A stretch of 48,608 nt of DNA, counting the filler, from Jimgerdemannia flammicorona (Eukaryota), in the NCBI GenBank assembly GCA_003990765.1. It is 2 parts of 2 records of this genome, joined end to end, with 100 filler letters (N's around TTAATTAATTAA, not from the genome) between each part and the next. Parts side by side here need not be neighbours in the genome. Positions count along the whole stretch, not along the records: positions 24,356 to 48,608 come from RBNJ01000999.1; 1 more part is not named here. One strand, written 5' to 3'. Numbering within the stretch: the first letter of the stretch is position 1; every line of letters begins with the position of its first letter. Below the pieces are notes generated by a model. That model saw only the letters and a program-made list of their open reading frames with translations, was not told the origin of the DNA and made no database searches. Below, piece by piece: positions 1 through 48,608 of this stretch. Made by a program: the position numbers and the translations under genes.

Positions 1-122
1 AAAAAAAAAACAAAAAAAAAAAAAAAATAGAAACAAAAATAATTATAATATAATTTAATTTGTTTGAGAACACTATAGGTAATTGAGATAGAGATAAATA
101 GAGAGAAGTTGGAATCCTATTA

Positions 123-204
<82 letters not shown>

Positions 205-220
205 AGAAGTTGGAATCCTT
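1..220. repeat. Poly-A tracts at contig start, with a 19-bp direct repeat (AGAGAGAAGTTGGAATCCT) flanking an ~77-nt A run
   Basis: A runs at 1-27 and 125-201; repeat copies at ~100-118 and ~201-219. Confidence 0.85.
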
Positions 221-964
221 TAAGTTGATTGAAATCTCACATAGTGGCTGCAAAGCTCACTATGTGACTGCAAGAGACTATTAAGGTTGGGATCATGTGA
301 TATCAGGACTAGATGTTCGGCACTGTATACAATCGGCATATCCGTGCCGATCATCTCAACGGGAATTTACAGTCACAGGAATAACTAACGTGGCCCTGGA
401 CGGTTGTCCTGCCACTTTTTGAGGCTATCACCGCTGCGGTCCCAAAAAAGCACTACCATATACTTTCAAAACCTAAGTGTTCTGTGTTTTATGTTGGAGT
501 TTGTCTGGCCGTCTGGAACAATAAAACCGGAATCCTAAATAGAGCGCCGCAGCCTGTTTGGTGTCACATAATTACCTAATTATGAGGCGATTCTTTGATA
601 GAGAAACTCTAACAGAGATCACCGAGCGAGAGAGTCATTTTGAATTCCTTGTCAGACGTGACCAAACTAAAAACTGAGTCAGATGATCCCAACGGATTGG
701 CTTCCTATCACCTTTAAGAAGATATATTCCAAGTGATGGTCATCTATTCACAAGACAGGGGTTGACAGCTGCGCCGGTGGGATAGAAAAGGGAAGAGTGT
801 CTCACAGGGATGCTCCGTAGTTCCCCACGGTTTGGCAGTAACAAGTTGGTGGCGGGACCAGGACGATCCCATCTCGTGAATCCAATTATTGATGGTTGTC
901 AAGTATCTCACCGAAGGCCTTCTTTCACCACACACTTGACATGCTAAGGCCGCCGACATTCACA

Positions 965-3256
965 ATGTCCAACTTCAAATGGTCCCTCCTCGCCGCTCTC
1001 CTCCTTGCCATCGGCATCGGCCCATCAAACAGTTTCATTGCCCCTCGAGCCGGGACTGTGCCAGTAATTTTGGGGACTAAGTGAGCAAACCTCCAGGATT
1101 TTTGACCTACCCGGCGATTTGGCCAAAGAAATTGTTCTCATTTTCTCATAGAGTATACATCCAGGGCGGATTCACGACCGCCCAGACCACTGGTAACGCA
1201 CTTCCCACCACCGATATGCTCATCCTCCCGATCGACAAGAGCTTCGACCTGAGCAACCCACCCTGGGATCCGGCCAGCGGCACGTTCCAGGGTCCGGCTA
1301 TTCAAGGTATGTAGGTGTCTCCGAGGCACCATTTTAACCATATGTCATCATTCATATCACCCTAAAATATCTTCCAACCTTTGTCAACCTAGGTCACAGT
1401 GCCGGTTGCGGTGGCTTCAACAATACCATCATGTATTTTTTTGGCGGGCAGTACGTCAACGGGACGTTCAATAGTGACACCGACATGCTCTGGAGCTTCA
1501 ACACCACCAATAACGCCTGGGGCCAACCTACCAACTACATAGGCGCTCCACCGCCTCCCGTTGACTCCCACACCGGCGTCTCCCACTATTCCGACAACTC
1601 CATCTGGATGTTTGGCGGCGAGTCAGATGCGAACGGTACTACGCTCTTCAGCTCCGTGTATAAGCTCGCCACATATCCTACTCTGACCTGGAGTCTCGTC
1701 GGTGGTAGCGCGCCTGGCGGAGGGCGACAAGCTCATTCGGCTAACCTACTGTCTGATGGGAGAATGGTCATATTGGGGGGGGCCTGTCAAACAGGCATGT
1801 GTCCATTTTCCGATGTGCTTGTGTTCGATACCAACTCGGGGCTTTGGACTCTTCTCGTAAGCAGGAGGGGAGGGAGTTGTGTCGATTCCTTTATTTCCTC
1901 TCTGTTTCGGTGATGTTTATTTATACCTCACCCTTTGACCATATGACAGACTGCCTCCCTTGTGGGTGGCGCTCCTCTCCCCCGCATCAGTCACTCTTCC
2001 GTCGAAAGTGAGTTTTTTTTTAAGAAAAATAAGCACATTTTCCAGAAATTCACGTGACATTTGTTTGCTCGTATAATAGCACATGACAACAAAATCATTA
2101 TTCACGGCGGGGAACTCGCTACAGGATTGCCTACAGGTGGTAAGTTTGAGGTCCTTTGTTAAGTGGGGTGTGGGGTGGCATCAGTATCTCACCTGATTTA
2201 CGACATTAGACATCGCAGTCCTTGACATGAGTGTCGCGAACTTGGCATGGAGCGTGCCCGTGACAACGGGAGTGGCCCCAACACCGTGCTTCTCCCAATT
2301 AGCCGTCATGGTCGGGACTACAGTATTAATGCTGTTTGGTAATATATTATGTACACATGGTGAATCTTCATTTTTATTTTGAGGATGGTATATACCCACT
2401 ATCCACGCATTCTTATTTTCTAGGTCAGTCGGGTACCGCCATCGGTAGCAAAATCTATGCCCTGGATACCATGAATTGGGCCTGGCTCCAAACCTACAAC
2501 CCCTCGCACCTTGAATATACGAATACGGGGAACGTCCCACCACCACCACCCGTAAAACGCACTACGGAGTCGGCTACGGGGTCGGCTACGGGATCAGCTA
2601 CGGGGTTGTCCACGGGATCGCCTGGAAGTTCGTCTACATCCATTGCAATGTACACTGGCATAGGGGTCAGCGCCGGCGGCGTCTGCGTCTGCGCCGCAGT
2701 GATCGCCGGCATTCTCCTTTGGAGACGACAGAAGCCAAGGCCAAGCCCCAAAGACCCGACGCCACCGTACGTTGACCCGAGTCTGATGCAACCGAATATC
2801 GTCGGCAATCCTTACAACCCCAACGACCACCTGAGTCCAATGCAACCGAATCTCGTTGTCCCGGAAGCCCACAATCCTTACCACTACAACGACTATCCGA
2901 ATCAGGTACAACCGCATCTCGTCGGCCCCAACATCCACAATCCTTACCACCCCAACGACCACCCGAGTTCAATGCAACCGAATCTTGTCCTGCCAGACGT
3001 CCACAACCCCTACCCCCCCAACGAACACCCGAGTCAGATGCAACCGAATCTCGTCGGCCCCAACGTCGACAAATATTACGATCTCAACGACTACCAGAGT
3101 TCGGTGCAACCGCATATCGTCGGCCCCAAAGTCCACAAATCTAATGACCCCAACGTCGGCCCCAACATCCACAAACCTAACGACCCCTCCTTCAATCCGC
3201 ACGCACATCCTGCATATGTGAGACCGTCAATGCCGCCCGATCACGGGGGACAATGA
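965..3256 (+). CDS. Type I membrane kelch-repeat (beta-propeller) protein, paralog 1; 7 exons
   Basis: GT-AG exons ~965-1080, 1152-1306, 1393-1856, 1950-2007, 2080-2139, 2210-2338, 2424-3256 splice in frame. Signal peptide MSNFKWSLLAALLLAIG; kelch motifs (VYIQGG, YFFGG, IWMFGG, MVILGG, IIIHGG, LMLFG, with downstream W); S/T stalk; TM MYTGIGVSAGGVCVCAAVIAGILLW followed by RRQK; P/N/H-rich tail. Confidence 0.9.
2786..3190 (+). repeat. Coding tandem repeats (~66-nt/22-aa units, then 36-nt units) in paralog 1 tail
   Basis: Units such as MQPNLVVPEAHNPYHYNDYPNQ and VQPHLVGPNIHNPYHPNDHPSS; terminal VGPNIHKPNDP. Confidence 0.9.
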
Positions 3257-3429
3257 GAGGGGAAGGAAAAAATGACAAAGGCCACAGTTGGCTATAAACT
3301 GTAACATGCTGCGCTTGTTGTGTATGAGTTATTCCGAAAGTAAAGTGTAGCAGAAACAAAAGTGTTGGGATGGCAACTCGATATGTAGGCACGTGACTTT
3401 ATGCCACACGCCATTTCATCAGTTTTACG

Positions 3430-4112
3430 TCATTTGTCATGTTTATCATTACAAAGGTTATAAGCTCAAGGTGGTGGGCTATAAAGCTTATGAGCTTTAC
3501 TAGGGCTAAGTGGTTATAAATAATTCTTTAAAATATATATGTACTATATTACACCAGTTAGTACCTAGTTACTAAGATAAGAATATGCAAAGTTAGATAA
3601 GATCTAATGATTCTCTAAATATATACTATAAAAGTTAAACATAAGTATACCGAGTATGAGTGCAGTCACAGGTATCTCTATAATAGAAAACTCAATTCCT
3701 GCTACTGTAAGCATAATTAAGAGATAACTGGTAAGATGAATATAATCATCATTACTAACTGAGATAAAGAAGTCTACTAAGATAGTAATTATAATAAAGA
3801 AGTCCTCTCTAGTAGTAGAGATAACTATGATAAGTTCTTTCAGATAATAGAGACATAGTTAACAAGACTATAGAAAAGGTCAATAAGATCAATTATATTA
3901 GTAAAAAATATAGTAAATAAGGTCAATGAGACCAATATGATTAAATGAGATCTATATAACTAATAAGATTAGCAATATGGCTAATAATGAGATCAGTATA
4001 TATATATATAAAAACTAAAACTATATATTTATATATAATCCAAAAAATTATAACTAAAAAATCCTACATTTAAGAAATTTTATTAATCAAAAAATTTTGA
4101 AATACCTATAAT

Positions 4113-4146
<34 letters not shown>
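3430..4146. mobile_element. AT-rich, CpG-depleted degenerate repeat/TE relic ending in poly-A
   Basis: Abrupt compositional shift, almost no CpG, TA-rich, no ORF; same style as the 12.1-19.1 kb island. Confidence 0.55.
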
Positions 4147-4148
<2 letters not shown>

Positions 4149-4218
4149 AATTCAGGCGACTGTTCACGAGCTTTGGATGATGTTAATGTGAATGCTGCCT
4201 TGATGCCAACCAAATGTA

Positions 4219-4655
4219 CCTTTGTCGCAAACGATGCCAGAATATACGCCACGCCGGCTATCACAGCCCCAACTAGACCTGTTATCCTGTACCCACAACG
4301 ACTGGCGATCGTGCCAGTGACAGAGCCCATAGCGTACGTAATCCCCGCGCTGAGTGATCCGACAAAAGTAATAGATAAAGCGGACTCGTCCGGATACATC
4401 TCCATAAAGTGCATTGCGTAGATACCATAGACATATTCATCGCCTGTTTTGTTTAGTGATCCAAGCAAAGAACAGGAAATGCTGATTTCAGTGTGAAAAG
4501 AACTGCAACGACCTCGGTCCCATACCCCGAAAAACGATCACTCCAATTTCCAGATTTCACGAAAAATATCAAATACCGAAAACGAGGCAATGAGCGACAA
4601 AGCTGCCAAGAAACGAGGGCATGCATATCAAGGTCGAAGCCAATGCCGATGCCAT
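4219..4655 (-). pseudogene. Truncated MFS transporter (monocarboxylate porter-like), N-terminal part only
   Basis: Spliced FLGSFVAHCLVFG|DEYVYGIYAMHF...ITFVGSLSAGITYAMGSVTGTIASRCGYRITGLVGAVIAGVAYILASFATK matches MCT TM1-TM3 and the motif A region; the next intron runs into poly-T and the AT-rich island with no further exons visible. Confidence 0.7.
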
Positions 4656-5064
4656 CAAGGAGGCATTTGTGAGGGTCGCTAGGGTGATAACTGGTGACTG
4701 TCGACTTGAACGTCAAAATTCTGTAGGCGGGGGAAGAGCTTGATAATGATGTTCCGCTCTTAGGTTCGATAGCTTAAGGCGATTCATTACCCGAAAACAC
4801 GTGCCCATGAAGGCTGAGTTATTTGTGAACGGAAGTAGGAAAAAATAATTATAATAAATGTGGTCGATGAGACGCTTGCGAAAGGAACGCTTGGTTCATC
4901 GGAATATTCCAATAATAATTTCAAAAGCAATTTGAGCGTTCATCAATAAGGCTTGGTGATCGTCGATCAAGTTCCAAAGTGAATCGATTCATCGGTCGAT
5001 CGACCGGAAGTGCTGTCTTTATGAGCTCGCCTCCCCCCTGACGCCAACCTTCTGGTTTCTGACG

Positions 5065-5850
5065 ATGGAGATGTCCGAAAATATTGGGTCCTGCATCCAC
5101 GGCGCCACCATCACCGTCGCCCTTCAAGCGCTTTGGAACGTCCGCTGGACATGGAACAGTACCCCGTACAAGAAGGTCCTTATTCTCAAGATCATCTTTA
5201 CAATTGCCATGGCAACCATGACGTGCGTGACGATCGTGCTTTGCGTTCGGTGAAATGTTCAACATACTATCCCACCACTGCTGACTGGATCCTGTTTCTG
5301 CGAGTGACCACTGTGTTGACACTGAACTCCAGATTCGCCAAGGCCACGGAGTACATATTGGTGGCGATTAGAGCTGGTCTTGGGGTGTTCGGCACTATCT
5401 TGTCAAAAATCATCGATGGCACTGCGGGTGGTGGTATATGCATTTTAATACTGGACAGGATCGTCGGGATGATCCCAACTATGTCATTGATGTTTATGTA
5501 ACCGCCCCATCACCTACTACCTTTACGTCCACTCAATTCAGTTTCAGCAGCCTGTTCACCATCGTCATTTCCTGCAACCTTCTCCGTACCCAGATCCTCT
5601 TGGGCTTCAATGCTGCTACCGCTCTCACCATGACCTTCATTCCCTTATCAAATTGATATCTCCTGACCGTCGCCTACGATTCTAACATGGTGAGGTTGAT
5701 GGTGAAGGTGCAGGACGGCTGAAGAAGTTCACGGATACTCCTGTCGAATCCGGTACCAATGACGCGCCAGAGATCTACGTTCTGGACAATACGACAAATC
5801 TGACGCAGCATGGTGCAGCAAATGACAATGAGGCAACCGTGGTTGTTTGG
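5065..5850 (+). pseudogene. Decayed multi-pass membrane protein gene
   Basis: Successive hydrophobic segments (IHGATITVALQAL, VLILKIIFTIAMA, YILVAIRAGLGVFG, ILLGFNAATALTMTF) broken by stops and frame changes. Confidence 0.45.
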
Positions 5851-6139
5851 TGACTGATCTGCCCACATGCCACAGAAACCTGTGTTTAATTCTTTCAGAC
5901 AGTAGAAATTCTGGTGTTTATGTCTCGATATCTAGCTCTTGTTCCTTGCTGCAAAATTATGTAGATTAATTATTCCATATGGCAAAGAATAAATTAATTA
6001 GCTTCCTCAAAGTGTGTTGGTGTGACATGTGATTCTGATCTCCACGCGGCTCACGCGACTCAAAAAAAAAACCCCCCTTGCCCTTGCCTCCTTGCCTCCT
6101 TCCCTAGTGGCTTACACTCGACATCTTCGTTCATCTGAA

Positions 6140-7404
6140 ATGTCATCAACCAAGTCCAATTCTGGACGCGGCCCCATCATGGTCATTGACGCCTGGGCCA
6201 ATATGCCCAGCGCCGAGTTTTTGAAAGGTGTATCAAGTCGGCATGTTTCATGGAGCAACTCTCAGGATCCTTTCTAATTCGGCCCATGTGTTGACCGTAC
6301 ATAGCCATCCCGAGATCTCGCATCTGCTCCAACAATTCCACTCCGACCTGAGGGCCCAACGTGGGCTCTCGCTGATAGAGGCCGTCCAGCTCATGGACGC
6401 GTGGGCATCGACCGCATCCTGCTGCCAGGCTGGTACCATCCAGGAAGGGTCGTCGTCTCCAACGAGGAGGTGCGCAAATGGTGCCGACAGTATCCGGACA
6501 GGTTCGTCGGGATCGCTGGGGTGTCGGGTTTGCGTGATCCAGTGAAATCGTGTCATGAGTGGAGCAATGCGTGAAGGAATGGGGTTTCAAGGGGTTGAGG
6601 ATCGCCCTGGTTGTGGGATCTACCACCGAACAACAAGCTATACTATCCATTGTTCGTAAAGTGCGTCGTGAGTATGCTGTAGGGTTTGAGTTGATAATGT
6701 CTGCTTGTGAGGACGAAAGTGGCGAGAACGCATTCTAAGGCTTTTTTTTTCCTACGTACAGGAGCTCGACATACCTTTCTTTACCCAAGTCGGACATACC
6801 AGACCGCGCTGCCCTTCAGGTATGGCAAATATTACATGAAGGAATGCTATAAGTTCATTCCCAAGGACGACTTCGACCACCACGTTCGTGTTCTCAACCC
6901 GAACTTTTTCGTCTTCAGTTCCTCCCCTGCGAATGCGTGCACCAGAACCTGGTCATCCCATTCCTTACATAGACGAGATCGCCCTGGCCTTCCCGCAGCT
7001 CAAGATCGTTGGTGGCTACATTGGTTTTTTTCCTCAATAAGGGTTGATGCATGATCATTTGCTTTTTGAGATTTTTTGAAGTCTTTTTTGATACAGCTCT
7101 TTTTGGGTCGTTACTTACTCTTTTTTTTTTTTTTTTGCCAGCCTGGAAACACTCGAACGTCTACATCGATACCTCCGCGTATCTGCCGCGCTACTACCCG
7201 CCACAACTTATTCACTTCCTCAAGGCGCATGGCAGGCACAAGGTCATGTTTGGATCCAACCTTCTCACAGCTCTCGTGGAAGGTGTGCATGGAGCAGGTA
7301 GGAGAGATGGGATTGGAGGAGGAGATAAAATTCTGTTCCTGAGGGGGAATGTAGAGAGGTTGTTGGGGGAATGGAGTCGAGATCAGCCAAGGAGATCCAA
7401 GTAG
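6140..7404 (+). pseudogene. Amidohydrolase_2 family pseudogene with introns and several frameshifts
   Basis: VIDAWAN, VSNEEVRKWCRQYPDRFVG, GFKGLRI, PWLWDLPPNNKLYYPLFVKCVELDIPFFTQVGHT, IPYIDEIALAFPQLKIVGGYIG, KHSNVYIDTSAY, KVMFGSN; frameshifts near 6400, 6560, 6605 and 7260. Confidence 0.85.
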
Positions 7405-9411
7405 GAGCGAAGCTGTAGGGTGTGTTGTGCTATGCTATGGGTTTCCGATCACAGAGACTTTCGAAAGTGATCTCTCTCCCTCGACTAATAAAAGTGTCAC
7501 CGAGCTTACAGAAACTCTCTGTGAGGAAGGGTGTAGTTTAGAGGACCCAATTGTGAACGTGAGATGATGAGAACTTGTTTCCTTAGAGTGTGCCCCAGTG
7601 TTGGGGTAGTTAGGGATGTCGAGCGGGTCCGTCAAGAATGTTGTAGCTCTCGATCACATCCATGACTACAGTCCTGGTCATCTCGGCAGCGAGACCGACA
7701 GGTTGGTTTTGTGAAATCTTTTTGGGAATGCTGAAGATTTCAGTTACATTACATTGTTATGTAGTATTATTGCATGAGAATAAACAATAAAAATATGAGC
7801 TGTGTGGGTAATGAATGTTGTAGACCTATCTCACTGAACTGAATTAATAATTTGCTGAGTAGCTGATGTCGGGGGACCAATGATGGCATGGCACAGAAGA
7901 GGAATAGTCATTTTGATATCCTGTCCCCTCCAAGTCCTCATCGCTTTGATCGTGACTGACTTTTATATGCAGCACTGGAGATCCGACAGCGAGAGGGACA
8001 TTCGACCAGTATGATGAGGTGAAGATGAACGCTTTTGAGGACGTGGGCGGTGAATGCTCGGCTTCAGTGTCAGTCTCCTTGTTACATCGCGACGGACTGC
8101 GGCAGAATTTCGACATGAACCGCGGCATCGTCCCTCATCCATTCCATATTGCATTCCCGACAAAACTTTCCATCACTGGATCGATGTCAAGGTAGTTCTG
8201 CGTTTGGGCATTACGAGAGTCAGCGAATTATTAATTCACGTGAGAAAGCTCAAAGCCACACCCCAATCATGAAGAACAGGGAGGCTTAGGTTTTCCCGGT
8301 AACGTCATATCGAAAAACGTGATCCACGCGTCGGTTATATTTACTCGCTAACCGACTGAGCACGCACTCCAACAAGGAACATCCCTACTTGTCCGTTTAA
8401 TGACTTCCAGCCAATTGCACAGATTTTGACTGCACATCTCAAGAGCAGCTGGCGTATCAGCTAATGCTAGATCGTTTGAATGGTGATATAGACTGTCTTT
8501 ATTATCAGTTACAATATTAAAATTAAATAGATATATAAATATGAGACAGTATCATTATTATTTTATTTTAAAAATAAGATATTGATTGATTATTTATATA
8601 TATCAGAAAGTTACTGAGGTTTATAGGTTGGGGATGGGGAAAACAAAGACGGAGAGGCTTAGAACAATGGATGATGTCATGTCACGCCATATCGGAATTG
8701 CCGTTGCGCGACTGGGAAAATATATCTCCATTAAATAATGATAGCACAAATATGACCATTGGTTTTGACTGCGCATCTCCACTTAATAGATCGATCACAT
8801 GTAGCACAAATATCGTGGTTGTGGTCCTCACGCCGATCATCCCAACGTAGAGCTTGAATAATAGATATGTGTGCAATTGAAAGCCGTGAAATGACGATCA
8901 CCGTTACCGTCTAAAAAAAGTGCTGCCATACATTCAGTGAACCCTGGTGTTTTATGGACGATGCTTTTAACCAATCCCAAAATAGAGCGAGCGCCGCAGC
9001 TATATTTGGGTATATTAAAATAGGAATCCCAAATAGAACGCTACATCTATGTTTGGGTTTCCTCCGTGTCACCTGCGAGGCGATCGTCAGAGTGTCCATT
9101 CTTCGTGTCAGCACAAAACTCTAACAGAACTCACCATGAGAGAGAGCGAGGCCTTGTCAGACGTGTTCAAACTAATAACTGGATTGGATGATCCAACGGA
9201 TTGGCCTCGAAAAGATGTCAAGCGATGGTCATCTACTCCCAAGACGGGAAAGTTCGGGAATACCAGGTTTTAACGGCTGCGCCGATGGGATGGAAAAGGG
9301 AGGATGGGGCCTCACATGGATGCTCCATAACGGGACATGGCGCTAAATTGGCTCGATTGCCTCTCTTTCGCCACGTACACACTTGATCTGCTAGGGCCGT
9401 CGACATTCACA

Positions 9412-10372
9412 ATGTCCAATCTCACATGGTTCCTCCTCGCCGCTCTCCTCTTTGCCATTGGCATCGGTCCGTCAAACAGCTACGTTGCTGTCCCTCGAGC
9501 CGGGACTGTGGCAGTAGTCGTGGGAACCAAGTGAGTAAACCTCTATGACATGACCCCACCCGTGACTTGTTCTCTTTCTTTTAATCGGTTTGCATTCTTC
9601 CCACTCCCCTCCAGGGTATACATCCAGGGCGGATACACGACCGTCCAGGGCAGAAATGGCGGACCTCCAACCAATGATATGCTCATCCTCCCGATCGATC
9701 AGAGCTTCAACCTGAGCAACCCACCCTGGGATCCGGCTAGCGGCACGTTCCCTGGTCCGGCTATTCAAGGTGTGTAGGCCTATGTTAGTGTCTCCGAAGC
9801 ACCATTTTAACCATCGTATCGTCATTCACATAACCATGACATATCTTCCAATCACCCATTCCCTTTGCTCAACCCAGGCCAAATTGCCGGCTGCGGCGGC
9901 TACAACAATACTATTATCTATTTTTTTGGTGGGCAGTACGAGATGGGGACGTTCAACAATGACACCAACATGCTCTGGACTTTCGACACCACCAACAACA
10001 CCTGGGGCCAACCCACCAACTACATAGGCGCCCCACCACCGGCTGTTGACTCCCACAGCGGCGTCTCCCGATATGCCGACAACTCCATCTGGGTGTTTGG
10101 CGGCGAGGAAAATCAGGGCAGAGGTGCCAGACTCTTCAGCTCTACATATAAGCTCGCCACGTATCCTACTTTAACCTGGAATCTCGTCGGTGGCAACGCG
10201 CCTGGCGGAGGGCGACAAGCTCATACGGCTAACCTACTATCTGATGGGAGAATGGTCATATTGGGGGGGAAATGTCAATCAGACTTGTGTCCATTTTCCG
10301 AGGTGCTTGTGTTCAATACAAACTCGAGCCTTTGGAGTGTTCTCGTAAGTAGGAGGGGAGGGAGTTGTGTGG

Positions 10373-10412
<40 letters not shown>

Positions 10413-11771
10413 TTTTTTTTTTTTTATTCTTTTTTTTTTTTTTTTTTTTTTTTTTTTGTGATGTGTATTTATGCCTAGACATTTATTCACCCTTGACCAT
10501 ATGACAGAACGCCTCCCTTGCGGGTGACGCTCCTCTTCCGCGCATCAGCCATATTTCCGTCACAAGTGAGATTATTATTATTATTATTATTTTAAACCTC
10601 ATTAGTACAATAATCAGTTTCGTTCATCGACCAAAATTCACGCGAAATTTGGTTGCTTGTATTATAGCGAATGACGACAAAATCATTATTCACGGCGGGG
10701 AACCCATAGAAACATCCGGTATAGATAAGTTTGTTTAGCGGCATGGCGTGCAAAATTCATGATGCATACATCAGCATCTCACCTGATTTACGACATTAGA
10801 TCTCGCGGTGCTTGACATGAGGGCTGTGAACTTGACATGGAGCATGCCCATGACAACGGGATTGGCCCCATCACCGCGCTTCGCTCATTCGGCCGTCATG
10901 GTCGGGACCATAGCATTCATCATGTTTGGTAATATATTATGTACACGGTGAATTTTCGTTTTTTATTTTTTGTGGGTGGTATAAACTCACCATTCCTATT
11001 TCGATATTACATTCTTATTTTCTAGGTCAAATAAATAACACCGTCGACAACAAAATCTATGCCCTGGATACCGACAAATGGACCTGGCTCCAAACTTACA
11101 ACCCCTCCCATCTTGAGTACACGAATACGGGGAACGTTCCTTCCAATTCGACGCCGTCCCTGTCGCCCACAACACTGACGACGGGATCGCCTACGGAGGA
11201 GTTGCCTATAGAGTTGCCTTATATGGCCATCGCAATGTACATTGCCGTATCAATCTGCGTCATCGGCATCTCCGCCGCAGCGATCGCCGGTGTTCTCATT
11301 TGTAAACGCCGGAGGGCAGACCCCAAAGGTCCGACGCCACCAAATCTTGTCGGTCCCAACGTCCTCCGTCCTTACGACCCCTACAACAACTTGAATCACA
11401 TGCAACCGTTACTTGGAGGCGTCAACATCCAAAAACCTTACGACCCCAACAACAACCCGGGTCCGATGAAACCGTATCTCGTCAACCCCAACCTCGAAAA
11501 ACCTAACGACCCCAACGACAACCCGAGCTCGATGCAACCGTATCTCGCTGACCCCAACGCTCAAAAACCTAACGACCCCAGCGACCACCCGAGTCCAATG
11601 CAACCGAATCTCGTCGACCGCAACGTCCGGAAACCCTACGAGCCCTCCTACTGTCGGCACGCACCTCCTGTTGGAAATGTTGCCCAACTACCTACGTTCG
11701 CGACCGCAGCTCTGTTAATACTGCCCGATTACTGGGAGGAAAAGGAGAAGACAGAGGCCACAGATCAGTAG
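9412..11771 (+). CDS. Type I membrane kelch-repeat protein, paralog 2
   Basis: Same exon structure and motifs as paralog 1 (MSNLTWFLLAALL..., TM MYIAVSICVIGISAAAIAGVLIC then KRRR); exon 5 donor altered (see findings). Confidence 0.85.
10375..10457. repeat. Poly-T tract in intron 3 of paralog 2
   Basis: ~80 nt nearly pure T; absent from the equivalent introns of paralogs 1 and 3. Confidence 0.9.
11340..11645 (+). repeat. Coding 66-nt tandem repeats in paralog 2 tail
   Basis: MKPYLVNPNLEKPNDPNDNPSS / MQPYLADPNAQKPNDPSDHPSP units. Confidence 0.85.
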
Positions 11772-12149
11772 CCGAGGTGCTGGGCTTTTTGTTGTGTCGG
11801 TGGGGAGCAGCGCCACACTATAGTTCGACAAACATATTTAGAGACCCATAAAACAACACATCTGTAAATAAATGGAAAATTAAAATGTAAATATACCATC
11901 TTTTTTTGATCCGCCATTCTGGTAATGGCATCTCAAAATATGCAAGCAAAATGATGTTTGTTGCATAGTTCTGGTTCATTTGGCAATTGAAGTTGGGGCG
12001 AGGTGGGAGCAGTAACTTCTCAAGAAAAAGAGTTCTCAGAGGCGGCAATGGTACGTGATATATACTTTTGTGTGTAGCTCGATTTACAGTATCAACTGTC
12101 TGGTCATTCCAGCAAGCATGCCAAGTTAGCATAGTGCTAACATTCAAAC

Positions 12150-13535
12150 CAATACTTTAATATACCAGGATTAGTCTTATTACTATTAAAAATGGACAAG
12201 TCCAATATTGACAATATTTTTTTTATCTATATTATTATATTGATATAAGATACTTAATATTCTAAATATATATAATATATAAAGTATATAATTTATTTAC
12301 TAATATATTCTATTTTGTACTTTATTAAAAATTATTATTATAAATATATGTATTATATATAGTTTATTAGAAGTATTAGAATTATTGAGATGTATAACTT
12401 ATTATTTAAATAATTTGTAATTTATAACTTATATATATTATTATATATATAGTATATATAATATTTATTATATAGCAATAGACTACTGAAAATTTTAATA
12501 GAATTTCTACTAGAATTGCTAACAGAATTTACAATGGAATTTTTAATAGAAATTTCAACTTAGTAGATATATGTATCTTATATAGTATAACTATATATAA
12601 ATATATCTAGTATATTATATTTAGCTATAGCTTTTCAACTTATATAAATACTCTCTATATTGAGTAAATTAAAACCTCAGCTCTACTTTCCCCTGAAAAA
12701 ATAAAGTAATATTCTTACTTAAGAACTCTCAGACTCAACTTATTTATAATTACAAGCCTGATCAACTTAAGATATAAATATGATATATATCTCTACCTGA
12801 CCATAAGACTCTAAAAGTGACACTTAGTCTCAATTTCTATATTAAGTAATTGAAACTTAGTATTTCCTTATAGAACTTAGAACTTAGAGTTAATAGTTTA
12901 TAATAGATTATTTATAATATATTAATTCTATCAGTATATAGTTTTATTACAATTTAGTAATAGTAGAAGTTTCTTCTACTCATGAGTAATCTCTCTTAGA
13001 TAAGAACTTAATATCAATATAGACAACTTTATAAGAAAATTAAAAATCTCAGAACTGGTATTTTTAATATTAACAGTACTAGTCAAGATCATCTTTAATT
13101 AGAGTTTTATAAACCTAACTCAATAAATCTAAATCTAACTAAAAAAAATAGCCAAATTAGTAATATATCTAATCTAGAAAATAACTGAGCCAGTAGTATA
13201 TCTAATCTGGAAAATAACTAAGTCAATAGTATATCTAATCTAAAAAATAACCAAGCCAGCAGTATATCTGATCTAAAAATCAATCTGATCTAAAAACTAA
13301 TCTGACTTAATTTAAAACTTAATCCAAATCTAATTAGAAACCCAATCCAAAATCTAATCTAAAATCTAATCTAAAATATATTTTAAAAATTAGAGAATAT
13401 ATTTTAAAATTATTTATCTATATTAATATATGTATATATATATAATCATTTATTTAAATTAGAAAAAATAGTTATTGATAAAAAAAAAAAAAAAAAAAAA
13501 CATTTTGGAATTATTTATTTAAAGAAGGAATATAT
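12150..13535. mobile_element. Older AT-rich degenerate repeat DNA flanking the LTR element, with 12-bp and 33-bp minisatellites
   Basis: CpG-free; ~12-bp units at ~12490-12555 and ~13320-13375; 33-bp units (AGTATATCTAATCTRGAAAATAACYRAGYCARY-like) at ~13160-13275; similar AT-rich DNA resumes at 18530-19045. Confidence 0.6.
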
Positions 13536-13911
13536 TGTGATAGTTAATTTGAATTAGGAATACAAATCAGAGAAATTAGATATTTAATTATAGTATCTAA
13601 ATCTAATTCCTGATATAGTATAGCTATATAAATAGTAGTTATAGAACTTTGCTACTAGTGAAATGACTCATAATATAGCCACCTTATAGCTAGCAAACTT
13701 GTATAAATAACCCAGTATCTTAGAGTGAATAAATCTCAGATTGAAATAGTTCAAAGTAAAGAGAAAGTAAAGAAACTAGTAAGCCTGTGGGTAGATATAC
13801 TTCAAACTTACTTTCCTACATCCTGAAGACTCTGCAAGAGTTAGAATAAATTAAGTTTTTAAGATATAGAAATCTGCCATACTTCCAAGATTAGGTATCT
13901 GTTATATTATA
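13536..13911 (+). repeat. 5' LTR (376 bp)
   Basis: Starts TGTGATAG; aligns end-to-end with 18118-18529; followed by a degenerate PBS-like TAGTGCC. Confidence 0.9.
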
Positions 13912-16087
13912 ACTTAGTGCCTATTAGTTAGTAATTTAAGATAAATTCCTTACTTTCAAGCTGAATAATAAATAACTACTATTATCCAAACAACTATATA
14001 AATTGAACTGAGATATCTAGAAAAGATGGATATGAGACCACCAGTATTCTATAGATATACTTTAGATAAATTGATCATTACCTTCATTGATGATTTTAAG
14101 CAATATGCTACTGTAAGAACTTTGACAGTAATACAGCAAGTAGTCCTCTTGCTCTTCAGTCTCCAAGGACTAGCAAGAACAGTATTTGTAGCTGCAACTT
14201 ATGTGAGAAATGATGACAATACAGTACTAATAATATAGAAGGCTTGGCTTTAAACTATCTACTATATATATGAGATCAAGCAAGCTCTAATAGATTGGCT
14301 CAATACAACCTATCAAGAAATGAGTAAGGATTCAAATATATTTTATACTAGAATCTGATATTAGATAATTCTGGCAGATTATACTGCTGCTATTTGAGAT
14401 TAAGTAGCTAAAGTAACCTTTATGAAAGAAGTTCACTCAGAGATAGTTCTAGCTATCTACTCATCACTAGTAGTTCTGAATCTATCACAAAAAGTTACCT
14501 ATACTCAGTGATACTAGATAGCCAGACATCCTCAAGACTATATAATAGAAAGAGTCACTAGAGTTAGAATTGAAGCACCTAAGACAACCAGTATGATCTC
14601 TACTATAGTGATTAATTGAAACACACCTCAGCCAAGAGCTACTAAGTAGTAGAGAAATAGTGACCCCATAGAGGAACTTACCAAGAAGTTTGCTAAAATG
14701 ATAGTCCACCTAGAAGATATAGTAAAGAAAATTAAAGGAAGAGACCACTACTCAGTTCAGAAATTTGCCACTATCTCAGATAAGAAGAGAGGTATCTGCT
14801 ACACTTGTGAAGAAGAAGGTCACTACTCATATGAATATATATATAAGTAAAATCAAGTGTAAGATCCAGCCAAGCAATACTACTCAAAATAAGAAATAAG
14901 CCAATACCATCACCTTGAAGGAAATTGAGGAATCAGATGAAGAGAAATGGAAAGCCTATTCTGCAGGAAAGATGTCCACAAATAACCCTATAAGAGACCA
15001 CCAGGGAGACTCAAGAAGAATTCTGTAGAAAAGTAAATAGAAACTACTACAGCAAGTCAAGGTGAATAAATGGATCAAGATATGGAGCTAGAACAGACTG
15101 TTTAAGATATCATCTAAGGAATTACTCCAGCCAGTGAAGGAGAAAAGAAGAAGAAGCTTTGCAAAACCAAGATCTTTAAGTATGATATCTTCAAGGACCT
15201 CAGTTAATAAAAGATCAATACAATCTTTGGCCAGCTAGTAGAAATACCCATATTCAGATAACAAATGAGATATGGACTTACTGAGATAACTAAGGAGCAA
15301 GGTTGAAAGATAACTAAGGCCAACAATATTCAAGAAGACTCAGAAGAAGATAGTGAAGACAATTACAAGATCTCTATCTATATAACCTATCAGATTGAAG
15401 ACAGAATCTTTGAAGCTATTATTGACACAGGAGTAGAAGAATGTCTCCTCAGCAAGAAAGCAGTAGACTGCCTAGGTTGGAAAGTTGAAAAGGCAACTAA
15501 ATTGATATTTGTCATATGTAACAGATAACACAAGAGCCACATCTCTGAAAAAGATCTAAGATGTTCCCATCAAGTTTAGAGGAGCAACTATTCTAGTAGA
15601 TATGATCATAACTAATGCCACCAATTATGACATCCTTATTGGTAACCAGTGGCTTCATAAAGCCAAGGTAGTAATTGATCTGAATGCCTAAAAGATACAG
15701 ATCATCTACCAAGACCAGAAGATGAGAATCTTCATTAATATCAATAAAGGAGTACTGTCTGAAATAGAGAAAGAAGAAAGTGAGAAAGAAGAAGTCTATA
15801 TGGTAACTACTTAGAAAAAGAAGAAGAAAGTCAGATAGATCAGTAAAGAAGAATGGTATAAGAAGATTGCAGAAGGATATATACCATAAGAAGTCTGCTC
15901 TCATGAAATCAAAATATACTATGGTGAGCACATCAATGACTGCTATCAACATAGCATTGATATCAGAAAGATCTATCAGGAAAGAAGACAGAAGGCTCTT
16001 GAAAAATAGGTAAGAAAAGAGGGGGAGAAGGAAGAGAATGATGAACTATCAGCCCTTCTGGAGAATAGTGATGATGAAGAAGAAACC

Positions 16088-16500
16088 AAGGTCAAGATTC
16101 AGAGAATCCACCCTGATACAGTTCTACCAAAATATAAATCAGAGAATATAGCTGAAATAGATATCACCATAGTAGAAAAAACTGTACTAGAGCTTCAGAC
16201 AATCACTCTACTTACAACTGGTCTAGAGATGATCATTCCAAAGAACTATGTTGAAATTCTCAAAACAAGAAGCAGTCTGGCTAGAAGTGAAATTATAATT
16301 GAAGGAGGAGTCATTGATTTAAATTATATTAGAGAAATATTACTTATTGCTAAAAACTATAATCTTACAATTCTATTGTCAATCAAGAAGAAGGACCAAC
16401 TAGCACAGATGTTAATCTTCTCAGTTCTTCAGCCAAAGATCATGGAAGTCAGGAAGTTAGAGGAAATGGAAAGAGGAAAGAAAGGATTCAGATCCACAGA
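16088..16500 (+). pseudogene. dUTPase domain inside pol, between protease and RT
   Basis: All five trimeric dUTPase motifs in degenerate form: AEIDI, RSSLA, GVIDLNYIREI, KDQLAQ, RGKKGFRST; in frame with RT. Confidence 0.9.
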
Positions 16501-18117
16501 AAGAGAAGTATTCATTAGTACCAATATTACTAAATTGGATCACAAGAAGGAGGAAACTATCAACAAGTATAGCTATATTATTGAAAATGAATTTCCACTT
16601 AAGAAGGAACTCAAGAAGATACTCTATGAATTTGAGAATGTCCTAGCCATAGATTTCAAGGATATCAAAGAAAAGATCCCATACTACTATTATGAGATAA
16701 ACATAGGAGACACTGAACTAATTTACCAAAAAGTAAGACCAATACTGCTAGCCTACCATAACTGGCTTAGAGAAGAAATCAAGCAGATAGAAGAAGCTAG
16801 TATCATTAAAGAAACCAGTAGCCCCTGGGCTTCACCAGTTGTACTAGTCCCTAAAAAAGGAAGCAAGCCAAGAGAATTCACTTTAAGACTGTTTACTAAT
16901 TATAGAAAGCTCAACTTGATTACTAAGAAAGCTATTACTCCTCATCAGTAATATCCTCATAACTCTGAAAGATAAAGCACAGTACTATAGTACCTTGGAC
17001 TTATACTCAGAATTTTATCAAATTAGCCTCACTGAAGTAGCAAGTAAAAAGTCAGTCTTTATTACCTCTATATCTATCTGTAAATACTATTCAGAATATA
17101 TAATGCCCCTGCAAGCTTTTAGTAAATGATGAATAAAATCTTCCAATATGACATAGAAAGATAGATGATGGTCTATATAAATGATATTATTATCTATAGT
17201 AAGATATCTGAGAAATATCTGCAATATATCCAGTAGATGATAGAGAAGCTAAGACAGTATGGTCTTTACATCAAGCCCAAGAAGTATAAGTTTGTGGAAA
17301 TCAAGATTATCTATCTTGACCATATCATCAATTGAGATGAAATATACACAGACCCCCTCAAGATTCAAGCAATAGTAGTATACCTAAGGTCCACTATAGT
17401 TACCAAAGTCCAAGCTTTCATGGAACTTGCCTTCTACTACTGAAGATTTATCAGAGGATTCTCTAATATTATAAGCCCAATTTATGAACTCAACAAGAAG
17501 GATATCAAGTTCCAATAGACTGATAGGCAATAAAAAGTATTTGATGAGCTTAAGGTCAGACTAACTTAGGTATAATTATTCTTACTACTATTTATCAAAA
17601 CCAACTTAAGAAGTATCATGGCCAATCAATGGAGTAATGCCACAGCCCTCAAGGTTACCAGTACTATATAATGAGCTATAAAAAGACAGTGATATTCTAC
17701 TGAGTCACCAACTATAGAGGAATCTTTTGATATAATCTAGAGTATAGTACAAATATACTTATCATAGATTTTATATTTCAAGGTACCAGAACTGAATAAG
17801 TTTCAAGAATACTTCAAGCTTAAGCAACTACTGAATTCACAACCAGAAATGAGAAAAGAAGACTGGATCTGAAAATGCTAACTCTCTTATACTCAAATTA
17901 CTATCCCTAAATGAGTGAACAAGTTGTTTAGAGAAGACAAAACAGCTCTAGCTCATCTTTGAGAAGTAACCCCAACAGACTTCAGACATATCAAGAGACA
18001 ATATTGAGAGAATATAATGATATAAATTACACAGTATAAAGAGATATAAATTATGGAAGCCTAGGAGTTTGAGTGAATAAGATATCTTAGAGATGAATTA
18101 CTTATTCAGAAGAAAGT

Positions 18118-18529
18118 TGTGACAGTTAATCTGAATCAGAAATATGAATCAGATAAATTAAACATTTAATCATAGTATCTGAACCCAATTCCTGATATAG
18201 TATAGCTACATAAATAGCAGTCATAGAACTTTGCTACTAGTGAATACTTTGCTACTAGTGAATACTTTACTACTAGCAAAATGACTCATAACATAGTCAT
18301 CTTATAGCTAGCAAACTTGTATAAATAACTCAGTATCTTAAAGTGAATAAACCTTAGATTGAAATAGTTCAAAGTAAAGAGAAAATAAAGAAACTAGTAA
18401 ACCTATAGGCAGATATACTTTGAACTCACTTCTCTATATCCTGAGGACTCTACAAGAGTCAGAACAAGTTAAGTTTTTAAGATATAGAAATCTGCTATAC
18501 TTCTAAGATTAGGTGTCTGCTATGTTATA
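18118..18529 (+). repeat. 3' LTR (412 bp, includes two extra copies of an 18-bp unit)
   Basis: Starts TGTGACAG; ACTTTGCTACTAGTGAAT-type unit present three times at ~18228-18281 versus once in the 5' LTR. Confidence 0.9.
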
Positions 18530-20101
18530 ATATATGTATATATATATATATATATCTTAATATATATATAGAATTATCAAATCTATATTATATATTTTTT
18601 ATAATTTTTATTTTTTTATTTTTATATAAAAATATTAATTTACTAATTTGTAATTTTTTTAAAATAATTTATTTTAATTATTTTAAAAGATATTAATATT
18701 TTAAATATGTATTTAATATAAGTACTACTTAAAGTTTTTATTTTATTTTATTTTTTTTTTTATAGAAAAAAAAATATAAAATAATAAAAATGAAGATAGT
18801 TAACTTTCTTTTTAAAATTTTTAATCTAATCATAATAACTGAGAATTATTAACTTTAGCTTTAAAATATAAGTTCTGATAAAATAAATCTTCTTTCAAGA
18901 AAATAAAAAACTATAATACTCAAAGAGTAATAGAAATAAATCTTTAAATAATCTTATAAAATAAATATAATAATAGTTTATAATTATTATTATTACAAAG
19001 AGATTAACTTCTTATTAAGGTTCAAGCCCAGTATTTTTCAAAACCTAGTCAACTTTTGAATATTATAATTGATAACAGAGACAGCTCAATTTTTTTTTTT
19101 TTTTGTTTTACAGAAGACAGGTCAATTATGCTTGGTAAGAGGCAGATTGAAAAAAAAATTTCATCATTCCAAGCCACTGTTATAATTTTGTAACGTGACC
19201 GAGGTCTGACACTGAGATAAAATTTTTCATCCATTTGTGGCTTATACATCAACACGCGTTATTTGAATTATCAATAAAGTGCCGCTCTTTGCCGCAATCC
19301 TCGAGATTCCTAACTATAAGGATAATCAAATACTCAACACATTTCCTGTCTTTTATCCTTCTCTCACACACCCTTTAATGCTAACCGACCGAGCATGCAC
19401 CTAAGGAAACATACCTGCATATCCATTTTTAATGGCACAAAAATCTACGAATTGTCTTTGATCATGCGCATCTCGCGATGCAGTGGGGTCGATCACATGT
19501 AGCACGAAATCGTGGACCAATCGGCATACCCACGCCGATCATCTCAATGGGAATTTACAGTCACGGTTAGCTTATCGGAATAATGGATGTGTGCCACTCT
19601 GCCACAATCACGTACACGAGTTTGTCGGCCATGTCTGGAACAATAAAACCGGGAATCCCAAATAGAGTGCCTTAATTACCTAATTAATAAGCGATCCCGC
19701 ATTCTTTGTTCCAGAGAGAAGATCACCAAGCAAGAGAGAATCGGTTTGAATTCCTTGTCAGATGGGTCCAAACTAAAAACTGGGTTGGATGATCCCATCG
19801 GATTGACTTCCGATCTCCTTTAAAAAGATGTCAAGCGATGGGCATTTATTCACAAGACGATGTTCAGTCAGGAAAGGTCCCAGAATATCATGGGTTGACA
19901 GCTGCGCCGGTGGGATGGAAAAGGGAAAAGTATGTCCCACAGGGATGCTCCGTGGTTCCACCACGGTTTGGCAGTAATAAGTTGGTGGCGGGACCGGGAA
20001 GATCTCATCGCGCGACTCCAATTGTTTGCTAAATATCTCATCAATAACCCCTCTTTCACCACACGCACACACTTGACCCGCTAAGGCCCCCGACATCCAC
20101 A

Positions 20102-22627
20102 ATGCCCAACCTCAAATGGTCCCTCCTTGCCACCCTCCTCTTTGCCATTGGCATCGGCCCCGCAAACAGCTACGTCGCTGTCCCTCGAGCCGGGACTGTG
20201 GCAGTACTCGTGGGAACTAAGTGAGCAAACCTCCATGATTTTTTGTCCCCTTGCTCCCTCCCTTTCGGCGACTTGGCGAAAGAAACTGTCTCTTTCATTT
20301 TAAATAGCTTAACGTCTGTTTGAATTTTTCTCATTTTCTCGTAGAGTATACGTCCAGGGCGGGTACACCACCGTCCAGACCACTGGTAACGGACCTCCCA
20401 CCAACGACATGCTCATCCTCCCGATCGACAAGAGCTTCGACCTGAGCAACCCACCCTGGGATCCGGCCAGCGGCACGTTCCCGGGTCCGGCTATTCAAGG
20501 TGTGTAGGCCTATGCTCGTGTCTCCGAAGCATCATTTTAACCATCACATCGTCATTCACATCCTCCTTCCAATCATTCATTTCCCTTCGCTCAACCCAGG
20601 TCAAATTGCCGGCTGCGGTGGCTTCAACAATACTATTATCTATTTTTTTGGTGGGCAGTACGTCAACGGGACGTTCAACAGTGACACCAACATGCTCTGG
20701 AGCTTCGACACCACCAAGAACACCTGGGGTCAACCCACCAACTACATAGGCGCTCCGCCACCACCCGTCGACTCCCACACCGGCGCCTCCCACTATTCCG
20801 ACAACTCCATCTGGGTGTTTGGCGGCGAGTCAAGTTCAGCCGGTACTACGCTCTTCAGCTCCTCATATAAGCTCGCCACCTATCCTACTCTGACCTGGAG
20901 TCTCGTCGGTGGTAGTGCGCCTGGCGGAGGGCGACAAGCTCATTCGGCCAACCTACTGTCTGATGGGAGAATGGTCATATTGGGGGGGGCCTGTCAAACA
21001 GGCATGTGTCCATTTTCCGATGTGCTTGTGTTTGATACCAACTCGGGGCTTTGGACTCTTCTCGTAAGTAGGAGGGGAGGGAGTTGTGTCGATTCCTTTA
21101 TTTCCTCTCCGTTTCGGTGATGTGTGTTTATACCTAGCAATTTATTCCCCCTTTGACCATATATCAGACCGCCTCCCTTGTGGGTACCGCTCCTCTCCCG
21201 CGCATCAGCCACATTTCCGTCACCAGTGAGTTTTTTTTTTTTATTTTATTTCATTTATAAAAAAAAAAAAAACATTCGCGTACATTTGCTACATTTATTC
21301 ATCGACCGAAATTCATGTGAAATTCGGTTTCTTGTATAATAGCACATGACAACAAAATTATTATTCATGGCGGGGAACTCGCTTCAGGGTTGGGTACAGG
21401 CGGTAAGTTTGAGGTTTCTTTATTAAGTGGAGTGGCATCAGAATCTCACCTGATTTGCGACATTAGACATCGCAGTGCTTGACATGAAGGCCGCGAACTT
21501 GGCATGGAGCGTGCCAGCGACAACGGGAACGGCCCCAACATTGCGCTTCGCCCATTCGGCCGCCATGGTCGGGACTATTGCATTCATCATGTTTGGTAAT
21601 ATATTATGTACACATGGTGGATTTTGGTTTTATCTTTGAGGGTGGTATAAACTCACCATCCATGCATTCTTATTTTTTAGGTCAGTCGGGCACCACCATC
21701 GACAACAAAATATATGCCCTGGATACCGACACTTGGGCCTGGCTCCAAACCTACAACCCCTCGCACCTTGAGTATACCAATACGGGGAACGTCCTTTCCA
21801 ACCCATCGGTTACGGGATCGCCTGCAACACCCATTACAGGGTCGCCTACGGGGTTGTCCACGGGGTCGCCTGGAGTTTCGTCTACGGAGCCGTCTCCGCC
21901 CATACCCATTGCAATGTACATTGGCATAGGGTTTGGAGCCGTCTGCGTCGCCGCCGCAGTGATCGCCGGCTTTCTCTTTTATAGACGCCGGAAGCAAGAT
22001 TACAAAGATCCGTACGTTGATCAGAATCCCGTCGTTCCCGATGTCCATAATTCTTACCACTACACCGACCACCCGGGTCAGATACAACCGAATCCCGTCG
22101 TTCCCGATGTCCACAATCCCTACCACTACAACGACTACCCGGGCCAGATGCAACCGAATCCCGTCGTTCCCGATGTCCACAATCCTTACCACCACAACGA
22201 CCAGCAACCGCATCTCGTCCTCCCTGATGTCCACAATCCTTATCCACACAACGATCAGCAACCGCATCAGGTTGTCCCCGATGTCCACAATCCTTACCCC
22301 CACAACGACCACCCGAATCCGATGCAACAGAATCTCGTCGGTCCCAACGGCCACAAATATTATGACCCCAACGACTATCCGCGTCCGGTGCAACCGCGTC
22401 CCGTCAGCCCCGAAGTCCAAAAACCTAACGACCTCAACGTCGGCCCCAAAATTCAGAAACCTAACGACCCCAACGTCGGCCCCATCGTCCACAAACCTAA
22501 CGACCCCAACGTCGGCCCCATCGTCCACAAACCTAATGTCCCATCCTTCTCTCCGCACGCCCATTCTGCTGGAAATTTCGTCGAACCGGCTACGTCTGCG
22601 ATCGCTGAGAGGGGAAGGGGGCAATGA
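20102..22627 (+). CDS. Type I membrane kelch-repeat protein, paralog 3
   Basis: Same 7-exon structure; MPNLKWSLLATLLFAIG signal; TM MYIGIGFGAVCVAAAVIAGFLFY then RRRK; longest repeat tail. Confidence 0.9.
22020..22545 (+). repeat. Coding tandem repeats (66-, 54- and 36-nt units) in paralog 3 tail
   Basis: QPNPVVPDVHNPYHYNDYPGQ, QPHLVLPDVHNPYPHNDQ and VGPIVHKPNDPN units. Confidence 0.9.
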
Positions 22628-23255
22628 CACAGGCCACAGTTTCTATAAACCATATCATACTGCGCTTACTGTGTGAAGGTTATTCCGAAAGTAAAGTGTA
22701 GCGGAAGCAAAGGCAATGAAGTGATATAAATCTGTGTCTGGGCATCTTTTATAGCACAACACAATACTATAGTCTTCAACAAACAGAATTATAGACCTTT
22801 AATACCAACCGTTTCGGTGAGGAAATGGATAATTAATATGTAAATATGGTATCTTTTTCGACCCATTATTCTAGTAATGGCGACACAAAATATATCGCAG
22901 GCAATATCAAATGTCTCTTCTTGCATAGCTTACAGGCAATTGTAGCTATCAACGAGAAGGCGATAGATAGAACGATAGTCAAGTTGGGGCGAGGTGAATG
23001 GAAACGACTCATATTTTTTACAGTTCCCAAGGTGCCTACTAGTTCTGTTTCGGGGAGCCCACTTTATTTTGTAATTGCACGCTTGTGTGCAGTGTCGTAT
23101 TTCATGCATGCCAGCACGACGGCATGCGGAAAATTTTGAATAAAAAAAATGGAAAAGTGTAATGAATGTAACTTTGAACTTGTAGATCTTAGATCTAAGT
23201 ATCAATGTCTCGTGCACGAGTCAGAGTGGCGTATACCACGTGATCACGCGCATCT

Positions 23256-24255
23256 TGTCCCAGGTTCATAGCAACCTCGGTTTACACTATGAATTAGATT
23301 CTAACTATCACACGATCCGTTCGATTCAGTGATGCTTGAGCTCTTGAGTCACCCAGGGTTCATAATATTTATAGTGATGAACAGAAGAAGTAATTTATTC
23401 AAAATATATAAGTCATATATTTCATACATTATATAAAACAGATGAAATAGTATGTATTATAAAGTTATATATCTACATATTGAGTTACAATCTCAACACT
23501 CTTCAGTCCTTTCTCCGCTACCTTACCGGTCACAAGGTTTGGTAGGCGACCTTCTGAGTCCCCTTTCCCCTATTGTTACCCCCTCTACCTCGGGTTGGTT
23601 TGCTGTGCCTGTAGGGGCATGGTGGGAGGAGGGCGATGGTGATGAGTTGCCCCTTTATCGGTGTCGGATCGGTGTCTTCTCCACTTTTTCGTGGTTTCTG
23701 GTGTCTTCGGCTGCGTCTGGAGTGCATCCGTTTTGGTGCGGCACCTTCTTCCTTTTGCCGTCGTCAACAAGGTGCTGTCTTGGTGTGTCTCGGGCTACGT
23801 AGGGAGTCGGCCGACCTTGGGCATCAAGTGCTCAGTGTAGGTTACCTGCAGGTCCTCGGTGCCTGTGGTGGGGCCCTCTGGCTTTGGCGAGCTTCCCGGC
23901 GAGCGCGGTTCTGGCGTAGGTGACTGCTTTTTGGGTGATGTCGGGATGGGAGGGGAGATGGCCGTCACAGATAGGAGGAAGGGCGATTATGGTGAACCAG
24001 TGGGGTGCCAGGCTGGGGGCGGTCATCGGGGCTAGGGCGGACAATATTTCGGTGGGGCCTTTCGATTGGCTGGTGGGGAGTGGGGTGGTGCAGGGGCCGG
24101 CGTCCTGGCTGTACCCAACTGGAACCGAGAGCTGACGCGGCAACGCGATCGAGGCCCGCAGGCTTGGGGAGTGGGACCTTCCTCATTTGGCAGTACCCGA
24201 CTGGAACCGGGAGCTGACACGGCAACGTGATCGAGGCCCGCAGGCTCGGGGAGTG
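23256..24255 (-). mobile_element. Probable 3' end of a second LTR retroelement (LTR ~23256-23498) truncated by the contig end
   Basis: On the minus strand a purine-rich tract GGAGAAAGGACTGAAGAG directly precedes TGTTGAG...GGGACA (TG...CA, 243 bp); upstream GC-rich degenerate coding-like sequence. Confidence 0.5.
24107..24255. repeat. 82-bp GC-rich tandem repeat running into the contig end
   Basis: GGCTGTACCCAACTGGAACC... at 24107 and GGCAGTACCCGACTGGAACC... at 24189. Confidence 0.9.
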
Positions 24256-24355
24256 NNNNNNNNNNNNNNNNNNNNNNNNNNNNNNNNNNNNNNNNNNNNT
24301 TAATTAATTAANNNNNNNNNNNNNNNNNNNNNNNNNNNNNNNNNNNNNNNNNNNN
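24256..24355. other. Artificial contig-join spacer (N44-TTAATTAATTAA-N44)
   Basis: 100-nt N block with a six-frame stop linker at 24300-24311. Confidence 0.98.
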
Positions 24356-24570
24356 AAAAAAAAAAGCAATAACTTCACTCGGTCGGGCACCAATATGTCT
24401 CGGCTATAATAATAGTATCTCGGCAGCTTGTTGCGGTAGCGTCTTAAATAAATTCTGGTAGCGGCTTCTTTATCTACGGTGGTGCAGTAACTTCTCGGGC
24501 GTAGCGTAACTTGCGGGAGATTCTTACGCGGCGGTTCTCTTATTTCGATACTTCACTGAACAAACCAAAC

Positions 24571-24812
24571 CTAAACGACAGCACACTCAAAAGTCTTCGT
24601 TATCCTGGGACCCACCGCGCATGGAGCTCTTTCGTTTGGCCACAGGCCATATAACTGCGTGACTAACTGTGTGCCATTTTGCCCGCACGCCAGACATCGC
24701 TGTGGGGCCTTGGAACTCTTCCGGAGCTTGTAGGCGTGGAATGCGCAGTACTCCGCCCCTCCGAGCAAGGATTTCCGTTTGTCCGACTAATATGTAGCCA
24801 AGTGCAAGGCAT
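24571..24812 (-). pseudogene. Degenerate small Cys/His-rich (zinc-finger-like) ORF
   Basis: MPCTWLHISRTNGNPC [frameshift] EYCAFHAYKLRKSSKAPQRCLACGQNGTQLVTQLY. Confidence 0.4.
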
Positions 24813-26311
24813 ACTTAGACACTATTGTCTTGTTTATTAGCATTTCATATTTAATTCACGAAGCGTCTTGGTTTCTCCTTCTTGGTTGCACCCGACGGCA
24901 TACACCCAGAGTCCTCGAAATCCTGCGAAAGCTTCCCTGAGCCATCGCTAAGTGGGGCCTTTGAGACTGTTGGTTTATGGTTTTTTCGAAACGGACCTCA
25001 CCCCCGCAGTCCCGCTCCGAAGGTATCGGGTTCTGAAAAATCGATTTCTTCACCGTCTGTCTTTATAAGTATATACCATCCCACATCTTCTCTTTCAACT
25101 GCACTTGCATTTCCTCGGTTAGTTTTCGCTTGATGAGCTCTTCTCTCTGCCCGCATGGCAGGCATATCTCGTGACGGAATTCGCCGCCGTCTCTTTACAC
25201 TTAAGATGAAACAGTCGGATGAGTATTAACATTGGTACCTTTGCCAACAAGATAGGGGATGAGAAAATGAAATATGAAGTTAACCAATCTCTGAATTAAT
25301 TTTGATGCAATTCGCGCCCGCTCTTTGCTTTGATCATCCTATAGCTCTCGCCGGTGTTCCTCGGCCAAGATGTTAGTTAGACAGGTGAGATACCGCTTGC
25401 GCCACTTTGAGTTTTGGTTATTGAGCGAGTCTTGAAAATCAGAGATACAGGATGTTCTTTGCGCTTCGAATATGACCACTCGGATGGTGATACATTCTTG
25501 AAATACGACTCAGCAGCTGTATCTATAAATTATAAGAGTACGCGTCTAGTTTGCCATGCGAGCAGCTGGAAACTGGAAATGTATTAATCTCACCGTAGAG
25601 TTTTTTTTCGAAAGGTAAACATGGATGTTCTGCCGAGAGGAAAAAAAAAAAAAATCTGCGTTACATATCTCACTCCGAAAAACCACTCAGCCACAAGATG
25701 AGGCCTATCCTACGTATATACACCACTTTTCACGCTTACTCGATCTCTATGCTTCTAAAGTATACCGTCAGAATCGCCAGAAGGTTGCACCTGCCAGTAA
25801 CCATTTTGTCCTAGGAAGTTGACCCAGCAGGGGGAGACACTGTAAAACGAACCATTTTCAAACTGTATCCCAAAAATTTTCATATACTCGAGCAGCTCTA
25901 ACCTGGTGGAAATGTAGAAAGCTTTTCTGACTAGAATTCTACCGATATGGATTTTTTTTTAAAAAAAAAACAAAAAACAAAAAACAAAAAACAATCATGG
26001 GCAACTTTTTCTTGACTAAATGGAGTTAATTGCAGTGTTCAAAATCAATATTTTGAAATTGATGGTAAAGCACTTACTCCCGAGGAGTTAGGAATATTTT
26101 GTTTGTGAGTATTTTTCCGTTGACAGCAAACTAGTACTCAGTTAATCTTTGTTTTAGGACTTGGTCTTTTCTACTCTGTTGTTTTGGTTTACTTGATAAA
26201 TATCAATAGACAAATTCAGAGCGATGATGTCACCGACACTGTTTTTTCTAATGTGGCAGCCAATGAGCCAATGAAGCTATCTCTCTTTACACGCGGCGAG
26301 CTTCTACCACC

Positions 26312-29300
26312 ATGGCTCAGGATCTATGCTACACCATTATTCATCAAGACGACACAACCGATCAGCCCTCTCTGCAGGAGTTTAAAACCTCGTTCGAGAA
26401 AGGCTCCGATGAAGCTAAAATCGAAACAATGAAGAAATTGCTCATCACCATGCTCAATGGTGACCCGATGAACCAGCTCCTTATGCACGTCATTCGATTC
26501 GTAATGCCTTCGAAGAATAAACAGCTGAAGAAGCTGCTTCACTTCTACTGGGAAATTTGCCCCAAGACGAACCCTGACGGCAAGCTCAAACAGGAAATGA
26601 TTCTAGTGTGGTAATTGACCAAACGTGATTTACGTATTGTGGGAAGTTTTATAGGCTACGTTCTTGCCACCAAAAAACGCGAGTACAGTAGCTGGCGTAT
26701 AATGAACAGATCATTGTTCCACCCGCCAGTTAGCAATATCAATTTAGATTGAAGTCATGTTAATGCTTGCACAGAGCGTCAACATCGTATTTTACATTAT
26801 CTGTTATTCAAATTATTTTGTGTATCTGATTCAATTTTCTCATTTCGATCATTACAGCAATGCGATTCGCAACGACCTTCAGCATCCTAATGAATATATT
26901 CGCGGCGCAACGCTGCGCTTCCTTTGCAAGCTGCGTGAACCAGAGTTGCTCGAACCTCTGCTGCCGACCTGCAGAGCTTGTTTGGAGCATCGCCATTCAT
27001 ACGTTCGCAAAAATGCCGTATTTGCTATTTACTCCATTTATAAGCATTTTGAAAACCTCATCCCTGACGCGCCAGAGTTGATCCAGAATTTTCTTGCAGC
27101 TGTGAGTTGTTTGGTCCCTTTTAGTGCGTTCGCCTGTTTTTGCTTTCTTCTTTTGTTCATTCCAGAGTAAACTATTCTTTTTATGCTGGAGCGGTTTAAT
27201 CCTGACCCTCTAACATTTATCTTACAACAGGAAGCTGATATGACATGCAAGAGAAATGCGTTTGTGATGCTTTACAACACCAGCCAGGCTCGTGCCGTCG
27301 AATACCTCAATCAGGTCTTTAACCAAGTCCCCAGTTTCGATGAACTGTTGCAACTCTCCGTGATTCAATTGATCCGAAAGGATTGCCGCACGAATGCTGC
27401 AAACAAGGTAATTGTCCACCTCGGTGCTAATTGTCACGTTCTCGTTCCAGTTTTACATTTGGTAACAATGTGATATTCGTCCAGGCCCCCTACATCCGTT
27501 GTATATTCGAACTGCTGAATGCTCCGTCGCATTCTGTCAAATACGAGGCCGCGACGACCTTGATGGCTCTAACGAGTAACCCCGCGGCGGTAACAGGCAA
27601 GACATGTTTATATTGTCATCTTTTTCGAATCAGTGAGGTGAGGCAATATGAACAAAGGCGGGATTATGTTGAAGGTGCTAACCTTATATCTCTTCCTCCA
27701 ATTATACGTAAAATAGCCGCCGCGTCATGCTACATCGATCTTATCATCAAAGAATCCGACAACAACGTCAAACTCATTGTGTTGGATCGTTTGGATGAGT
27801 TGCGTGCCAAGCACGAGCGTGTACTTGACGATCTGGTCATGGACATTTTGAGGGTGCTTTCCAGGTTAGGACCGCGACCTAGTACCCGAAATCGATTCAA
27901 TCATTCTCTTGTATAATTGTGAACAAGGTTCCAGATGAAGGGAAGATAGCAGATCTCCAGTAATTGCCATTTTGTGTCTTGGTGATAATCATGATTACTC
28001 AACCTTCTTACGCCGTGTGCCTTCAGCCCGGATATAGAGGTTCGGCGGAAGGCCCTCCGTATCGTACTCGAGATGGTATCCACAAGGAATGTGCAGGATG
28101 TTGTTTTGTTTTTGAAAAAGGAACTTGCCAAGACGCACGACCAAGAATACGAGAAAGTAGGTCTTGTAGAACTGTCCAAGCTGGCACCGGCTCTTTTTCA
28201 TAGCAAACCGTTAACTTTTCGTGTCTATTTAACGTGAATTTGCTGATATTACAGAACACCGAATATCGCCAACTTCTTATCCAGTCAATTCATTCTTGTG
28301 CCATTAAGTTCTCGGAGGTAGCTGCAAATGTTGTACACGTACTGATGGAATTTTTGGGAGATTCGAACAATCCCTCGGCTGTGGACGTAGTCGCCTTTGT
28401 GCGTGAAGTCGTCGAAAAATTCCCAGCTCTCCGCTCCTCCATCACTGAGAAGTTGCTTGAAACGTTCATGGATATGAAATCAGGCAAAGTGTTCCGTGGG
28501 GCTTTGTGGATTGTTGGCGAATACTGTCTGGAGGAAAAGGATATTGATGAGGCATGGAAGCAGATTCGCTTAGGCTTGGGCGAAGTGCCAATTCTGGCGT
28601 TGGAGCAACGTCTACTGGAGGAAGCACAAGCTGACCATGAAGAGAAACCTTCCGAATCTCGCCCAAGTCCTGGAGCTTCGGCAGCACCAAGACGCATTCT
28701 AGCCGACGGTACCTACGCAACCGAAAGCGCATTCACGTCAAATGCCAACACGGCCTCCAAACTTGATGCAGTAAAGGCTGCTGCCAAACCTCCTCTTAGA
28801 TGTAAGTAGCATGTTGACTCCAGCACGAGATTATGTCACCTAATATCTGCGTTATTTTGTAACCTCGTCTATTCTTGTATCTTTTCTAGCGTTGATTTTG
28901 AACGGAGATTTCTTCCTTGGATCCGTTCTCGCCACCACGTTGACAAAGTTGACAATGCGTTACGCTGAGCTTGTTAATGACGTGAAGAGTGTGAACTCTC
29001 GTAGAGCTGAGGTAAGGGCAGAATAATACCTTCATATTTAACTCTCTTTCTTTATATATCATGCCTCACATTATCGATCTGTTCACATATACTCTACAAG
29101 ACGTTATAATCATGTTTGCACACATACACCTTCACGGATCCCTCTTACATTAGGCCATGCTCATAATGGCTAGCGTCATCCGTGTGGGTCAATCCCAATT
29201 CGCTTCGACACCCATAGATGAAGACTCTTACGAACGTATCATGTCTTGTTTGCACGTGCTTGAAACCACACCGGGCGATCGAGTCACCAAAACTGTGTTC

Positions 29301-31230
29301 TTGCAAGATACCAAAGCTGCCTTTGCGAAGCAGGTCCAAGCTGAGGAGGTTGGTTTCGGAGCGATGGTTGCTACTTTTCTATTGGCGAGTTTTTGGCTGT
29401 TAAATACTATACTAATTAATGGTTGGTTGGCGAATTTCATTTTTACATATTGTTATCTTAATTCGTCTTGCTGATTAATTAGAAACGTCTAGCAGATAAA
29501 AAGGCCAAGGATAGGGCTGCCGTGACTATTCAGGCAGATGACGTGATCTCCTTCCGCCAATTCTCCAAGAAGAATATTGGTGATGAGATGGACGAAGTGA
29601 GGATGATATAACTCTCTTTTTCTCCTGCTACCCACACCATGATTATACCTGATCACTTTGTCCATGTTTTACCCGTACCAATTAGTACGAATTGGATCTC
29701 ACACGTGCGACGGGAGTGACGGACTCCAAGGATGACTTGATGTCTAAGCTCAACCGTGTCGTGCAACTCACCGGCTTTTCGGACCCTGTGTATGCCGAGG
29801 CGTATGTCAACGTGCATCAATACGATATTTTGCTTGGTAAGTATGCATCCTCGCATTCGCCATTCGATGACAATGAATCACCAGATTGGCGATGATAACC
29901 GTATTCAAGCTAGCATTACCTCGTGAAGGCATTCCCACTTAGCCTATTTGCACTTTGTGCTGCACTATTAATAGACGTCCTTATCGTTAACCAAACGAAC
30001 GAGACGCTTCAAAATCTGGCGATCGAGTTCGCAACTCTCGGTGATCTTAAATTGGTTGAGAGACCTGCGAATCATAACCTTGCGCCACATTCCTTCCACA
30101 GTGTTAAGGCCAACATTAAGGTATGTCACTTCCGTTCTCTCTGTATCAAAACCGAATTGTTTGAATCGTACGGATTTCACAAAGCTCAAATCTTGCAAAA
30201 TCGTCACATTTAGGTTTCCTCCACGGAGACTGGCGTCATCTTCGGAAATATTGTGTACGATGGCCCTGGGACGTCCGAAAGCAACTGCGTAGTACTAAAT
30301 GATATCCACATTGACATTATGGATTACATTAACGCAGCCTATTGCAATGAAACACAGGTGAGCATCTATTTTTTATTTTTTTCGCGCCTACCTCATGGTT
30401 TGTTTATTGAGCGGGAAACACTATTTCGAACCGCTATTTGGGATGTTGTGTACACTTTATCAGTTCCGAAGCATGTGGATCGAGTTCGAGTGGGAGAACA
30501 AAGTGAATGTCAACACCAACATCACGTACGTTTCATGGCTTAGGCTCGCTTTAGATCGGGTTTTTTTTTTGTTGTTGTTGCCAACTTGAGGGATAAGTTG
30601 TTTTTAGTACTTCACTCATTCAAATCTTCGACGCTAATTGCCAGTGATCTCCGGGCTTATCTGAATCACATCATGAAATCCACGAATATGAGTTGCTTAA
30701 CACCTGAAAATCAACTTTCGGGCGATTGTGGGTTTCTATCAGCAAATATGTATGCCAGAAGTATTTTTGGTAAGTCACATCGACCTCTCATTTGATTTTG
30801 TATTGTCTTATTGCTCCGCACTTTACTATCATCCTTTTTTCTCATCTCTCTTGTTCTCGTTGGCTCCAAGGCAACAAGTTGTAGATGCTAATCATAATCG
30901 ACCCTATCAATCCCCCAACAACTTCTTTTATTTGTTAACCCCGACAGGTGAAGACGCGCTAGCCAATCTCAGCATCGAGCGCAGCGGTGGTGATGGTCCC
31001 ATCACTGGCCACATCCGCATTCGCAGCAAAACACAAGGCATCGCCTTAAGCTTGGGTATGTCTACAAATCACTATGTTGGGATTGATAGCGATTTCATTC
31101 TAGCTGTAATATCGGAATTCGAGACGGGAGAAGTTAATCTCCATCATCCATGGATTTGTTTTCATGGTTTTTTATTTCCTTTTTATTTGTAGGCGATAAA
31201 ATTACTTTGGCACAGAAGGTTGCTGCTTAG
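26312..31230 (+). CDS. SEC26: Coatomer (COPI) subunit beta, ~17 exons
   Basis: [120 protein letters not shown]; 16 introns traced. Confidence 0.97.
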
Positions 31231-31870
31231 GGAATTGAGCAGCATAACAATAGCAACAAAATGATCTATGTGCACCCCACTTCTCGTAATAGAGTTACGG
31301 AGCTCTGTTTGCGCTTTCTTGTTTAGTGTAATACATAGTCGTTCGTTCCGAAACGACTCTGGGCAAATGTTACTGCCTTGGGAATGAGCGAAGAGACATT
31401 TCCTAATTTCACGCTGAGCAATTTTACCAATGCCAACACGAACTACGTTTTGGTTGTCCTGTCAAAATCACGTCGGCGACATAGGGCTTCAGTTAGAACG
31501 GAATACAGGATTGTATTAACCGCTGCATTACTTTCGGCCATTGGCAGCAAAGTCATCTATGCACATCGCACAGTAATACTCACACCAGTCTGTTGCAGCG
31601 AGTATCACTTGTTCTGAAACTCGCCGATGTTCGATCGAAATACTCGTGTATCCTATTTAAAAAGAAATGCAAACATAAGTTTATATCAGCACCCAAGAAA
31701 TCGCCACAAAACATGTTCAAAACCAACATATGCGAATGACACGATCGATCCAAATTTGGATGACGTCACGCGAAATATAGAGACAGTTTCCTAACTTTTT
31801 GATCCAATCCCAGCTTCTGATCGACTTTTCTACACTTGGAATCGCCATTTTTTTGAAAGAAGCCAAAATA

Positions 31871-32137
31871 ATGGATCCAGGATCCTATTGCAACCGTACG
31901 GGCAAAGGTATTTTCTTTTTCTTTATTTAACTAAAGGGATTGCTCTGGTCATCTCTCATCCAGACTTAAGAGTTCAGTTCTCAACCCTGTACCCGAGTGA
32001 TGGCGGCGCCCCTGGTCAGTTCTCATCCTGACTCGAGAGTATTAATTCTCATCCTGGGTGACTTTAATTTTTTTTTTTTTTTTTTTTTTTTTTTGCTTTA
32101 GATTTTTTGTTTTTTTTTTTTTTAATTTTAATTATAA

Positions 32138-32177
<40 letters not shown>

Positions 32178-33640
32178 GCTCTAAGATGTTGAGTTTTTTG
32201 TCTGTAAAATATAAATATACTCTATTTTATTTTATTTTATTTTTTTTATCATCATTGTTGCTGCAATCGGTGGATCCGAACTTTCGAGCAATACCTTTCA
32301 AGTTTATTGGGAAGAGATTATACTTGAACGGAAGAAAGTGAGTCAAGTCCTATATGCTGTCGACTTTTATTACTGACTGTAATCTTACAAAATAGCTCGC
32401 TGTCAAACAAACCCATCTACTGGGGAGCCTTGGCCTCCTTGATGACGCCGGCCGACATAATATTGCCGAGTTAAAAATCGCCTTCCCTATAACAAATAGA
32501 AATTGCAACCTCGACGGATTGACTAAAAGGGTGAGAGCGCTGACGATTCTCAACTCACTGAAATGGTGCAGGAAATCTCTTTGACTTCCTGTCTTTGATA
32601 TTAGCTGAAAGTTTAGCTGATGGAGATCCTAGTTTCAGCGATGAGGAAGATGTTGATGAGTAGGAGTTTGATGAAGGATCTGTGTCTCCATGCGAATATG
32701 TCGTCAAGGCAAGAAAAGAGAAAGTGCTACGTCAGAGCAGGACAGTGACAAATCTGATGCGTGCAAGGTGGGGTGCTTTTGAACAGACTTTCAAAGGCAT
32801 GCAAATTGCGTCTCTCTTCCGGCAAATTGGTGGACGACGCGTTGTTCGAACTTGGAATGCAATGTGATGAAGAACAGTAAGTATTATGTGCTTTAACTTG
32901 GTATTATATACTTGAACATTTTGTTCTTCTTAGTCTTTCTCATAGCTTTGTACTAGATCCGAACGATAACGCATATATCAATGAAAATATTTTCACGCAG
33001 GAGGAGCTGAGAGAAATCCGTGCCTATAATAGGGCTGAGCCACCAGATATGCCGGACAACCTCTTACAGTACCTAATGACTTACGAAGGTAGCTATTTAT
33101 TTAATAACAGTTGTCAGTTTCAATAGCATTGTATCTTTATCTTTCTAACTACATGACCGTTCCTGGACAGAATACCGTTTATGAGCTTCGGCAAAGTTTG
33201 CTACAGCCATTAGACACGATTGGCAACAATTTTGTACATGAAATTCACCACGATTTCGATTGGATTCAATACGCAATTCATGCTATGTGAGTAGTTATTG
33301 CTTGAATTGATTGACTTCATACCTGCCAAATCAGATAATTTATACTCGCTGATGATTTACAGTTTGCGGGAGTACGAGAGCGGCTCTTTGAAAAGGAATC
33401 ATCATGAAGAGTGGTACAATCTACACGTTTGGGGTCCTATCGTAGATCAATGTTTTGCGGATATCGTAGACATGGAGGAAGTAAGGTGAGGACTACATTT
33501 GCTATAGAGCTTTGTTGAAATATGATTATTGCAGCTAATAAATCAATTCAATCAATAACTTTGCTTTTTCTCTAATATTGATCTGGTAGGGGGGAATCAT
33601 GTAGCATCGCGTCAGGATTACGTAAAACATGAACCGAATT
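31871..33640 (+). pseudogene. Decayed member of a Mucoromycota-expanded family (putative PD-(D/E)XK/REase-like; C-terminus missing)
   Basis: Spliced segments SFVLDPND...IFTQEELREI, DFDWIQYAIH, LREYESGSLKRNHHEEWYNLHVWGPIVDQCF...VRGESCSIASGLRK; stops in the 5' part and just after RKT. The start is uncertain and the family call is from recalled motif resemblance. Confidence 0.5.
32068..32176. repeat. Poly-T tracts
   Basis: Several T runs of 14-38 nt. Confidence 0.9.
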
Positions 33641-34494
33641 GTGTCTGGCAAGCAGACGTTGGCGAGGTGGAAAAGTGGGAGAAAGGCAGATTTAATACTG
33701 ACTGGTGTCGACAAATGATGCCCATCACGTTACACAACTCGATTTGGAGTAGTGGTTCAAATGGTAGCCAGCGATACACGTCCCGACGGCGAGGTTATTA
33801 CTCTAGGCAATGGGATCCTCGCTGGCCAGGACAATGTCGTCAGTCACGATAGGAAGACTGGGAGTATCCTCCTACCAGATATCCGAAGAAGTGGGTATGT
33901 TTGAATAAACTGATGAACTGACTGGCTGATTGGACTTGACTGAATGACGTTTATACAATTCACAGGAATATTTATATAATTTCACTAAACATCATGTTAT
34001 AAAGAGGTCGGGGGGATCGGAGTCACGAGAACCCACGTTAGACCACGCCGGAACGACTTTATCTGATGATGACCTATTCAAAGATCGCTGTTATAGCTTC
34101 TTCTCCCATTGAATAATGTCCTTGGCTTGATACGCTAGGGCGTCGTAGGAGGGCGTCATAGTAAATCTCTTGGTGCGTTCAACGAGTCAATAGGCAGGGT
34201 ACAGTCGTCCGCCTTCTACCCAAACGTGCGGGTCCTACCCAAGCATCAAGCCCAAGCCAACTGTATATGTATGTACGTAAAGGACATGCACCCTATATTG
34301 TCTTGATGTCTAAATGAAGATATGGCATAAGCCAAGTATCAAATGCTCCTTTGTACAAAATATTATGAATGAAGTAGAGAATAAACCAACCACCACTCCG
34401 AAGTTTCCAGAAATTGCGCGAAATACAAGGTCATTAACAAATATAGCACTGGAAGCATAACAGTCTGCATCCATGGACATATCGATAACCGAAT

Positions 34495-37170
34495 CTACAA
34501 ATCATCATATGATAACACTTGTCGTTCGGCCCTCGCCGCCCTCGGATCCATCGGTAACTGTGCACGTGGGTCCAACATATATCCAGATTCCGAAGATGGG
34601 GCATCTAAAGGTGCTGCCAATTGATGCATTGTTGCTACTCGGTCTATTATTCGTGAATGTCAAAATGCGTAAATAATGATAGATGTTTCTAACCGAGCGA
34701 ATATACTTAGAGCAATCTGATAAATATGAACCAACCTTGGAGTGATATGGATTTCTCTTGCGGTGCGAGGCTGGATAAATAATCTGTGGCTTCACCCTGC
34801 TTAGCCAACATGCCATCTGGAGTACAAATTAGTTATCAGTGAAATCAATTAGACAGAGACAACCGATTCAAAGCGTCTTAAATACTGGAAGCAATGATGG
34901 CCAAGCACGAGGGATACGCACCGTCATCTTGCCAGGGCACGTTACCAAACCCGACACGGTTACGTTCAGGAATTTTGGCCCGGTTTACTACCAATGCCAG
35001 ACAAAACCGTATATATACGTACGATTAATTCAAGACATATATGGTGAAGTATAACAAGTGTGATTTTTAATGCTCAAAATAAAGCAATCTCGAATTGCAA
35101 AGTTATTGAAGTGCAATATCTACCTTTGATGGAACGTCTTCCCAATACACTTCCGTTCATGTGTTGTATCGCCTTTAGAGCCTGATCCTTTCTGTCAAAG
35201 GTAATAAAGGCAAACCTAAACCATTTCCATGCAATATGACATCGCCAATAATAAATAGTCAATGCGCAAAACGTTGATTAGCGCTTTCTCGATTCATATG
35301 ATTCTCGCCGCTAACAACCGCAAATCGATAACAGATTGTTGTATGACTGCGTACTCTTTTCCTTCTACCATTTTGACATGCTTGATCTCTCCGAAGCGCT
35401 CAAATGCGAGGCGAAGAGCTTTCTCCGTAACGTTTTGTAACTCTCCCACGTAGATTTTAGTGGCAAAGAACTCAGTATCGATGTAGCTAGCAGCAGCAAC
35501 ATAGGGCTAATTTCGAACCCCATAAATCAGAATCGTGCAGCCAGGTGGTGGCATATCAATGGCGTTCGGTGAGCATTCAATTGTTAAACCAAAAATAATA
35601 TATATATATAATAAAATAGAAAAATAAAAAAAGGAGGGGGGGAATAACAACGGTGGAGCGGCAAATCTTGAAAAAAGAAAGAGGACCCACATCATCCATC
35701 TGTCTCCATCTATTTGCACTTCTCCTACGCCCTTCTTCTCTGTCTCTTGACCTCCTAGTGTCCCTACGGACACGTTCCCTGGACACAATATCACTCTGCT
35801 TACAATATCCTCTAGTGCTCGCGGATTTATGTTCGAACATATTTCCATCCTCGCCCTCGTCTGATATTCTACTGGTTCTGTCAGATCGCTCTGTGTAAAA
35901 TTTTCCACGCCGCCGCTTTACACGGCCGAACTCATCTACTTCGTCGCTGGGAGGGGATGGTGAGCGGGTTGAAGAACGTGTAGGGCTGCGACTTCGGCTG
36001 CGACTTGACCGTTCAATAATCGATGGCCAACGTCGCTTGTTATTATTTTTGAGTGCAGCCATTTGGTGGGCTCTATTGTCATCAACATTGTGATTACCAA
36101 GATATTTGTGATAGCGCCCCCGTCGGTTGCCAAGGCGTTCGTCTTCACTATTCCAGGAGGAAAGCGAGCTAGAAGAAGAGTAGCTAGACACAGAGTCATC
36201 GTCATCATCTTCGCCAATCGCGTCCTTGTTTCGTCGTAAATCATTTAATGGTCTTAACGAATGATTATCCATCTCATGAGAAGAAGTTGATGTCAACCGA
36301 AAATTTGACATTGATTGCGGAAGAGATCTAAAATCAAGAGGGACAGATGGTCTCAAAGACATCGCATGGGCCAACGAAAACCCCGCAACATAAAACAAAC
36401 CAAGAAACGAAACCCTAACCTCTGCTGATCTTGTTCATGTGACGTTGTGGCGACGATCATCGGCATGATCCGGTCTTTTTGCTTTTCATCCAAATCCATT
36501 TCATCCACAGCCAGAGTAGGTGATGTACTACATATGCATAAAAAGTCAGATATAGAGAAACTTTCCGCAAAATGTAGACAGTAGAGGAATGGAAGGAATG
36601 CATACATCTTAGAAGGATGAACAGGTAGTATTAATGTCGAATCGTTCAGCGGAGATGGGGCGAACACCGATGATGAGAATAGTTGCATCCTGTCGTGACC
36701 GTCAGTATGGGCTGTGTCTGTATGTAGCGATGGTGCTTGTGTTTCGTCTGTGATCTTTGAGGCCAAATTGTCAATTGCTGTGTCCCAGTCATTTAAAGGA
36801 GCTCCACTCGTGTTGGGGTTTCTGGGTTTCTCTCCGTCCGTTGCAATGATACGGGCCACGTTTGATTCCGAGCGCGGAACCGTGTCTGTTGATGTCGTCG
36901 GGGTGGCCTTCCGTTCGATAGTGCTGGCGTGCTTGAAAAGGAGAATTAAACAAAGAACATTAGATCCCCATATGCGGTGTCCTGGTTCCGGATGAAACAA
37001 CCGGCGGGTCCTACCAGGGATACGGCTGGCTTTGGTGTGTCCTTCACGTTAAGTACGGTCGAAAGCAAGTCGAAAGCGGAGGGTTGTTTGTTGGCCTCGT
37101 GTTGTAATTCAGCTTGCTTCTCCTTGAGTTTCCTCAGACGTTCTTTTTTCTGTCTCAAACGCTCGTCCAT
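34495..37170 (-). CDS. RS/RD-rich single-RRM protein, NELF-E-like architecture
   Basis: N-terminal basic coiled coil MDERLRQKKERLRKLKEKQ; SRSRSRSP/RD-rich exon; spliced RRM KIYVGEL...AFERFGEIKHVKMVEGKEFAFITF...AIQHMNGSVLGRRSIKVNRAK; C-terminus ERQVLSYDDL*. Confidence 0.85.
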
Positions 37171-37312
37171 GGTTTACCAACACAGGAGGAAAAGGTACCA
37201 GGAGGGAAAAGTGCCAGTGCATTGTGTGATAAAGAAGTCACAAAAAAAGTTGTGACTGCTCATCTGTCCTTTTTATTTATTTTTTATCCAGCCACATTCG
37301 CACGACAGTGCA
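37171..37312. promoter_or_regulatory. Compact bidirectional promoter (RRM gene / DBP4)
   Basis: 142 bp between divergent ATGs; inverted repeat GTCACAA..TTGTGAC 37237-37256; PAC-like GCTCATC 37258-37264. Confidence 0.6.
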
Positions 37313-40300
37313 ATGCCTCCGAAACCCCGTAAGAACAAACGCCAGGCGGAGTCAGACGAGCTATCCGCACTCGAGCAGAGATCCAAAGATCCCGTACGTT
37401 CCTCCTATCATACCCCACATCCATCCCATTACACATTTCGTACTCTCCTTACCTTATCGCGATCGATTTTCAGGATGCGTTTGCCACGGCCACGCTCTTC
37501 TCCGAGCTGCCCTTATCCATACGAACACAGGAAGGCCTCAAACGCGCCAACTTTATAGAACTGACAGATATTCAGCGCAAGGCGATACCCCTTGCTCTGG
37601 CGGGCAGAGATATCCTTGGTGCAGCGAAAACTGGTAGTGGCAAGACCCTCGCTTTTCTTGTTCCGGTAAGGTTCTTAGAGGAAATTTTTTCCAGAAGTCT
37701 TGACCTTTCGCCGATTCTTTGTAGTTTTTGGTGGTTAATGGGCGGCAATCCGCGTCTTACACCGGGAAAACGTCACAGATACTTGAACTCTTGTACCGTG
37801 CCAAATGGAGCCAATTTGATGGGCTTGGTGCTTTGGTAATTTCTCCCACCCGCGAGCTGGCTGTTCAGATATTTGAAGTGCTCAAAAAGATTGGGAGGCA
37901 GCATTTGTTGTCCGCTGGTCTTATCATTGGTGGCAAGGACCTTATCATCGAGCAGGAACGGGTGAACCGAATGAATATACTTGTGTGTACCCCGGGAAGA
38001 TTATTGCAACATATGGATCAGACTGTGGGCTTTGATTGCGGTAATTTACAGCTGTTAGGTATGTATATATGGCCGAACTGTCGCATGTGCATAGATATGC
38101 GTGAATACTTCGGATTGTGAGCAGGTAATTTGAATAGCTCAGCATTCGAATCATGGGCGGGGAGGCCAAAGAACTTACCTGCGCCGTTCACGAAGGATAA
38201 ACCAATGGGCATGAGATGCCATTTTCAACAACTTCACGAGCAGGAAGATGAAACCGGCATGTACAAATCATTTCTAGTTCTTCTTCATAATGCCTTTTTT
38301 TCTTTCTTTCTCGTTTCCTGTAGTGCTGGATGAAGCTGACAGGATTTTGGATATGGGATTCGAAAAAACACTTAATGCCATTATCGATAACTTGTCGAAA
38401 CAGCGACAAACGCTACTATTTTCTGCGACACAAACCAAGTCCGTACGTGATCTGGCAAGATTAAGTCTAAAGGTTCGGTTGACATGCACGCACTCTCACG
38501 CCTTTTCTATGTTTTTATTTGTAATTACTGTGGCGACCATGCATTGAATCTGGAATCCATCATGAACAATCACAGAATCCCGAATACGTCGCTGTTCATG
38601 AGAAATCCGAGTTCAGCACGCCGCAAAAGCTCGCGCAGCATTACCTCGTCTGCGACCTACCCCAAAAACTTGACGTTCTCTTTTCTTTCATCAAAACCCA
38701 CTTGACATGCAAAGCTATCGTATTCCTTTCGGCCTGTAAACAGGTTCGGTTTGTCTTCGAAGCTTTCTGCCGCCTGCACCCAGGGGTACCTTTATTGCAT
38801 CTCCATGGCAAACAAAAACAAACAAAGCGCGTCGAGATTTTTGCCAAATTTGTGTCGATGAAGTCGGCATTTTTGTTCGCAACCGACATTGCCGCGCGTG
38901 GGTTGGACTTTCCAGCTGTTGACTGGGTACTACAGCTCGATTGTCCTGAGGATGCAGATACTTATATTCATCGCGTTGGGAGGACGGCGAGATTTGATGC
39001 TGCAGGGCAGGCGTTACTGTTTTTATTGCCGTCGGAGGAGGAGAAAATGTTGGAACTGCTTAAGACGAAAAAGATACCTGTGGAAAAGATCAAAGTGCGG
39101 CAGAGCAAACAGCAGAACGTGCAGAAGCAGCTACAAAGTCTCTGTTTCCAGGATCCGGAGATTAAATATCTGGGTCAAAAGGTCTGTAAGTCAACAAAAA
39201 TGATGATTTTGTGGGCAATGCGACTCCCTCTTTCGTAAATATGTATTTGAGGCCGACACTGATATGAATGATCGTTTAACCGTTATATATACACCAGGCT
39301 TTCATATCATACATGCGATCCGTATACCTGCAGAAGGATAAATCCGTCTTCAAGGTGCATGAGCTCCCAACCGAGGAATATGCTACCGCGCTCGGGTTGC
39401 CAGGTACACCAAAGATCAAATTTATCACGGTAAGTTTTCTTACGTTCACTTCGCCCATTGCTTTTGAGAAGAGTCGTGATTCTAATAATCCTGTGTTTAT
39501 ATTTATCCATCCCTGTCACCAATATGGCACCCATAACAGAAATCCCACGCTAAAAATGCGACAAGGCAAGTGCCCAAAGAGGTAGAAGAACTAGATTCTT
39601 CAGAGGAAGTGGAAAGTGAAGTAGAGGAACGAAGGTTGATGCGAAAGAAAAATGAGATAAATACTGAATCGTCAACAGATGATAGTGAGTCAGAAGGAAA
39701 AGGAAAAGGGAAACGACAATTGAAGAAAAATTATGCGAGTAAACCGCACGAAGACGATGACGTTGAAGAAGAGAAGAAATCGAAGGTCTGTAAACTGCAT
39801 GCACATATGCTGTCTGCTCTTTTATCTTCCGTTCCTAATCGCACATTTTAACCCCTCCCTTTCTCTTCCCTCCCCCACGCTTTTCGTTCTCGCAGGTGGT
39901 GAAACCGAAGACTAAGGTCGATCGAATGTTTAATCGGAAGAATCAAGACATCTTGTCAGTACATTATGGAAGGTTGATTGACCGCGAGGGCGACAAAATC
40001 GTGGCCAATGAGGACGACGACGAAGATAATTTTATCACACTCAAGAGGGTAAACCATGAGTTGGAAGACGGGGAGGAGGTATTTAACTACACTTTTGCCG
40101 AATTCCTTTTTACGTTATAACCATGCAAAATGGATTCGTAACGCTTGGTTTCCTTTCTTTCTTGCATTGTTTCCATCACTTTCAGGCAATGTTACCAATG
40201 TCAAAACGGCAATTAAATAAGACAAAGAAAGAGAGGATCAAGGATCTACCAAAAGGGGAAAGAATTGTTTTCGACGACGAAGGCAGGGTAAGTGCCTGGC

Positions 40301-40937
40301 AATTTTCTTATGTTCGTATTAACATTCCCTCAGTGAAAGAAGAAAAGCCTCAATGTCAAACAACTAACCAAGTAATCCTCCACCCCTATCTCCCCACACA
40401 TATGAAAGCCGCATCAAATATACGAGATGCAGGATGAAAAGGATTTCCTGAAGGCCGGCGATACCAAAACACAAATTCGCAGGTTCCTACAGGAGTCGTC
40501 CGAGGCAATGACGACGGCGGACGCTACGGACAAGGAAGTTGCAAAGGAAAAGAGGCGGCAGAAGAAAGCCGAAAGGAAGGCGAAAGCGAGAGAAATGGTC
40601 TGTATCTCTATTGATATTATTTGTACTCCTCATCACCGTTGGACGTTATATCGTCAACCCATATCAAAACGCTTGGTTCTCATCTCAACTCAATCATTCT
40701 CAGGAGGGCGTCGATCCAAGCGAAACTTACTCAGAGAATGAGGAAAACGCTGCGACGATACAATTTTCGGATGGCGAGCCCGAAGAGAAACCAATTTCCA
40801 AGACCAAGCGGTGGTTTCAAAATGACGAGGAAGATGAAGCGAAGACAAGGAAGAAAAAGAGAGTTCTCGAAATCGAGCAGCCCCAGACGCTGGAGGACCA
40901 AGAGGCATTAGCGTTGAGGCTGTTGGGCAGTTTATGA
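37313..40937 (+). CDS. DBP4: DEAD-box RNA helicase Dbp4/DDX10
   Basis: [114 protein letters not shown]. Confidence 0.96.
38099..38268 (+). ncRNA. Candidate intronic H/ACA-box snoRNA in a DBP4 intron
   Basis: Hairpin 1 (CGTGAA/TTCACG and GCAGGTAA/TTACCTGC), ANANNA at 38199-38204, hairpin 2 (ATGCC/GGCAT, CTTC/GAAG), ACA at 38263-38265; the host intron (~264 nt) is longer than the other DBP4 introns. Confidence 0.5.
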
Positions 40938-41107
40938 TATCTGACGAAATTTGATGCCCTCCACCAAGATTAATAACGTCACTCGTACAGATTACAACGC
41001 CAGTGTGATAGTAAAGATTCGCATTATCGATGTGGCAGAGTTAGATCATCTAAATGACCACATAATTCTCAAGGGTTACAGTAGAAATGACCCGTGTGAT
41101 ATAATTA

Positions 41108-43917
41108 CTAGTGGGGCAAGATTCGGCACGGATCTAGGGTTTTAACTACAGCATTATGTTGGTTCAATTTCATTTGCTGCATCGACAACCATTTGCGGTA
41201 CGAAGTTGTTTTTCCTGCCACCCTCGGCGCGACTTCGTTAATAAACCATTTTGCATCTTCGACATTTCTTTCATTGATGGCCAAATCAATAAAACCACGA
41301 ACCGTATCTCTCGTGACGTATAACTCTTGGCTCTGTTCTGCATACGTCGCGAACACATCGCGCAAAACCGATAGATTTTGCGAGCGGAGCAGAGAGGTGA
41401 GATAGAGATCAATAATCCTAGTGTCTGTCGTGGTGTACGGACCAGAGGGAAAAGGTACAATTGGTGCGCATTCCGCAACAGGGATAGGGATTTTGGCGGT
41501 CCGTTCGAACCGCGACATTACGAATTCATTAAAGATTTCCTGAACCTTGCCGTGGTCAACACCTGCGTGAACTAAGTAAGATATCACTTCTGTCCACAGA
41601 AAGTTGTCATATTTGACATCGCGTTGTGCTGCCTCCTCTAGCAGGCGGAATCCTTCATTCTCGAGCCCGCGGATTAAGAAGCACGCACGGATCAGCGGGG
41701 TGTAGAAAAGTGGGCTGTCGTCGTGCGGCCAAACCTTGCGGCTATCGGCATGTAACTGCTTGTTCGCCGGAAAAATATCTACCTTCATCGCCTCTATCAC
41801 TTCGCGTGCGGTGACCACGTCCTGGGACGCGATGCAGCAGTCGAGTAGCGACTCATAAATGCCCCATGATATCCGAACCGGAGGAGTTTCGCGAGCCATC
41901 TGGTGTCGCACTACTGTCAAGGCGTATCGTGCCTGATCCACATCCAACGAACATAGTGCGAAGATACGCTGGTATAAACCAACATTACGATGTATGCCTT
42001 TAAATTGCATTTCACGCCAGCGATTCCAAAGAGCATGATACTGACCGCTAACACCCAGACATGTGAAGAGTGTCTTCAATGTGATACGATCGTGGGAGAC
42101 TTTGGAGTCACGCATGATACGCTCGATATCGAAGATGCGGGGATCAACGTATAAAGTCTTTAATGGCTTTGCCCACACGCCTGATAATTTTCGTCGCAGG
42201 TGAAAATTGTCAGAATTATACTGAGCGTTGTGAGGCTTTGCCCACACGCCTGATAATTTTCGTCGCAGGTGAAAATTGTCAGAATTATACTGAGCGTTGT
42301 GAGGCAAGCAAGCCTCAAATAGAACTTGAAAGATAGATTGATGATTCGTGTTTACCCCAGCGTTCTCCATGCGCTGTAACACCTGTAGGGCTTTATCTAG
42401 CCGTACGTTTCCCAAGCGAGTATCAAATTCGTGAGTTCGCGCGTATCCACGCATCAGATTGAAAAAGGTACCGAAGTCGAGTTGCAGGCCGCGAGTTTGC
42501 ATTTCCGTAAAAATGTCCTCGGTGGTCGACATCGGAAACTGTTGATGATTGATGCGGTTGGCGAGTATGTTGTATTCTATCATAAGATTGTATGTTTGAG
42601 TACCCAGCAGAGCGGCATCAGCGCGGGAGATCTCGCCCGTCAATTCTCGGTACGAATCATGGAGGGGTTGCACACGTTGTTCGACGCGCGAAAGGCGTCT
42701 ATTCAGCCCGGTTACCCCGACTTCGGACGCAAACTCGATCACGTATTTCTCGAGAGCCACTTTATGCGCGAGAGTTAACACAGGCAGAAAGAGAGATTTA
42801 GCATCCACTGCGATAGCATCAGAGTTTTGTCTCGTGACGTTTTCATCTGCAATTTGCTTCACCTCTGGCAGGTTCCCCTGATAAGCGTGATTACGTGCAA
42901 GGGTATACCAAAAATCGTTCGATGGGGTATATCCTTGCGATGCTGCCTGTCGCAGAATCTCTTCCGATTTCGCCTGAAAACCAGCGGATGCGAAGCTCAA
43001 CGCCAGTAATTCGGTGATCTGGGAGGAAGGAGGCATTTGGGGCTCGGCCAGATTACGCTTGTATTTTTCCAGTTGGTCGATTCGTCTTAGGATGCCATTC
43101 GCCTTTCGAACGGAACGAGAAAGGCAGGTACGGTAAGACAATGGAACTATGTGAGCACATAACATGATAAAGTTTTATGTGAAAAGAAGCTAGTTACCTT
43201 GAGCATGAGGCACAATGTCTCCTCGTTTCCCAATCGCAAGGGATCAAATCGCTCTTCCAACGCGTCGATAAGCAAACCCAACTCGTTCCTGCGATATGAC
43301 GACCCTAACTTCAAAGATGCTTTCAGTATTTTGTTCCAAGCCTCGATGTCCGACAGTATCTCTGGTGGCAAGGGGGACCGGCTAGCATCGTGAAACCACT
43401 CGGCGACCTTGGCAATGTCATCCACGGCGTGAAAATCTAACGACGCAACTTTAAGCAAGAGAGAGTAGATCTCCTGGATTGGTGTCACAGCACTTGCGTG
43501 CCTCGAGTCAGCTTGCAAGCGCTCTACGGCCTCGACGGCCTTGCTGAAATTGAGGTTCGCAACACAGCCTTTCAGAAACGTATGGTAAACTTCCAAAGAA
43601 GGCTGGATGTTTTCAGAGCTTAGGCTCGCGTATTCGGCAAAGACACCAGCAATGTTGCCGTTATCGAGATGCTGCTTCATGCGAGCTGCATATAATTGCA
43701 CACTTTCAAAGCCTGTTTTCAGCGGCATTGAGACAGGCGAAGATTGTACATGGTGAAAGGTGTTGTCAGCTTTGGTAGTGAGGCAGGGTGGAGCGAACCG
43801 ACAAGTGGGAGACGCACTTCTCATGGCGGGTCTGAGAAAAGGAAGTGTTGTGACGGTAAAACTTAGGCGGGAGCGAGTCCACAAGGGACGGAGGCGAGCT
43901 GCGGGGTTGAGCAGCAT
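41108..43917 (-). CDS. Mitochondrial PPR/helical-repeat protein (2 exons)
   Basis: Arg-rich presequence MLLNPAARLRPLWTRSRL; PPR-like units (PSLEVYHTFLKGC, TQTYNLMIEYN, DFGTFFNLMRGYAR, GIYESLLDCC); intron ~43103-43197. Confidence 0.8.
42165..42305. repeat. Exact in-frame 69-bp tandem duplication inside the PPR-like gene
   Basis: PHNAQYNSDNFHLRRKLSGVWAK twice; GGC microhomology at the ends. Confidence 0.95.
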
Positions 43918-44044
43918 TACGATTCGCAAGGAAGGAAAAAATAGAGAAGCGTTTGGTTTTTTCGGACTGTTGCAAAACAACCGTCACAAAAATTGAGTTA
44001 TTGACCATCATTGTCGATAAAATTGCTATTACAACAACAGCAAC

Positions 44045-45868
44045 TTAGGAAAGGATCTCCAGCCTCCACTCCCCATGCCCATTTTGAAATAGCCCAACCC
44101 TCTTGCCCTCCTTGTCCAAACTGATCCGCCCGGCTTCCAAAATTGCCGTCGTGATCGTTGTGTTCCTGATTGTCGGGTTGCCTGAATTCTTGTCAACTTC
44201 CGCCACTGTGCGCCGACCGGCATTCACATCCCGGCACACGTCCACGAATGCCTCGAGGCTCTGGTACCCGTATCCATTTTGCCCAGAGTAGTAGCCGTCG
44301 TCGTCAGCCGTGTACTTCATGTAAAGTGGGTTATACGAGTTTTGACCAGCGTCGTCCGTGGTTACAGTATATCCACGATGGGCTTGGTCAACCCGAACTT
44401 CTCCTCCGGCGCTCATGCAATGGAAATACTGTTGTGAATGCACATCAGACCCCAGCGGCGCCGCCCAAGATGCGGTGTAAATTGCCGTTCCTAAGTTGCC
44501 AGTCTTGATTGAGCGCCACTGCGTCACCAGCGTGATGGTATCCTGAAGGAGAAAACGTCTTAGTGAAAAAAAAAAAAAAAAAAAAAAAAAAAACGCTACG
44601 AAAGCGAGATTGCCGCCGATTATGCACCTCAGTTCCTGCAACACATTTATATGGCTCTGAAGTGGCAGTTCCTGTCGCCGCTGATGCGGTGACGCTCATA
44701 GGTTCTGCTAGGCCTATACGTTTGATGGTTTAAAATACTCTCAACACATGTACACGTATAAAAACAAACATACTATCGCCGTATTGGTTCAACGACATTA
44801 TGCGAGACATGGGAACATACCTTCCATAGCCCAACAATGGATGTCGATGTGATGCGAGTTGAGATAGTAGCTGATATATACGGAGAGTTCACAATTGATT
44901 AAACCAACCTTAAGTCACCCCAAATCACACGTTAACCCTTCCTACCTAATATCGGAGTCTCTGCCTGCCCAATCCTTGAATGTCCAAAGCTGCTTCTTCG
45001 GCTGACTCATGTAGCTATAGTAATAACCAAAATCTCCCATTTTGCGTATGCGTGCCACGGCGTCAGCATACACGGGGTCCCATCGCTTGTGGTGTTCGAC
45101 CATGACGACCACATTGTGTCGCTTGGCTTCCTCCACCAGAGTCTGATGGTGCGCAAGAAGTTTCACAGCGGGTTTGGCGACAAGCACGTGAATTCCACGC
45201 TGGACAGCGTAAAGCGCGATTTCATAGTGGGTCGAGTCTACCGAAGAGATGTATCAACCGTACGAATTTGATGTCAGTGCCAATTCCATTGAACCGACAA
45301 CGCAGAAAGCACGGTTGCTACTTCGCATCATATTGTTTCAACAAACGTACCAGGAGTAAAAATGGTGATGGCATCACCCGGGGACAGAGATTCGATGGCC
45401 GCTTTGTCTAGAAATCCCAAACAGAAGGCAAGTGTATCAGCGATTCTCGATTGGCCCAACACACCATAAATTACACTTACAAGATTGAGGATCCTTTTGA
45501 TTGTCTCCAGGGAACGTCTGGACACTGACATCCATGTCCCGGTAAACGCCGGCAATGTTCTTTTGCAGGTGCTCGCGGATCGCCGGGAACTTGGTACCAT
45601 TGGTGCCCGCGAGGGATAAATGGTTAACCTTGCCGCGACGGCGGAGGTCGAACATGACCAAGCCGACAACACCGACTTTCTTGTCGGAGGTAGAAGCGGT
45701 TCCGCTTGACGTCCAACCGGTGGTGTACTCACCTAATATGAAAAGTAAACGGAAACGGGATATGAATGACATTCCTCTTTTAAAAGGAATTGGACAGGAG
45801 AGGGCAACATACTAGGTACACTTACCAGTCCCGACCATCAGCACGTTGAGCTTCTTGAAATCAACCAT
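44045..45868 (-). CDS. gaaA: D-galacturonate reductase (Gfo/Idh/MocA family), multi-exon
   Basis: VLMVGTGEYTTG, SDKKVGVVGLVMFDLRRRGKV, ITIFTPD, VEHHKRWDP, YSYMSQPKKQL, WAGRDSDISYYLNSHHID, GQNGYGYQS, TTAILEAGRISLD match fungal GaaA. Confidence 0.9.
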
Positions 45869-46010
45869 TTTTTAAAGATTTGAAACGAAGGTGTGGAATA
45901 ATGTAGTCCTCAAATCACGAAATAATATATTCAAACCCCCGTCACATGCGCAATATGCTGCATGGGTTTAAACTCTCCAAACTGGAACAGGAAAGCAGAC
46001 GCGTTTGGCA

Positions 46011-46051
46011 GCCGCTGTGCCACTCTGCCGCTGTGCCACTCTGCCACTGTG
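46011..46051. repeat. 16-bp tandem repeat upstream of gaaA
   Basis: GCCGCTGTGCCACTCT x2.5. Confidence 0.8.
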
Positions 46052-46139
46052 GAATCATTGCCCTGTGACATCATCGTTTCAATTAAATCATATATCCGAC
46101 TAATGCCTAAGGACAGCTCCATCCAACAAAGCTATATTA

Positions 46140-46635
46140 CCTTAGAGCTTTTAATAAATTAGATCAATTCTAATATATTAGATTTTTTCATTATAACTTA
46201 ATATTATTATTTAATTTTAAAGATTTTAAATTTGTTGAAAACCTTATAAGAAATATTTGATATTTAAATTGAAAATACCTTGTTTAAATATTTTTCAATT
46301 AAAATAATTTGATTTGTTTAAAATATTAATTATTGTATTTTTAATTAAAAATATATATTTAATATAAATAAGGTTTAAAGTATAATATATCAAATTAATT
46401 TATTAATATATAATTTTATTAATATGAATTTATTAGAATTAAATCCAAATTAAATCCAATTTATAATTATATATAAAAGACTTTTTAATTACTTTATAAT
46501 AATATAAATAGTTAAAACTTATTAAATAAGTAAATAATAAACTTTATAAATAATATGTATTATATACTGAAATAGATTATATTAGTAAATTTCTATAAAG
46601 TTTTAAACAAGTTACTGATATGCTCATTAAATAAT
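46140..46635. mobile_element. Extremely AT-rich CpG-free island, probable decayed TE
   Basis: Sharp compositional boundaries, no ORF. Confidence 0.5.
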
Positions 46636-47282
46636 CAACCCCTTCCAAAATATTATTGATGGCTTGTGGATAGTATATCATAAGAAACAGGATGGTTTGG
46701 TAATGTCGCGACTAAATAGTGTTTAATGTACCCACAAACCGCAAAAGCAAGGCTTTTTTTTACCCTACCCAGGCTTCCGGCCGTCGTCCGCCATCTCATC
46801 TTCCCAACCTCGCGACCGACCGGTGCCATCTTTCGACCTGTGTACAGTCTGATTCGGCACTTCATCGACTACGGTGGGCGGCGTGTGGGATGGGTTGCTT
46901 TGAGTGGTCGACTGCAATTCTTGGGTAATGGGCTTACAAACAGGCTCTCTGTGCCGAAGAATGGATGTATGTGCGTGACGTCAGCAGACTCGATCCTTTC
47001 GGCTAGTTGTCTCCAAAAATAAAAATAAATGAAAAATACTCTTGAGATCTGCCTTAAGCAAGCACGGATGATATTATTGTGCATAGTTACAATTCATTGA
47101 CTATTGAAATATCTATGTTGGTATATATGACGCCATGGTTTCCAGGAACAACCCCTCAGTCGCTGACGTCATGAAACATTCATTTATTGTTTTTTTTTTT
47201 TAAGGAACTGATCCCGCTCCTCTCAGCCTATCTCTCGCTTTTGTATCCATCACGCTCTCTTGATCGGAGCAACGTACACGGT

Positions 47283-48115
47283 TTATTTGGAAAGAGCAGC
47301 CTGCAAAGCCTCGTAGACCTCAACCTCGACCTTGGCCAGGGCCTGGTCCTCTTCGGTCCCGCCGCTTGAGGCGGCGCGCTGGGCCTCGGCGAGACCAGTT
47401 TTCACAGCCTGCGCGATTGAAAAAGAAAATGGTAGTGATTGGTACATGAAACCTCGCTTGGTTGTATTACTGATCAACAAGGCACAGTGGAAGTTCCTTA
47501 CTTCTGCGGAGAAATCCTCAAGGGAAAAGGCCTCAACGGCGTTGATGTTCAGGGAGGAGTCTGGGTTGATGGTTGCAAAGCCGCCACTCACTTGAGATAG
47601 CCGACCGAAAATGAGAAATGAAGCGGAAATACAGATTAGTTCCGTGGGTGGAACTGAGAGTGCCCGATCTCGCATGATCTGCGCTCCTTGTGCCGTCAAT
47701 TTCACATCTCTTGGTAATCCCATTCCCACTCACCGAACCATTTTTTAACAGTGGTAGAGTTCTCAAGGACCTCCACAACACCAGGCTTAAGTTGCTCGAT
47801 GGTGGGGACGTGGTTGGCGAGGATACCCATGTCACCAGAAGTAGCAGCCAGATTGACCTGCTGAACGTCAACGTTCTTGTAGATGGACTGGGTATTTTTA
47901 TTTTATTTTATTTTATTTTTGGGGGGGGAGGGTGTTAGGTAATTTCTGTTTACGCGACGCACATACAGCAAACGGCTCTCGGGTGGTACCTGGTGGGGGA
48001 CGACGAAATTCAGACGCAGCTTCTCGCCAACAGAGGCCTCGGAGGCGTAGTAGCGGGCCAAGGGGCTCCTGAAGGCGACGGCGGCGGCCCTTGCGGAATT
48101 TGTAAGGACGTTCAT
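47283..48115 (-). CDS. ATP16: Mitochondrial ATP synthase F1 delta subunit
   Basis: Presequence then KLRLNFVVPHQ, QVNLAATSGDMGILANHVPTIEQLKPGVVEV, SGGFATINPDSSLNINAVEAFSLEDFS, AKVEVEVYEALQAAL. Confidence 0.96.
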
Positions 48116-48317
48116 GGTCTTGGCAGGAGTAAGATATGTGTGTGATGAGTGTGATGATCCTTTGTTGACCCGTCACGATCAAGTGAGAGTGAGGAGTGAC
48201 GTAGGCGGTTCGGGCCAATGGTGCACTGGGACACCCCCTGGTCTGTTTCGTCCCTCTCAATCACAAACATTTTTTCCTGTCTGGTCAACCCTTTCCTATC
48301 CCCCCTCTTAGTTAAAC

Positions 48318-48444
48318 ATGTATCTCGCCCGTTCCCTCGGTCGACTCAGAGCCCCTGTGGCTCGCGCTTGCCGCGTGAACACCACCTCTGCCTTCGTCGC
48401 CAATGCCGCTCTCAGGCCTGCCGCTGTCCAAGCTACCTGGAAAG
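48318..48444 (+). CDS. First exon of a probable mitochondrial protein gene (partial; continues beyond the window)
   Basis: MYLARSLGRLRAPVARACRVNTTSAFVANAALRPAAVQATWK then AAAG|GTAAAC donor; Arg/Ala-rich, no acidic residues. Confidence 0.65.
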
Positions 48445-48608
48445 GTAAACATTCAAATTCGTTCTACCACTGCTCCCACCCCACCACCCACCCCCTCCCC
48501 CAACCCTCATGCACACCGCCGCTACACCCATGCTCGCCTCGGTCATCACCTCCCTTTCCTCAACTGACGCTCCTCTCGGGCCGTCCAACCGCGGAGGGAA
48601 TAACCCCC

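Follow-up and report, generated by a model that had tools for sequence, protein, structure and literature searches.

A gene in a 48,608-nucleotide stretch of DNA from Jimgerdemannia flammicorona (the window) raises the question of whether an early-branching fungus encodes a counterpart of metazoan NELF-E, as an earlier note on this DNA had proposed. A full-text search of the literature found nothing on NELF in early-diverging fungi, and our literature search likewise found nothing on the CBC-ARS2 hub in the fungal lineages that carry the family described below.

Gene model and protein modules

Scripted splicing of positions 34495..37170 on the minus strand yielded a 9-exon gene with a CDS of 1767 nt that encodes a 588-amino acid RRM protein; it starts with an ATG at 37170 and ends in a stop codon at 34495-34497. 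All introns (8/8) have GT..AG borders. Contigs from two public runs (two studies) bridge seven of them exactly at the predicted borders and the eighth, 36931|37015, is bridged by contigs of one run, such that all eight are covered; the RNA origin of these contigs is a guess and they were used solely for the junctions they bridge. The bridging contigs end near 37056, short of the ATG, which was placed at 37170 because a stop codon lies two codons upstream (ORF 36946..37173) and because the N-termini of the orthologues are conserved. The deposited model, P0001, starts only after the first 202 residues of the spliced product and matches the remaining 386 without a difference. The gene and the modules of its product are as follows.

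34495..37170, minus strand: whole coding gene, from splicing, bridging contigs and the match to P0001
37170-37015, 36931-36606 and 36527-36420, minus strand: exons 1-3
36327-35691, 35506-35355 and 35215-35124, minus strand: exons 4-6
34987-34922, 34816-34736 and 34643-34495, minus strand: exons 7-9
37096..37170, minus strand: N-terminal amphipathic Lys/Arg/Leu helix, residues 1-25, conserved across a subset of the family
37051..37083, minus strand: PSAFDLL / QPFDIF motif after the N-terminal helix, residues 30-40 (alignments A1 and A2)
35949..36011, minus strand: Arg/Ser tract, residues 303-323 (composition)
35901..35948, minus strand: acidic VDEFGR motif followed by a basic KRRR patch, residues 324-339 (alignment A1)
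35703..35780, minus strand: Arg/Asp/Glu-rich tract directly 5' of the RRM, residues 380-405 (composition)
35468..35693, minus strand: pre-RRM helix DPYxAAxxYIDTEF, residues 409-422, across intron 4 (alignment A1)
34974..35458, minus strand: RRM, residues 426-495, across introns 5 and 6 (Pfam RRM_1)
34800..34973, minus strand: post-RRM extension IPERNRVGFGNVPW-QDDDGMLAK, residues 496-518, across intron 7 (alignment A3)
34498..34551, minus strand: C-terminal tail MDPRAARAERQVLSYDDL, residues 571-588, with DPRA and the terminal RxxxxY-DDL (alignment A3)

The strings quoted in the earlier note are all found in the spliced product (LRQKKERLRKLKEK at residues 5-18, an RRM ending in KVNRAKIPERNRVGFGNVPW, and the end ERQVLSYDDL), as are the RS and RD/RE tracts and the single RRM that it had described. 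Residues 291-405 comprise 25% R, 17% S, 9% E and 7% D and include RS runs as well as a brief RRDTRRSRDREEGRRR segment, and the tract preceding the RRM is charged and carries short RD/RE runs without a long RD dipeptide array. In the VDEFGR motif, which is found from chytrid to Mucorales, the D, G and R are invariant in alignment A1, and the region has a pLDDT of ~71 in the AF2 model of the family member P0003; together with the KRRR patch it is possibly a nuclear localisation signal. The pre-RRM helix has invariant D, A, Y, D and F residues in A1 and corresponds to helix 232-242 of the P0003 model, which precedes the RRM. Both RNP2 (KIYVGEL) and RNP1 (KEFAFITF) of the RRM are intact, and the two introns that interrupt this domain lie after VEGK (phase 2) and after SIK (phase 1).

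Identity to the Endogone orthologue P0002 amounts to 67% in exon 1, 90% in the RRM, 91% in the post-RRM segment and 78% in the tail, against 22-35% in the linkers; judged from this pair of sequences, such modular conservation is far from chance. The window further contains Kelch-repeat genes and genes for a dUTPase, coatomer beta, a DEAD-box helicase, a PPR protein and ATP synthase epsilon. These neighbours are all unrelated to NELF and to the CBC, and NELF-A, NELF-B and NELF-C/D are not encoded within the window.

The family and the affinities of its RRM

We gathered 105 family sequences, fragments and near-duplicates included, from Mortierellomycotina, Umbelopsidales, Endogonales, Mucorales, Glomeromycotina, the chytrid Rhizophlyctis and Neocallimastix. 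Their conserved set of modules consists of the N-terminal helix, DEFGR, an Arg/Ser/Asp-rich tract, one RRM, a Trp motif and the C-terminal tail. In the word-based search, the weakest full-length member has a profile score of 197 bits and the next protein one of 98 bits. Among the matches listed, members occur solely in non-Dikarya fungi (Mucoromycota, one chytrid and Neocallimastix), and neither the word-based nor the profile protein searches list a member from Dikarya or metazoans. The word-based searches score ~8000 candidates and the exhaustive profile search gives the best 150 proteins, which are filled by multi-RRM proteins with summed scores; hence, that NELF-E is missing among the listed matches is not evidence against kinship. 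Automatic database names for family members include 'RNA-binding protein 39'.

Pfam RRM_1 (PF00076) matches P0001 with 52.3 bits and P0002 with 53.5 bits (cut-off 20.7), and no domain besides this one RRM exceeds the cut-off in either protein, whether cyclophilin, SPOC or a further RRM. The RRM is modelled with a pLDDT of 96-98 in P0003. Candidate families of RRM proteins carry extra domains, namely a cyclophilin domain, three RRMs, tandem RRMs plus a UHM, or SPOC, and the architectures of cyclophilin E (PPIE), SPEN, TIA1/Pub1, PUF60 and RBM39 were ruled out because the fungal protein has a single RRM without cyclophilin, SPOC or further RRM domains. U11/U12-35K, RBM42 and ALYREF were dropped as identities, since their module order or their ends differ.

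Neither sequence nor fold comparison singled out the NELF-E RRM. When the family profile was run against the PDB, the NELF-E RRM (1x5p_A) scored 49.5 bits, at row 60 of the best 60 of 353 matches, compared with 57.6 bits for the best single RRM, and it is not among the best 60 PDB matches of P0002 or P0178. Foldseek placed it at ranks 21-22 with 29-32% identity. The NELF-E RRM nonetheless aligned to the family profile ungapped over 61 positions (E 3.5e-12) and superposed with a TM of 0.84 at 29% identity. About 20 other RRM proteins score at least as close to the fungal RRM as NELF-E does, and CIRBP, RBM39, PPIE, hnRNP Q and TIA-1 are likewise no more distant; the RRM joins no rival RRM family firmly either. 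Its best single-sequence PDB match is RRM3 of hnRNP Q (2dgu_A; 41 bits, E 9.1e-10), which continues as AKPPDQKR after the RRM where the fungal family has AKIPERNR. The nearest clusters listed in the protein atlas are generic RRM, SR-like or RSB-motif proteins with scores of 0.81-0.87 (lead level 0.9), and of the 30 matches none among those listed is named NELF-E.

These affinities bear on a different explanation, in which the protein acts in splicing or mRNP metabolism as an RRM protein of the SR or hnRNP kind and its conserved ends bind partners other than the CBC. The Y-D-D-L end might then be a [WFY]xx[LIV] ligand, of the Atg8 type or another, the helix might serve as a zipper for dimerisation, and the likeness to NELF-E would be a coincidence. 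The hnRNP Q match with its similar continuation and the neighbours listed in the atlas speak for this explanation, as do the RS tracts and the automatic names of the RBM39 type. The lone RRM, without cyclophilin, SPOC or further RRM domains, speaks against it, and we consider it unlikely.

The Trp motif and the two ends of the protein

In the post-RRM segment the W and both D residues are invariant and the G nearly so (alignment A3). In 92/93 sequences the Trp lies 19 residues past the V of VNRAK, and 20 residues past the KVN of the RRM; KVN and Trp345 of human NELF-E have the same 20-residue span. A helix begins just past the Trp in the P0003 model, at a low pLDDT of 53-59, and such low model confidence at the Trp and tail regions is expected of motifs that fold on a partner. 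According to a recent study, the Trp345 helix of NELF-E binds a pocket of CBP80 that PHAX, NCBP3 and ZC3H18 use as well (10.1101/2023.07.25.550453). At the motif level, the conserved Trp of the fungal family sits where NELF-E carries this helix, and it may bind in the same manner.

An acidic motif follows, with W-x-[DE][DE]DG-x-[LIVM] present in 90 of the 105 family sequences. The motif that serves in ARS2 recruitment has been defined as [ED][ED]GE[ILV] within a disordered, acidic stretch (PMC9402713), and EDGQL of PHAX is functional too. The strict form occurs in 37 of the 105 family sequences, all from Mortierellomycotina; D-D-G-M-L of the 588-amino acid protein departs from it at position 4, as does the PHAX motif. 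The chytrid member differs, with W-x-D-H-D-A and the end Y-D-L.

The tail has the consensus R-x-[IVL]-[LIT]-x-Y-D-D-L at the exact C-terminus. The end R-x4-Y-x-[DE]-[DL] is present in 99/105 family sequences, the remaining six being truncated or fused models, and among 293 proteins compared the pattern matches the same number (99), every one from the fungal family. In alignment A3, with 30 diverse members, the R and Y never vary and the D, D and L hardly do, while the preceding linker of 32-142 residues is not alignable across the family; DPRA sits 2-10 residues upstream of RxxxxY. The Y-D-D-L terminus is also compatible with a generic [WFY]xx[LIV], the pattern of Atg8-binding and sorting motifs. 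To our knowledge, however, Atg8-type motifs need neither an Arg five residues before the Tyr nor a hydrophobic pair between the two.

In structural work, 852-DPRAIVEYRD of ARS2 and 360-DKRTQIVYSDDVYKE of NELF-E bind the groove of CBP20-CBP80 through an R and a Y with RxxxxY spacing, and most non-mammalian NELF-E proteins stop a few residues past the Tyr (PMC5670239). The fungal tail fits this motif, in keeping with the ARS2- and NELF-E-like peptide that the earlier note had recognised, and is a putative ligand of the groove. Its hydrophobic register (Y-3 and Y-2, D-L after the Y, and DPRA upstream) is nearer to ARS2 than to NELF-E, and it lacks the distal xDxF-COOH contact that human NELF-E, ARS2 and PHAX make. 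Searching the PDB with a fragment spanning the post-RRM segment and tail (P0237) gave no match at E<=10, neither NELF-E nor ARS2, so the likeness of the ends is one of motifs, and short ones, without an alignment statistic.

That no statistic ties the two ends to NELF-E or ARS2 favours the SR- or hnRNP-like explanation. Against it, the CBC groove motif does need the Arg, invariant here, and the hydrophobic pair, and a Trp motif plus RxxxxY downstream of an RRM corresponds to one known design; we know of no SR protein that has this combination.

The N-terminal helix is conserved in Endogonales, Umbelopsis, Mortierellomycotina, the chytrid and Neocallimastix, but no gene model from Mucorales or Gigaspora carries it. 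The equivalent helix of P0003 (2-22) has a pLDDT of ~87, with ~25 N-terminal residues ordered. The earlier note had also compared this end with NELF-E, a likeness that PDB searches failed to recover even at E<=10: the N-terminal fragment P0069 gave 0 matches, the 13-sequence profile A2 gave six, NELF-E not among them, and the Neocallimastix N-terminus gave four, all designed proteins. The PDB copy searched presumably includes full-length NELF-E chains, and a 25-residue Lys-rich helix may fall below HMMER detection. In Mortierella, paralogues (P0044, P0057, P0189 and P0265) keep the N-terminal helix and the tail while their RRM decays, which points to the two ends as the likely working parts of a bridging protein.

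A candidate cap-complex adaptor

On balance, our analysis leans towards the 588-amino acid protein being a nuclear single-RRM adaptor that docks on the cap-binding complex with a NELF-E-like layout. Short conserved modules are joined in it by fast-evolving disordered linkers. The C-terminal tail would occupy the RxxxxY site that NELF-E and ARS2 use on the cap-binding complex, and the invariant Trp, 20 residues past the KVN of the RRM, would enter the Trp pocket of CBP80. Additionally or alternatively, the acidic (D/E)(D/E)DG-x-(L/V/M) after the Trp could engage the zinc-finger leg of ARS2 in an EDGEI-type contact. The RRM may hold cap-proximal nascent RNA, and the N-terminal helix with the DEFGR/basic motif could tether a further partner, for which the NELF-B/C-D core is the obvious candidate. 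Against this adaptor weigh the brevity of the motifs, the lack of PDB matches to the post-RRM and tail fragment, the departure of D-D-G-M-L from the strict ARS2 recruitment motif, the deviating chytrid member, the generic [WFY]xx[LIV] fit of the Y-D-D-L end and the missing distal contact. The sequences show the gene model with its splicing, the family, and how its motifs are conserved and spaced; we infer each of these binding steps, the location in the nucleus and whatever effect there may be on Pol II.

A true divergent NELF-E orthologue would be a special case of this adaptor, with which it shares part of its probability, in which the helix would bind NELF-B and the protein would be a fungal NELF subunit coupled to the CBC and nascent RNA. 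We regard this as possible but doubtful. In its favour, the NELF-E modules are all present and in the same order: a basic helix that starts within the first 10 residues, a tract rich in Arg, Asp and Ser that leads into a single RRM with a short beta2-beta3 loop, then the Trp and, near the C-terminus, the RxxxxY tail. The ungapped 61-position alignment and the TM value given above fit as well, as do the family spacing, which equals the 20-residue KVN-Trp345 span of human NELF-E, the lack of Dikarya members among the matches listed, and an end a few residues past the Tyr as in most non-mammalian NELF-E proteins. NELF-B and -C/D are lacking in S. cerevisiae and S. pombe, the two Dikarya yeasts examined, and otherwise widespread in eukaryotes, according to a recent survey (10.1101/2023.02.19.529146).

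Several observations argue against orthology. The RRM is at least as near to CIRBP, RBM39, PPIE, hnRNP Q and TIA-1 as to NELF-E, the three N-terminal PDB searches are without NELF-E, and the helix is missing from every Mucorales and Gigaspora model. Human NELF-E binds NELF-B through residues 1-138 (PMC4940160), compared with the ~25 ordered N-terminal residues here. The tail register is that of ARS2, an ARS2-recruitment-like motif is not a reported feature of NELF-E, and no NELF-E is reported from the single-celled relatives of animals, which would be expected to have an ancient one. The divergent NELF-E that the earlier note had envisaged is supported in part: the module order, the Trp and the tail motif fit, the RRM is not specifically NELF-E-like, and PDB searches with the N-terminus and with the fragment of post-RRM segment and tail retrieved no NELF-E.

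We advance only tentatively the idea that early-branching fungi do have a NELF-E and that this family is it, with its helix seated in a retained NELF-B/C-D core and with the RRM, Trp motif and RxxxxY tail tying that core to the capped nascent RNA via the CBC. If true, a cap-coupled NELF with a NELF-E subunit would be older than animals, at least as old as the ancestor that fungi and animals share, and Dikarya would have lost it, whereas published work places the origin of NELF-E within Metazoa or shortly before. A cap-docking NELF-E layout in fungi would mean either that NELF-E is older or that the design of RRM, Trp helix and RxxxxY arose twice, alternatives that can be tested in culturable and transformable fungi such as the chytrid Spizellomyces, Mucor or Mortierella. 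Independently of NELF, the members of the family are candidate effectors, so far uncharacterised, of the hub at which CBC and ARS2 sort RNA.

Among known systems, RRM3 of hnRNP Q/R (SYNCRIP) resembles the fungal RRM in its short beta2-beta3 loop and AK-x-P-[DE]-x-x-R continuation. The similarity is confined to the RRM; hnRNP Q/R has three RRMs and an acidic N-terminal domain, and lacks the Trp motif and tail. PHAX and ZC3H18 share with the fungal family an acidic [ED][ED]G-x-[LIV] and a Trp at a helix start, and PHAX also has RxxxxY. In contrast, the RNA-binding domain, motif order and architecture of PHAX, NCBP3 and ZC3H18 are different, and none has an RRM directly followed by a Trp motif and a terminal RxxxxY. 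The ARS2/SERRATE peptide is matched in the tail, where fungal DPRA and R-x-[IV]-[VL]-x-Y-x-D-L correspond to 852-DPRAIVEYRD and the L that follows it. The fungal tail nevertheless stops three residues past the Tyr, with no DLDAP and no distal VDFF, and the protein is without the ARS2 core or zinc-finger leg, the RRM being its only Pfam domain.

Metazoan NELF-E differs in that similarity is undetectable outside the RRM, which itself is not specifically NELF-E-like. In place of a long RD repeat the fungal tract has RS and short RD/RE runs, the linker from Trp to Tyr is 32-142 residues long compared with 22 in human, and the fungal family adds the DEFGR and EDGEI-like motifs and an ARS2-like tail register. 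What the fungal proteins share with NELF-E is a basic N-terminal helix, an Arg/Asp-rich tract, one RRM, a Trp shortly after it and RxxxxY in this order, with acidic residues and then a hydrophobic end coming after the RxxxxY, close to the C-terminus or right at it.

Gene model, run contigs and neighbouring loci

Reading the region on both strands and splicing it gave a gene of nine exons on the minus strand.

Exons of the gene
37170-37015, minus, exon 1
36931-36606, minus, exon 2
36527-36420, minus, exon 3
36327-35691, minus, exon 4
35506-35355, minus, exon 5
35215-35124, minus, exon 6
34987-34922, minus, exon 7
34816-34736, minus, exon 8
34643-34495, minus, exon 9

All eight introns are bounded by GT..AG, and the 1767-nt coding sequence yields a 588-aa product that contains every string quoted in the earlier note. 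Seven introns were bridged at exactly the predicted borders by contigs from two public runs of two studies, and the eighth by contigs of one of these runs. The contigs match the window exactly or almost exactly and their RNA origin is an index guess, so intron bridging alone was used. They stop near 37056, short of the ATG at 37170; this start is supported by a stop codon two codons upstream and by conserved N-termini among the orthologues.

The deposited protein of the locus (P0001, 386 aa, named 'hypothetical protein') matches the last 386 residues of our model exactly and lacks the first 202, which include a conserved N-terminal helix. Its start is a Met inside exon 4, so that 36330-37170, covering exons 1-3 and the beginning of exon 4, is left out. 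The run contigs and the orthologues support the longer predicted model over the deposited one.

A DEAD-box helicase gene (Pfam DEAD and Helicase_C) runs from 37314 onwards on the plus strand. Its start is separated from the ATG of the studied gene, on the opposite strand, by 143 bp (37171-37313), and a shared bidirectional promoter is probable for the pair. Elsewhere in the window, plus-strand Kelch-repeat ORFs lie at 1338-1913, 9811-10461 and 20446-21120, about 8-10 kb apart; their Pfam profiles are near-identical, and the window therefore holds three copies of a Kelch-repeat gene. Between two of them, at 16010-16951, sits an ORF of 313 aa with a dUTPase domain.

Family range and conserved modules

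A piece of exon 5 used as query retrieved P0001 and an Endogone orthologue (P0002, 637 aa). With P0002 as query, 32 of 7997 scored candidates passed E<=0.001, 31 of them Mucoromycota relatives and one an insect spenito matched over its RRM only. When 1.84 billion representatives were searched exhaustively with a profile, 31,992 proteins reached E<=0.001; the best 150 were mostly multi-RRM proteins with summed scores, and those among them that extended past the RRM were family members. By name, members come from Mucorales, Glomeromycotina (Gigaspora), the chytrid Rhizophlyctis rosea, Mortierellomycotina and a metagenome. The last profile search added many Mucorales and Neocallimastix proteins; among its best 120 of 186 matches, family members scored from 504 to 197 bits, the next protein 98 bits, and Dikarya proteins at most 66 bits without any family motif. 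No Dikarya or animal member was seen among the matches listed for the P0002 search and the two profile searches. Databases name the family 'hypothetical protein', 'RRM domain-containing protein' or, automatically, 'RNA-binding protein 39'.

Family alignments of 28 sequences (A1) and 30 diverse sequences (A3) revealed conserved modules separated by unalignable linkers.

Modules in N- to C-terminal order
(a) N-terminal helix, MDERLRQKKERLRKLKEK in the window and M-x-x-KLQEKFALVQQMKREKELKE in Mortierellomycotina, with related forms in the chytrid and Neocallimastix; a PSAFDLL/QPFDIF motif directly after it
(b) 35901-35948, minus, acidic VDEFGR motif, then basic KRRR patch
(c) Arg/Ser tract and Arg/Asp/Glu tract
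(d) DPYxAAxxY[IL]DTxF helix, capping the RRM
(e) canonical RRM
(f) post-RRM segment, VNRAKIPERNR-x-GF-x-x-V-x-W-x-[DE][DE]DG-x-[LVM]
(g) C-terminus, 32-142 variable residues, DPRA, then the exact end R-x-[IVL]-[LIT]-x-Y-D-D-L

The acidic run ending in VDEFGR and its KRRR patch are kept from chytrid to Mucorales, and no described motif was found to match them.

Occurrence in 105 sequences, fragments and near-duplicates included; because these motifs define the family, the counts are descriptive and no test
C-terminal tail: 99/105, the remaining six being truncated or fused models
Post-RRM segment: 94/105
W-x-[DE][DE]DG-x-[LIVM]: 90/105
Strict [ED][ED]GE[ILV]: 37/105
N-terminal helix: 35/105

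The helix is absent from the Mucorales and Gigaspora gene models. In 92 of 93 sequences the Trp stands 19 residues after the V of VNRAK. RxxxxY also occurs within the last 30 residues of 12 of 188 other RRM proteins, each time in a different context. Compared with P0002, the window protein has identities of 67% (exon 1), 90% (RRM), 91% (post-RRM segment) and 78% (tail), against 22-35% for the linkers.

A second copy in Mortierellomycotina (P0044, P0057, P0189, P0265) has retained both the N-terminal helix and the RxxxxY-DDL tail. In this copy the RRM and post-RRM segment are degenerate or lack a Pfam match, as if selection had acted on the two ends alone. Two deposited models join the family protein to an unrelated neighbour: a Rhizopus arrhizus protein (P0005) carries an N-terminal ubiquitin-like/CAP-Gly part and P0035 (1127 aa) extends some 530 residues beyond YDDL; both fusions are probably annotation run-ons.

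An AlphaFold2 model of a compact Umbelopsis member (P0003) contained a helix at residues 2-22 (pLDDT ~87), an RRM with its capping helix (96-98), a helix beginning just past the Trp (53-59) and the tail (58-70). This predicted profile is as expected for an ordered RRM between partner-dependent motifs.

Relation to NELF-E

The earlier note proposed a divergent NELF-E. Pfam found RRM_1 and nothing else. With P0002 against the PDB, NELF-E was not among the best 60 of 127 matches, the best single RRM there being hnRNP Q RRM3 (41 bits). Using profile A1, the NELF-E RRM (1x5p_A) came in at row 60 of the best 60 of 353 matches (49.5 bits, E 3.5e-12, 61 positions without gaps), below single RRMs of CIRBP, RBM39, PPIE and hnRNP Q (53-58 bits). 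Foldseek with the P0003 model against the PDB ranked it 21-22 (29-32% identity), after PUF60, Npl3, RNPS1 and cyclophilin 33. These results thus do not single out NELF-E for the RRM; neither does the RRM group firmly with a rival family, and no family, NELF-E included, was clearly preferred.

Against the PDB, an N-terminal fragment (P0069) gave no match at E<=10, a 13-sequence N-terminal profile (A2) six matches without NELF-E, the Neocallimastix N-terminus four, all designed proteins, and a natural fragment of post-RRM segment and tail alone (P0237) none; NELF-E was also not among the 60 matches listed for a half-RRM fragment (P0178). There is therefore no statistical alignment to NELF-E outside the RRM. 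The window encodes no NELF-A, NELF-B or NELF-C/D, and full-text searches found no paper on NELF in early-diverging fungi.

The safest mechanistic reading, which we favour by a little, is an RRM adaptor that docks on the cap-binding complex of the nucleus (CBC). The tail would enter the CBP20-CBP80 groove, the Trp would occupy the pocket of CBP80 or the neighbouring acidic motif would bind ARS2, the RRM would grip cap-proximal RNA, and the N-terminal helix and DEFGR motif would recruit some further partner. Nested within this reading is a true NELF-E orthologue whose helix binds NELF-B, which we consider doubtful. The five modules follow the NELF-E order and the Trp stands at a fixed distance past the KVN of the RRM, a span we take to be 20 residues in human NELF-E, as in the fungal family. 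Also in favour of orthology, no Dikarya member was seen among the matches listed, and the two Dikarya yeasts examined are without NELF in the excerpted survey of pausing evolution (10.1101/2023.02.19.529146); against it, the same excerpts report no NELF-E in unicellular relatives of animals. Against orthology also stand the failed sequence tests, the ARS2-like tail, a helix missing from whole lineages (Mucorales and Gigaspora models) and the short N-terminal part, with about 25 ordered residues versus the NELF-B-binding residues 1-138 of NELF-E in the available text of Vos et al. 2016 (PMC4940160). A chance likeness to NELF-E, with the ends binding other partners, seems unlikely.

Likeness to partners of the cap-binding complex

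For the proposed CBC-docking adaptor, the comparison draws on excerpts of three papers. Groove binding uses an Arg and, five residues from it, a Tyr on which the residue at Y-2 stacks, and an eight-residue extension ending in Phe is missing in most non-mammalian NELF-E (Schulze and Cusack 2017, PMC5670239). Dubiez et al. (10.1101/2023.07.25.550453) give the groove motif as RxxxxY and the ARS2 recruitment motif as (E/D)(D/E)G(E)(L/I/V), and place NELF-E Trp345, in a short helix downstream of the RRM, in a CBP80 Trp pocket also used by PHAX, NCBP3 and ZC3H18. Foucher et al. 2022 (PMC9402713) report this motif as [ED][ED]GE[ILV] and show its binding to the zinc-finger leg of ARS2.

Beyond the earlier note, the analysis adds the ARS2-recruitment-like motif, the DEFGR motif, the decayed-RRM paralogues and the truncated deposited model. 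Judged by these excerpts, the fungal tail shares with ARS2 the RxxxxY spacing, hydrophobic residues at Y-3/Y-2 and D-L at Y+2/Y+3, which is the ARS2 register; the family's DPRA lies just upstream. A predicted helix starts with the invariant Trp, an arrangement also present in PHAX, ZC3H18 and NELF-E. The DDG-x-L beside it fits a relaxed ARS2 recruitment (EDGEI) motif, matched exactly by EDGEL in Mortierellomycotina, whereas the window protein has DDGML, with Met at position 4, in the segment encoded at 34800-34973. Among the CBC partners described in the available text of these papers, NELF-E is the sole one with an RRM, then a Trp helix, then a near-terminal RxxxxY.
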